Assembly (NCBI RefSeq): GCF_000315625.1
Contig: NW_005434625.1
Location: 389,726 to 453,725 of the forward strand
Origin: Guillardia theta CCMP2712
Taxonomy: Eukaryota > Protista > Cryptophyta
Reading direction: 5' to 3'
DNA: 64,000 nucleotides
The notes below the pieces were generated by a model. That model searched no databases, was not told where the DNA came from, and worked only from the letters and a program-made list of their open reading frames with translations. The position numbers and the translations under genes are program-made. Shown here piece after piece: positions 1-64,000 of the stretch. Within the stretch, counting starts at the first letter, position 1, and every line of letters begins with the position of its first letter.

Positions 1-317
1 CAGCCCTTCCGCCGCCAAGCCATCACATTCTTTCGCTATCCCACCAGCCATGCACGAGTCAGCAAGCCGACCTGAGATCCTCGTCCAAGCGCCATGCCCC
101 GGCGGTCTTCGTGGAGATGATCGACGTCACCTTCACCCGTGCCCCGGCTCGCCGCAACTCGAAGCCAGCCCTCCGCCTCACTGCCGTGCAGGAAGCGTAC
201 GTGGAGGCGACGAGGAGGGGCGAGGGGGAGAGCAGGAGGGGCTGGGTGTACAGCGAGGGACGGGAGTGCCTTGAGAGCTTGAAGGAGGCACGGGAGAGGG
301 GGGTCCGAGTACGATGA
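1..317 (+). CDS. 3' end of a hypothetical protein (gene starts before the window)
   Basis: Frame is open from base 3 (ALPPPSHHILS...VEMIDVTFTRAPARR...ERGVRVR) to tandem TGATGA at 315-320. GC-rich coding-like composition falls off after the stop. No recognisable domain. Confidence 0.4.
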   Translation, partial: ALPPPSHHILSLSHQPCTSQQADLRSSSKRHAPAVFVEMIDVTFTRAPARRNSKPALRLTAVQEAYVEATRRGEGESRRGWVYSEGRECLESLKEARERGVRVR

Positions 318-1417
318 TGAAGGACCGGGGAGATGTACGATATTGATGTAGATACGAACTGTACGATAATAAACGAATGTTGTCTTTTCAAAGCGCTTGT
401 TTGGTGGGAGTCTGCATTGAGGGCAAGAGTATGCCACGTGACGGCAAAGGCTTGATTGACTTTCGATGGAGCAAGAGTCATGCTGGAGAAGAGGAGGCGA
501 CGTCTATTTTTGTCCTCGCATCAAAACGATCGTACGTTGCAACATCACGGCTTGAGGATGTTCTGCATTGCACGATGACATATGATAGTGTCAAGGAGCA
601 AGAAACGTTCTTGGCTCATCCTTTGACTGCTATTATACCATGTTTTGGAGATGTGCAGAATGAGAGCCATGTTCTCGTTTCAGTATGAGCTGCAAGAAAG
701 CTTCAGTACCAAAACATAATCAAGTTCACAAAGGAGAATGATGATCATTAGAGAATCGTTTCAAATCCAGGAATGAAGGTTTCTTGCGGTTTGTTTTTAC
801 TTGATCATGCAGAAACATAAAAACTGACACAACAGTTTCAGCGAAGGGAAAAATGCCATAAGAATGATAGCAAAACGGAGTGGGAGAGAGCCCCAATATT
901 CATTCCCGCTCGGATCGAATGAAGGCTTACCGAATGCGATGACAGAAACATGACAGTCTTTCTAACCTCGGTCAGCATCGCTCACGTCATAGACTAGTAG
1001 GATCTGAATGCAAGCTCGAGTAAGGGAGGCCACGTCAGTATTGATGGGAGTCTGAAAACTTTTTACACCTTGATTGTTGTTTCTGCTATTCTGTTTGGCC
1101 CCTTGTTCATGCAGTCAAAACTGGTGTTCTTCCATTTCTCTCTAATGTCCCTCGACTGTTAATTCCACTCAAGTAATGAAACATTGCTTTCAACAAGATT
1201 ATGTCAAGGACAGTCTGCCTTGTAGACCGAATATCCGTTGCCTTCATGTAGACAACTGGACTCTGTTCAAAAGAATGTATTGCGCATCGGAAAAAATAAT
1301 CACTAGAGAAAACAATATGCTATGTGCCCCACCCTCCGCTGATAGCGGGTAGCAACATCTTCCTGCTCTGTCCTCCGCAGGCCCGTACCGTCGCATTGAA
1401 ACGTGTCCTGAGGTTTC

Positions 1418-3986
1418 TCAGACAAGGGTGCCCTCTTCCTGCCCCTCTGCTGGAGCAGACGGCTCCTCTTCCTCTCCTCTGCTGTTCCTAGAGCCCCTAG
1501 AGCTTGAGCTGCTCCTTATCACAGAGAAGTTCTCCTGCCTGCTTGTGTTGGGCTGGGAAGGAAGAAACGTCCATCCTCGCGGAGTGTAGTGAACCCCAGA
1601 GATCGGCCTGCCGATCTGCTGCTGCGAGAGCAGGTTGTGCAGCTCCTCTCCCCGAGGCATCATGGTGCGGTGGTCGCGGTCCATGGCGTACAGGAGGAAC
1701 ATGGCGTCCATGGCGTCGAGCAGCACCGAGGCGAAGAAGTTGAGCACCAGCGACGAGATACAGAAGGAGGTAACGAACACGAACCTCGCAACGATGAGAT
1801 GCACTATCCTCAGCTGCCCCCGCTGCAGCACCGCCCACTCGACATAGGCGTTGGACAGCAGCCACCCTGTCAGAGCTGCGCAGAGCGCCACCACGAGAGC
1901 GCCGGTCCTCAGGATAACGGCCGGAGACACGTCTGCTACCAGGGCAGCGAGGTGATTGCGGTGTAGGAGAAGACTGGTGACCTTGGCAGAGTGGCAGAAA
2001 GGATAGCCAGAGATTGCCATGAGAGGGACGGCGAATCGGTTGACGAAGCCAATCACGTCCTCGAGGCAGAACCAGACCGACTCCTGCACGCTGCTGCTGC
2101 TCCTCGACTTGCGCTTTCCCGGCAAGCTGCTCTCGGTCAGGCCTCGGGGTTGGAAGATAAGCTTGAGAGTCTCGCAGAAGGACGACACCAAGGCCGAGAA
2201 GCAGATGGAGCCGAAGGAAGTGCTGCAAACCACTTCATCAGATCCAGAAAGCACAGCAGATGTCTAGTGCCTGAGGGCCCAGCCAAGGGCGGACATGCCG
2301 GGAGACATCAGGGATGCGATCCTAAGGAGACATTCAGACGGTGAGACGGGGAGCGTGGTAGACGGACCTTGAGGAGTCTCGCATTCTACTGCTTTCATTC
2401 CCTCGCCTCTTGGGCATCTCAGCGAAGTACCTGAGCAACCAGATTCAGTTTCACGGCTGAGTTGGGTAAGAGGATGACTACCAAAGACCGATGGCCCCGC
2501 AGACTGTGTAACGTTTGACCTCCTCGAGAATCGAGTTCGTCCATAGCAGGACCACAGAGATGAAGCCCATCCCAACGTACGCCCAGCCATCCGTTTGCCA
2601 CTCACAGCGCTGCTCACCGTTGGGAAGCTTGGCCCTCACAGCAACCCCCGACATGAACGACAATGCGATGAAGAGGAAGCAAGCTCCCAACCACATCACC
2701 TGCAGCATGTCAGTTTCACTTCAACTCGAAGACGAGATAGACACTACACCTGAATCAAAGATAAAAATATAGATATGACAAGCACCGAGTAGTTCTCAAC
2801 GAGGGCCTGCTAAAGCGTCAATTTGAGCCGAATGGGAGTGCAATGCATTCACCTTGCTAGCGCACGTCAGGAGTGCAGCAGTGAAAGCTATTCGCTCCTT
2901 CACCAGGTAAATGATTGCCAGCGAGAGAGTCATCACAACAAGTAGGGTGATAGGCCACACCATATGAACCCCGAGCAAGAAAAGAGATATCGCAGAACAA
3001 AACAACGCAATCGGCAGCGCCGACAATGTTATATAGACAAATGCGGTTGTGAATCTTCCCAACAGGAGCACCCAGATCGCACCAAAGACTATGGAAGAGA
3101 AAGCAAGCAAGGCAACTATCCCGGAAGCGTTCCGAACTCTTTTGTAAGCGTTCTCCAAGACTTGCTCGGGGCTCAGATCGTCTTGGAAATCGCCTTCCTC
3201 TGAATTTTGCTCCTTCTCCTTCTTTGTCGAATTTGATTCACCATGACTCGTGGAATTGCTTTGTGCAAGACTTGTTCCATTCCGCAGGGCGTGAGAGGGA
3301 AGTCCAGTACTAGCCTGCAGTTTTATGTCTTTGAGCAACTGCTTTAAACTCTGTGGAAGCATGTTGCTGCTCAAGAGCTTCCTCGCATGTCCATGAGACA
3401 CCTGGAAGGAGCCAGGCTCTTCAGCGAGCTGCTTCCCGGCGACAGAGCGCAGCCTGTGAGACCATGGATCCCAGTTGGCGTGAGACTTCTTCACCACCTT
3501 CAACCTCGCAAGCCTTTTCCCTCCCGTCTGAAAGTTCTCATGGCGCCCTTCAAGCGCATGCTGAATGACCTCTGCTTCCGGTATGTCCCGTGCCACAGCC
3601 ACCTTCTCCTGAGCGAGCCTCGCCTCGCACAGCTCGAACTCGTGCGGAAGCTGGTAGTTTGCTCCAAGGATGGCCGCGATGCCTTGGATCAAGAACAAGA
3701 CCATGATGAAAGTGTACAGCCCGAAGCAACCCTTGTCTTGGGAGTCTCTGTCTCTGATAACCGGCCTCTTCGGGACCTCCGAGGACGGAGGCAGCAACAT
3801 GTCCTCCTCGTTCCACATCCTGGGCGACAGGAACGCGGGAGAAAACGCCTCGGACCGCCTTGCCGACTCTACTCTGTGGCTGACGATGTTCTCAGGAAAC
3901 ACGTCCTCACTCTCCCTCCTCTGGATCGAAGGATTGTTCTCAGGTTCCATGTTCCCGGCGCTGTCCTGGATACGCTCGCCGCGCAC
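1418..3986 (-). CDS. Choline transporter-like (CTL/SLC44, PNS1-like) multi-pass membrane protein, multi-exon
   Basis: ORFs 2796-3986, 2478-2708 and 1418-2254 give CTL-like segments: RDSQDKGCFGLY, KERIAFTAALL, RYTVCGAIGLW, STSFGSICFSALV, NRFAVPLMAISGYPFCHSAK, LDAMDAMFLLYAMD. About 10 hydrophobic helices. Start codon uncertain (ATG at 3950 or an upstream mini-exon near 4040). Confidence 0.85.
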
Positions 3987-5375
3987 TTGGATCTTGTGGA
4001 TTTAGCAGTTCAATCCCTTGTTCTCACGAGGTTCCTTCCATCATGACAGCCTTGAGACGTGTTTTATGTCAGGCTTGTTGACAGTGTGATGTTTCATCTA
4101 TGATCTTCCTCTTCCTCCAATCATCGCATCTTCTTCGCTGCCTCCATCGTCAGCCTCCCACTTTTCGCCTCAACATGGATTTTCGGCCAATCTATTTCCG
4201 GGGCTCCACCTCCGGGACCCACATCCCCAGACACACCTTTTGACTGATCACTCAACATCTTCAGAGCCTCCGGGCCCGACCCAGGGCCCGGCCCGGGCTT
4301 ATTGGTCAGTCTGGGGATGAGGGTTTGGCCCTTGGAGTGAGGCGGAATTGCAGGGGTAGTGACTGTTACAGTAGGGGTACTTTGCCTGGTATTTGATGGG
4401 GTAGTTGGGGCGATCTTGCACAATCGTTGGGGGTCGTAGAAAATTCTTAGGAACCTAGGAGTTTCTAGGGCTTATGATCTACAACACGTATTATCTGGTA
4501 CCCTCCATACGACCTTCCTCAGACCTCGAGGAAATCATTCCCCCACCCCTTCAAATGAGCTGTGACATACGGGTAGATTGAACAGGCGGGAGGGGAGTAC
4601 AGGCTTTTGTTTTCAACACTAGGGGTACTCAACAGAATTAAAATGAGGGGTACTTTCCTGAGATATGAGAAGCTCAGAAAGGGGGTAGGGTGATGCGATT
4701 TTGATTGGAATGGCGGCTGCAGCGAGAGGTACCGAGCTTCAGGGGTAGGGTAGTATTCCATAGGGGATTGAGGGCGAGTAGGACGCAGGGTAGGGTGGTG
4801 ACCACCCGGTAACGGTAGGTAGACGTGCGGGATGGTGGTGGGTGCGGTGATATAGGTACAGACCAGCAAGTCTGCAGGGAAATGGGGGGGTGGGGGTGGA
4901 TGTTGTGGAGTTATGGTGGCGAACTTTTCAGGAAGGGAATGGGGTGGCGAGTGTGCTTGCAAGAGAAGGAAGGGAAAGAGGAATGCAGAAGATGTTTGTA
5001 TAACTAACTAAGTATGAACCAAAATCTCACAGTGAGGATGTACATGGACCTCTGAGGAGAGGAATGCTTTTGTAGCGATTTAGTAGCAGGGGCAGTTTGT
5101 CAGGACCTCAAGCCTGAAAGCAGACAAGCAATGTCGGATGTGAACATAGCTGGGTACACAAATCAATTCTTGAGTGAATGATATGTGAGTGATTCCAAAC
5201 AACCGGAAATAGACTTCTCAAGTACAGATGAAGTGTTCTAAACAAAGTGCGGCAGCCCTGCATCATAACATGAAATGCGATAGTTTTGAGAAGGCTCCAC
5301 TCGTTGAAGGACCGATGGCTGATGCTGTTCACCCATCATGAAAACATTGTATCTGCTCACGGCCTGCACAACATT

Positions 5376-7000
5376 TTAGGTCTCCGTGTGCTTGTAGTAA
5401 TCCACTTTGCTTACCCTGATTGATTCCGATTTGAGCATGGGTAGCGCGCTGTCACTTAGAATCATTGCCATCCTGTTGGTTTGATCGGGCATGACTGATG
5501 TTTCCAGGCGGCATGTCTTCCTGTTGCTGATCCAGTGAGCTGCGAACCTGAGTGTGTTGGATGGCGCCTTCACGAGCCATTCTCGGTACCAGCGACCCCG
5601 TTGTTGGAGCGAGCGTGTGGTGCCTGACAAGCCTGCCAGGTTTCAACTATCAGCCACGTCTCGACAACCCGCTGCTTCAGGTTGTTTTGTTGCTTTACTA
5701 TCCTCATCATCATCTCATCTCGTTTGTTGCTCACTGCACGCAGCTCTCTGGCGCTGCAGCTCAGCAGGTGGGCGGGTCACCACATCTTGTGCGATGCTGA
5801 TGTCATGGCAGGAGTTGTCGGAAGCTGCATCCGAACGGATTCGAAGCTCATCGCGCCATAGGTCGAGTCAGATGTGACGCTCTTAATGCTGATGAGCCGC
5901 TGCAGGCGAACATGGTCGAGTGAGTTGGACTTGCTTACAGAGTTGATGGCGAACGAGACGACGGCCAACGAGGTTGTACTTGATGTGATCACTGCGTCAG
6001 CAAGATCTATCCTTCCTTCTTGATGTGCTTGCTGCGTCAGCAAGATGTCTCCTTCCTATTTCTGACTGATCTGTCAGTCCTCTCAAGACTCGTCCTTCCA
6101 AGCTGAAGAGCCAAGGAACCGACCGGCAGCTCGCCCGGTGCTCCTCGTGCTCTGACTCACTGCCCTCCCGTCTAATCGCTGGCGCAGCCTCGCGCTCGTT
6201 TGTTGGAAGCCGTCTTCTACTGCCGGCAGTATGTGCTGATGAAGTGGCTCATCGAGGCCCTCAGGTCTTGTGCAACCGCCATGTGCTGGACATTGACGTT
6301 GGTTCAGCATCGGCTCCTTGTCGGAATCGCTCTTCCTTGTTTTACTTTCGGTTGCTGCAAGTGTGATGCTGAGCGTATGGCCTGACGAGACTGGTAAGAA
6401 GACCCCAAAGAATGTCTGTTGGTGTTGACCGACTTGTGGGTTTGAAACTTGTGTTTCTTTTCATTGTTCTTGCCTCCTTCACCTGCATCTTACATTTTTC
6501 ATCTTGTGAAAATAAGCATGGGGCTGTGTACATTTTGTTGGCAGCGCTCCTCTCCTCCATGCTCATTTTATTGGCAGGGTCCTCGTTGAGCTCATGGTTC
6601 AACAGTGCGCTTGTTGTTAAGGTAATATTGCATGTTGAGAATTCTTTCCTTACTTGGCTCCTTGAAGATTTTTCGATGCTTGTCTCATGTTAACGAAGAG
6701 GGTCGTACCGTAATGACAGTTTGTCTCTTTCTCTTCTCCATCTGCTCAGGTGGTTTTCTCTTCTGCGTTGTCTGTTTTTCACCTGACGTTTTCCTTCGAA
6801 GTTGTTTTGATGAACCAGAAGTTTTCGTTTGTGTTCAATTACATCGTGGTCTTCATTGAGATGGGTAAGAAATATGTTTGCTCTAGTGTCATTTTCCTTG
6901 TTTGACTGGACCTCGCCAGCTGTTCTTGTGCAAGCAGGCAATTTTTCTTGCATCTCATCGTGAAGAGCCGTTAGCCGCCCGCCACTCACATTTTAGATTT
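5376..7000 (-). CDS. Probable multi-exon hypothetical protein
   Basis: Chain of minus-strand ORFs (6690-6989, 6342-6602, 6083-6310, 5777-6043, 5376-5630) with hydrophilic coding-like composition and GTGAG...AG intron-like joins. No domain recognised; boundaries approximate. Confidence 0.3.
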
Positions 7001-7163
7001 TGCTCTTCCCAGAGATTTTTTCTTGTTTATATTGTAAAAGATAGCCGGAGGTTTGAAATGATCGTAAGAGTTCAAACTCCCCTTTGCCGAACCTTTACAG
7101 AAAGTCTCTTCTACGGAATTGACATGCACGATCAACGAGAGAAATTAAGAAAGCTTCTGATGT

Positions 7164-10100
7164 TCACTGCGCGAAGAAAACTTGACAGACTCGCGGCAAG
7201 ACACTGACTGTGGTTCCGATCCCTTCACCCGCCTGCTCTGCGACATGAGCTACCGCAGTGAGCGGGAAGTACAAACTTCACCTCCCCGTCGAAGTTGAGA
7301 TGATCGGACCTGATGGGAGGAGGACAGGTCAGGAGACATGAGGTCGCCCGGCAGAGGGAAGCACCTGTCGTCGGGGATGATGGTTACCGACTTGGCCTTC
7401 CAGTGCTTGAAGTTGCCGTTGTCCATGTGCTTGCCGTCAGGTCCCATCTGAGCAGCAGGGGTGACAGGAGGAACGAAGCGGTCGAGCATGGCAGGGAGGG
7501 AGAGTGGAGCGAAGAACTTGGAGGAGAGAGCCCAAAAGCAGGGAAGGGGAGAAAAGGGAGAAAAGGGAGGAGACAGGTGTCTGGAAGGGAGTAGGGAAGG
7601 GAATGAGGAAGTATACTAAGCAAGAGAGAGGGAAGGAGAAGGGTAAGGACGAGGTAAGGAGGGCAAGGAAAGAGGAGGAGATCGAGAGGAACTAGGGAAG
7701 ACAGAATGAATTTCCACATACCGAGAGGTAGAGGTGTGCTAGGTCCAGGAGGTTCAAGTCCTCAACAAGAAACGCGTCCAAACATCCATCTGTCCTACTC
7801 GTCAACGTCCTCTGACCTTGTCGTTGCTAAATGCCTCTCCCCTCTCCTCTCCTCCCTCCACCTCCTCCCCTGTTTCCCTTCTACCTCCCACCTTCCCCTC
7901 CCCTCTCATCGATTCCTGTGGAATTTCATTCGCAATCTCGCTGTTCCACTCAACAGGCTTCCTCCCCTTCTCTTTCTCGGACCTGCCTTGCTTCCTCCTA
8001 CCCAGTCCCCCAGGCATCGCGTCTCCTGTCCCTCCTCCTCTCCTGCGCTCCTGTGCTCCCCGCCCACCTCCTTTCTTGCTCCCTTTCCCTTCTCCTTTCT
8101 CCTCTCCTCCTCTCCTCCTCACTTCCCACCTGCCAGGTGCACGAACGGGCAGGAAGTCTTCTCTGTCTTCGATAGCGTCAGCCTGCAGCACGACCGACAG
8201 GGCAAACCTACTTTGAGGCAGGCCACGAAAAGAAACTTGCCGGAGACCGTCTCCTCCTCCTCCCTGTCCCCGGCCATCTCACCCTGATGATGAGCAGGTG
8301 ACTTCAAAATCTGACGCCTCGAAGTCTCCTCTCACCATCGGCAGGCTGCAGATGTCACAGGAAGGTCCGCAAGGCTTCAACTTCATCTCCTCGTCCACGA
8401 TCGCCGGCCGGATCCTGCAAGGAAACACGGCTGTGAGGTAAGAGGAGGTTGTTGGACAGACAAAGGGGAAGATGAGAGGTTGGGACGAGGTAAACAAAGG
8501 ATAGGATAAGATAGGATAGGATAGGATAAGATAGGATAGGATAGGATAGGATAGGATAGGACAAAATGTTGAGACGGAAGAGACTACCATGTAAAGACAA
8601 CAATCAGGGGTCATCGGAGGAGCACCCAACAGAGCTCTAGACGTCACTAGCACAACTACATGGGTAGATATCCAATCAGAGAACAATCTTGGGAATCCAA
8701 TCATGTCAACACTGAGAGGAGGAGGAACGAGATAGGAAACAAGAGAGTCTAAGTCAAAGGCTTCACTACCTCACTGTCCCCGCTACCGGGTTGAGATGCA
8801 CCAGATTCTTCAACAGACTGATGGTGTAGCTGCAACGCCTTCAACCCCTCCTCGTGCTCCTTCCTCCTCCTCCTCCTCTGCCTCTCGATCTCGCTCTCGC
8901 TCTTCCCCTTCCCCTTCCCCACCCTCAGTCTGCGTCGACGTCTCCCTCGTTACCAGTTCCCTTTTCTTCTTCCTTGCATGTTTTCTCCCCCTCCTCCTTC
9001 TCACCGATGAACCCCAAAGGTCTTCCTGAGAGACTCTGAGTCTCTTGCGATGTGCCCAGGAATCCCCCATCCTACTCCACACGCACTGCCAGACCTTGTC
9101 ATGACGAAGCAGGGAGGCAGGGAGGGAGGGAGGGAGGGAGGGAGGAATGTAGAAATAGGAATAGCAAAAGTAGTATTGGTTGTAGCGGGTGGAATGGGAG
9201 GAGGAGCCGTGAGTCAAGACTCGGAGGTAGTGGGGAGGACGTTCAAGACCTGTATCGCTGCTCGTCGCCATGCTGGACTTGGAGTAGGTCCATCGGACGC
9301 ACTTCACACCCTCGAATGATGGCCTGCAGGAAGACGTTGGACTTTCTCCCTGCCCCTTGCACAGACTCTTGCTCCTCTACTCGTCCTCTACTCGTCCTCT
9401 ACTCGTCCTCGTCCTCTCCTTCCTTGCACTCCCGTTCCCTCGTTCCCTCCTTCTCCCATCCCTACAATTTTCTGCCGCATCGGGTTCTCCTCCTCCCTCA
9501 CCCTAGCTGCAGCCAAGGGATCCGTAGAGCTGATGAACTTGGCGAGCGTGCAATCCGTTCCAGCAGCGATGATGCCAAAGGGAGGAGAGGCCTGCTCAGA
9601 ACATTACGACTTCATCTTCCTCTTCCTTTCGTAGATCTTACAGGAGCTCCTTCTCCTCGCTCTAGGTTAAGAGAGTTCTCAAGCAGACCTGTTAGGACCT
9701 GGGGCAAGATTCAAAAGTTACCTCCTCTCTTCACCCTCCATCTCCCATATTCCTCTTGTTCCTCCTCCCTTCTCATTCTCAAATCCCTCATGTGCTGTCT
9801 TTTCCTTTCCTCTTCTGTCTTCTTCTTGCCCAAACTCTCTCCCCCCCCCCCTCACAATGTCACCTTCACCCGCCTCTCTTCCCCCCTCCCCCTTTCAACC
9901 TCATTTATCTGCTCTCCTCTTCTTCACGTCTCACGCCCATATTGTTTCCTTCGCTTGTTCCTTCATCTTGTCCCTTCTCCTCCCACGGTCTGCCCCAACC
10001 GTTTCACTGACCTCGTTCGCTGTTCCGTCGCCTCCAACAGCGATCACCCCATTGTAAAGAGATAGCTCGCACTCCCTGAACAGCTGATCAGTCTTGCCCG

Positions 10101-10718
10101 CGCATCTTCTTCTCCCTGTTCCTTCTCACTCCATCCTCCCTCTGCCCCCTCACCGACATCCCCCATCTCTCCTCCTACCTCATCCTCCCTCCCTTCCTCA
10201 TCCTCCTCTCCTCTCCTCACCCTCTCCTCTCTCACCTCAGTATGTCTCGCGCATGTCCCGCGTGCTGCGTCTGATGGCAGTCAGTCTCGATCCCAGCAAG
10301 GCTGAACATCTCCGCAACCGACTGCCACACTTGGTTCGCATGCCTGCCGAGCAAGCCCCCTCAGCAAGGCAAAGACGGGAGCTGCTCGCTCCTCACCTCC
10401 TCCCCGAGTAAGGGTTGATCACCACTAGCACCCGATAGATCGCAACCCCCCGCATCGGAGCCCCGAGTTGTACGACCCCAGCGGAGAAGATGGCGAGAAT
10501 CTCCTGCAGGCTGTCGAAGTTTCCTCCCTTGGGCCTTGATAGCAGATACGTCTTGAGCCTCGCCTGACCTCCTTCTTCGTCAGACCTTCACCCTCGCAGT
10601 CGCAGGATCGGCTCACTTCCTTGGGAGGCATCCGGACCATCCGCAGGGCAAGCACGTTCTCAGCCGCGTCAAGATCCCACCTGAAGGAGACATGGGGCGA
10701 GGAAGAGGAGAGTCGCAA

Positions 10719-10749
<31 letters not shown>

Positions 10750-11397
10750 GGCAGGAGAGCGAGCGGGAGCGGGAGCATGCAGTCAGACCACTAGTCGTAG
10801 TGACCACCAGCTCGCACCTGAGAAGTTCTTGTGCTGTGAAGACTTTCTGGCGGGCAAATATGCCACTCCCCCACTTCATGACTAGCTCCGAGCATTCCCG
10901 TGTCCTTGAAGACGGCAGGTCAGCCATGGCATGCAGCCGTCACGAACGCTTGCCGGAAATAGATCTGCGCTTCGTGCAGGGCCTTAATTCGTGCATGATC
11001 GGCTTGCAAGGAGCAATGAAAGGCCTGGCTGCGGCATCAGTTGCACATGCCGTCGGGCACAGCACCCACCATGTCGGTCGTTACATGTCCTCTTGCCAGC
11101 ACGGCGACAGCGCTCCCGCCTGCCTCCTGATCAAAGAATCCAGCATGGTGAGCAACTCGTCGACCGCAGGACAGAGAGGTTGTTCTGGTTCAATTCAAAA
11201 AAAACAAAATTACTTGTATTGTGCTTTGCACTTTCCTCTATTTGCGATATCATAGATCGATCTGATCCTGCTCCTTCTCTACCTGCTCGTCACCTGTACG
11301 AAGCACAAGACAGGTCTCTGAGCCGGATGGATTTCAGCATCGCCTCCCCAAGAATACTAACATTCATTACTTCCGGTTTTCTCCTTCCAGATAATAT

Positions 11398-11455
<58 letters not shown>

Positions 11456-11580
11456 GCCCCTGATCCTGCTCCTGCTCCTGCTCCTGCTTCTAATCCTTCC
11501 TGTCTGTTCATCTCATCGGCAGTGTCTTCCATTGCCCACCCCCTTCCTGACTCCCTGCTCTCCTTGTCTTGAACATCCAT
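7164..11580 (-). CDS. Ceramide/sphingosine kinase-like protein (DAGKc catalytic domain), highly fragmented by introns
   Basis: Manual minus-strand translation gives VLVVINPYSGRR (~10400-10435), HANQVWQSVAEMFSLAGIETDCHQTQHAGHARDI (~10240-10345), YNGVIAVGGDGTANEV (~10010-10060), PFGIIAAGTDCTLAKFISSTDP (~9510-9590), GKHMDNGNFKHWKAKSVTIIPD (~7370-7440) and LNFDGE|AGEGIGTTVSVLPRVCQVFFAQ* (stop 7164-7166). Start is either ATG 10927 or ATG 11580. Confidence 0.85.
8497..8560. repeat. (GATAG/GATAA)n pentanucleotide microsatellite in an intron of the kinase gene
   Basis: ggataggataagataggataggataggataag... read directly. Confidence 0.95.
10718..10776. repeat. (GCAGGA)n hexanucleotide microsatellite
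   Basis: gagcaggagcaggagcagg... read directly; lies in an intron of the kinase gene. Confidence 0.9.
11398..11488. repeat. (TGCTCC)n hexanucleotide microsatellite; possibly a coding Gly-Ala repeat on the minus strand
   Basis: tgctcctgctcctgctcc... translates to AGAGAGAG in the minus-strand ORF that starts at ATG 11580. Confidence 0.9.
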
Positions 11581-11675
11581 TTCGCCACCTGATTTGATGC
11601 AAAAAGTCCGCAGGAAGTCCGCCTCAGTGCAGGTGTCCGGGGATGAGGGTACACCAGGACGAAGAGTCGCCGACA

Positions 11676-12506
11676 ATGCGAGCAGCTGGAGGGGTTGCGG
11701 GCGTTGCCGCGCTGCTGCTATGCATCGCCTTCGTTGCCACACGCCTCTCCTCTCCCTCTGCCCTCCAGTCATGCACTCCCTGCACCGGAGGCGAAGGCTG
11801 CATCGCCGGCTGCCGACTCAACGAGGTTGCCATGGCGCACACTCAGCTGCTTGCGGACACGCGGCTGAGCGCCAGGAGGATCCCCGGCGGCGAGCGCGAG
11901 AGCATGCACTCAACGCGGTCGAGAATCCAGAGGTTGAACCAGCAGCTGCTGCGCATCAACACAAGACAGGCATCCGCCGCATCGGAGAAGACTCTTGGCT
12001 CGATGCTCAACAGCGCTGTGGGAGATATTCTGCGAGCTGAGGGGGATGAGGTCAAGATGAGGAGGCAGGTTCAGCTTGCGCACGGGGAGAGCGTTCAGGA
12101 CGCGTACAAGTCGTTGAGGTGCGATGGCTGGCCGCTGTCGATGTTGGGCTTATCTCTTTGAGCAGTCCTGACGAACAAGCTCGGTTTCGACTCAGAGCCC
12201 GGGCCTTCCTCCTCTCGATCAAGAACTCACAAAACAATCTCGTAGGACCTGATGACCTTCTCACTTGTTTCTTGTTGATTGTTTTTGGAATGGCAGAAAG
12301 CAGCAGCCGCCGCCATGGCTTCGGCAAACGGCTCTCTGCTGCACGGGGCGAAACAGCGTGCTGTCTCGAAGACTGCTGCGGCAGCCCAGCCACTTTGGAC
12401 CACTGAGATGAGGTTGATTGATACACACTCGAGTTATCATGTCTCTGATTTGTTTTCTTTATCCTCTGTGTTTTCGTATTTTTTGTCGTTTTACTCTTGT
12501 TTGTGA
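11676..12506 (+). CDS. Hypothetical protein with signal peptide/anchor, Cys-rich motif and coiled coil
   Basis: MRAAGGVAGVAALLLCIAFVA (hydrophobic leader), then SCTPCTGGEGCIAGC and a heptad-like region. Introns near 12119-12164 and 12242-12296 continue as SPDEQARFRLRARAFLLSIKNSQNNL and AAAAMASANGSLLHG. 3' end approximate. Confidence 0.55.
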
Positions 12507-13484
12507 TCTGTTTCTTATGATCTGACAACTTTGGTCTTCAAGCAACTTCTTCAACAAAGTAGTCAAGGACGGCCATGGAGGCGCATGGGGGTACTTGTTT
12601 CTGACTCGATTCTCAGGCTGGATGTAATTGTGCCTGCAGGTACGGCAAGCGTGCTGAGAATGTGAAGAAGCTTCCTGGAATCGTCACCAACAATTGGACC
12701 TTGAACAAGGGAGCACTCTCCTTGAAACCAACAGGAGATGATCCAAAGCTTCCTGGGGTGAAGACTTCGGGCTGGTAGAGAGTGTGATATATTTTGGAGT
12801 TTGAAGCAAAGCAAAGCAAAACATCATGGTAGACCTTTGGATCTACGGGCGTAACAGGTCTTGAGAAATATCCAGCCCTCAGTCATTTAGGTTAGAAACT
12901 TTTGCTGGATAGCCGCATCCGAACCTTACGGATTTGTTGGATACGGCAGAGCCCATGATGCAACTAGAGATTCTTCTCACAAACATGATGTGTAATGCCA
13001 ACTACTCTTACAATATCTCCTCCGAAAACCACTCTGACCTCAACGGTGCAGGACAGTGCCTTTCCAATTTGATGACCCCAATAAGCGATGTGGATCCTTC
13101 TTACTGACCACAACAGCATCTCTTAGATCTTGTTCCTTGATCGTTTAAATGCTCTGCAAAAACATGTTTTGCTTTTGTTGCCGGCCTTCAACCAAGAATG
13201 CCATATCGATGAGATGTAGGGTTTCTGCTTGCTGGGTCGCAATCAAGTTATCTTGCAAAAGATCGGTGGTTGCAAACACATCAAGCAGATATCTTTCGAT
13301 AGGTTGCTTGATTTGCATTCAGAGAATCATAATTTTGCTATTGCCGATCGTGTTTCCTTGATTGGTGGAGAAGATTTCTCACATCAATGAAACGACGCCA
13401 TGATGGCCAAGTGCCTCACTTGATCACACTGATTGTTTATAATCAGCTATAGGCTTTACTCAAGCTCGACTTTCAACCAACTCC

Positions 13485-13815
13485 TTAAGGGTTGTTGACG
13501 GTGCCGCTCCAGGAATCCGCAGGGGAAGGGACGGCAGGAGCAGCGTTACAGGCAACATCGTCGGCCACGCACGAGTAAGCCTCGATCTCGGCCCTGGTGT
13601 AGCTGGCAATCTCGATGGGTCCCGACCAGTTCTTGGAGACGGTAGGGGTGACGTCTGTTCAGTAACAATCAGATGAAGAGAAAACCATCAATCGAGGTAT
13701 CAAGCACCGTTGAAGAGGGAGGTGTAGTTGCGAATGTCCTGGAACATGCTGTAAATGTGAAAAATTCGTGTCAGGCATGGAAGATAGAATTCAACTTCAT
13801 GTTCATGACAACCAT
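13485..13815 (-). CDS. Small (~69-77 aa) orphan protein missed by the ORF track
   Basis: GT-AG introns 13749-13795 (47 nt, CTGAC branch-like site) and 13655-13707 (53 nt) splice in frame to (MVVMNMN)MFQDIRNYTSLFNDVTPTVSKNWSGPIEIASYTRAEIEAYSCVADDVACNAAPAVPSPADSWSGTVNNP*. Strongly C-ending codons; TATATAG ~25 nt upstream. Confidence 0.75.
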
Positions 13816-14269
13816 GTCTGTGATCTTCACTACATTGCTATATACCCCATCCTTCACTGAGCCCATGATAGGGAATGCATCCGATCGAATAACTTGTTCT
13901 CCGCCCCATAGCACTCACTCACTCACTCCCTTGACATAACTTTTTATGTAGCAGAGTCATGCCAATGTCTGGCATTCTCTAGGGATACTGTTACCCAGCT
14001 TGACAGCATTTCGTTTTTGTGTTAACCCTCTGCCTCCTGCCCGTTTTAGCGTCGCTCCCTCTCCTCGGTACGGAATGTGACCATGTGCTCTTCCTTAAGG
14101 TATCCCAGCCCCGATTCGAACTTTAGTACCGCACTCCGCTTGTTGGCTAAAACTTCCACCTTCTCTATCCTGGTCAAAGAGATTACTTATCTCGATAACT
14201 GAACAGCTTGAGGGTACTGGTACAGGGGGACAGCAGTAAAAAAAAGCGACACGGAAAATACTACGGGAC

Positions 14270-15200
14270 TGCCACCGTGACGGCCGGCCGGAATTTTTAC
14301 CCCGAAAAAGTTAGTCAACTTTACCGTAGTACCGTATGACGTCGGACCCGGCGTGACTCTCACGGGCGCCGGAATGGACGGTCCGATCGGGCCGGGCCGG
14401 GTCAGTGGCCGCTCAGCCGCGGGCCGCGCTTGCCCCCCGGGCCGCCGGCCGGGCCGGTGCCCGGGCCGGGCCGGAAACCCCCCGGGCCGCCCAGAGTCCG
14501 ACGGTCAACCCGGCGTGAACGCCTCCGGGCCTGTCTTGGGTATCAGTGCGGCACGGTTTCACAGGCTCCTTTGTCGAGTCCGACGCCGGGCCCGCCTTCC
14601 CAACCGTCGAACCTGAAGCGGATCAGACACCGTGCCACTGCCCGCCGCGCGGCCGGGCGGCCGCTCTCCCAACTGGAAAGCCGGAGGCTTCAAGTTCGCG
14701 CTCACCGTCGGACCCGGGCCTCGGCGTCCAACCCTGCGCGGCGGCGGCTGCATGACAGTGAAACTTGAACATGAAAACATTCAACTTGCCCGCGGCGGGC
14801 CGGCGACTCAACTGAGTCCGCTGCCTCAGCCCGACGGCCGGGGGCCGGCACACGCCGTATCCGAGCCCGGTCTGAGTCGGTGACTCAGGCCCTGAGGGCC
14901 CGGATCGTGTCGCCGGGCCGGGGAGCCGGCGGCGGCGGGCAGTGCCCGCCTGTTGGGCCAGTGGGGTGCCCGGTGACCGTACGGTCGGTCAAGCAAGTTC
15001 ACGGCCTGGCTGACGGTCTTTTCTGAAGTTCTCTTCAAGTCCGAGGCGCCGCGCCGCCGAGCCGCCGAGCCACGCCGGCTCGCCGCCACAGCTCGCAGTG
15101 ACATTCAGAAGTTGGTTCAAACGGTTGAGTCAGTCGGGATCCGCTTCTCCGATGATGACTCACTCAGTGATACTCACGCCGCCTGGAGACTAGATGCGGC
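14270..15200. other. GC-rich palindromic intergenic island (CCGG/GGCC, TGACTCAG, TTCAAGTT motifs)
   Basis: Dense ccgggccgg/ggccgcgg runs; perfect inverted repeat CTGAGTC-GGT-GACTCAG at 14872-14888 followed by GCCCT-G-AGGGC. ORFs here are Pro/Arg/Gly noise. Confidence 0.7.
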
Positions 15201-15392
15201 AGATTCAGTGAGATTTGAAGCTTCATTACTAAGGTTAGAATAGTACTACTAAATTACGGTAATTTCGGAGAGTATATTAACATAAAGGACTGGCCGCGCA
15301 TCGGAGGATACCATGCCTGAGCCGGATCTGAAAGCTTCCGGCGAGTTTGCCCGCCAGCAGTGACCGGTGGCAGCGTCTGGATGCAACTTGCT

Positions 15393-16199
15393 TCAATTGG
15401 ACGTTTGGAAAGCTGAGTGCTCTTTCCTGTTTTCTCTCAGGAAATGTTTTTGTGCATGAGAGCGTATCTGCTGCACAGATCTTGTACCGACGGCGGCAGC
15501 AATAAGCTCTGCCACTCCAGGTCCCAGACCAACAAAGACTCGGCCTGTAGAGTTTTTTATCCTTGTCTTGGTGGTGCCGAATCGATCCAGCGCAACCAAA
15601 AACTTCTCATGCTCCTCATTCGTCCATTGCGTGCGAGGCGTGACCTTCTTGCTTTCGAGAAACTCGTCGGGTGCGGTCTCAATGAGCGGCGAGCCGAACG
15701 CATGGTACTTGCCCTTGGCAATTTTTTGGGTGTCCAGCGTCGATCGAAGAAGATTGTTGAAAGCTGCTTGCCCCTGAAACAAAGCTGAATTTTGATTGAA
15801 CTGGACATACGGAAAGCTAGCATCGAAGGATGTTGTCTTGCTCGTTGGCAAATCGTACCCACTCTGCCTTTCAACTTGGAACGAAGGAACACGCGGAAGA
15901 GCAAATGCTTGGGGCTGCCATTGAAGATTCGCATTGACATGTGACATTGCTGAATTGTTGGTCTGGACTGTGTCTTTTTGATTTTGAGGAGGGCTGTTCG
16001 AGGCAGGTTGACTGCTGTGATCGAAAACTTCGAAGCTGTCCCCACGTAGCAGCCTTTTTTGGCAGAAGCTGAGCTGCCTCCGATATTCTGCTGATTGGGG
16101 AGGGACCACATCTGATGGATACAGATCGGCTATCGCATCAACCAAGCTTGTTGCTGATATCGGCTTCGATAGAAGCTGCGCTTGCGTGGGTCCGCACAT
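15393..16199 (-). CDS. MYB-related (SHAQKYF-class) transcription factor, intronless
   Basis: PRTQWTNEEHEKFLVALDRFG...IAAAVGTRSVQQIRSHAQKHF at the C-terminus. Confidence 0.9.
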   Translation of the reverse strand: MCGPTQAQLLSKPISATSLVDAIADLYPSDVVPPQSAEYRRQLSFCQKRLLRGDSFEVFDHSSQPASNSPPQNQKDTVQTNNSAMSHVNANLQWQPQAFALPRVPSFQVERQSGYDLPTSKTTSFDASFPYVQFNQNSALFQGQAAFNNLLRSTLDTQKIAKGKYHAFGSPLIETAPDEFLESKKVTPRTQWTNEEHEKFLVALDRFGTTKTRIKNSTGRVFVGLGPGVAELIAAAVGTRSVQQIRSHAQKHFLRENRKEHSAFQTSN

Positions 16200-17299
16200 C
16201 GTTTGGTAAAGCTTTTTCTTGTGTTCTCTCAGGTGAACTGGATGCGGGGATGTTTATCGTGGCCTTGGGGTACAATGCTGATCTCTGCTTCAAAACACGT
16301 GTTCGAATTGACTAGTCGTTCAAGGTGCTTCTGTTCTTCTGACTTGCTTCGCTCGCTCGTCTTGCTCTGATCTTCGATTTGTGTAGGGAACCAACACCCC
16401 GCATCTATAACTGATCACCCCCCACCCCTTCTATGGCCCCATGAACACCCCTTCATTCCTATCGGTAAACAGTCCAGGTCAGATTTATTGTAGCGACCAC
16501 CTCTACCTCTTTGTTCTCAAAAGAGGGGGTAGGGTGTCGCCATCTGGCCCTGTTGTAAACCTAAGCTTACAGAGAAAAGTCTGCAAGGTCTTGAAAACAA
16601 TAATTTTCAACATTGATGACACACAAATGATGACATGATGACACTCCGAAAAAGCTTTGAGTTCTTCATTTACTACCTGAGTTACCCACGTACAAGGTTT
16701 CCTATACTCCTATTCTGAGGCGAACTCGAAAATTTGTACCAGGCCGCCGCCGTGTCGTGACTAGGTGTCAGCGGTGATGTGCAAGGGCCTTACAGACCGC
16801 CTGCTGCGGGGTGTGGCCCCCTGACTGTCCCGCGCCCGTTCGCGTCGGCCGTGACTGCACTAAATGCGTCCGGGCCCGAATCGCCCCGGCTGCCGCATTC
16901 GCACTGGGCCCGCTGGGCCGCGCAGTGAGAGGCCCAGGCCGGGCCCGGGCCTCATCGAGTCGGGGAAGGCTGAAGTTTGGGCGCCTAACGGGATTCAGGA
17001 ACCTCTTTTACTCAAAGTTCAGGAACCATGCGAGTTTGTGGGACGGAGAGGACAGGGGATGCAGAGGGGTCTACGATAGATGTGAGAAAGAGAGGTTCTA
17101 ACTTAACTTTGAGTAAAGAGAAATTGGGGTTCTGCTCGCTGGAAATCAGAACGGGGATGTTGTTCTAATGAGAAAAAGATGTACGGTTTTGTGTGAGAGC
17201 AATTGTCTCATTAACCTTCTTCATCGTAAATTTGTATGCTTCACTAATTATGATGCATACGGCATTTCATATGTCAGAGGCTTCTCTTGATGCGGATCA

Positions 17300-18800
17300 G
17301 GTCAAACAATGCGATCGACAAACATGGTCATGGGGGTTTGCAGCCCAGCACATAACACGGGGTACTTGTATATCGTTGCCGTGGAAAGTCAAGCATAAAT
17401 CATCAAAAATCTTGTTCTTGCTGGTTTGACCTTCACTGTTGAAATTCCGTTTCTGACATGATTTCAATTTCTCCAGGTGTGGGTAATGTTTGCTTGATGG
17501 ATGATGGCATTGCTCAGGAAGAGGATCTTGGCAAGTCAATTTCTTATTCCTGCAGAATGTGTGGGCAAGATTTCTCGTGCTGAAGCTAGTATCAAATAAC
17601 TGCAAGAGCTTAATTCTAAATAGCCGCAATCAGACTTGAGAGAGGGGAAGGAAGAATTCTGGATGAAGACCTGTAAGTCTCAAGTTGAGAGGCGCTCAGC
17701 ACCAAATCAATGCGCTTTGTCGGAAACATCAAGTAAAGTATTTCAGAGTCAACTCGCATGGCTTTTTTGCATGTTTCTTCATGTATCTAATCGAGCATGA
17801 GTATTATGTAGAAGAAGGAAGTGGCAAGAGCCCGATCGGCTACTTCTGCACAGCCTTAAATGAAGTTTGACCCCAGGATGCGCAGAAGACGACGACAGAG
17901 AAGTTCCAACTGAGGTTTCCCTCACTGGAACAAGCCATGAGCGCGAGTTGGTCAAAGCTCGGAGTGTAGACGTCTTCGGCTTTCGAATGCGAGTTTGAGG
18001 GGCTTGTATGATGGTTGCTTGAGGATTTTGCCGCACGTTTCTTCCGTGAGTGGTACCGCTGAACCCCGAGGAATGTCACTATCAACATCATCCAAGGGGT
18101 CAAATATCACCTTCACTTCTCGTCTCAGCGAGGTTCGCGAGCAGCTGATGCGAATTCCTGCAAGAAGTCAGATCCGAAGTAGAGAGAGAGATAGGCGAAG
18201 ACCATTGATTCGGCTCCATATTTCTCGGCCCAATCGACTATTACCTTCTTGGACAGGTCAGAGATCTAAACAAGAGCCCGTCAACAACGACATCCTGTAC
18301 ACTCAAAATCAAATCACCATCTTCGGGTATTCGAGCTTCGGCTGAGCAAATTTGAGCACTCGTGAGAGAACCTGGGAGGTGCATGAGAAGACAACATATC
18401 AGTGAGTCATCAGTCTATGAGATTGGTGAGGAAGTCGGAAACAAGGTGGATGTTGAAAAGACACCCATCACAACGCATACTTCAGGATTCTTTTCACGTG
18501 TTCTTCCATGTATAGCTCCATTTCCAGCAGAGCAACCTCTATCACATCTCTTCCTTGGCTAGGCTTGCAGGCACGAAGCACCTGGTGGAGCCTTCCATGA
18601 GAACAACAAACACGTCACAAGCTCACAGCCGACAAGATGCAGGTGCATGGGTACGTAGACGTCCCATGTTCGTTCGCTCTGGGAGCTCCAAACAGAAACC
18701 TGCTTGTTCGGGATAGTGTGATCTGGCTTGCCTATTCGTGCATGCTTCTCAACCTGACCAGAGGATCTTTGAAAAGTCAACTTGACTGTTCAACCTCAAA
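17300..18800 (-). CDS. Possible multi-exon hypothetical protein
   Basis: Coding-like minus-strand segments (e.g. VKVIFDPLDDVDSDIPRGSAVPLTEETCGKILKQPSYKPLKLAFESRRRL) separated by intron-like stretches. No domain recognised. Confidence 0.25.
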
Positions 18801-19543
18801 TCTTATGCTCTGGCAATAAAACATATCTCTACACCTTCGATCGTAGAGGGCAACCAAGATTCTTCTGAGCATCTAGACAACATGGCAGGAATCCCCGTAC
18901 AATCATCCCCGTACCATCTCAAGTTCTACTTCAGATGCGCATACAGCTCGCCAATCTATCCGACAAACATAGCAACGGCTCGATTGACATCTATCACAAC
19001 ACGGCACACATCACAGTGTCGCTCTTCGATCTTTACTCTTCCATCGTCGCTCCTCCAAACATGTTGTCCTCCACATTCATCATCAGAGCTGATTCTGATA
19101 ACTCAACCCCTTTCGATGACCCCACCCCGTCTTTCCCTCGTTTTACATTGATATCCCACCCACCTTTTCCTAAACTCAGGGAAGGTGTCCCCGACATGGC
19201 CGTTGAAGGCAAGAAGAGCGGCACCATGACGCCCGACGTGGTCAGGAACGGGCGAGGGCGCAAGACGACGATGGGAGGTCAGTTCCTATCTTGGTGCCTG
19301 TGCTCCTTCACCCTCTCTTGATCCCCTCCCCCCGCCCTTTCTGCCCACCGGCTGGTCGGCGTGTGAAGTTTGAATGCAGGTGGTTTTGTGTCCCACGTCC
19401 CGGCACGCTTCAGTGGGCCGAAGAGACATGAAGTTCCAGCAAGGTGAGGATTAAGGGTGTGGACTCAGAAGCCTAGTCTGCTGCAAACTGTTGAGCCTCT
19501 AACATTCCAACGCAGCGAGCAAGATCCCAGGAATTTCGCAATC

Positions 19544-21397
19544 ATGTCAGTCAAAGTTCGTGGGCTTGTTCCGACATTTCCTGACGGCTCTCAAATCATC
19601 ATTCCTCCGAGACCCGCCAGGTACACCATCTCCAACAAAGGATGCATGTGATGAATGCATCTCTCAGCATCTCCGCGCCCAAGAAGAAGGTAGAGGTTGG
19701 CGAGGCGCCGGAGCTAAGCAGGAAGTTAGAGAAGAAGAACGTTATGTTGAGACTCTCTCAAGAGTACATCGAAAACCTTCAGCTTCAAGTTAAGATTCTT
19801 GAAAAACAAGTGGAGCTCGAGAAACAGCATCTGCCCTCACAGCAGTCCGAGTCCGAAGATGATAGTCAACAGTCAAGGATCGTCCCTCACCGTCCTGCAC
19901 TGATGGTGGTGAAGGAGGAGAATCTCAGGAGGGAAAGGCAACCGATGGTGAGATGAGCGATGCCATTCTCGCCGAACTGAGTTCCTCTGCTCAGAAGATC
20001 AACCAAGTTGAGATAACCGGCGGGACAGGGACAGGCACAAGAGGAAAGCATTTGCTTGGCAGTGAAGATCGAATTCAAAAACCCTCTCCTCAGCCAGCAG
20101 GTTGGATTTTATTTCTGTTTTCCTCTCCAGGTTCTGAATATCTCCTGTCAAGGAAAGTCTTTGAACATCTTTCGTGATCTGCATTCATCACAAGACGTGG
20201 TTGACCAATGGCTGATCAAGGTAAAAATTTTTCTTTGGCCTGCCAGTAGTTCACTTATTGAGGCACATGGTAGTTGTTTCAAGAAAACAAGCATGAGGAT
20301 TTTGTCCAGAGACATCAGGAAGAGGTAATGAACGTTGCGGGAAAGATGTCATATTTTCACTGTGTTGTTGCAGGTTATCAAACTTTTCAAACAGAATGAC
20401 ATCACGGGGGCTGGTAGAAGCGCTTGCTTAGTTTGCAGCTGCTGTGTGATTTTGGACCCACAGATTTGAGGGAAATGACGATGGAAGATCTGAGGAATGA
20501 AATCTGCATTCCCAGGTGCTGCTCTATGTTGCTTCGGAACTGTGTCTGAATGCTTCGCGCGCTAGCCTTGCTATGCGGAAGTTCTTGTTCAAACAGATTT
20601 CAGCAGCGCAAATGAGAGGAGGACAAGTGAACATCAGTGTGTCATCTCATATCGGACCCTCCGACCCTCCTGCCGCTCACAACAAAGACGACACTTCATC
20701 ACAAGCAAGAAGCAACCGGCGAATGGTGATCAAACTTTTTTTACTGCGCTGTTGGATGATGTATTATCAGATCGTCGATGATAAGCATACCAACGCAAAA
20801 ACAGGTCAAGTTGTCTCAAAAAATGACCAAGGGGACCGAGGAAGTACACATGGAAAGACAAGAGAGGAAAAGGAGACACGGTTCTCTCCTTCTCGTCCGC
20901 GTGAGCCCTCCGCTGCACTGAGCAAGGAGGAGGGGCCAGTAGGAGATATCTTCCGCCTGTGGGGTGCGCGGGGAAGCAATCTGTCCAAGAAGGTTCTGCT
21001 CTGAACTTCCTGCATGCCTCGCACCTGACCTGCCGGCAGGAGGACTGTGTGGAGCGACAAGAGTTCCACGAGATACTGAAAACCCTCGGTGATTGATCGT
21101 GATCGAACTCCTGTTACGTCTCTGAATGCGCGACAGGGGTGCTTGGTAAGTTGCAGCCGGCACAAGCAGACATCATGTTCGACGACAGCATGTACACCTC
21201 GATGTTTGAGTTCTTGTATTCGTTACACACTCACACCCAGGAAAGCAAACAAGTTCTCGAATTCGTCGGGGTTAGACTGGACTGGCTTCCGGTTGGTAGA
21301 GAGTTGTGAAGGCCCTGGCGGCTGACGTCTTCTCCTCAGCAACGCCATGTCCTTGGTCGGCAACGAGCTCAAACTCGATCTTGATGACATCAAGGTG
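19544..21397 (+). CDS. Coiled-coil + SAM (sterile alpha motif) domain protein, multi-exon
   Basis: MSVKVRGLVPTFPDGS...; coiled coil LSQEYIENLQLQVKILEKQVELEK. Spliced DVVDQWLIK...VIKLFKQNDITGA|DLREMTMEDLRNEICIP|SLAMRKFLFKQI (~20195-20600) fits the SAM pattern WL...F..NxIxG..L..LT.EDL...I....RK. 3' end approximate. Confidence 0.6.
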
Positions 21398-21586
21398 AGG
21401 TGGAGCAGAGCGTCTGTGAGTTGAGTAGCTCTGCAGATGTGGCCCTTGCAGCTTCAAAGTCGTTCCCTATGAGTCGTTCCCTATGAGCCTGACCATGTCG
21501 CCTCTATTTCGCTGGCATACTCTGAATGTTAAAATTACTCTCTAAGAATGCAAAATCTTTGTGTTGTCATTTCCTCAATTCCCGCA

Positions 21587-21970
21587 TCACACGCTCTCCT
21601 CTTTCCCCGCCTTCAGCTGCCTCCTCAGGGCATCGTTCTCCTCGCGCAGCCGATGGATCTCGATGCGGAAGCTCCGCAGCTCCATCCATGCTCCAATGCC
21701 GACGAGGACAAAGGCAGCGCTGGCAGCACAGAGGCTGTAGCTGATTACCTTGAGGGGCGGCCCACACTCCATTGCCAAAGGCTTCAGCAGTTCAGACCAC
21801 ATGGACCCCTTCTTGGCTGAATCCACGGAGAGCTCGAGCATGTGCGTGCTCGTGCTGATGCGATCGATCTGGTCATCAAGGGCCTTCAGCTTCAGGTAGC
21901 CCCAGCTGCCGCATGCCCCGATCAGCGAGGTAACCGAGGAGAAGGCGAATGCAGCAACAGGGAAGACCAT
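21587..21970 (-). CDS. Small membrane protein with two hydrophobic segments and a C-terminal coiled coil
   Basis: MVFPVAAFAFSSVTSLIGACGSWGYL...VISYSLCAASAAFVLVGIGAW-MELRSFRIEIHRLREENDALRRQLK; single exon from ATG 21970. Confidence 0.55.
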   Translation of the reverse strand: MVFPVAAFAFSSVTSLIGACGSWGYLKLKALDDQIDRISTSTHMLELSVDSAKKGSMWSELLKPLAMECGPPLKVISYSLCAASAAFVLVGIGAWMELRSFRIEIHRLREENDALRRQLKAGKEESV

Positions 21971-22588
21971 TTGGGAACAGGTACAGAGAACAGTAGGAGG
22001 TCTGTTGTTCTCCACCCTCCTTGCTCGGTTATGCTTCTGTTGTCGTGCCCAATCTGTCAGATCTTCCAACTATGCATCTGTACTCTGTTCCTTCTCTCCC
22101 TCTCCTGCTCTGCCTCCACCTGCTGCTTCGTTTTCTCACAGGCTTTAACGATTACCGTTATTGACCGTTTTGAACGTTTTCAAGCCGTTGGTTGCCGTTA
22201 TGGTCCACCGGATATGGAGCCTTTGAAGAGACATGGACCCAAAGAATTTATCGGAGGGGTATTGCTTTCACTTTAGCTGCACTCGATAGACCAAAAAATA
22301 CCCTTTAAGCCTGAAATTTCACTATATGATTTCGGTACGTACAAATAGTATTTTTTCAGACAACATGATGACTAAGATTCAATGAAGCACCAACGAGGAA
22401 TTCCCTGGATAGGGGGTTGAATTCATATTTCTTCGATTGCAGTACTAACTCCAAACGCTGAAGCCCGTTGGATGTACAAACAAAAGACTTAAAACCATCG
22501 GGCCCTTGCGATAAGAGTACCCCGAGTGGAAAAACACCCCACAGACCATTCCCCGCGGCGAACTATGGTAAGAGCGGATAGTGTCGGC

Positions 22589-23460
22589 TATGGAAGAGCG
22601 AAGAGGAGAGCGAGCATGCTATCATGTGATGAGAGTATTTGAAGAGAGATGCAAGGAGGCTGTGAACCTTGCCATGATGAGATGCGCTGAAGATGTGGTT
22701 GCGGTGTATGGCTCGAGTGCGTTCAGTCCTCTGTGCAGTGTGCACGTTCGCCGATCGGGTGGTGGAGATGTGGAGGAGGCAACCGAGTCTCGTTGGATGC
22801 TGGATGAAAGATCTGAATTGTTGATGAAACGCTGCTGTGTCATCTTTGTCTTGAAGACAGTTGTGGTCTTCGCTGTGTTGTTGAACGCGCATGTTCAGCT
22901 ATAATGCTAGAGAGGTCGAGTAGCTGCGGATCAAACTGAGAGAGCTGCTTTCTTCCACCCTTCTGACGTTGGCCAACAGATGTTCGACTTTGTCACAATG
23001 CTCAAACAGGTAGAGTATTTTTTTCCACCAGCTGACACACTTTCTCTCAACATGCTCCTCACCATTTGCTTACATGGTCGCAGGAAAAACATGACAAAGC
23101 ATCATGGGAAACTTGGCTCGGTAAGATCATTGGAAGTATTGTAGAGAACTGCACGGTGGACTAGGGAGGGGAGAGAAGGGAAGAGAGCGGGAACGGGAAA
23201 AGTGCACAAGGACTGACATGGACGTTTTGAAGGGCCAATGGCTGTAAACCTGAGGGACTTGATGCACATCAACCTCCTTTACAACGCCAACACCGCAGCG
23301 CCCACTGCAGTTGTCTCCGAGTGAAGATGTGAGCGGTGCCGGCTCGTGCTGTGAACGCCTGACTGACTGCTATGGCAGAGACGCAGAGGCGATTGGAACT
23401 TACAAGATCGAACATGAGAAAATCAAAAAAATCAGCACAAAAATGTATTTTACGAAAACA
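22589..23460 (+). CDS. Probable multi-exon hypothetical protein
   Basis: MEERRGERACYHVMRVFEERCKEAVNLAMMRC... with downstream exons bounded by GTAGAG...CAG and GTAAGA...AG (FFHPSDVGQQMFDFVTMLKQ|EKHDKASWETWL|GPMAVNLRDLMHINLLYN). Confidence 0.4.
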
Positions 23461-23886
23461 TCAGCAGCAGCACATCTTTTTGAATGGCGGGTCGGCACTC
23501 GTTGCGCGGTCCCCGGCGTGGTTTTTCTATCTTATCGTAACCTTTTACTTGGATTTGGAGTGAAATAGTCTTGACATTCAGTCGGCTGCTCTTGCCCAAT
23601 GTTGGATTTGCAGTGAAGACGAGGAGGAGGAGGAGGAGTGTTGGAGATGAGGAGGAGAGGGAGGAGGAGCGTTGGATTAGAAGGATATTGCGAAATGAGC
23701 GATGGTGTTGTTAGATCTTTCTTGGTACGTCGAAGACTGACATGCGTGTTCACCTCTATCAATTCCTTCCTCGTTTGAGTGTTGCCAAGTAGACACTTTG
23801 GACGTGATCAGAGACGACAACACGTATTCTTCATTACAAAACCTTCATATCCTGCATTTTATTCATGCGCTCCTCTCATCAACATT

Positions 23887-26800
23887 TCATTTCCCAAGAC
23901 CAAACAGCCCTGCCTTTCCTCGAGACACCTTGTAGGAGCGAAGTGCCTCCTCAAGGTCCGCCTGGTAGCATTCATCATTGACAATGTCTTGATCAAGGAG
24001 CCTCCTCCTCCTCCTCCTCCTCCTCCTCCTCCTCCTCCTCCCACCTCCTCTTTCCCCATCCTGCCATGTTCCTTCCTCCCACTTCCCTCCTACCTGCGTG
24101 ACCGACTCAGCATTCTTGGTGGCTGCCATGATAGCGGCTTCGTTGATGATTGAGGAGAGCTCGGCGGGCGAGAAGCCTTCCGTGTTCTCAGCGATGCGAG
24201 CTGGAGGACCGTGAGAACGCGCGAGGGCGAGGACAGAGAAGACTCACCCAAGTTGACAGAGGAAGAAAGGCGAGTTGTCTTGGCGTGCACCCGGAGGACC
24301 TGGAAAGGAGATGAGGAGAAGGACGAGGGGGAGGGAGGGAAGGGAAAGGGTCGCCAGGAGTCAAGGAGGAGAGAAAGAAGGAAAGGGTTCAAGCATTCAC
24401 AAGTTGAATTTGGTCAAGGAGGCTTAGCAGGATAGAGAAGAAGGCGAGAGGAAAGGAGGAGAGTGAAGAGGAGGAGGAGAGGAGGAGTTGGGAGCGGCAT
24501 TTGTCACCTTTTCTCTCCCTTCCTTGTCAGGGAGGGGAACCCGAACAACTCGATCAAAACGACCTTAAGCTCCAATTAAACGTTGACACACGAGTACAAG
24601 ATCCAAGGATCCATCTCCAACACCTCCTGTCCTCTCCTGTCCTCTCCATTTCTCGCCTCGTCTCGTCTTCTCCTCCTCTCCTCTCCTCCTTCGCCACCCT
24701 TTCCCTATACATTTTCCATGAACCGCCTGCTCTCTGTCCTTGATCCTCACTTTCTTCCTACAACCTGGTCGTGTTAGGGCATCGTCGAGGATGTCGTATC
24801 TATTCGTAGCTGCGATGATGACGATACCGTTGCCCTGCCATTCCATTCAGACACCGTCCCCTCCATCCTCCCTCCCATACCGCCTCCTCCCTTCCTCCCT
24901 GCTTCCCTTCCTCCCTCCCTCCCGTACCGCCGCCTCCTTTTCTACTCTTTCCTTCCTCCTCCTCCTCTCCCCTTCCTTCCCTTTTCCCCAACACTCCGAA
25001 TCCTTCCTCAGCCTCACCTGGGTATCGATGCCATCCATGCAGGCCAGCAGCTGGTTCAACGTCTACAGCACGTGTGTGAGAAGCAAGCCTCCTCGCTGTC
25101 TCCCTGCTCGTTCTATATTCCACTCACGCTACCGCTGCACATTTGCATCCTCTGCGCTACTTGCCCGCCCTCACCTGCTCTCCTTCGTCGTTGCGAACAA
25201 TCTGCATTCCCGACCCTCGGCTCTTGCCCAGCTGCGGATCAAGTCATGGGAGCAGGAAGAGACAGAAGGGCAACGAGGAGAATGTGCAGGAGAGAGAGAG
25301 AGCAAGAGAGCTGGAGTCGACGAGAGTAGAGAGGGAGAGGACGAGGGTCAGAGAGAAGAGGAGAGAGGAAGAGGAGATAGGAAGGGAAGGGAGGAAGCGA
25401 TTCGAAGGAGTTCAACCGCGTCAAGCTCGTCCAAGAAAATGACGCAAGGTGCCGCCTGCACTTAGTCGTCAGGAGTGGGAGAACGACAAGGAGGAGGTAC
25501 TAGGAGAGAAAGAGAAATGGAAAAGACGGAGGAGATTGTGGTTGCGGAGAAAAGGTGAAAGGCAAAGCGAAAGGTAGGGAGAAGGGGAAGGGGCAGATGG
25601 AATAGGAAGAAGGGAGGGAAAAGCGGGTAGAGCGGGAGGAGGAGAAGTAGGAGAAAGGAGAAATGAGGAGGGTGAGAAGGAGGAGGAGAAGGAGAAGGCG
25701 GATGTAGGTAAGCTCACCTTCTCTGCACGAGCAAAGAGCTCACGCACACGCGCAGCTCCTCGTCCGACGAACATCTCCACAAAGTCCGAGCCTGCCCGAT
25801 GGGGTCAAAACTAGAGTTTCCTGCTGCTCCTGCTGGTTCTCCTACTGTTGCTGCTATACCACCTGCTCTTCCTCCCTCCTCCCCAATTCCTTGAAATCTC
25901 CCTCACTTCTACCCTCAACCTCCTCCATTCTCTTTCTCGTCCTCTGCCATGATTTTTCGAGTCAGTACCGGAAGCGAAGAAGAAAGGAAGTTTGAGCCGA
26001 GCAGCGATCACGCGGGCGAGGAGAGTCTTTCCGGTTCCTGGAGGGCCCACGAGTAGAAGACCTGGAGCTCCAGAGTGAGATAGAAAAAGGAGGAAGCAGG
26101 GGAAGCAGGAAGTTCAGGAGGTTGGCGAGACCAGGAAGAGCAGGACAAGGAGGAAGGAGAGGAGAGAGAGGGGTAAGAGGAAGAAAAAAAAGTGACAATG
26201 AGGGAGGGAGGGAGGGTAAGCAAGAGAATCCAGGGAATCGGTTCCCAACATCTTTTCGCCTCTCTTCTCATACAGCTCTCAGCTCGTTTCCTTCCTCGCG
26301 CAGCCACTCGCTCCCCTCTTCCTTACCTTTGGGCTGCCTCGCTCCCAGGCGCCGATACCTCGAGGGATTCTGCATGATATCCACTAGCTGCATCACCTGT
26401 GCAGATAGGTGACAAGGGAGCGGGAGCAGAAGCATTAGCAGGAAGGAGCATCAGCAGGAGCGGGAGTGTGAGCGGGGGAAGCAAGAGCAGCAAGAGGAGG
26501 AGGTGGAGCAGGGGAGAGAGCAAGGGCATCATACTTGATCCTTCGCCTGGTCGATCCCAGCCACATCCTCGAAGCTGAGCGAGCTGCCAGCAAGTTTCAG
26601 CTGACATCTCCAGCAGCATCCCAGCTCGTCACTCCCACCTGTCTATCTGGTTCGCCTTGACTCTCTTACCAACTTTCCCCCCGACGCCTTTGCCGAACAT
26701 CTGCCACCTTCATGCCACTCAGGACAACGAGGAGACGAAGAAGCATGACCAGGAACAAGGAGGGGAGGAGGAGAGGAGGACAAGCAAGGTGCTTGCAGGA

Positions 26801-28299
26801 TGTAGAGGAGGCAGGAGGCAGGAGGCAGGAGGCAGGAACAACAAGGACGAAGGGGGAGAAATATCATCTCAACACATCAGGAGGCACAGAGGAACGCGTG
26901 CCAGCAGCAATCATCGTACCCAAAGTATCCCACGACACCAAGGTACACAATCAGCCCAATGTACGGGACGAGGAGCTGACCCGCGCCTGCTCAACCGCAA
27001 CAAGCATCAGTTGGATCCTGAGGAGGGGTGGTGGAAGAAAGGAGAATCGACTGACCGGGTTTCAACTGACTGAAGTTGACCGACTGGGAGTGGAGGAAGC
27101 CAACTACAGCAGCGTCAGTGGGGCCGGCGGCAGCCGATAGCAGCCCGACCGAGGTCAGGCGGGGCCCGGGGGATCCTTGTAATCATTTGAGTGTCATCGT
27201 TGAGAACGAAGGTGACGCTGCGTCACGAGCACGTCAACCTCCAACGGCTAGTCAAAGTCTCCTAAGGACTCACCTCGAACTCCCCAAGTACGCATTCTTC
27301 ACATCTCCCTGCTTCACGCTGTTGGCACAGTCACCAACTCCCTCCCGTCCCGCTCAACTCCTGCTCCTGTCCCGCTCCCGTCCCACACCGCCCTTATCTG
27401 CTCTTCCCGTCCTATCCCTCTAGGAACGCTCTCACCTGTCTAGGAATCGGCTGTATGACACTTCCTGCTCAGCATCGTCAAGAACCATTGTCAAATCGCA
27501 CTTTCATCTAACCTGCACAGGAGGGCTGCTGGCAGCCTTGGAAGATCCTTTGCTAACTGCAAAACATCATCATCCTGGCTCCTCCAACGCGCACGTCAAA
27601 CTCACCTTGCCCGAAGAAAATCATCCCCATGAACAGCACTGCCGCTGCGCTCGCATGTCAGTTCCTTGCATACTGCATGCACCAACATCGCAACAAACCT
27701 ATCATCGCTGGGTTCACGGTCGACAGCCATCTTTCATCTCACAGTCAGCACATGGTGTGTCGTCCTCACTCTCCTTGCACTCTCACCTCAGCCTCGCAAA
27801 GAGGAATCCCACCAGCGCTTGATACAACCTCACGACCTTCTGCGCTAGTCTTGCCTACACCAGTAGTGATTGTGGGGCCTTCCCGCATTCACCTGAGCCT
27901 TACCAAGGTAGGCTGCAAACCACCACCTTCTCCTTTCTTTCCTCCGTCGTTGAGATCGTACGCCGACTGCTTGCTCTTCAGCACGAACCGCCTGAGCCGG
28001 CCAAACGTCAGCACACCCGGATCTGCAATGAACACGAAAAGTTTGCCATTACCTCGGCAGTCTGTGGTGAAGGGGGGCAGGGAGGGAAAGGGCTGGTCTA
28101 TCGACATCGTGGAATGAACTTTTGAATCTGCTGGCCTCGATCCCCGGAATGTGATGAGCCCGAGGATGACCGGAAGAGATGAGCTGGAAGGAAAGAGACT
28201 GCGCGGCAAACTGAAGGAAGACGAAACAGACAACAAGGCCTGCACATGTGTGAGATAGTCCTTTGTTCCGTTCCTCTCACCTGAAGCACTTGGTTGCAT
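23887..28299 (-). CDS. FtsH-like membrane AAA+ ATPase with predicted plastid bipartite presequence, lacking the M41 peptidase domain (FtsHi-like)
   Basis: Spliced motifs: EVSYSRFL (FtsH N-domain), [29 protein letters not shown] (Walker A), [31 protein letters not shown] (Walker B), [34 protein letters not shown] (SRH), [40 protein letters not shown]-terminus [26 protein letters not shown]. Confidence 0.9.
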
Positions 28300-30158
28300 C
28301 TTGCCAAGACCGAATCGAGATTCTTATGCACACTGTTTCATTCCAGGCCTTGAAGATGGCCGAGAAACTACGGAGAACGATTAGCGACGCGTCTTCAGTC
28401 GTGACAACAGGTGCATTTCCGATTGGGCTATCATCAAAAAGTTTTTTCGACTTCTTTCATCGCTGTAATTCACAGGCGGGAGATATTTTGCGTACATATT
28501 CCAGCCATTACAACATGAGCAGATGAAAGAGTCTTCATCCACATACCCATGTACAAACAAGGATCACCATGTAACTTCTCCACTGCAACTTTTCCCCAAA
28601 TTCCAATCCTAATCCTAATCTTACTGTCCAGTCTTTGCTTTCCTGTCTGCTCTCCTCTCCTGTCCGTTCATCTTTTCAACGACTCAACAATGTGATGAAG
28701 CCAGCATGGCCGCAGAGTTTTCCAATCTACAATGTCACTACTAAGACCTCGATAAACTACGAGTGAACTTCTGTTTACCTGCTTTTCCTTGAGCTCATAA
28801 ACATCCTGTGGATTCTGCATTTCACGCTATCTGACCAGCACATCATTTTCATTTTTCATTCAACCGCTCTGCTCATTGCTATTCACGCATGAAATTGCAC
28901 CTACTACTCTCGTTCCGTGCTCCTCGACGGCGCTGTCTAAACATGGTGCTTTTGAGGCCGCCTATAACTACCCCTTTGTTCTACCACCCCCTCTTGTCTG
29001 TGAAAACAACCCACCCTAGAATAAGTATATAAAACTTCGAATCATCACCTACCCAGCACTTCAGCAGAACTACCCCATCAGGTTCGTTAGTACCCCCTCA
29101 CATAGCTAATTCTACCCGTACTCTTGACTCCATATCACACCCCTTCTTGACTATCACCCCCCATAATCAATCACCTACCCCTTAATAGATCCCTTGTTGT
29201 AGCTGGTACCCATGCATGGTGTACCATATACGGGTGGATAAATCATGGAGGAGTGAAAGGAGGGGGTACTATGATACTGATTTCACGGGGACAGGGACCG
29301 GTACCTCGACAACTTGGTTGTTGTGTAGGGGAGGGTAGCAAACCAGGAAATTGTCGGGTGGGGTGGAAAGAAGGGGTAGTTTTCCAAATGATCAGCTAGA
29401 TTTAGTAAGGGTGGGTGGTGAAATTTTCAGCAAAATAGCCGGCCCGCCTCGTTTGCATCGGTTAGCCCCGGGGCCCGGCGTGGAATCTCCGGGCCCCGGG
29501 CTCTGGCCCGCACTGAGCGGAGACTTGACTCGTCAATCAAAGGTCATGTACGGGTACCCATAGTCCCATAGAGAAATTCTGGGGAAAGGCAGGGTAGGGG
29601 TGGTAGCCAGTGGCGGCGACTCATGGCGGAAAGGTACGATCATGCTCGGCTGAGAGGCAGGAATTCAAGTAGGAAGTGAGAGGCTGTATCATCATCATGC
29701 CATGACAGTGACGGTGGCAACGAGTCGGAGATAGAGTTAAGCTAGCTGCAGGCTGGTACTGGCAGGTCTGAAGCATGTATGGTGCTATGCCAGGCAAGTT
29801 CGGGCCGCGCTAGAGGGTGAGGAGCTGATATTCAGTAGGAACTGTGGAACCGAGTGAGGGGGTGAGGAATGAAGTGAAGACTGGGGAAGGGAAAGCCTCT
29901 GAGGGAGTGGGGAGGGATAGACGTAAGGGATATGACAGCTAGCTTACGATGAGCCAGTATTGTTTTTCGATATGCCGCCAGGTTGATGGTTGAGCAGGTG
30001 ATTTCTAGTCGATTGACTTTCCGTCGAGATCTGGAAGGGGGGAATCATTGCACAAGTCATGAAAAACAAGATATCGGCTTGAGATGCAGATGATCGGATG
30101 CTTATGGGGATGAGCAGGAGTTGTGCACTGCTACACTGAGAGGTCTTCTCGTCCAGAC

Positions 30159-31432
30159 ATGATGGCCAAGGCCAGATCGTTGCTCGTGCTCTTGTGCTCC
30201 CTCCATGCGATGTGCGATGAGACTCATCAGAGGTCCATGTATACCAACGTCGTAGACTTCGTTTGCTCCCCAGGAAACGCTACCAGCCTGTGGGGCGCCA
30301 AGACCGACAGGGCAGCCTGGTTCGGGAGGAGCGACATGGCGGTGGCGGTCAAGGACAACCACGTTTGGGTCATGGGCGGACAGAGAGGAGCGTCAGGAGC
30401 TTTCGAGCTCATGAACGACGTTTGGAAGAGTGCGGACGGCGCAGCCTGGACGTCAGTGACGGGCAAAGCGCCATGGGCGGCTAGAAGAAAGTTTGGAGGT
30501 CTGACGTTCAACTCCAAGCTCTGGGCGATGGGAGGAACGCTGTCAGCGGTGGAGTCCAACGAGCGGCACACGTCCAACGCTGTCTGGTCCTCTGCGGACG
30601 GGGTCACGTGGCAGGCAGTGAGGGAGGACTCTGCGTCCTGCACCGGGAGCACATGTGACCCGTCGTCGTCGTCCTACATGTGGGCGCCGCGTCACTCGAT
30701 GGTGGCAGTTGACTTCCTAGGGAAGATCTGGATCATATCGGGAGTGAGAAGCGACTACGACCAGTACGCGGCAGCGAATCAAGACTTCATCCACGACATA
30801 TGGTTCACTGATAACGGGGTCAGGTGGACCCGGGCCGCGAACTCGACGCCATGGCAGGACTGCCGGTCTGTGGTGGGGGCAGTCCACCGACTGCAGCTGT
30901 TCATCATGGCGGAGTCGCGAGAGCTGCGCTACTACTACACCACGTGGATCTCGAGCGATGGCGTCACGTTCAAGGAGGCCCGCCAGGCCTGTGCCGTCTC
31001 CGGGCAGCCCGTCGGAGGGCTGGTGTCGGCAGGAGGAAGCCTGATGGTGTTCGCGGTCTCTGACCGGCTGCTGGGGGATCAGGAGGTGCTGCTGTGGTAC
31101 ACGAACTCGACGACTGCAGAGGACGCGATCTTCTATGCGACCAACTCGTCGGTGGCCAACGGGCCGAGGCGAGGAGCAGGGTACACGACGTTTGCTGGGG
31201 AGGTCTGGCAGATAGGAGGGAGCTGCTTGAACTGCGGGATGTCGACAGTGATGAACGTGAGGAGGAGGACGGCGGGGAGGAGAGAGAGAGGAGGGATGAA
31301 TGAGAGGAGAGAGCCTCAGAGCTGGATCTGACGACTTTGTAGGATGCTTTTAGTGACGTTTACTTCTCCTCCGGACTGACAATGTTTTCGACATTCAGCC
31401 AGTCATCGCAGAGTAGAAGGCCAAACATGTAA
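30159..31432 (+). CDS. Secreted Kelch/Asp-box (BNR-like) beta-propeller protein
   Basis: Signal peptide MMAKARSLLVLLCSLHAMC. Repeats VWVMGG...DVWKSADGAAW, LWAMGG...VWSSADGVTW, IWIISG...IWFTDNGVRW, WISSDGVTF, VWQIGG. One 3' intron (~31257-31342), then DAFSDVYFSSG...RRPNM*. Confidence 0.8.
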
Positions 31433-31909
31433 GTTGGATGATGATGTCGGGCAATGATGGTGATGACGACGACAATGATACTAATGCTGTTGTTCTTGAT
31501 GATGATGTTCAACATGATGTTGAAGATGGTGGCAATGTTGTAGACATCAATGTGGAGATAGACTGGAAGTCGACAAAAACCATGACGATGATGACGATAT
31601 TGTTGACAATGTTGTATGCATCTATCGTGAGATCGATTTTCTTGTTTGATTTGATTTGATTTTGTTTGACAACTTGTTAACAGTCAGGCGTTTATCCTTC
31701 CTTTGGCCTTATTGTTTTGCTATTCCTTGACCTGACCTGGTTGTTTTTCTATCTGTTCTCTCTCCTTCAACGTAACTTCTCCCTCCCCCCTAAAAGAATC
31801 AAAACATACCATTCCATTCAACACCAGCTCCTCATAGAGACAAGAACAGCAATCTCCTCTCCTCTACTTCACTTCTCATCTCTCTACTTGACATCTCCTT
31901 TCCTCTCTT

Positions 31910-34900
31910 TCACTTCTTGACAAGCTTCACCGCAACCTCCGCATGATCTGTCCATGGAAACTGATCGAATAGAGCGGCGCTCACGATCTTGTGATTTGGA
32001 AGCCCTGAAGTTGAAATGAGAGAAAGCAGACAAGGGATGAAGACAAGAAGGGAGGGAGGGGGGAGAGGAAAAGACAAGAAGGGAGGGAGGGGAGGAGAGG
32101 GAAGAGCCGGGATCAAAGATTTTGACACCTTCAAGGTCGACAATCAACTTGGCAGGGTTGCATGAGACGTACAAAACCTCGTCAAACTAAAAGAAGGATC
32201 AGAGAATGAAGTGAGTAGGACAAGCGAGCACAAAGCAAAAAATCGAGATTCCTGGGAGGGGAGGCGGAGGAGCAGGAGCAGCAACAGGAGCAAGTGCAGG
32301 TGCAGGTGCAGGTGCAGGTGCAGGTGCAGGTGCAGCAACAGAAGCAGCGGCAGGAGCAGGAGCAGGTGCAGGTGCAGGAGACGGTGGGAAAGAAAAATGT
32401 TAAGGAGCTCCGTACCCCATTCACCAGTTCCCTTGACGCATCATCGAGGCCGGCCCGAGGAGGATCGACAAGGATCGTCCTGATCAAGTCAGAGTCAACA
32501 AGGTTTGGAAGGGAGGCACGAGGGGGGCAGGGGGGAGGGACAGGAGATGAGCAGAGCGCTCTAGGAAAAGGCGCAAGAGAGGAGTTGGAAAAGGAAGATT
32601 ACAGGAAGAGGGAGGAGGAGGCAGATAGCCGGGAGGAGGGGAAGACGAACAGGAGGAAGGAAAGAAGGAGATGGAGGCGAGGAAAGATAGCAGAAGGTAA
32701 ACGGAGGATGGGGAAGTTCAGCACGAGGACGATGACGAGGCAGAGAATGCTGTGGAGGAGAAGGAGGAGGGGAAACCTGAGATTGTACGATTTGACGTCA
32801 ACCCCCTTCATTTGCGGGTATTGTTTCCCTCTGCTCAGGTGTCAGCAAGATCGAGGGGGTCCAAAGGCGTTGACCGTAGAACTGCCTCCGTCGCCTCCTC
32901 CGCCGAAAGAGGAAGAATTACCACCTGTCACATGGAAAGTTTAGCTCCAAATAGTATGATGATAAAGGCAGATGCCGAGAATCGTGCTGATAGTCATGTT
33001 GCTGGTGATGAAGATGGTGATGGTGATGATGATGGCGATGAGATGATGATCGTTGGAATTACAATCATGATAAAAGTTACGAGGAGGGTGAAGGGTGAGG
33101 GAAGGAGGAAAAGAATTACGTTGTCAACTTCGGCAGCCTTCGCGCAGGCGTTTGCAGCGTTCACTGAGTACTTGTCGAGCTCTGTTGCGAGGATCTGAAC
33201 AGCAGCTGTCAAGCACAGTCGGCAGCGGCCTCAGGCTATGGAGGCAGATGACGGATGGTCGAAGCAAGAGGGAGAGCAGCAGGTCAGTGATGGAACAGAA
33301 AGCAAACCCATCCGACAAGAAGTTTTCCTCACCTTCCGGAAGAGAGCGGACAGAGCAAGAGTGAAGTTGCCGTTTCCTGCCAAGAGTTTCAGCGATTGGC
33401 GAGTTGCAGGGAGGGAAAGCTGAGCACAAGGGAGAAAATGAGTACAACCACAATAGAGCTCAAGGAGATCATCGTCTCTTCGCCCTTCTTTCCCCAGCTG
33501 TTCTCTTGCCCAGGTCAACATTTGCTTGCAAATCTGTTGAAGACTTTCAGGAAATCACAAGTCCCTTGAAAGCATGCAAACAGGGATTCAGCAGTTGAAG
33601 GTGGGAGAAGAGATACCAGGGGAGGGAATGGGAGATAAAGGAGGAGGGAGGAGGAAGGGAAGCCGGGTGGGGGAGGGAGAGCATGATATCGTGGAGCCGT
33701 CAAGTTTACATGAGCGTTTGATTGGGAGAAGTGATTCTCGGTTTGCCACTGTAAATCAAAATTTAAGTCTGTGATATGCTTCAACACCACCTTCACATGA
33801 TCGACACCATCATCGCAGCTACCTCACCCCACCTCCAAGCATCGCCTTCCTCTCCCTGCCCCGTTCCCTCTCCCTCCTTTCCATCTCCCTCCTGACTCTT
33901 GTCCTTGTGATCCGTCCTCGTCCTCAACATCATCTTCATGGATTTTTCTCATTCTAGCAGCTTCGTCGCCTCCTTTTCCATCCCCCTCCTCTTTCACCTG
34001 TGGATAGGATTTCCCGTCGAACTCAAAGCTTTGCACTACATGATCATCCCCAATAACATGCTTAATCTTTTTGCTCCGCCCGATTATCTTTCTCGCGCGT
34101 CAGCCATGGCCAACAAGTTCAACTGCTCAACACACATGGCAGCGGAGTTTCTCGCTCATCCTCTTTGCGCACTCTACCCACTCTTCATCGAGAGGTTTCC
34201 TGGTTGTATGTGAGCAGGAGGCGGCAGCAAGGTGCAAGTCTCGTACTTGTACACCATGCACAACAGAACCTCATCGTCTGTGTTGGCAACCATCTCCACC
34301 TTCTCGAGGTTACAACTCTTGTTCCCTACTACCCTTGTGCACCGGCACACCTGGTAGAGCCTCGTGCGCGCCATGTCGTCCTCCTGCAGGTACTCTGCCC
34401 TGCCGTAGTAGATGAGAAGGAACAAGAGGATCTTCGACGATCTTACAGCTCCCTCATCAGGAGGTTGATTCTCTCGCTCGCCAAGACGTATCTGCACAGA
34501 GAAGAAGATCAGACGCATGCTAGAGTCAAAGGAAGACACGCAAGACATATCGAGCAGAACAAAGAAAAGCAAGCAAACAGCAACAGAAAACAACACAGTA
34601 TCAGGACGTTCACTCAGCCCTCCATCGCAGTCATGGATCTCATCGCTCATCGCACAATCCATCCCGTCACCCTCAAGGTCTCACTGCTCGAGGAAGATTG
34701 GCTTCTTAGTCTCCGGATCAAAGAAGGCATAATGGAGATCCCCTTTCTGAAACCACATCCTGCTCCACCATCACCGCACGCCGTTCGCGATCTCCTCCTC
34801 TCTTCTCCCTCCCCCTCCCTTGCCTGAACTCGCATCTCATCCTGTAGTGCAGAGGGGGGCTGGCAAAGACTTGAAGGTCGACACCATTCAGGTAATCCCC

Positions 34901-35600
34901 CAGCAGATCCTTTACTCGCTGTGCCTGCTCGCAAAGCGCTCAGTCAACGAGCTACCAGAGTAGAGCTGAAAGATAGAGCACAGGGAGAGAAAATAAGAAC
35001 CGGCAGAGCAAGTATCGCACAGTGGGAGGGATATGGAAAGGATAGAGGAGGAGAGAAATTCCATTCTCATCTCTCACGCAACCTCCGAGGATTTCTCCCC
35101 TCCATCTTTGTCATCCCTGCTCTGGACGATTGTACAAAGCAACAATGCGAGCCTAGGGTCAAACACATCGTGCCGGGCCCACCTTGCTCTCGAGCTCCTC
35201 CTCGTACTTGGAGACATCCGGATTGAGGACAGGACTTCGAGGCTTGGCGAACATGGTCGTGTCTTTCTCCTTTTCCTTGCTGATCCTCCTCATCTTCTTG
35301 GCCCTCCCTTGCACCTTCCCCTCCTCCATCCTCCCTTCCTCCCCCTTTTCAGACGCTGTCCCTCCTCTCAGCCCCGAAATCTGCAGCAGCCTGCTGAAGA
35401 ACCGGAACGGCGAGCTGTCGAGCGACTGCATCCTGGGGAAGCAACGAGACGGCCTGCTAACGATGCTGCTAAAGAATCGCCGCCGCTGGAACGCAGGGGG
35501 GCAGGCGAACAGCGCCTGGATACCATCGTGACTCCGAAATTTCCTCTGATCTCTGATTCACCTGGAGGGATCCTGAGATGGAGTGTCAGCAATGCAGCAG
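31910..35600 (-). CDS. trmA: tRNA/tmRNA (uracil-5)-methyltransferase, bacterial TrmA-type, multi-exon with probable organellar presequence
   Basis: Spliced QTENHFSQSNAHVN, MLTWA...DDLLELYCGNGNFTLALSALFRK, LATELDKYSVNAA, ILVDPPRAGLDD, YVSCNP (catalytic Cys), LFDQFPWTDHAEVAVKLVKK*; the motifs follow the order in E. coli TrmA. 5' exons uncertain (may extend to ~35900). Confidence 0.9.
32268..32380. repeat. (GCAGGT/GCAGGA)n intronic microsatellite
   Basis: gcaggtgcaggtgcagg... read directly, inside a trmA intron. Confidence 0.9.
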
Positions 35601-36519
35601 TCGTGTGGAGGGGAGAGAACCTGGAGCGCAGGAGGCCTTGTTGTTGAGTTGGGAGTTGATCTTCTGCAGACAGGGGGTGTGAGGGAGCGCTGCCAGCGCA
35701 GGGACTGAGATGGGTCAACACACAGGTGAGTTTGTCGCACGATCGGTCTTGAAGCTGATCTCGCTTGCCTGCATTCGATCAAGATCAGGGGATGCAACAG
35801 ACACGTACTGATTGCGAACCTTGATGGTGCAGTAGTGAGCCACAGCCACGACTTGAAACAAGAAGTTCCTTGTCCTGCGACTCCCAGTTGCTTCGTCCCC
35901 ATCATGTTAGTTGCAGGCACGGAGTGATAAAGGATGAGATTGCATGAAAAAATTCTTCTTCATCTCGCCCTTCCTTGCTATGATCGTACACAACCCCCTC
36001 CTTTCCTTGCAAGGGTTGTACGAAACGTTCCATAACTACGATTGCAAGGAAACTTTCTTTCTTCTGCCTCCTCACTCGCCAATGAAACTGTCTCTCTTCT
36101 CATCTTTTCGTCAGGGATCGTCATTGCCTGCCTTCACCCTCCTGTCCTCCGAAGCTTCCGTGCCAGTAGCTCTGACCGCCAAACGTTCTCCTTCTCTCAT
36201 CTTCCTTCTCCTCTCTCTCTCTTTCCGCATCCCCCCCTCAATCCTCCTCGTTCTCCTCTCCGTCCCAGACTGACCTTGGCGCAGTGTGAGCATGAAGGAT
36301 ACTTACCCAGACCACCCCACCCTAGTCCAACCATAATGCACAGCAGGACCCCAGGTAATTATGCACCACCATCACTTATGTATTATCTGATGTCTAGGAA
36401 GAGGGGGTATATCTCCTACAAGTGATTTCCATACCCCCACACTTCAGTCTTAACCGGTGCTAAAGTGGAGGCCAGGGCATCCTCATGGCAGGGTCGGATC
36501 GTAGGGATTGTCAGGAGAG

Positions 36520-36581
<62 letters not shown>
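36520..36581. repeat. (CAGGAG)10 intergenic microsatellite
   Basis: caggagcaggagcaggag... read directly. Confidence 0.95.
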
Positions 36582-36587
<6 letters not shown>

Positions 36588-36951
36588 AATATAGATTCCA
36601 AGAGGACAATCAAGGAAATTTCACAGGTTTTAAAAGTAAAGAATTCACAAAGTTGTTTCACAGTTTATGCTCCTGTTGGCCAGAAGGTAGGCAGGGCTTG
36701 ACCGAAAGGGAACTGTGAAGGGCAATGTCAGCCTCCCTGAGAACATGCTGAGACGAGGGAGTAAACCTGGTGCTGGTGCTGCTGTTGAGGTGGGGGCTGC
36801 TGTTGAGGTGTCTGCTGAAAGAAAAGCTTTTAAGCCACCCAGACAGCGGTTCACATACTAACCATCGCCTGTTGTGGTTGTTGGCCAACAGGCTGTTGCA
36901 TCGGTGGATACTGCAGCAACGTGTCAAGAACATGAAGATATCACGATGAGC

Positions 36952-38318
36952 TCAAGTCACTTGAAGTGCCGGTTGCATCCCTCCTATCATGTGTGATGAA
37001 ACTGCCATGGAAGGCGCTGGTCCCCCAAGACCCTGCGCCCTTGCCTGCGCCATGGCAAGTTCAGTCCATCATGATGCCATTTCCCCATGCTGTGTGCACC
37101 TGCATCGAGCGGAAGGCAGCAGTGTCGCCGGCTATGAAGAACTGGGGGACGCTACCCATGGTTCCCATGCAACTGAGCAACCTTCCCGTCAACGCGAGAT
37201 ACAAGATTGAAGGCGACTCACTTTGTGTTTCCAACGACTCCAACGGGGTTCATCGCCATGAAAACATTTCCTGATCCTGCGGGCTGCGTTCTCCAGTCAG
37301 AATTTTCAGTACACAAGCGTCAGCGGCAGACCTGGGCCTGTGGCGCTTGTTGATGTACGTTGGTTTGGTGCGTAGGGATAGAAAGCCCTGCGGCTGCGAT
37401 CCCCCCTGCACCTGCCGGTGCAAAGTTGTTTGTAAACCCATTCTGGTGGTCCATCTACATCGAAAAAAAACATATGTTCAGACGACGGTAAGATACACCA
37501 CAGCAGATTATGGTACCGGTACACCAAGAACTCCCTCGTTGGCGATCGGCTGCCACCGCTGGCCAGAGCCCTCGCTGCTGTCACGGGAGCTTGCTGGGGA
37601 TACACTTCCCTTGGTGTCTGGTTTGTTCATCTTCATCTTCTTCCGAGGATTGGAGTCCGAAATTTTGCTATCGGCATCATCTAGACCTGATTCATCCTTC
37701 AAGTTTCCTTGCTCTGGCCGCTCAGGCAAGCCTAGATCTTGCAGAGTTTTCCCGTGCTTATCCAACTTCATGAAATACTTCTGCGCGTGTGTCCGTACTT
37801 GAGTAGAGCTGCGCGTCCCCACAAATCGAGCAATGGACTTGATATCCTTGTGCCCATACATCTTCAGTCCGACGAGGAACCTCTGATGCTCTTCAGGTAA
37901 CCAGTACCTTGTATGAAACTGTCGGTGAAAATTCAGCGATCCATCGGAGGATATGCCTATCCAGGTACCTCTGCGTCTTGCTCAATCATCTTCTTGTGTT
38001 CTTCCCTGTCTTGCAACGCCTCCCTCAACCTGTTCAACTGCCACAAGACAATAAGAGCAGGAAAAGGCTTCAGAGTCATTCAAAGCACAAAAAAACATAT
38101 TTTCTTCAAAAGTTCACTATCAGAAGTCGCCTTACCTCGTCTTTTGCTTCTGCCAGCTCCTGTTTCAGTCGCGCGTTTTCTCGCAAGATCGTCGAGTCAT
38201 GGTCGTTCATGTCAACTCCTTCCCGGATCTCCCTTGAACTTCTCTGATCATCATTTGCTGTAAAATGCACACCCATTGTGGCGGCATTAAGCCCATGATT
38301 TGCAGTATCCGGGAACAT
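36952..38318 (-). CDS. MYB-related (SHAQKYF/THAQKYF-class) transcription factor with N-terminal coiled coil
   Basis: ILRENARLKQELAEAKDE|LNRLREALQ (coiled coil), then RYWLPEEHQRFLVGLKMYGHKDIKSIARFVGTRSSTQVRTHAQKYFMKL. Low-complexity C-terminal exons; putative stop at 36952. Confidence 0.88.
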
Positions 38319-39523
38319 GTGTCAACTGGAACTGTGTATACGACTGCTGTTTCAATCCCTTCGGACCTTTTGCTACAATCCTTCTAACTTCCAATGCTTT
38401 CAGGCTTTGATCTTAGCCAGACAACGATTCAAATAATTAAGGATTGAAAGCTTGTTTGTTTGTGTGCTCTCTCCTCCTTGACAGCAGTGTTCAGCATCGC
38501 ATTGCATTACACCTCGCATTACCAGCAATCTGCAGCATTGTGAAAATTGAGCTCAGGATTTCTTTCCTTCGCCAGGTCCCTTACAGCCACATGTTGATTG
38601 CTTCATGAAATAATTTTATTTATTTTCAAAATACATCAATCAATTTTCAAAACTTTTTCATTCCCCTGAAAAGGATTCTCTCAGATATTGAGTGGTTACT
38701 CCGAGAATAATTTTCCAAACTGGGGGTATACAACAGGCCTCAAAAGACTACATGAGCTATTTCTCATAGCAAGCAGCCAGAGCACCCTGGCCCGCCCCGC
38801 TATCTTGTGCTTCCTGGGCACCCCTGAAGGAAATCTATAGATCCGTTTCTAAACTGTCCTCGTGATTGCCGCGTGACTTGCACCTGACCTTGTCAGCAAT
38901 CAGACCACCCTCCTTGCATCCTTTTATCATATAAATCGTACCCCTGCAAAACAAATCGGTACCCCCTTTTTGACGCAAATGACCCTACCATACTCCTCTC
39001 CTGTGTCCTTTTTATTGTTCTGTCCCTCAGTTCTCCATCCCACCCAGGAAAGTACCCACCCCATGATTTTCCCACAATTTTGAAAAACAAAATACCGGTA
39101 CCTTCGCTCGAACCTACTACCCCTTCTGCCCTGGCCCATTGTGTCGGTATAAAACCCAACTTCTTTTTTTGTCCCATGTGGAAGTAAAGATAACCACCCC
39201 CATGGTCTTGGCTAGGTTTTAGTATTACTACCCCGAGTACCCCCTCTCCAGAGACAGAACCACCCTTGTCCCCCATTCTTTAGACAGGTAGCCTCCTTAA
39301 TGTACCCCTACCCCGTCAAGAAAAACCTCCCTCATCTTGGACCCTTCTTCGAGAAGGTAGCAAGTTCTTGCCGGAAAGGTACATACAATAACTCGGACCT
39401 TCGGTGGACAAGGTTCCCTATCTGATTGATGAAGGACCCCAACTACCCCAATTTTAAAGGAGGGGGTACCCTCTATAAGTAGTTCTAGATCGTCACCACC
39501 TCGTCAGCAGAAATAAACTGTAC

Positions 39524-39559
39524 TACCCCTACCCCTACCCCTACCCCTACCCCTACCCC
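39524..39559 (-). repeat. (GGGGTA)6 perfect tandem repeat, G-quadruplex-capable
   Basis: The plus strand reads tacccc six times. Confidence 0.95.
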
Positions 39560-40143
39560 AGATCCCCATTGATCAAAAAACTTTATTCGACCCCACGAAT
39601 TTGTGTTTGACCTCAGGGTAGGGGTGCCTACCCCTACCTTTCAGATTGATTGGAAACGAGATGTACCACCCCACCCCCTCGGATAGTAGTTTTGACCCCA
39701 ACCACGGACTCCCGGTGCATCGTTCACGGAAACGGCCCGGCCTGCTAAACGCTTTTCACAGAGAGGCAAAAAAGAAAAGAAAAAATCCGCTGAAAGAGGC
39801 TTCATAACCTGATATGTTGAGGTCTCTGGCTGGAAGTGTTATTAGGTCCGGCCGGCGACCGGGCCCGGGCTGTCGTCAGGGCCGTCAGGATTCACTCAAC
39901 TCGTTAAAGTTTACTCAAAGTTTATGTTTAAAATAAGTTGTTTTAAAAGCGCTATGTTGAACTGATGCAGGGCGGTGAAACGAGTAGGAGGCGGGAGGAG
40001 GAGCGAGCGAAGAGGAATGCTCAGATTGAGGAGATGGCTGCGAGATGATAACAGGACAAGCACGGAGGACAAGGACAACGATGGCAAGCAAGGGCAAGTA
40101 GGCTACAAGTGGCTCTGGACACAGGAAAAACATACGACGGGAG

Positions 40144-43100
40144 ATGCATAGTGAAACTGGTGATTTCATAGCGACTGCGCACACGAACTCTATCAGCTCA
40201 AGGCTGCTAGGGAATTCGAGCAGGTCGTACAATCCTGTGCGTCCCTTCTCCTTGAAAGGGCGGCTCTTCCATGTCTTCCTCTCCTACCGAGTTGCAACTG
40301 AAAAAGACGCCGTGAAGTTGATCTACAAACAGCTTCGAGAGGTCTCCACCTCAAGGCTCCCCATCCCCGCCGAAGGGAGAGGTCAGTGGTGCGGCTTCAC
40401 CAAGAAGCCCTCGGGCCTGCCTCCTCAATGTGCCAAGGTGTTCTTGGACGTGGAATGCCTGGAAGACGGGAAGAACTGGGAGGACTCGTTTGCTCGCGGA
40501 GTCGTGCACACCATGGTCTTCGTTCCCCTGCTCTCGTGGACGGGGGATGGGGGAGGGTCGCTGGGAGGGATGATGTCGCTGAAGGATGCGGACAGAGTGG
40601 ACAACGTGCTTCTCGAGTACATCATCGCGTTGGAGTGGACGCGGATGGAGGACAGCTCTCTTCGCTCGATCCTCCCCGTGTTCATGGACAGGGACTCGGA
40701 GGGGGCAGAGGTGAGGTTTCCGATGGAGGAGCTGAAGAATCTCCCCGACCGTCCTTCCAAGATGACCAACGACACGGCAGAGCAGCTGCTGCGGAGCTTC
40801 GGCGTGAAGGAAGCGCAACTGATGGAGATGAGAAGCAGGTCGGTGAAGGAGACGGTGGGGATGATCTTGAAGCTGCAGGGGATCAAGCTGTCGCAGATGT
40901 CGTCAGAGCAGCCCTTCACTGACTGCGCCGAGAGGATCCTGCACGTGGTTCGTAGGGACATAGACTCGTGGAGGAGGAGGAGGTTTCGTTTCAACACGCC
41001 GACGGGGGTGGAGCTGCTGGACTGGCTACAGGAGAACAGCCTGATGCGGGCAGCTCCCATCCTGAATGCTGCAGACCTGCACACGCTCGACATCATAGCG
41101 AAGCTGAGGAGAGAGGACGTGGATCGCTTGTGGACGCTGTTCAGCATAGCTACTGGGGTTGAGAATGGGACTGAGTTAGAGACTTTGGGCCTGCGACTGC
41201 GACTGGCGGCTGCGATCGAGAAGCTAAAGGAGGACGAGCGATCGCACAAGCTGGCGAGGAGGCTGGATGACTACACAGACGTGCGAGGATCTGCACTGTC
41301 CTGCACGTTCTCCAGTAACGCTTGTGAGATTGCAATGTCAAAGGTGTTCTTCCAGGTTGCCGTAGCGCTCTATGGTAGTGGTCTTATCCTCTTTGGGGCT
41401 TACGTGATGGCGAACCCGTTCCTGTGGTACGGGGGGGGGAGGACGAGGCTGCTGTGGGCAAACTACTTCATCATGGCTCCTCTGAATGAGATCGGGCTAG
41501 GCATTCTTATTGTCTACATTGCCTACGTCGGTCGGTACAAGTCTCCTCTAATTGCTCGCCGGTTTGCTCAGAGGATGTTCATGGTGAACAGCTTCACGGC
41601 TGTCCTCGCCCTTCTCGTCGAGATCCTGCAGCATGCTCTGTCCTTGCACGACCCGAGCTGGACGTGGGGAACGTCAGTGGAAACAGGCTTTCTGCTCTGG
41701 ATCATCATCAGTATAATCTGCGGTTTGGTTCTCTCCCTCCTCCTCCGCTACCGACAGGAGTATCTAATTTTCGGCATCTTCATCTACTGTGGAGCAGTCC
41801 AGCTTCTTATGCGGTCAACCCGATCCTCAATGGAGGAGCCAACAAGTATGTCGGGGACCTGATGCTTGTGATCGCCTGCTCATACTTCGCCATGATTCCG
41901 ATTCTCTTGGTTCTGTGGGTGCGAGTGCGTAAGGAGGCGTCGCAGTATCTCAGCCGGGACGTGGAGCGATACAACGAGCGATGGAAGCGGGTGAGGGAGA
42001 GGTTCAACATCGAAAGCCTCAGCGTGGCGAGTGAGCCCGCTCCTCATCGCGGTAAGGTCGCAGATGTACAGGTTGTGGTGGACTCGAGCCGCTGCGAGGA
42101 CGATCGTGAAGCGTTCCGTCGCGTCCTGGTGCTGACTCGCCGCATCTCCTCCATCATCACCAACGACTCTCGCGCCCTATCGCGCCAGGACAAGTGGACC
42201 AACATAGTCTGGCTTCTGACCTCGCACTTCGACCAGAGCAGGAGGTACTCCCTCAACGGCAAGGCGCGGCAGCGATCCTCGGACATCGACCAGCTGTTTG
42301 CACAGGCCGCGAGCATCAACGAGCCTGTCCAGCAGGTGCTGAGCTCCATCGTGGAGAGCTACCTGGCGACTCAGACGCATGAGAAGGAGCAACCGACGAG
42401 CGTTCCATCCCCAGCTGAGCTTCATGCGACCTTTGGGGAGGAAGAACCTGTCAAGAAGTTTGAGTTTGTACCTGGGCCGGTGAAGCAGCCGCTGCGGAGC
42501 TTCCAGAAGTGCATCAGGGCTTACAGGAGGTGAGGGCTGAGGGAGAGGGGATGGGGGAGAGGGGAGCAGAAGCAAGAAGAAGAAGAGTGGGGACAAAAGG
42601 ACGAGGGGGAGAAGGAGGAGGTGGTGGTGGTGGTGGTCGAGGATCAGGAGGAGGCTGCTGGAGGGGGGTGGGGGGGGGCGTCGGGCTGTTGGGGAGTGAG
42701 GGAGTGAGTTGGATGGCAGGGACGTTGGGCTGCTGACGGATCTTGTGCGATGTACGTTTGTGGTGGAGGACATGCAGACGCTGCTGGGGGTGCTGATGAG
42801 CCTCCTGGAGCGATCGGTCGTCGGCTTCTTCACCCAGCACGACCTGTACGGGGAGGGAGGGGAGGGAGGAGGAGAGGGCCAAGGGAAGAAGCTGTTCCGC
42901 ATCACCAAGGTGAAGAATCGCTTCGACGAGGAGTCGAAGGACTTCGAGGAGGCGACGGGGTTCCGCAACCTCTCGCTCTCCCTCGAGGTCGGCTGGACGA
43001 GCGACGAGCGGACCTGCCACTTCGTTCCTGTCGCCGCGTGGGAGCGGAACGGGGAGGTGGAGACGCACATCGTGGAGGTGCAGGTGAACACGAGCTGATG

Positions 43101-43316
43101 CAGATGCAGATGGGAAGGACGTGAGGGGGGGTAGGGGGGAAAGAGGGTGGAAGGGGAGGAGCAAGCGATGGGGGTTGTCTGGAGGAGGAGAGGAGGGGTG
43201 TGGTGTAGGAGGTGACTTTCATGCGGGTGCAGGTTCACCTCCGGCCGCTGTATGAGGTCACCAAGGAAGGAAGCCACGGGAGCTACGTGTTCTGGCGAGA
43301 TCTCCTCGCCAAGTGA
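40144..43316 (+). CDS. TIR-like + SAM-like + multi-TM + RelA/SpoT-like nucleotidyltransferase fusion protein
   Basis: TIR: FHVFLSYRV...KVFLD..CLEDG.NWEDSF.RG...VFVPLLS...DNVLLEYIIALE...ILPVF. SAM-like: ELLDWLQENSL...LHTLDIIAKL. About 6 TM segments. After introns 42530-42719 and 43084-43232: GPVKQPLRSFQKCIRAYRRDVGLLTDLVRCTFV...KVKNRF...GFRNLSL...HIVEVQVHL...SHGSYVFWRDLLAK*. A frame change near 41800 needs a 38-nt intron (41760-41797) or a 1-nt indel. Confidence 0.75.
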
Positions 43317-44005
43317 AGCTGTTTTTACGGCGGTACTTTCGAAACGGTTTCCATGAAGTTTCTCAGTGTCTAGTTTATCTTGCCGCGTTGTCAATTTGCT
43401 TTCATCATTTTTATCAAGTCTAGCTAGGTCAATAAATCTGGTATCAGTTATCAGGCCGCGCCCGGCCAGTTCACTGACTGTCACTACTTAGTACGTCGTA
43501 CTTCCGAGGCCATACGGCGAGGCTGAGAGGGAAAAGATCGTACAGAACATCGACTCGACGCTGATCACCGTCACAAACCGTGCACCGGCAGTGGCCGGCC
43601 CTTAGTAAAAGCGTCACAGGCTGGCCCGGGGGTGGGCCGCTAGTACGAGTCCCGGCCCGGCCCGGCCGGATTGAATTTGTGATTTTGCAGGGGTAGGGGT
43701 ACTCGTGTCTGATGACCCGACCTGAAACAGGTTTTTCCTATGATTTGTAGGGTGGGGGTATCAGCCCCGGACTGGCCCGGGCTGGGAGGGTGCGCCATGC
43801 TGAGGGCAGGGTGACATGGAGTGATGGGGGGAGGAGGGAGGAGCATGCAGATGGTGCTAAGGAAGCGATGATGAAGAGTTTTCACAGGCTCGTAGTAGGT
43901 GGAGGGGGGGGGGGTTGTGAAAACGACATAAATGTCCGGAGCTACTTCCACCAGAGTCCTCTGTCTGACTGTAGCTGAAGACTTTTCGCAGGTGGATCAC
44001 AGGAC

Positions 44006-45372
44006 ATGAAGACTTTGATCCAGTTCTCTGGTATGCGGATTAGACAGCTGGCCCCCAAGCTTGCTCGGCGCCAGAGGAACCTGTGCTCAGGTTTCTTCTC
44101 GGAGATCTTTGGGCGGGGGAAACGAGGCTCGGGGTACCACATTCCTGAGCACATAGAGAAGCCGGACTATGCTGAGGATGGGACCCCCAAAGGGATCCCC
44201 CCGGTGTTTCCCTGGATCATTTACCAGAACACGCCGGAGGAGATTGAATGTGCTCGAGAGGCTGGCAGGTATGAACAAGGACTGCTGACGGGAGCGGCTG
44301 ACTGGTAAATGCGTGCGTGCAGGATATCGAGGGAGGTGCTTGATGCTGCAGGCAAGGCGGTTCAGGAGGGTGTGAGCACAGCGGAGATAGACGAAGTTGT
44401 CTACCAAGAGACTATCAAGAGGGGGGCGTACCCCTCCCCGCTCAACTACCGCGGGTTCCCAAGGTGCGTGTGCACTTCCCTCAACGAGGTAGTATGCCAC
44501 GGGATACCGGACCCGAACAGGAAGTTTGTGCAGGGAGACATCGTCAACATAGATGTCTCCTGTTACATTCGTGGTTACCACGGCGACAACAGCGAGATGT
44601 TCTGTGTGGGGGAGGTGGATGAGGGCGCAAAGAAGCTGCTCAAGGTCACGTACGACAGTTGGCAGGTTGGCCATCCCTGCTCCCTCTGCTGCGTCTGACT
44701 TGCATGCTCGTGGGCAGGCGGCAATCGCCATCTGTCGTCCTGGGGTTCCTTACAACAAGATAGGCCATGTCATCGACGATTATGTCACCAGGTACTTCAC
44801 AGCTTCCCTCCAATCCTGCTCCTCCCTTCCTCCCTTACGTGCTCATAGTCACGGGTTCTCGACGACCAAGAACTTTCTCGGCCATGGAGTCGGCAAGATT
44901 TTTCATACCACCCCCAACGTATTCCATCATGGAACGTCGCGCGACCTGGGGATCATGGTGAGTTTTGTTGTTAGCTAGGTTCCTGCCATGCTTAACTAGG
45001 ACCTTGCAGGCTCCTGGCCACATTTTTACCATTGAACCTATGATCAACGAGGGCACAGATCAGGTTGTGTGCGATGTCGACTCAATGCTAATTCCGTCCT
45101 TTCCTTCGCCCTTTCCTTTCTTCTCTCTCGTCTGACTCGTTTGCTCGTCCTGCAGAACCATACCCTGGATGATGGTTGGACAATCGTCACCTCTGACAAC
45201 AAGCGAAGTGCTCAATTTGAACACACCCTTCTTATCACTGAAACAGGTCGGTGATGCGATTCAGAGATAGCAGATGCAGTCAGAATTTTGATTTCGATGT
45301 TCTGATTTCAATTCAGGCGTGGAAATTCTGACAAAGAAGTCAGCAACTTCCCCGAAGCAGTTTTGGGAATGA
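44006..45372 (+). CDS. Methionine aminopeptidase type 1 (organellar MAP1D-like)
   Basis: [50 protein letters not shown]...[64 protein letters not shown]|VEILT. Arg-rich N-terminus resembles a mitochondrial presequence. Confidence 0.95.
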
Positions 45373-46273
45373 AAGCTAAAGCTATGGGGTTTGTTCATTT
45401 TTTCTAGACAGTGGGGAATTCAAGGTAGTGAATTTGACACGCTCATGATGCTAGTCGAGTAGAGCCCGGTCTGTGCGGATTTGTGATGGGGGGGTGGGGG
45501 GGAGGGGGGGGGGGGATGGATGGAGGGTTGACAGAGAGTCGCTTCAGTTCAGCAGCGTGAGGGTCTGAGAATGTATTCGCACTGAGAGAAGGAGCTGAAA
45601 GTACGACAAAGAACTGAGAATGAAGCAGAAGGGTAAGAGAAAGGCCTCTGCCTTGAACCCTGAGGGTATCGTTGACCAGGGGTTGATCTGTGCGAAGCTT
45701 CATCTCTGTGCAGCTTATCCCTGGGCATCCCCGTCCAAGCTGCGACATTTGCCCAGCTGCACCGTAGAGGACTGAAGTTTTAGACCCTCAGGTGACTCAG
45801 AAAAACTCCGGGACAACACGGTTTTGCGTATGAGGGAGGGAGGAAAGGGGGAGGAAAGGGGGGGAGTCGGATACGCCTGCGATCTAAAGCGTGTTAGTGA
45901 AGAGTCTGCTCGGGTGGGCAAGGGGGTGGGTAATGCCATATTAACATCGCTGGGGGTGAGGGGGGTCGTCTCTGTGCAAAGGGTGCAACCATGAGAGCAG
46001 AGGTGGCGGGAGTGATGGTGGTCAGGGGGTCGTAGATGGATGGATGCATCGAGGTAGGAGGGAGATTGGTGCAGGAAACGATGGAATGACGATGGCCAGG
46101 AGGAAAGGATGAAAGGCAGGGTCGGCTGGGATGCGGGAGACAGCAAGGTTGAGGAGGGAAGAAGGGTAGAAAACATGCACTCACTAAAGATACAAGCAAA
46201 GTGAGCTGTATCGTTGCCGACACATATCCAGAATCCAAAGGATTCAATCTGACATGCTTGACATGCTTGTGGC

Positions 46274-47338
46274 ATGTCAACTGAGAATCTACTTTGCGCA
46301 GTAGCCAAAATTCTCCGCCATCTGCTTCAAGTCCTCTGCCTCGCGCTCCTCTTGACAAGTCAAGCGTTGGTTAGTACCGCTGGACCTCCTGGTGTCTGTT
46401 CTAGCAGTCTGAAGATGAGGGTTGTGACGGTTCCGATCCTTGAAGGTATCTTCCCTCCCTCTCCTGCCCCGAGCGCCATCTGAGCTTGACTGTGGCAGAC
46501 AATTACGCCTACCTCGTCATCGACGAGGCTACCAAGAAGGCTGCCTGCATTGACCCCGCAGAGCCCAAGGTGGTCCTCGAGGCGGCGAAGAAGGAGAACG
46601 TGGAGCTGACGCACATCCTGACCACTCACGCCCATTGGGATCATGCTGGGGGCAACGAAGAGATGAAGCGACTAGTCCCCAACCTCGAGGTCGTGGGCGG
46701 CAAGGGCGATCGCGCTCAAGCTGTCATGCGCGAGGTAGGAGACGGTGACACTGTGCTGGTGGGCTCTCTGGAAGTGAAGGTGCTCTACACCCCCTGCCAC
46801 ACTGCAGGCCACGTCTGCTACTACCTTGAGCCCAAGGACGGGCCGCGTTGTGTCTTCACAGGCGACACCATGTTCGTTGCGGGCTGCGGAAACTTCAACG
46901 CAGGAACGCCACAGCAGATGTTCCATGCTCTTGTCGAGAAGATCGGATCCCTGCCGCCCGACACTCTGGTCTATGTAAGTGACCGATGCCCTGGGACTTG
47001 TGAACTGATGGGCTCGATGCAGTGCGGGCATGAGTACACAGAGAAGAATCTCATGTATGCTCAGACTGCCGAGCCCAACAATCAAGCCATCAAGGACAAG
47101 CTGGCGTGGGTGAGACAGCAACGGGCCCAGGGCAACCCGACGGTGCCATCAACAGTCTCTACCGAATGGCAGATCAACCCATTCCTCCGATGCAGGTAGC
47201 GTGAAATTTGCTCCGTGACATGCCACATGCGTGATCTTCTCCTCCAGGGAGCAGACTCTCCTCGAGTACACGGGCAAGAGTGACCCCGTTGAATGCCTGG
47301 CGGTCATCAGAGCCAGGAAGAGCGCATGGAGGCCGTAA
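46274..47338 (+). CDS. Hydroxyacylglutathione hydrolase (glyoxalase II), metallo-beta-lactamase fold
   Basis: MRVVTVPILE|DNYAYLVID...ACIDP, THILTTHAHWDHAGGN, YTPCHTAGH, VFTGDTMFVAGCG, CGHEYTEKNL, PTVPSTVSTEWQINPFLR. In-frame hydrophobic leader from ATG 46274; core ATG at 46415. Confidence 0.95.
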
Positions 47339-47441
47339 GGCAGTTAGTCTGTGGTAACGATCCATGTGAATCCCAGCCTCCTTTGACGGTTTACTGATGG
47401 ATAACGACCGATCAACTTGCAAACAAGTGACTCGAATCCCC

Positions 47442-48478
47442 TCATGCTCCATATTTCGGCATCTTTCCCAGCAGAAAGGCAGTCTCAGACAACCTGTGAG
47501 CAATTTTAGCCAAGGTGAACAACAACATGAGTGTATACCAATGCTGAGCCAAGAAACCTCCATTGCCACCTGCACCCAGACGTCACGGAAGCGCGTGCCA
47601 GGAATGCACCAGATGCGAATACCGAGCTTGCAGATCTGCTCGGTGTCAAAGGCTTTGACGTGGTCCCTCCTTGTCGCTTCCGGATGGTTGGTGCAAATAA
47701 TGACCCTCTGCTCAACCCCGTCCTCCTCCTCATTCAGCACCCTGCCGTTGTGCATCGTCGAGCTCTGCGGGGGGCGGAGGAAGCTCCGCAGCTGGTCTTG
47801 CAGCGAGTGGATGTGACCATTCTGCTCCTTGCCGTCCGAACCGAATGTGAAAGAGCCCAGATCCTGCCTGTGCGCCAGCATCATGCACTGCAGCATGTCG
47901 ATATTCCCATCTCCCCACACGTTGTTGGCCACCACCGCCAGGGTCTGCAGGCATTGCGCCGTCTGCAGCTCCGCATTCTGGCCCTCGTCCATCGCCCGCG
48001 CATCCAGGTGTAGGATGAGTAGGTCTGCCGAGCCGTCCAGCGCCTTTCTCACCTTGTCCACCAGCTGTTCTCCAAGCTTATGGCTGCTCAACCCCGCACC
48101 AGGAGGCTTCTCCAGGAGTTCACAATCGAGCCGGAGGGTGTCCTGTAAACCGAGGACCTCCTCTCGGTTGCTAAGGACCTTCACCCTTAGCCCCCCGTAC
48201 CGTTCGTTGAGACTCACTTCCTTCTCTCCCTTGCTTTCGAAACCATCCAGCTCTGACAGCCGCCCCTTGCATGCCGCAAGCCTGGACGGCATCACTCCCA
48301 GGACCTGCGCAAGAGCGACGCCCGAAGACCCCGAGCAGCAGGGGGGAATGCGGATGGAGAGCCAGCCACTCACCCCCTTGTCCGCAATCACGTCAAGAGC
48401 ATGCAGTCTAGTTGAACTCGCGGTCGCTCTGTCGCAGCCATCTGCGAAAAGGACCAGCCCTTTGGAGTGAGCTAGCAT
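47442..48478 (-). CDS. Conserved uncharacterised eukaryotic protein ending in ...K(x)PKYGA
   Basis: KGLVLFADG...LDVIADKGVSGWLSIR, RYGGLRVKVLSN, DLLILHL, RPPQS, TRRDHVKAFD; spliced end GNGGFLAQHW|LSETAFLLGKMPKYGA*. Family resemblance is from memory, not from a search. Confidence 0.7.
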
Positions 48479-49220
48479 CCTGCAGAACCTTTCCTGGAGG
48501 CCTCCTCCCTCACGCTCCGCACGCAGACCTCGCCTCCTGCTCTACCTCCAGGACAGCAAACCTGGTCGTCGGTCTCGAATGAGGAGTGGAATTCACCTGC
48601 TGTCCGTCTCCAAGTGCCCTCCCTGCCCTCGCTTCACGCGCCTCGCGCTTCTCCCATTCCACATCCCCTCTGCATGAGCTCTGCGATTCCTGGACCTCAT
48701 CCCCCACCATACACACCTCTCATCTTTTCAGTCATCTTTTGGCCGGGCCCTCCGGCGGCCGGGCCGGCGGCACTGTGAGTCCTCCCCGACCAACTTGCTT
48801 CTGGTCAATCTTGACCCCCACCCCATCAAATGAAAGTTGGAAACCAAGTACCCCTGATTTCATATGACAAATTGAGGGAAAGGTACCCTAGCAAGCGGGG
48901 TCGTTAATATTCATACCCTCACATTCGAGAAAGAACCAGCCCCTTCTCGCCATGCAAAGCGAGGGCGACAAGGGAAGGAGCAGGCGAGAGGGAAGAAGTA
49001 TATGTGGCGAGAGGAGAGCTTGCGTAGAAGTGATAGATGAATCAAAGGAACCTGAGAAGTAGCAGCTAGTCCCGTCGATCAGGAGAGACAAGAGCATCTT
49101 TGTCCTGGAAGAAGGCACAGTCGACTTTGCGAACTCTCTCACTCTCGGCTCATAATCGTGTTCATGGAGAATGCGTGTATCTGTTGATTACAAGATATTG
49201 AGGGCAGGTTGATCCTAATC

Positions 49221-50300
49221 ATGCCAAGCATTTTGCACAGACTTGTTCTTTGTGCACACGACTCGCTCATTTTGCTCCTCGGCCTCACTTTTGCGCTTTG
49301 GATTTGGTTGTCAACATTTTCTGCTGGAAACATCGTTCCTATCCTTTCATTGCTGTTCCTGAAGCCGTTTGCTCCATGGATGCACGAGGTGTTTTTGGAC
49401 TGCCTGGCCGGTGTGAGTTGGAACTCGATCATCGAGTACGCAGAGCGTGTCTGCAAGTTCAAGACCATCGTAACGGGAAACCTTGCCGAGCTCATGGTCC
49501 GGTACCCAGGAAACAAGTTGATCCTATGCAACCACGTATCCGCCGTTGACGTGCTTGTGATATTCTTTGTTGCATCAAAGTATGGCAAGACGGGAAATCT
49601 CAGGTTTTTCGCCAAGAAGGAACTCATCTTTGTTCCGATCTTCGGCCTGGCTGCTTACTTCTTGAACTTTGTTTTCCTGGAAAGAAACTGGATCAAGGAC
49701 ATGTCCCGCATACGACAGAAGCTCCTGGAAATTGTCGGCAGCTCCAGGAAACGTTCGTTCTGGTTAGTGATATTCCCTGAAGGAACAAGGATTGACAACT
49801 CAAAACTCAAGAAGTCCCAGGAGTTTGCAATCAGTAGAAACCTCCAGCCATTGAAGCATTTGTTAATACCTCGCGTGAAAGGGCCGTCTATGTCCATCCA
49901 AATTTTAAAAGAAGAGATCGATTCGATTTTGGACCTTACTATCGCATACGACAAGCGCTACGGAGATTATGGAAACACCAGGCCCTCGTTGGTTGACGCA
50001 TTTCTGAAACGAAAGATAGAGTGGAAGGTTCACGTGAACGCAGATTTGATCCCTGTCTCAGATATCCCCCAAGACCAGGAAAGTTTAGATGATTGGCTGC
50101 ATCAAATCTTTGTTCAGAAAGACCAGAAACTGGAGCGTTTCCACGCTGACGGTGTTTTTCCAGCCAGGCCTTGTAACTTTGACGTGTTGCCAGGATATCA
50201 ACCTTTCATTCATATCATCGTTTACACGCTTGTTGCAGCCTTTGGCCTCTGGACTTTTGTTCAGGGTATATCGTCGATTGTTGCGTATGCTCGGCATTGA
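49221..50300 (+). CDS. 1-acyl-sn-glycerol-3-phosphate acyltransferase (AGPAT3/4, LPAT2-5-like), intronless
   Basis: Acyltransferase motifs CNHVSAVD (HX4D), FFAKKELIFVPIFG, FVFLERNW, WLVIFPEGTR, HLLIPRVKG, ILDLTIAY; N- and C-terminal TM segments. Confidence 0.93.
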   Translation: MPSILHRLVLCAHDSLILLLGLTFALWIWLSTFSAGNIVPILSLLFLKPFAPWMHEVFLDCLAGVSWNSIIEYAERVCKFKTIVTGNLAELMVRYPGNKLILCNHVSAVDVLVIFFVASKYGKTGNLRFFAKKELIFVPIFGLAAYFLNFVFLERNWIKDMSRIRQKLLEIVGSSRKRSFWLVIFPEGTRIDNSKLKKSQEFAISRNLQPLKHLLIPRVKGPSMSIQILKEEIDSILDLTIAYDKRYGDYGNTRPSLVDAFLKRKIEWKVHVNADLIPVSDIPQDQESLDDWLHQIFVQKDQKLERFHADGVFPARPCNFDVLPGYQPFIHIIVYTLVAAFGLWTFVQGISSIVAYARH

Positions 50301-50963
50301 TGGCATGGATGTGTTGAGAACGATGAATGGCTGAAGTCATCCACTGTGCATTGTCAAGTTGTACAAACCGGTCAAGCTTGTTCCATCTTTGCCGAATTAT
50401 CACTGCATATTAATAGACTTGTCGTTTTACTCTTTCTGATTGTTTTGATCAGTAGTGAAAAAAAACATTATTTATCACAATTTCGCTTGACGGCCGGGGT
50501 GCTATCGATGGAGGCGCCGCCGGTCAATCAGCCGGCAGACTCATGTTCGGCATAGATAGAGCAGGAGAGATCTCAGACGGACCCAGCCAGAGAGGCGGCC
50601 TCATATCTCAAAGCCTTACTTTCGAGGATACATGAGCTTGTGCTCCGAGGAGAACAGTAGATTCAAACAGAGACTCCTGGATCCCTCCCAGTTGAGCTGC
50701 AAGCTAGTCCTGTCCCGGAGTGTCAGGTTGCCTCCCAAAGCACCGCGAGGAGACCCACAACTCAGTCGAACATGCGTTGCTGTGTAAAGTTACTCAGCTG
50801 AGAGGATCCGAGACGCCGGCGGATCGAAAACTTGCTAGTCAAAGAGAACAAGGTGAGGGATGGTGGAGAGGGGCTGTGAAGAGAAGAAGTGATGCATCGA
50901 AATTCACAACTTCAGTTTTCCAGAGGATCTTTACTTTGGTGATTACAGAAAAAGCACAAGTGC

Positions 50964-52190
50964 TTATCCAAGAGAGAAGGTGTTGTTGGTGGGAACGTAG
51001 CTGATGTTCTGCATGGGCATGGCCATGAACATCGGATTGGCGGACTGCATAGGAGCCGTCTTTGACTTGAGCTCGTTGTCATCAGCATTCAAAGAGATGT
51101 TCGGCGCGGCAGTGGAGGCAGGCTTAGGGGCCATGCAAACCTTGTAGCCCAAGACAAGGAGAGCGAGCAAAGAGACGCCCAACAAGCTTCCCAGCACGGC
51201 AGAGACGATGGTGAGGTTCTTCTGAGCTTCCGAATCAGTGCTGCATTGGAAGTCCGGCTCCTTGACACCATGGGTAGCGCATGGGGAGGATGATCCAGTC
51301 GTGTAGATGGTCCTGTCTCCAATGGGCTGAAGGGGACGATAGTTTCCGTAAACCGCAAACTTCTCAGTGGATCCAGGGATAGTGACAGCCCACAGCTTGT
51401 CCATGGTTGCCCTGGTGATGGTAATGGGCGAGTCCATCACGATCCAGGTGACAACTTCATTGCATCCAGGAGTGGTCAAACCGCCAGCGTAAGAGTAGAA
51501 GCTTGCCTTGTCATTGACGAGCTGAGCGAAGTTGACGTCTCCGTTCATCGCAACGCCATCGGTCGTAGCCCGGGAAGCCTCATTGCCGATGGTGGTAAGA
51601 GCAGCAGACTCGGAGCTGCCAAGAGTGTACATTTGGCCCACCACAAGAAGAGCGTCCGAGTTGCCGCTGCTGACGGCATCAGAGATAGTGGGGTATTTGG
51701 AGTTGAAGTGAACAAAGTGAGCTTCAAGGGGATACTGAACTCCTTGGATGTAGTGCTCACTTCCTTCAGTTGCGGAACGACCCCAGTGGAAATGCATCTG
51801 AGCAAGCTTCCAGGTAGAATCTCCATCTGTGGTCGACCTTCCGACTCTGAATGCCAAGTTGCCCGCGTTGAGGACAGGAGCGTTGCTCGTAACGTCGAGC
51901 TGGAGGGCATGGCCAGTGTTCTTGATGTTAAACTTATTCGGTTTGTCCCAATTGGCTGAGTCAAACTTGATAGATGGAGCAGTACCATCGAACGCCTTGG
52001 CTCCGCAAAGGTCGACAGGAGTCTGCTGCTTGCCAGTTGAGCATACTCCACCCCACTTCATGGGGCCTTCCGAGGAATCACATTGATTGTAATTCCAAGG
52101 CGATCCAGCACGTCGCGCTTGATGACTCAAGATGCTTGGGCTTGCAACAGCATGGGCCACCAGGAGCAACGGGATCAATGTTTTCAACAT
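50964..52190 (-). CDS. Alpha-carbonic anhydrase, type I membrane topology (signal peptide + C-terminal TM)
   Basis: MLKTLIPLLLVAHAVA leader; WNY, CSTGKQQTPVDL, NTGHALQL, QMHFHWG (Zn-binding His pair), GSEH, YPLEAHFVH (third His), YAGGLTTPGCNEVVTWIV, GNYRPLQP; TM IVSAVLGSLLGVSLLALLVLGY. Confidence 0.95.
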   Translation of the reverse strand: MLKTLIPLLLVAHAVASPSILSHQARRAGSPWNYNQCDSSEGPMKWGGVCSTGKQQTPVDLCGAKAFDGTAPSIKFDSANWDKPNKFNIKNTGHALQLDVTSNAPVLNAGNLAFRVGRSTTDGDSTWKLAQMHFHWGRSATEGSEHYIQGVQYPLEAHFVHFNSKYPTISDAVSSGNSDALLVVGQMYTLGSSESAALTTIGNEASRATTDGVAMNGDVNFAQLVNDKASFYSYAGGLTTPGCNEVVTWIVMDSPITITRATMDKLWAVTIPGSTEKFAVYGNYRPLQPIGDRTIYTTGSSSPCATHGVKEPDFQCSTDSEAQKNLTIVSAVLGSLLGVSLLALLVLGYKVCMAPKPASTAAPNISLNADDNELKSKTAPMQSANPMFMAMPMQNISYVPTNNTFSLG

Positions 52191-52969
52191 CTGTGAGACA
52201 TGTATCAGCAACCTTGTCATTGAAAAGAAAGTCACGTCGTTTCTGGAGCTACAGGATCTCATGAGACTCTTGAAGCTGCCAGCTTCTTGCTCGTAGCATG
52301 CACATTCCATTTGATTCTTGTAAATGTCTTTTGCCTTCCTCATTGTCCTAATCCTCTACACCCTCTGCATCCTCCATCCTTGTCCTGCTTCTTTGTCTTG
52401 CTAGCCTCTTCCTCTGCTCTCATGGCGTTCACGAGCTCGCAGTCTTGGTCTCGGATGCGAGCCTACGGAGGCTTCTTTATACGTCCGGATCCTACTCCAC
52501 CCACCCCACCCCCTCCCTTCTCCATGTTGTGATCTTTTCGCCACCCCTTCTTTCTCCCTTGTATACCCCCTGAGCCTACCGGTGACATTGAACATTGGAT
52601 CTCATGGACCACCAAGACCACCCCAGCACTTCGCTGTAAAAGCCCTCACCGATGCTACACGGACGCCTCTGGTCATTTGTACGGGACCCACCCCTGGGTC
52701 CGGAGAGTCTGCACGGGCCAATTCCGAGCGATTCACCTAGGGCACAGGGGTAGTGGAGCCTCCGGGGGGGCCCCCGGCAGAGGATATTACAGCATGCTAG
52801 TAAGGTTGATCATCATAGCGAGTAGTAGGAGGGTAGGAACTTTCAAGTTTCTCTGCTCTTTTCAGGTCTCGGCCCCCCACTGACGCCGAGTAGAAATGAC
52901 CAGAACTCGGAAGGTAGTCGCGTTAACTTCCATGTCTCCGTGGTCTATGGACTCTCCCATAGGCTGGTA

Positions 52970-53750
52970 GGACCGAAATACGGCTCGCCGACTACACATC
53001 GGACCTACGTACGGCCGGTAGTAACGGTGCCGTACTAGTGACCCCGGGGCCGGTACGGTCCGGCGTACCTTGGACAGTGGCAAGCCTGAGTTGAGAGCCG
53101 GGCTACCGTTACGGCGGCGCGGCCGCCGAGCGCGGCGGCCCAATGTGGCCAGTGGCCCGGCCGACCGTCGGCCAGTACGGTACGCCGAGTACGGGCCGAC
53201 CGTGACTCAGTGAGTTACCGCGGGCCGGGCAGTGGCAGGCCCGCCGGGAGAACCAAACTTGAAACCGCATCCTGCCGGGCCAGAGACCTTCACTTCAGGC
53301 TGAGTTAACTTTGCAGGACTCGGCCGTTGTGGGCAGGGCCGCGGGGCGCCGATGCCGGTCGGACTCTGTGATGATGCCAGCCCGGGGCAGCCGCCCGGAA
53401 CTGGCTTCGGAAGCGGCCGCAGGCCTGGCCAGCCGGCGGCCTCGGAGAGGCCTTGCCACCGAGCGGGGGCTGAAGGATCCAGCCTGAGCTGCCTGCCAGG
53501 CTGGTTCACGGTCGGGCCACGGTTCAAGCATTTCCGCCGGGCCGGCCCGGGCCCTGTCTGGGGACCGTCGTGGCCCCGCCGCGCCAGGCGGCGCGGCCGG
53601 GCGCGGCGGTCCGGGCGGCCCACTCACTGCCAGGCTGGCCGCAGTCACGGTGCCTGACGGGTGACTGCCGTCACAGTGACTGAGTGCCACGCCACTGCCG
53701 TGCCAACGCCGGGCCGGGCCGAGTCCGGCGACTCCGGCGACGGCCCGGGA
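52970..53750. other. GC-rich palindromic intergenic island with the same motif vocabulary as 14270-15200
   Basis: ccgggccgg, ggcgcggccg, gtgactcagtgag (53202), aaacttgaaa (53256) and gtacgg motifs; no credible protein. Confidence 0.7.
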
Positions 53751-56700
53751 CCATACACGATTCTTCTTCAGCGTCAACGCATGCACGAAACAAGGGACCT
53801 GCTCAAAATGCTCAAACATCGGATGTATGCTCCCCTTGGCTGACTCAAGCGACGAGACCATCGGAGGGGGAGGGATTACCTCAGTAGGAGGAGGCGACTC
53901 ACGAGTTTGCGGGGCTGAGGGAGGAGCATAGCGTTGCTTTTCCGGCCGGGCGCTCATAGGAAAAATTGGCAATATTTTTTTTTTTCGAAGGACCTGAGGG
54001 GTCCCTTCATTCCATGCCAATTGGGAGTACCCTCCTTTGAGAAGTCATGTGGGAGGGTAGTCGCTCTCATGAAAATCGTTGCTGTGCAGGGCCAAAGAGG
54101 GGTAGGGTGATTTGAATTTGGTGGCGTGGACACCTCACCACGCCAAACCAATGTAAAAGTACGCATTTTAGGAGTATCTGTGGTACCAACTTAAAATTGC
54201 AGCTCTTACATGGTACAAAATGAGGGCCAAACTGGTCGGAACTTCGACTTCCGAGAACCCCTCCATTTGACTGTTGTTGGGGGGTGGGGTAGGCATGGAG
54301 CACCCTCAACCACCCACCTTTGAAAGAATTTGAAACTGTGTAATAGGGGGTGGGGGGTAGCCCCCTTTTCTCATTCCCCAAGCCCCCTCTCCCTGGACGA
54401 GCAAGAGGCGATGAAATGGTGCCTTCCTGACTCGCGAGGATGAACCTTGATATTGAGAGACTTCGAATCCAACCCAACTGAGATAGGAATGAGATGAAGA
54501 TCTCATATCACATCTGTAAGAGATGATCGAGCTTCTTTCTCAACTCTGCAGGTTGGGCCAAGGTTTGAATCATCCAGCGTGTAATGTAATATGTGCCCTT
54601 GGTTCATACAATCCGCGAGTGTACTTGCAAATATGCTTCGAAGACATGATGACATTTTTATGAACAGGTAAGGAACTAATAATGGATACACCATTGAACA
54701 GAATCAAAACTGATTGACCCTTCTTTCAAATTGCAGTGCGTTGCACGTTGCGCTCAAATGCATGATTTGTGAGAAATTTGTATTCAACTGTACCTTGAGC
54801 GACTTTTCTGTCTAACAATATGTTCTCATGTCATCGCTCACTTTCAATTCTTCTAGTCTTACGGTCAGGATTCATGCACTTCACTTTTCTACAGAGGACA
54901 GGCTCACACGCACTCAACCGTTCAACGGTGCATGAAGAGACGTTTGCAAAAAGGATGACTTCACCTGCTCGCATAGATTACTGTAGAGAATTGTTGTTGA
55001 TCATGAATCACTATATCCATGATCAAGTGCATTGACCATTGCATTTCCATGTTTCATGACGTAGGATGATTTTTCTGCACTTGGATTTCTTCCTCAGTCA
55101 TGATGTTTCCACAACGCTTCAGAAACCTAGTCAGAAATGAAACAATGTGCAGATAAATTTGAGCATCAATAAAAATAAATGAGATGTTCTTCGAATCAAT
55201 CCTGCCTTGTTTTGACGGTTCGCAATGCTGCCGTGCAGTTGTAGAGTTCTTGTCGCATGTGGCACTACAGAGGAGTGCCTTGTTCAACAGAACAAGCACT
55301 CGGTGATTGTAAAAGGATCACAAACGCTGTGAATCAATAAATAGAATTCCACATCCAGGGTATCACATCTTTATTAGAAGAGTTTCAATCAGGGTAAAAG
55401 CACAACCGACCTCCTTGTAATCAAGAACACGTTCCATCTTTTGCCTTGCGAAGGTGTATCTATGTGAACCAAGAAGCATGTGACATGTGGCCACATCATA
55501 CATGCTCTACGGCCTGGAATATTGGCATCTTCAAAAGTGCTCATGTTTGCGTTGAGATCATCTGCTTGGCAGCGGCTCATTGATGAACAAAATCCGATGC
55601 AAGTTCACACCAGTAATATTCACATGATGCATCATGTGATGAAATGACCTAGGCCTTGGTGATTTGCAAAATGTTTCATCGTTCAAACACGTCCTTGAAA
55701 ATCAGATGAAGAATCCTTCACGAACCACGGGACTTGCTTGTCCGACATCATTCGACAGCACTGCGGATCATGGTTGTTTCAAGCAGTCGAGCAGCTCACT
55801 GCTAAAATGCACCGTGCATTATTTATTGGCATCTTCTTGCGAGACTATCAGACATAGTCGTGCAGATATGTGTTCTTGAGCTCACAGGTGACCGTACAGC
55901 TTTTGAACAATCCAGTCACCATCTGATGATGATTCCCTGTCGTCTTGTGTGTAACCTCCATCCATTTACTCCAACTCAGTTTCCCTGTCATGCATCACAG
56001 ATAGCTTAGGGTATTTTACGCTTTGGTTTCGATTGCAATGTAACCCTGTGATGGTGTTTTCACTTGTATTATTCATGCTCTTCGCTTACCAAACGATTTT
56101 TCGTGAGATTCACGAGCTCTACCAAGCACTCCTCAAGGATCATCATCTCTACACCTCAGGAATTTCCCATGAGTATGTTCGGTGAACATCTGACATCTGC
56201 ACACGCTGCCGCGGGCTTGCTGTTTGCGAGCCATCGTTAGGGCAGTACAGAGCGGTGCGACGTGCCCCGTGCAAGGGGAGGCTCATGGCGTGTAGGGGGA
56301 GTTTCAAACTTGTTTATAAATTTGTACCACAAGAAGGCTTTACAACTAAGTTGGTAGACTACCCCACGATCTGACTGTAACTTGTGGGGTGTAGCCCTAC
56401 TTCTCTGTTTATACTCAACCATTACACAATACAGTCTAAAATATCTTATTGGAAAACAAAATGAGAATTATAAAGCTGAATTCGAACCCTATTTCAGATT
56501 CTCAAACACGCCACCCCCAAATCTACCTAGAAAGCAGAACAACCCCCCCACGGGAAAGCATACATGTAAGAACTCGGATAAGTTCTTGGAGACGGCGAGG
56601 TTGACTCAGTCAAGTTATTAGTTCGAAGTTCGAAGCTGAGTTCGAAGTTGAAGGCTCCGGGGCGCGGCGGGCCCGGAACCCACAAGGATGGCAGAGGGAA

Positions 56701-57414
56701 GTGGACGACGCCTGACATGATGACCGATGAAGAGAAGAAAGCTCGGATCTACTCAAGAAGATGGCATGCAGGGGATGAGGAAACTCTACAGGAGCACCTC
56801 CTGACACGTGGCTCAAGCCTGTATTCATGTGGCATGTGATGCGCCATGGAGTATGACCTTCTCTGGAAACACCTTGCAAGGATCGTAAGGAGGAGGCGAG
56901 CTGAAGAGGCGGAAAGGACGAACGAAATACCTCATTGAATACCGGTATGCTCCTGTGAAGAGCTCGTTGCTGAACGACAAACATCCTGTGCTGGAAAAAG
57001 GAAGTGGTCGATAAAATTGGACCATGAAAACAATCCAACACAGGACGTTCCGAGAGTGTCGAATCCAATCATGTGCACCTCTTACATGAGGGAAGCTCAC
57101 AGGATGGCTCGATTGGCCATCCAGTGTGCTTTGTGGTTGCTGATGTTGAGCTTCTATCTGTTGTGCTGATGTTGAGCTTCTATCTGTTTTGTATGCATGT
57201 GTCGATACGACCTAATAGGGATGGTCTAGAGAAAGGGACATTTGGTTCGAGATTCTTACATGAGCTTCTTAGCCTAGCTTTGACTCACTGACTTCACAAC
57301 AATTCTCATGGTGTACAAAGGATAGGCCTGAGCACGCGCATGTTGCTCGTAGTCTTCAAACTCTCTCGAGCTCTGTACACCTTCTGACCATTGGTTTCAG
57401 GTTTCCTTTGGCAC

Positions 57415-59587
57415 ATGTCGAACTTCCCCAACTTGCAGGCAGACTTGCAGAGCTTGTTGCAGTCACCGCAGTATGTCCCTCTAGCAAGCAACCCGCAAGG
57501 GAACTCTGCCATGATGCAGCAGAACATGCAGTTCCGGGATCCAGGACAGCACCTGCATCTGCATCAGCAGCAGGCAGCTGCTACTTGGATGACAACACCA
57601 CAGCAGCAGCAGGTCTTGCAGTGTCAAGGGACGAGAGGAGGAGAGGAACGCAATGCTGACATCTTGTTTGCAGGAGAGAATGACGGAGTTGGCGATGCAA
57701 GAGCTGCAGAATTTCCTTAGGCAGCCCGCAATTCCCCCGGACAACAACTTGCCCTATCAGGTGTACCCTGTGGCCCATCGCAGCCAGGAGTTCGAAGGGC
57801 TGTACTCCAGCATGCAGGGCATAAGACAGCCAGTTGAGTTTCCTAGTGCTCAGCTACCAAATGCAAGGGAGTGGATGGAGCAGCCGCAGCCATGGCCAGC
57901 ACAGCCAATTTCACTGATTCCGCAGGGCGCTTGGGCAGGGCAGGGCAGGGAAAGGACGCTACAGGGGGATTTGCAGCATCGAGCTATCTACGAGACTGTT
58001 CTGACGCAGATGCGTCAAGGGAGCGGTTATGGGATGAACGTGAACAGCGAGGTGCAGCAGCTTAACAGTCAGCTTTCGAACTGGTCGGGGTACCAGCGGG
58101 GATTCAGGGGAAAGAGCAACTTCCGTGGAGGAGGGAGTGGGCAGTTTGTGTCGAATTTTGGAGCGGAAGGAAAGAGATGGCAGCGGGTAAAGCCGTCCAA
58201 GGGTTTGCTGGACAACTTCGAAGGCGACGGGCCTGGTGAGGGTTTTGACCTTTCCCCTGATCTTGTCTCACCCATAACACTACCTAGCATGCATCAAACT
58301 GCTGAATGAATACGGACAGAAGAACAGCTGTACCGTACAGTACGATAGTCCGATCATCCCGACAAAGTAGGGCTTGATAATGCTCGCCTTCTCGCACCTG
58401 ACACGATGATCAGGCCTGACGGGGAGGAGAAGGACAGCTCACTCACATGCTCCGTCACGGTGATTGTGGTAGACAGCAACGGGCAGACGGTCGTGCAGGG
58501 CAAGGCAGAGGGGATGACGAAGAAGCTTGCGAAGCAAGGAGCAGCAGCACAGGCGATCTGCACGCTGTTCCCACAGGTGAGCACCAGATGGATCCATCTC
58601 CCTCCTCCCTTCCTGCTTGCTGAGAATCGTTCAGGAGGAGGAGAATTTGAGGTCCAAGGGTCTGCTTGAGGACGTAGTGAAGCCAAGCAGCACTGCAAGT
58701 GAGTCCCTCTCTTGATAGAGTATGCCGGTGACCTGTAACCAGCAGCTCATGGAGGAGAAACTGGAAGCTTGGAGCAGGGAACGGAGCAGGGGGAGCAAGA
58801 GGGAGCGAGTGGTGCCAGGAGCGCGATGATGGTCAACCCTGTGCTGCATCTCCAGCATGCATGCAGCCGCCTGCACAAGATGATGGAGTTCAGCATGCGG
58901 GAAGAAGGACCTCCGCATAGCAAGACATTCCATGCAGACGTGGTGATTGAAGGAGTGGTGATGGGTAGAGGAACCGCCCCGAAGAAGAAGGGAGCGCAAG
59001 GGTTGGCGGCCCGCGAGGCTCTTGGCAAGCTTGAGCTGGAAGGATGGTCAAACTTGCAGCCTCCTCCAGGCATGGATGGGGAGCGAAGCAACAAGCGCAA
59101 GCGACATGAAGAAGGGGAGGAGGAAGTGGATGGGGAGGGGGACTGGATCCCTGAGGAGAAGAGACGGAGCTCTCAGCCAGCGACGGAGGGGAAGCAACTG
59201 GATGTGACTCAGTCGACGAAACTGCTTCATGCCCATTGCTCCAAGAACCGACTCAAGTTGGAGTACAAGGTCGTCGAGGCTGGCCCGGCGCATGCAAGAA
59301 TCTTCACGGTGGAGGCGGTGATAGAAGGCAAGGTGTGCGGTTGTGGAGTGTCTGGGAAGAAGAAGGCGGCGACTGCGCTAGCGGCTCAGCAAGTGATCGA
59401 GAGCATGGGAATCGACGTGGTGAGCCTCTTCAAGGGAGGAAAGGGCTCTGCTCAAGGGAAGGTGCGGCCGGAAGATGAGGGGGTGAACGAGGTGCTGGAA
59501 GAAGTTATCAGACGAGTGGAGGCTGACCCTGAGCATGTGGGAGGGACGAGGAACACCGATGGAGTGATGAACGAAGGAGAATGTTGA
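57415..59587 (+). CDS. Double-stranded RNA-binding protein with three dsRBM domains and a Q-rich/RGG N-terminus
   Basis: dsRBM1 CIKLLNEYGQKN...VQGKAEGMTKKLAKQGAAAQAI; dsRBM2 NPVLHLQHAC...EGPPHSKTFHADVVIEG...GTAPKKKGAQGLAAREAL; dsRBM3 STKLLHAHC...GPAHARIFTVEAVIEG...SGKKKAATALAAQQVI. Upstream exons (from ~56690) are possible. Confidence 0.88.
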
Positions 59588-59625
59588 CGAGTGACATGTT
59601 TATGTACATCCGATTCACCACCAAC

Positions 59626-61589
59626 CTAAACCACAGAAGTCCCTTCCTCCCTTGCCCCCTCATCACTCTTGACAAACATTTTGTCGTCTGCTTCAAAGTG
59701 CTCAGGGCCTCGCACATCGTCCCTCCTTCCCTGCTCACCCGCATCGCTCTCATCCCGCAGCAGGGCATGGGCTGTCAATGTCAGAAGGAGCAAGATAGGA
59801 ACTAGCGGGCGGAGAAGCGACTTGGTGACTGTGGTGACGTCAGCAGGTAACAGGGAGCAGAAACCTTCCTCACATGTAGAAGAAAGCTTGAGGGTGAGCA
59901 GGTGAAGGAAGCTAGTCACACAGAGTCCCCCTCCGAAGGACGAGCATCGGGACTTCGACGGAAGAAAGGTGGAGAAGAGAGCGAGGGAGAGGCTGTGGAG
60001 AGCCATGATGAGGAAGAAGAGGAGAGCTCCAAAGAGGAGCGAGACGAGGCCGTGGAAGGGAGGGATGAGCATGAAGCAGGCTCCAAGTACCTGCCAACGA
60101 TACCATGAGAACGCGCAGCTCAAGGTTAGAGGACGAGGGGGGAGAGAGCAGAGGTAGGGGAGGAAGACGAAGACAGGAGGATACAATCGCAGGAACAATG
60201 CAGACGAAGTGGACGAGGTCGAAGTGGTTGACTTGGTCCCACAGCTGCAGATTCGTGAGCAGGGCGTGTCAAACTGAGAGTTGTGACATCTTACAGTCAA
60301 GGTGAAGAGCGCCGAGCTGACGTGGAGGAGAGCGAGTTGCAGGATCTTCACTTTCCCCTTCTCGCTCCCGGCCATGTTCAGGACCACACTCTCGTCCTCC
60401 ATCAACTCAGCCGCCACAATTCCCGAGCAGACAGCGCACGCAACCCAAGTGATGGAGCACTTGGCTAGCCCCCGCCTCTCCCTCCTTCTCTGCGCCTCCG
60501 CTTCATCCCGTCCCCCCACCAGCGACACCGCCCCCGTGAACCTCACCTCCTGCCCGTTCTCCTCCGCCATGTAGTCGAGGACGTTGAGGCAGAGGCCCCG
60601 CATCCCCTCCTCGTACAAGAAGCTCAGCGACTCGCAAAGCTGGTTCCGCATGAGGAACCAGACCGGCAGCTCCACCACTGCGCACGACAGGAGCAGGAGA
60701 CGCCACTCGAGAGTCGCCGAGTAGGACTCGCCCAGCACCGCGTCCAGCACGGACCGAGCTCCTATCAAGTACAGAGACCCTATGTTTGCGCCCACGCATG
60801 CGACGATGAGGGCGGAGCCGAAGCGCCAGCGCGGCGGGCAGATCTCCATGGCCAGTGGGAGAGCGCAGGACAGCCTGCCTCCCGCCAGCAGCGAGCAGGA
60901 GCAGCGGAAGGCAAGGAGGAAGACGGCCGTTGGTGCGATGGAGGAGAGCAGCATCATGATCATGTAGGCGGAGTCGAGGAAGAGGAGGCTGACAAATCTC
61001 CCGTAAAAATCTGCCGCGTGTCCTGCTAGCAAGGAGCCGGCAGAGAAGAAAGTGATACATGCCATCTGTCCCGTCGTGAGCTCCTCGGCCGAGAGCTCCC
61101 ACTGATGCTCCAGCAGGGGCGGGAGCTGCCACCAAAGCGCTGTTTCCATGCCGACAACCATCTGCATGCTGAGTGAGATGAGAGCGGAGGGCCTGAAGGG
61201 TCACCTGGGACAGGATGAGCGCCTGCATGGCCTTGAGCTGGAAACTCCCGAAGCCCGCAGCGTCGAGGGCGCCGTCGAGGTCGATGGGATCAAGATCGCT
61301 GCAGCATGGCAGACAGACTCAGACGAGATGAGAGCGCATGGCACACCCTCACCTCTCATCCACGTCACTCTGATGGCTGCTCATCATCAAAGAACAAGTT
61401 ACATGCAAGAGTACAGAAAGAAACGCATGAGACCTGGAGGCTTGATCACTGTCTCGGCCTGATGAAACAAGTCTCAATCATCATCGTCACAGCACAAGTA
61501 TCACTGACACCTGCTGGCGCCATGTCTGCCTCCTCAAGAACTGGCTTATCGCCATCGGGACCTTCATTCGATCGCATGATGTTGCGCAT
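59626..61589 (-). CDS. MFS transporter (SV2/organic-cation-like)
   Basis: IDLDGALDAAGFGSFQLK, EHQWELS, AGHAADFYGR (motif A), LAMEICPPRWR, EWRLLL, CESLSFL; many TM segments; several introns. Confidence 0.8.
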
Positions 61590-62036
61590 GGCGGGTAGTC
61601 GGTGAACCTCAACCTCTAGCAGAGCATGTCGCAGCAGCAAGAACCATGTCCGAGCAAGAGGCAGCAACAAGTCTTGTCCTCACGCATGCGGTGCTTACCT
61701 CATCCCATCCCTCACCCTGTTCTCCCTGCACTTTCCTCCTTCCCCTCCTTTCGACGCCATCTTCTAATTTCGGAGGTCCTCTGAGGCAGGCTTCACACTG
61801 TCCTCCACCTGCCCATTTTGTCCTTGACCCGCTTCTCCCTCTCTCCCTCCCCTCCCCTCCCCTCCCCTCCCCTCCCTCCTCCCTCCTGCATCCTCCCTCC
61901 TCCCTCATCCCTCCTCCCTCCTCCCTCCTCCCTCCTCCCTCCTCCCTCCTCCCTCCTCCCTCCTCTCCTCCTCCCTCCTCCCTCCTCCTCTCCCTCTCCC
62001 TCTCCCTCTCCTCCTCCTCGCATTGGGATCCCGGTA

Positions 62037-62195
62037 NNNNNNNNNNNNNNNNNNNNNNNNNNNNNNNNNNNNNNNNNNNNNNNNNNNNNNNNNNNNNNNN
62101 NNNNNNNNNNNNNNNNNNNNNNNNNNNNNNNNNNNNNNNNNNNNNNNNNNNNNNNNNNNNNNNNNNNNNNNNNNNNNNNNNNNNNNNNNNNNNNN
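62037..62195. other. Assembly gap (159 N) flanked by duplicated low-complexity (CCT/CCCT)n sequence
   Basis: N run; tcctctgaggcaggcttcacactgtcctcc...tcctcgcattg occurs at both ~61777-62025 and ~62196-62441. Confidence 0.98.
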
Positions 62196-62505
62196 TCCTC
62201 TGAGGCAGGCTTCACACTGTCCTCCTCCCTCCCCTCCCCTCCCCTCACCCGCTTCTCCCTCTCTCCCTCCCTCCCTCCCTCCCCTCCCCTCCCTCCTCCC
62301 TCCTCCCTCCTCCCTCCTCCCTCCTCCCTCCTCCCTCCTCCCTCCTCCCTCCTCCCTCCTCCCTCCTCCCTCCTCCCTCCTCTCCTCCTCCCTCCTCCCT
62401 CCTCCCTCCCTCTCCCTCTCCCTCTCCTCCTCCTCGCATTGCTCTCTCATCGCCAGCGCTCTTGTCCCTAGAATGCACTGACAAGTCACTTCAACTCCCT
62501 TCGTG

Positions 62506-63764
62506 ATGAGCAGAGATACAAGACCGGGCGCGGAGGGTGAGGGGGAGCGGTACTCATGCACTACAGAGGACGGGTGGATGATCTCTCTCCATCGGTACCG
62601 GAGTAGAGCGCCGCCAGGGATAGCCAAGAAGAATCACTCCGTCCTCCTCTGCCATGGCTTCGCATCCAACCGTCACTCGTTCGACCTCAACCCGGAGGCG
62701 AGCGTTGCAAGATACTTCGCCAACGAAGGATGGGACACGTGGATAGTGGAGCTGAGAGGTAGGACAACTGCTTGCCCGCAGAGGAATGGTTCACTGGCTG
62801 ACTGACTGAATTTGGTTTCTCGTTTCAGGATCGGGGTTGAGCGAGAAGCCCAGCAGGGCTAACGGGAAGAAGTACGACTGGTGTGTTGACGATCACATCA
62901 AAGACTGCCAGGCTTCCATCGCCCTCATCGTGCAGGAGACAGGAGCATCGGTGCACTTGCTCGGTCACAGCATGGGCGGGATGATACTGACCGCCATGGC
63001 GAGCATGAACCTGACCTCGAGCATCCGCAGCGGTGTGAGCATAGGGAGCACCATCTTCATGGAGGAGAGCTCCTGGCGGCACTACCTCTTCATGTGGCCC
63101 ATCCTCAAGCACCTCCCCTGCGTCCATGCGGATTTCTTCCAGAAGATGATCTCGCCCATGGCCGTCAGGACCAACTCGCCGTGGGACAAGCTCTTCTTCG
63201 TTCGCTCCAACGTCTCCGCCTCCCTTGCTCGCGAGATGTTCTCCAAGAACTGGGAGCCCATCGCCATCCCCTCGGTCCGCCAGTTCAAGAAAGCTCTCGA
63301 CCCCCGCGGCCTTCCAAGCAGGGATGGCTCCTCCTTCTACTCCGACGGTCTCTCTCAGATCTCCATCCCCATGCTCGTCATCGCTGGCTCTAAGGACAGA
63401 CAATGTCCGCCGCAAGGAGCAGAGAAGATGGCATCGATGATCCCGGGAGCAAGGTACATCTGCTTGGGGAAGCAGAATGGCCAGAAGCATTCCTATGGTA
63501 AGGGCAACCGCCCTCCTCCCTCCCCTCTTTCTCCCTCCCTCCTCCCTTCTCCCTCCCTTCTCCCTCCCTTCTCCCTCCCTTCTCCCTCCCTTCTCCCTCC
63601 CTTCTCCCTCCTCTCATGAGCTAATTTCGACGGCACGTGCAGGTCACTTCGATTTATTGATCGGCAAGAACGCTCGGGAAGAGTGCTGGTTCCAAGTCCT
63701 CAAGTTCCTCCAGGAGAACGACAGTTATGACGAGATGAAAGACAGGGAGGAAGGAGGAGACTAG
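62506..63764 (+). CDS. Alpha/beta-hydrolase (lipase/PHA-synthase-like); 5' end obscured by the gap
   Basis: TEDGWMISLHRY, VLLCHGFASN, GWDTWIVELRG|SGLS, DWCVDDHI, HLLGHSMGG (nucleophile elbow), LVIAGSKD (acid), SY|GHFDLLIG (catalytic His). Confidence 0.9.
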
Positions 63765-64000
63765 ACGGTTGTAACGATGAGTCCATAACCCATTCATGCG
63801 ACTGATTGATTACCTTTACATACGATTCATTCATCATTTGACACACACATACTGGAATACCGGACACGAACATGTCCGATCGGTAAGGAGGTGAGGCGAG
63901 GGGCGAGGCAGGGCAGGGAGAGGAGAGGACAAGTCAGAGTGGCAGACAAGGGGATGCTGCAGCAGGGACCCACTTGCAGAGGATGACTGAGCCTGGTCGC

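Follow-up and report, generated by a model that had tools for sequence, protein, structure and literature searches.

A candidate membrane-anchored immune or cell-death effector of Guillardia theta that combines TIR and SAM domains with a Tas1-like RelA/SpoT-fold domain

Within a 64,000-nucleotide window of the Guillardia theta CCMP2712 genome (contig C49, positions 389726-453725), the gene at 40144-43316 (+), GUITHDRAFT_140871 (XP_005830004.1; UniProt L1J4G8), encodes a TIR domain, a SAM domain, six hydrophobic helices and a domain with a RelA/SpoT (RSH) synthetase fold in one protein. We propose, with modest confidence, that this protein is a membrane-anchored innate-immune or programmed-death effector. 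Two of the main nucleotide-based weapons with which bacteria defend themselves and fight one another are TIR NADases and toxic alarmone synthetases. Eukaryotic immunity is known to have acquired TIRs, but we know of no Tas1-like synthetase there, except for the uncharacterised RelA_SpoT domains found on fungal NLRs. A preliminary description of the window, made from the sequence alone, knew of no characterised protein with this architecture, and our literature search likewise found no published description of a TIR-SAM-6TM-RSH arrangement.

The preliminary description had read the locus as one spliced gene, and the transcripts bear this out. The gene has three exons (Table 1), and both of its GT..AG introns are absent from RNA contigs of three runs that belong to three separate studies. 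A single RNA contig of 3118 nt spans 39986 to 43441, placing the TIR and synthetase halves on one transcript contig rather than on separate mRNAs. The assembly holds a second copy of the locus (copy 2, the twin of copy 1 in the window), and the 5' untranslated region of GUITHDRAFT_140871 is unlike that of copy 2 and therefore marks transcription of copy 1. Expression appears to be low, with 18 reads in one raw-read RNA run, and the neighbouring genes are housekeeping genes.

Table 1. Features of GUITHDRAFT_140871, in positions of the window
Feature	Position	Strand	Evidence or remark
5' untranslated region	39956-40143	+	RNA contigs start at 39956-39986
Exon 1, coding part: TIR, SAM, six TM helices, linker, first third of synthetase	40144-42529	+	ATG at 40144; frame broken after 41808
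TIR domain, SARM1-like, residues 41-270	40264-40953	+	AF2 model, VIA, Foldseek, Pfam TIR_2 in relatives
Glu158 in DNVLLEY, start of helix C, catalytic-Glu position of NADase TIRs	40615-40617	+	at least 90% conserved
SAM domain, residues 283-372	40990-41259	+	family profile against PDB sequences
Six hydrophobic helices	41344-41915	+	hydropathy script
Frame break and 76-nt block	41809-41884	+	RNA contigs have 77 other letters instead
Synthetase, first part: long helix 1, strand 1, motif GPVKQPLRSFQKCIRAYR	42231-42529	+	profile, conservation, model
Intron 1, 190 nt, GT..AG, purine-rich	42530-42719	+	joint in RNA contigs of runs X1, X2, X7
Exon 2: synthetase core	42720-43083	+	sequence, RNA contigs, family conservation, profile alignments
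Intron 2, 149 nt, GT..AG	43084-43232	+	joint seen in contigs of three RNA runs, plus one raw read (X19)
Exon 3, coding part: last synthetase helix (VHLRPLYEVTKEGSHGSYVFWRDLLAK) and TGA stop at 43314-43316	43233-43316	+	sequence, RNA, model
3' untranslated region	43317-43441	+	RNA contig coverage; unlike copy 2

Exon 1 as assembled is not a single open frame: the frame shifts after 41808 (...GAVQLL), and this break at 41808/41809 is present in both assembled copies. In place of the genomic 76 letters the RNA contigs have 77, and with these the frame is restored. The affected block covers the loop from TM5 to TM6 together with the beginning of TM6 and varies more among relatives than any other stretch. 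Two annotated ways around the break can be ruled out. The public gene model (902 aa) hides it behind an intron at ~41675-41798 that deletes TM4 and TM5; this intron is invented, as the RNA contigs read through it. The gene model of the twin uses a different intron in the region of the break, where the RNA contigs are again continuous. The read-through protein has ~944 residues, with an X placed at the break and no letters supplied there.

Given the frame break, copy 1 at 40144-43316 could be defective. If the break is real, copy 1 would be a recently broken pseudogene, and the full protein would come only from the twin or from other family members. In keeping with this explanation, both assembled copies miss the identical base relative to the contig of a near relative, no third genomic copy able to supply the in-frame RNA form was found in the assembly, and the contig depth in run X1 is 5.6 in the copy-1-specific middle block versus 23.9 in the copy-2-like block. 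In addition, the RNA contigs are chimeric between copy 1 and copy 2, so the in-frame 77-letter form cannot be assigned to copy 1. However, that form occurs in RNA contigs from all three studies, the copy-1-specific 5' and 3' ends are both transcribed, and 389 codons follow the break without a stop. GUITHDRAFT_140871 is under purifying selection: dN/dS against a near relative is 0.13 in the TIR, 0.07 in the SAM, 0.22 in the TM region and still 0.37 past the break, in the downstream frame. Finally, mis-assembly is plausible, given an assembly gap ~750 nt from the break in the twin. We regard the pseudogene explanation as possible but doubtful.

Tool-based tests recover all four parts named earlier at levels well above chance. 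The N-terminal domain closely resembles TIRs that act as enzymes. Its AF2 model (pLDDT 83) superposes in VIA on the human SARM1 TIR (6o0u) over 140 of 140 residues, with a Z of 14.2, an rmsd of 2.2 Å and 29% identity; RPP1 and RUN1 (Z 13.9-13.5) and AbTir (12.6) score somewhat lower. Foldseek returned RUN1, SNC1 and SARM1 with a probability of 1.00, and in a profile search strand A (FLSYR) and the BB loop (FLDVECLEDGK) aligned with SARM1. The domain also contains ~30 inserted residues after helix A and before strand B, and it is extended at the C-terminal end by a helical segment. Pfam TIR_2 falls below its gathering score on the protein itself (17.1 bits, cut-off 28, E 0.0077) and passes the threshold in 6 of 16 aligned relatives, at best with 1.1e-13. 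The motifs on which the preliminary description had based its TIR assignment are in place, with VFLSY at 40270, VFLD at ~40432 and the Glu of DNVLLEY at 40615-40617. This Glu158, conserved at 90% or above in the TIR family alignment, opens helix C (model residues 125-137) and is probably equivalent to SARM1 E642, as judged from the full-length structural alignment and not residue by residue. Altogether, the model and the conserved Glu support an NADase-type TIR, nearest to the TIRs of SARM1 and plant TNLs, that may cleave NAD+. Another G. theta TIR, L1IYH1, makes cADPR and depletes NAD+ in E. coli (bioRxiv 10.64898/2026.04.20.719644); the tables of that study list neither L1J4G8 nor its paralogues.

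The segment that follows had been described as SAM-like. A profile of this segment in the family, compared with PDB sequences, matched almost exclusively SAM domains, the best being SHIP2/EphA2 SAM (1.6e-5) and the Caskin SAMs (1.6e-4), followed by many Eph SAMs, DGK-delta and others. Pfam SAM_1/SAM_2 gave weak matches in 3-4 of 16 relatives, and the model has a helical bundle at residues 259-332, in the SAM region. Downstream lie the six hydrophobic helices, at read-through residues 401-423, 442-460, 478-501, 516-534, 540-558 and 573-591, and the same six are found in an intact relative (P0001). The earlier estimate of about six TM helices therefore holds for the read-through protein of 944 residues, but not for the public model, in which TM4 and TM5 are missing. 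Basic residues border the putative cytosolic ends of the helices, and by the positive-inside rule both enzyme ends most likely face the cytosol.

The C-terminal domain gave an AF2 model with a pLDDT of 88.5. The best 50 Foldseek matches to this model are all RSH synthetases, with no unrelated fold among them, and the top 25 VIA matches are RSH entries (Z 15.3-9.4), with polymerase X nucleotidyltransferases at ~8. SAS1 leads these structural matches (Z 15.3), ahead of SAS2 (14.7), CapRel (12.1 and 11.8), Tas1 (11.2) and FaRel2 (7.4). Tas1 has the highest sequence identity among the matches listed, at 21%. When the family profile was compared with PDB sequences, Tas1/Apk1 was the sole RSH match (E 3.8e-6 with 9 sequences and 6.6e-8 with 46), in an alignment that spans only about the first 75 residues, from helix 1 to strand 2 (Syn1-Syn2).

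The residues expected of an active synthetase are retained. In the numbering of the 902-aa public model, GPVKQPLRSFQKCIRAYR contains K739 (42483-42485), R743, K747 and R750. Exon 2 contributes LTDLVRC with D761 (42739-42741) and R764 (42748-42750), then a Gly/Glu-rich loop and FRITKVKNRF, then GFRNLSLSLEVGW with R836, and IVEVQ with E873 (43075-43077) and Q875 (43081-43083). In 46 relatives K739, R743, K747, R750, D761, R764 and E873 are invariant, while conservation reaches at least 90% at Y752, R836, Q875 and R897. The Syn1-Syn5 order proposed in the preliminary description agrees with these invariant positions from K739 to E873 and with the match to SAS1; its motifs VKQPLRSFQK and LTDLVRC are at 42480 and 42733, and GFRNL, EVQVH and H..Y lie in exons 2 and 3. 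The Asp/Glu metal ligands, whose absence would have told against the preliminary description, correspond to D761 and E873; in profile alignments with the canonical RSH of this genome these fall on DLIAFR and EVQIRT, although with weak scores (E 0.058 and 0.016).

Standard models barely detect this domain. Pfam RelA_SpoT (PF04607) found no match to the GUITHDRAFT_140871 protein at E up to 10 and weak matches in 7 of 46 relatives (best 2e-4), and NCBIfam and PADLOC scans of the 46 family members returned nothing meaningful. A genome-wide PF04607 search recovered just two canonical RSH genes, each HD_4+RelA_SpoT, on C47 and C24. GUITHDRAFT_140871 itself has no HD_4, which agrees with the earlier view that the gene does not encode a plastid RSH of the canonical kind.

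The model and the conserved residues thus support a RelA/SpoT synthetase fold that has the Asp/Glu and the basic triphosphate-binding residues, and that would be expected to transfer pyrophosphate. By profile search the domain appears closest in sequence to Tas1/Apk1. On the modelled structure, the (p)ppGpp-making SAS1 and SAS2 outscore Tas1, and acceptor specificity cannot be read from the sequence. Tas1/Apk1 turns ATP into (p)ppApp and kills through ATP depletion.

One alternative for this domain is that it is a tRNA pyrophosphokinase like CapRel and FaRel2, which would block translation at tRNA 3' ends and make no free alarmones. CapRel and FaRel2 are among the structural matches given above, and such toxSAS enzymes serve antiviral defence (PMC9712102, PMC11245113). 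Nevertheless, the sequence profile detects only Tas1 and neither CapRel nor FaRel2, SAS1 and SAS2 stand above CapRel in structural score, and no tRNA-binding feature was identified in the domain. We consider a tRNA target improbable. A second alternative is that neither enzyme is active: the RSH-like domain could be a nucleotide sensor, with the TIR and SAM acting only in protein interaction, as happens in animal TLR adaptors. The divergence of both the TIR and the synthetase beyond the reach of their Pfam models could be taken to favor such scaffolds. Distant relatives nonetheless keep the TIR Glu and, in the synthetase site, all the basic residues, Asp and Glu with little or no variation, which would be unexpected in a dead enzyme and so disfavors this explanation, and the TIR is nearest to catalytic TIRs and not to those of TLRs or MyD88. 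We hold catalytically dead scaffolds to be very improbable.

The synthetase domain belongs to a large family. The G. theta genome has at least 175 matches to it, and in public data the family comprises 1832 clusters. In various proteins the domain is combined with TIR, with HEPN and kinase, or with a discoidin ectodomain, which in some relatives occupies 290-420 residues of the first outer loop. The family loci are arranged as inverted pairs with conversion tracts. We count this expansion, the domain shuffling and the inverted pairs with conversion, along with the precedent of RelA_SpoT domains on fungal NLRs, as an immune-like signature, in favor of an immune or death role.

The same family also bears on a different explanation, in which the protein is a signalling receptor and not a killer. 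A membrane or extracellular cue would elicit non-lethal cADPR, acting in Ca2+ signalling, together with an alarmone such as (p)ppGpp or (p)ppApp, and these would tune metabolism or the plastid. The discoidin ectodomain gives some relatives a receptor-like layout, and the hydrolase domains of the canonical G. theta RSH proteins could remove alarmones. On the other hand, the nearest relative in sequence, Tas1, is an ATP-depleting toxin, a big and fast-shuffling paralogue family suits conflict systems more than housekeeping signalling, and the protein carries no plastid targeting signal and is predicted to be membrane-anchored with cytosolic ends. The available TIR assays point both ways: most of the eukaryotic TIRs tested gave cADPR without depleting NAD+, but the sole G. 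theta TIR assayed, L1IYH1, did deplete it (bioRxiv 10.64898/2026.04.20.719644). On balance, we think a non-lethal receptor unlikely.

For the effector role that we prefer, we infer the following course of events. A cue would make the protein cluster via its SAM and TIR domains, and the clustered TIR would convert NAD+ to ADPR or cADPR. The synthetase, with ATP as donor, would pyrophosphorylate a nucleotide, and an adenine nucleotide is the likeliest acceptor. NAD+ and ATP would be drained, or nucleotide signals emitted, or both, and the cell would be stopped. A further idea, which we regard as a long shot, is that the TIR and the synthetase act on each other's products to yield a composite messenger new to biology, with membrane readout by a large, protist-wide Tas1-like family invisible to current domain libraries. 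For instance, TIR-made ADPR or cADPR might be pyrophosphorylated by the synthetase; conversely, a (p)ppApp-type nucleotide might be a substrate for ADP-ribosylation or cyclisation by the TIR.

An algal membrane protein thus unites a TIR of the NADase type with a Tas1-like synthetase domain. If the synthetase is active, (p)ppApp-type chemistry would extend to eukaryotes, double depletion of NAD+ and ATP would become a testable model for protist defence or death, and a large protein family unseen by Pfam would gain an annotation.

Each half of the protein has counterparts in known systems. The likeness to SARM1 comprises the full superposition of the TIR, a SAM next to the TIR, a similar strand A and BB loop, and the Glu kept at the catalytic position. 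However, SARM1 is built as ARM-SAM-SAM-TIR, whereas the G. theta protein is TIR-SAM-6TM-RSH, with a single SAM and no ARM autoinhibitory domain, and it has six TM helices, a second enzyme domain, the ~30-residue TIR insert and the helical extension. Closer to home, L1IYH1 (bioRxiv 10.64898/2026.04.20.719644) shares, as judged by eye, the helix-C motif D.VL.E and a C-terminal helical extension; it is a different gene, whose product of 1337 aa has a C-terminal TIR.

Among synthetases, SAS1/RelQ and SAS2/RelP (PDB 5DED, 6FGK, 6EX0) are the best structural matches, with Z 15.3-13.2 and an rmsd of 2.6-3.2 Å over 152-160 residues. They share the Syn1-Syn5 order with the G. theta domain and have no HMMER-detectable sequence similarity to it; they work in bacteria as free-standing homotetramers producing (p)ppGpp, while the G. 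theta domain fails the Pfam RelA_SpoT threshold. The CapRel/FaRel/FaRel2 toxSAS also have the RSH fold in common with it. They arrest growth once activated, and like the G. theta protein they couple sensing to a toxic synthetase (in our case a putative one) in a single polypeptide. Unlike it, they are bacterial or prophage-borne and soluble, have an antitoxin, either as a pseudo-ZFD domain or separate, target tRNA or make (p)ppApp, and show no sequence-level match to the G. theta domain.

NLRs of fungi with a RelA_SpoT effector domain at the N-terminus (Dyrka et al. 2014, PMC4986451) are likewise eukaryotic innate-immune-type proteins with an RSH synthetase-like presumed effector. They are soluble, repeat-sensor STAND NTPases whose domain Pfam RelA_SpoT detects; the G. 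theta protein, in contrast, has no NTPase, bears a membrane anchor, TIR and SAM, and has a domain invisible to Pfam. Tas1/Apk1 of Pseudomonas aeruginosa (PDB 6OX6) has the RSH synthetase fold in common with the G. theta domain (Z 11.2 over 144 residues, at the 21% identity given above) and, in the profile alignment, the motif PxKxxxRAxQK...DxxxxxDLxRxT. Tas1 is a secreted bacterial toxin of type VI secretion that has its own delivery domain and is paired with a cognate immunity protein. The G. theta synthetase domain, by contrast, is not part of a secreted effector of this kind and has no known immunity partner. It carries a Gly/Glu-rich insert and, in a eukaryotic protein that is predicted to cross the membrane six times and also bears TIR and SAM domains, forms the predicted cytosolic tail.

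The gene studied here, GUITHDRAFT_140871 of Guillardia theta CCMP2712 (window at G000:C49:389726-453725), has a public 902-aa gene model (P0002; XP_005830004.1; UniProt L1J4G8) that is a 100% match to the 572-aa ORF beginning at 40144. As transcript evidence, we mapped RNA contigs from three runs belonging to three studies to 39900-43500, and these define two introns (see table). One RNA contig of 3118 nt spans 39986-43441, so that a single spliced transcript contig covers both the TIR half and the synthetase half. The preliminary description had named separate mRNAs for the two halves as one outcome that would overturn its reading; at the level of assembled contigs, as opposed to single reads, the halves are instead joined. 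The 5' and 3' ends specific to this gene, where it differs from a near-identical twin (GUITHDRAFT_140880), are both covered by RNA contigs with 0-1 differences. The coding strand of the two introns is very purine-rich, with runs such as GGGGAGG, GAAGAAGAAG and GGTGGTGGT. The genes around GUITHDRAFT_140871 are housekeeping-like and have no evident link to the finding.

The C-terminal domain gave no match in a Pfam scan. A profile of nine relatives searched against all PDB sequences reached Tas1 (6OX6), a (p)ppApp-making toxin, with an E-value of 3.8e-6; with 46 relatives, the E-value for Tas1 became 6.6e-8, and no other RelA/SpoT homologue (RSH) was detected among PDB sequences. The predicted structure of residues 655-902 (P0002 numbering; pLDDT 88.5, pTM 0.84) has RSH synthetases as all 50 of its best 50 Foldseek matches. 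VIA-align Z-scores were 15.3 for SAS1, 14.7 for SAS2, 13.6 for Rel, 12.1 for CapRel and 11.2 for Tas1, falling to ~8 for polymerase X and TdT enzymes, and sequence identity among the VIA-align matches listed was highest for Tas1 (21%). Across the 46 relatives, K739, R743, K747, R750, D761, R764 and E873 are invariant, and Y752, R836, Q875 and R897 nearly so. In the model, these residues map to Syn1 (the helix after strand 1), Syn2 (the start of strand 2), Syn3 and the Syn4 elements (E-x-Q, on the last core strand), and they align, with weak scores, to DLIAFR and EVQIRT of the canonical G. theta RSH. Because the domain has the RSH fold and retains the acidic ligands D761 and E873, the alternatives of an unrelated fold or of missing ligands, both raised in the preliminary description, fail.

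The N-terminal domain of GUITHDRAFT_140871 matches Pfam TIR_2 below threshold (E 0.0077), a threshold passed by 6 of 16 aligned relatives (best 1.1e-13). When residues 30-385 were modeled from the family alignment (pLDDT 83), Foldseek returned the TIR domains of plant TNLs (RUN1, SNC1, RPS4, L6) and SARM1. The top VIA-align match was the human SARM1 TIR (Z 14.2, rmsd 2.2 Å, 140 of 140 residues aligned, 29% identity), followed by RPP1, RUN1, TIR-1, AbTir and SPARTA TIRs and, lower, by MAL, MyD88 and TLR1. A profile search aligned FLSYR and FLDxxCLEDGK to strand A and the BB loop of SARM1. The glutamate in DNVLLEY singled out in the preliminary description, E158 (40615-40617), opens helix C, with conservation of at least 90%; given the full-length superposition on SARM1, it is the putative catalytic-position Glu. 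For another G. theta TIR protein, L1IYH1, a 2026 preprint (bioRxiv 10.64898/2026.04.20.719644) showed cADPR production and NAD+ depletion in E. coli; GUITHDRAFT_140871 is absent from the tables of that study.

The segment that follows had been described as SAM-like, and this assignment held: a profile of residues 280-370 and their relatives searched against PDB sequences had SAM domains as nearly all of its matches (SHIP2/EphA2, E 1.6e-5; Caskin, E 1.6e-4; and numerous Eph receptors), while Pfam SAM_1 and SAM_2 matched weakly in 3-4 relatives. A hydropathy scan of the intact relative and of a 944-residue read-through protein, made by placing an X at a frame break in exon 1, found hydrophobic segments at read-through residues 401-423, 442-460, 478-501, 516-534, 540-558 and 573-591, in agreement with the estimate of about six transmembrane (TM) helices. 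Basic residues cluster before TM1, in the TM2-TM3 and TM4-TM5 loops and after TM6, and by the positive-inside rule both ends of the protein should therefore be cytosolic. In some relatives, an insert of 290-420 residues behind TM1 carries an F5/8 type C (discoidin) domain, consistent with a first loop that faces outward and with a receptor-like arrangement.

As assembled, exon 1 contains more than one open frame, a feature absent from the preliminary description: the frame from 40144 stops at 41862, whereas the downstream one is open from 41664, so that the frame must switch directly after 41808 (...GAVQLL). At this site, a metagenome contig from a near relative (L013) has one extra base and reads without interruption, its protein (P0001, 796 aa) being 93% identical; two Hanusia phi proteins are likewise uninterrupted. 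The L013 contig (ENA ERZ930064, k127_56594, 3274 nt) comes from a close Guillardia relative with ~95% nucleotide identity, and in its orthologue exon 1 is intact, at 796 codons, and the first intron sits at the same position. Both public gene models bypass the break with mutually different introns (~41675-41798 here, and within the corresponding stretch of the twin). We rejected these, since the RNA contigs run through 41614-41808 with no joint. In the RNA contigs of all three runs, the 76 nt of 41809-41884 are replaced by 77 other letters, which makes exon 1 a single frame of 796 codons.

The twin carries the identical break. Similarity between the two copies extends from the ATG to just past the stop; identity is ~77% over the first 120 nt and 91-100% over the remainder, with 100% over 41810-42540, a pattern that fits gene conversion. 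The copies diverge most in intron 1, which in the twin contains an assembly gap of Ns. No third copy was found in the G. theta assembly. The RNA contigs resemble copy 2 in 41476-41730 and copy 1 at their ends, from which we conclude that they are chimeric across long identical stretches, and that the in-frame form could come from either locus. The break may be a mis-assembly of one copy, which the run of Ns in the twin, ~750 nt from the break, makes plausible; the 77-letter form may be an allele; or the break may be genuine and recent, leaving the copy at the GUITHDRAFT_140871 locus defective. In a codon comparison with L013, dN/dS was 0.13 in the TIR, 0.07 in the SAM, 0.22 in the TM block and 0.37 downstream of the break, so that the coding sequence is under purifying selection before and after it.

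Features in the window (bare positions) and in the G. theta genome (G000, with contig number)
Feature	Location	Strand	Remark
Intron 1	42530-42719	+	GT..AG joint in RNA contigs
Intron 2	43084-43232	+	GT..AG joint in RNA contigs; one raw RNA read
ORF, Kelch-motif protein	30123-31328	+	
ORF, acyltransferase	49209-50297	+	
ORF, eukaryotic-type carbonic anhydrase	50967-52343	-	
ORF, two dsRNA-binding motifs	58769-59584	+	
ORF, MFS transporter fragment	59629-61167	-	
Twin GUITHDRAFT_140880 (P0168)	G000:C49:453799-457065 (window 64074-67340)	-	Inverted, near-identical, ~20.7 kb downstream, just past window end
Canonical RSH (HD_4 + RelA_SpoT)	G000:C47:131263-132737		Intron and low-complexity insert within synthetase domain
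Canonical RSH (HD_4 + RelA_SpoT)	G000:C24:131220-132315		

The synthetase-domain profile retrieved 1832 clusters at E<=1e-3 from a library of 1.84 billion proteins. The closest Atlas clusters come from eukaryotes, the named taxa being foraminifera, ciliates and diatoms. Six-frame translation of the G. theta genome itself yields at least 175 matches to the Tas1-like domain, often as two tandem domains in long open frames, and Pfam RelA_SpoT recognizes none of them; a search with RelA_SpoT and HD_4 found only the two canonical RSH genes. The tandem-domain frames exceed 1000 aa and are often clustered (e.g. C206:46648-57042, C30:477356-529487 and C1:833992-843057). Members of the close TIR-SAM-6TM-RSH subfamily occur on contigs C49 (two), C71 and C229; relatives with a SAM-TM-RSH arrangement are on C424 and C8 and, as an inverted pair, on C100. 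Further architectures are seen in relatives from public metagenomes and transcriptomes (P0040, P0013, P0065): TIR_2 with a discoidin domain after TM1 and RSH, and HEPN with protein kinase, TM and RSH.

From this architecture and these catalytic-type residues, we infer the activities, product, trigger and role of the protein, which is best read as an immune- or death-type effector anchored in the membrane. Both putative enzyme activities would be switched on when the protein clusters through its SAM and TIR domains; the TIR would then cleave NAD+ and the synthetase would carry out ATP-driven pyrophosphate transfer, with either depletion of NAD+ and ATP or the release of nucleotide signals as the result. 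Alternatively, the same domains could make up a receptor whose signalling is non-lethal, the synthetase could be a tRNA pyrophosphokinase, or the domains could be non-catalytic scaffolds.

No account of a TIR-SAM-membrane-RSH fusion, or of this expanded protist synthetase family, came up in our literature search, in keeping with the earlier statement that no characterized protein of this architecture was known to its author. Each domain of the effector candidate is of a known kind. Its TIR is SARM1-like, yet the different domain order, the lack of an ARM domain and the single SAM place the protein outside the SARM1 family. Its synthetase has the fold and site of the RSH superfamily but falls below the Pfam threshold, and, unlike Tas1 and the toxSAS modules, occurs with none of their contextual features. 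Divergent stand-alone SASs were noted in fungi, Dictyostelium and diatoms in 2011 (PMC3153485), and the nearest eukaryotic precedent is the fungal NLRs that bear RelA_SpoT domains (PMC4986451).
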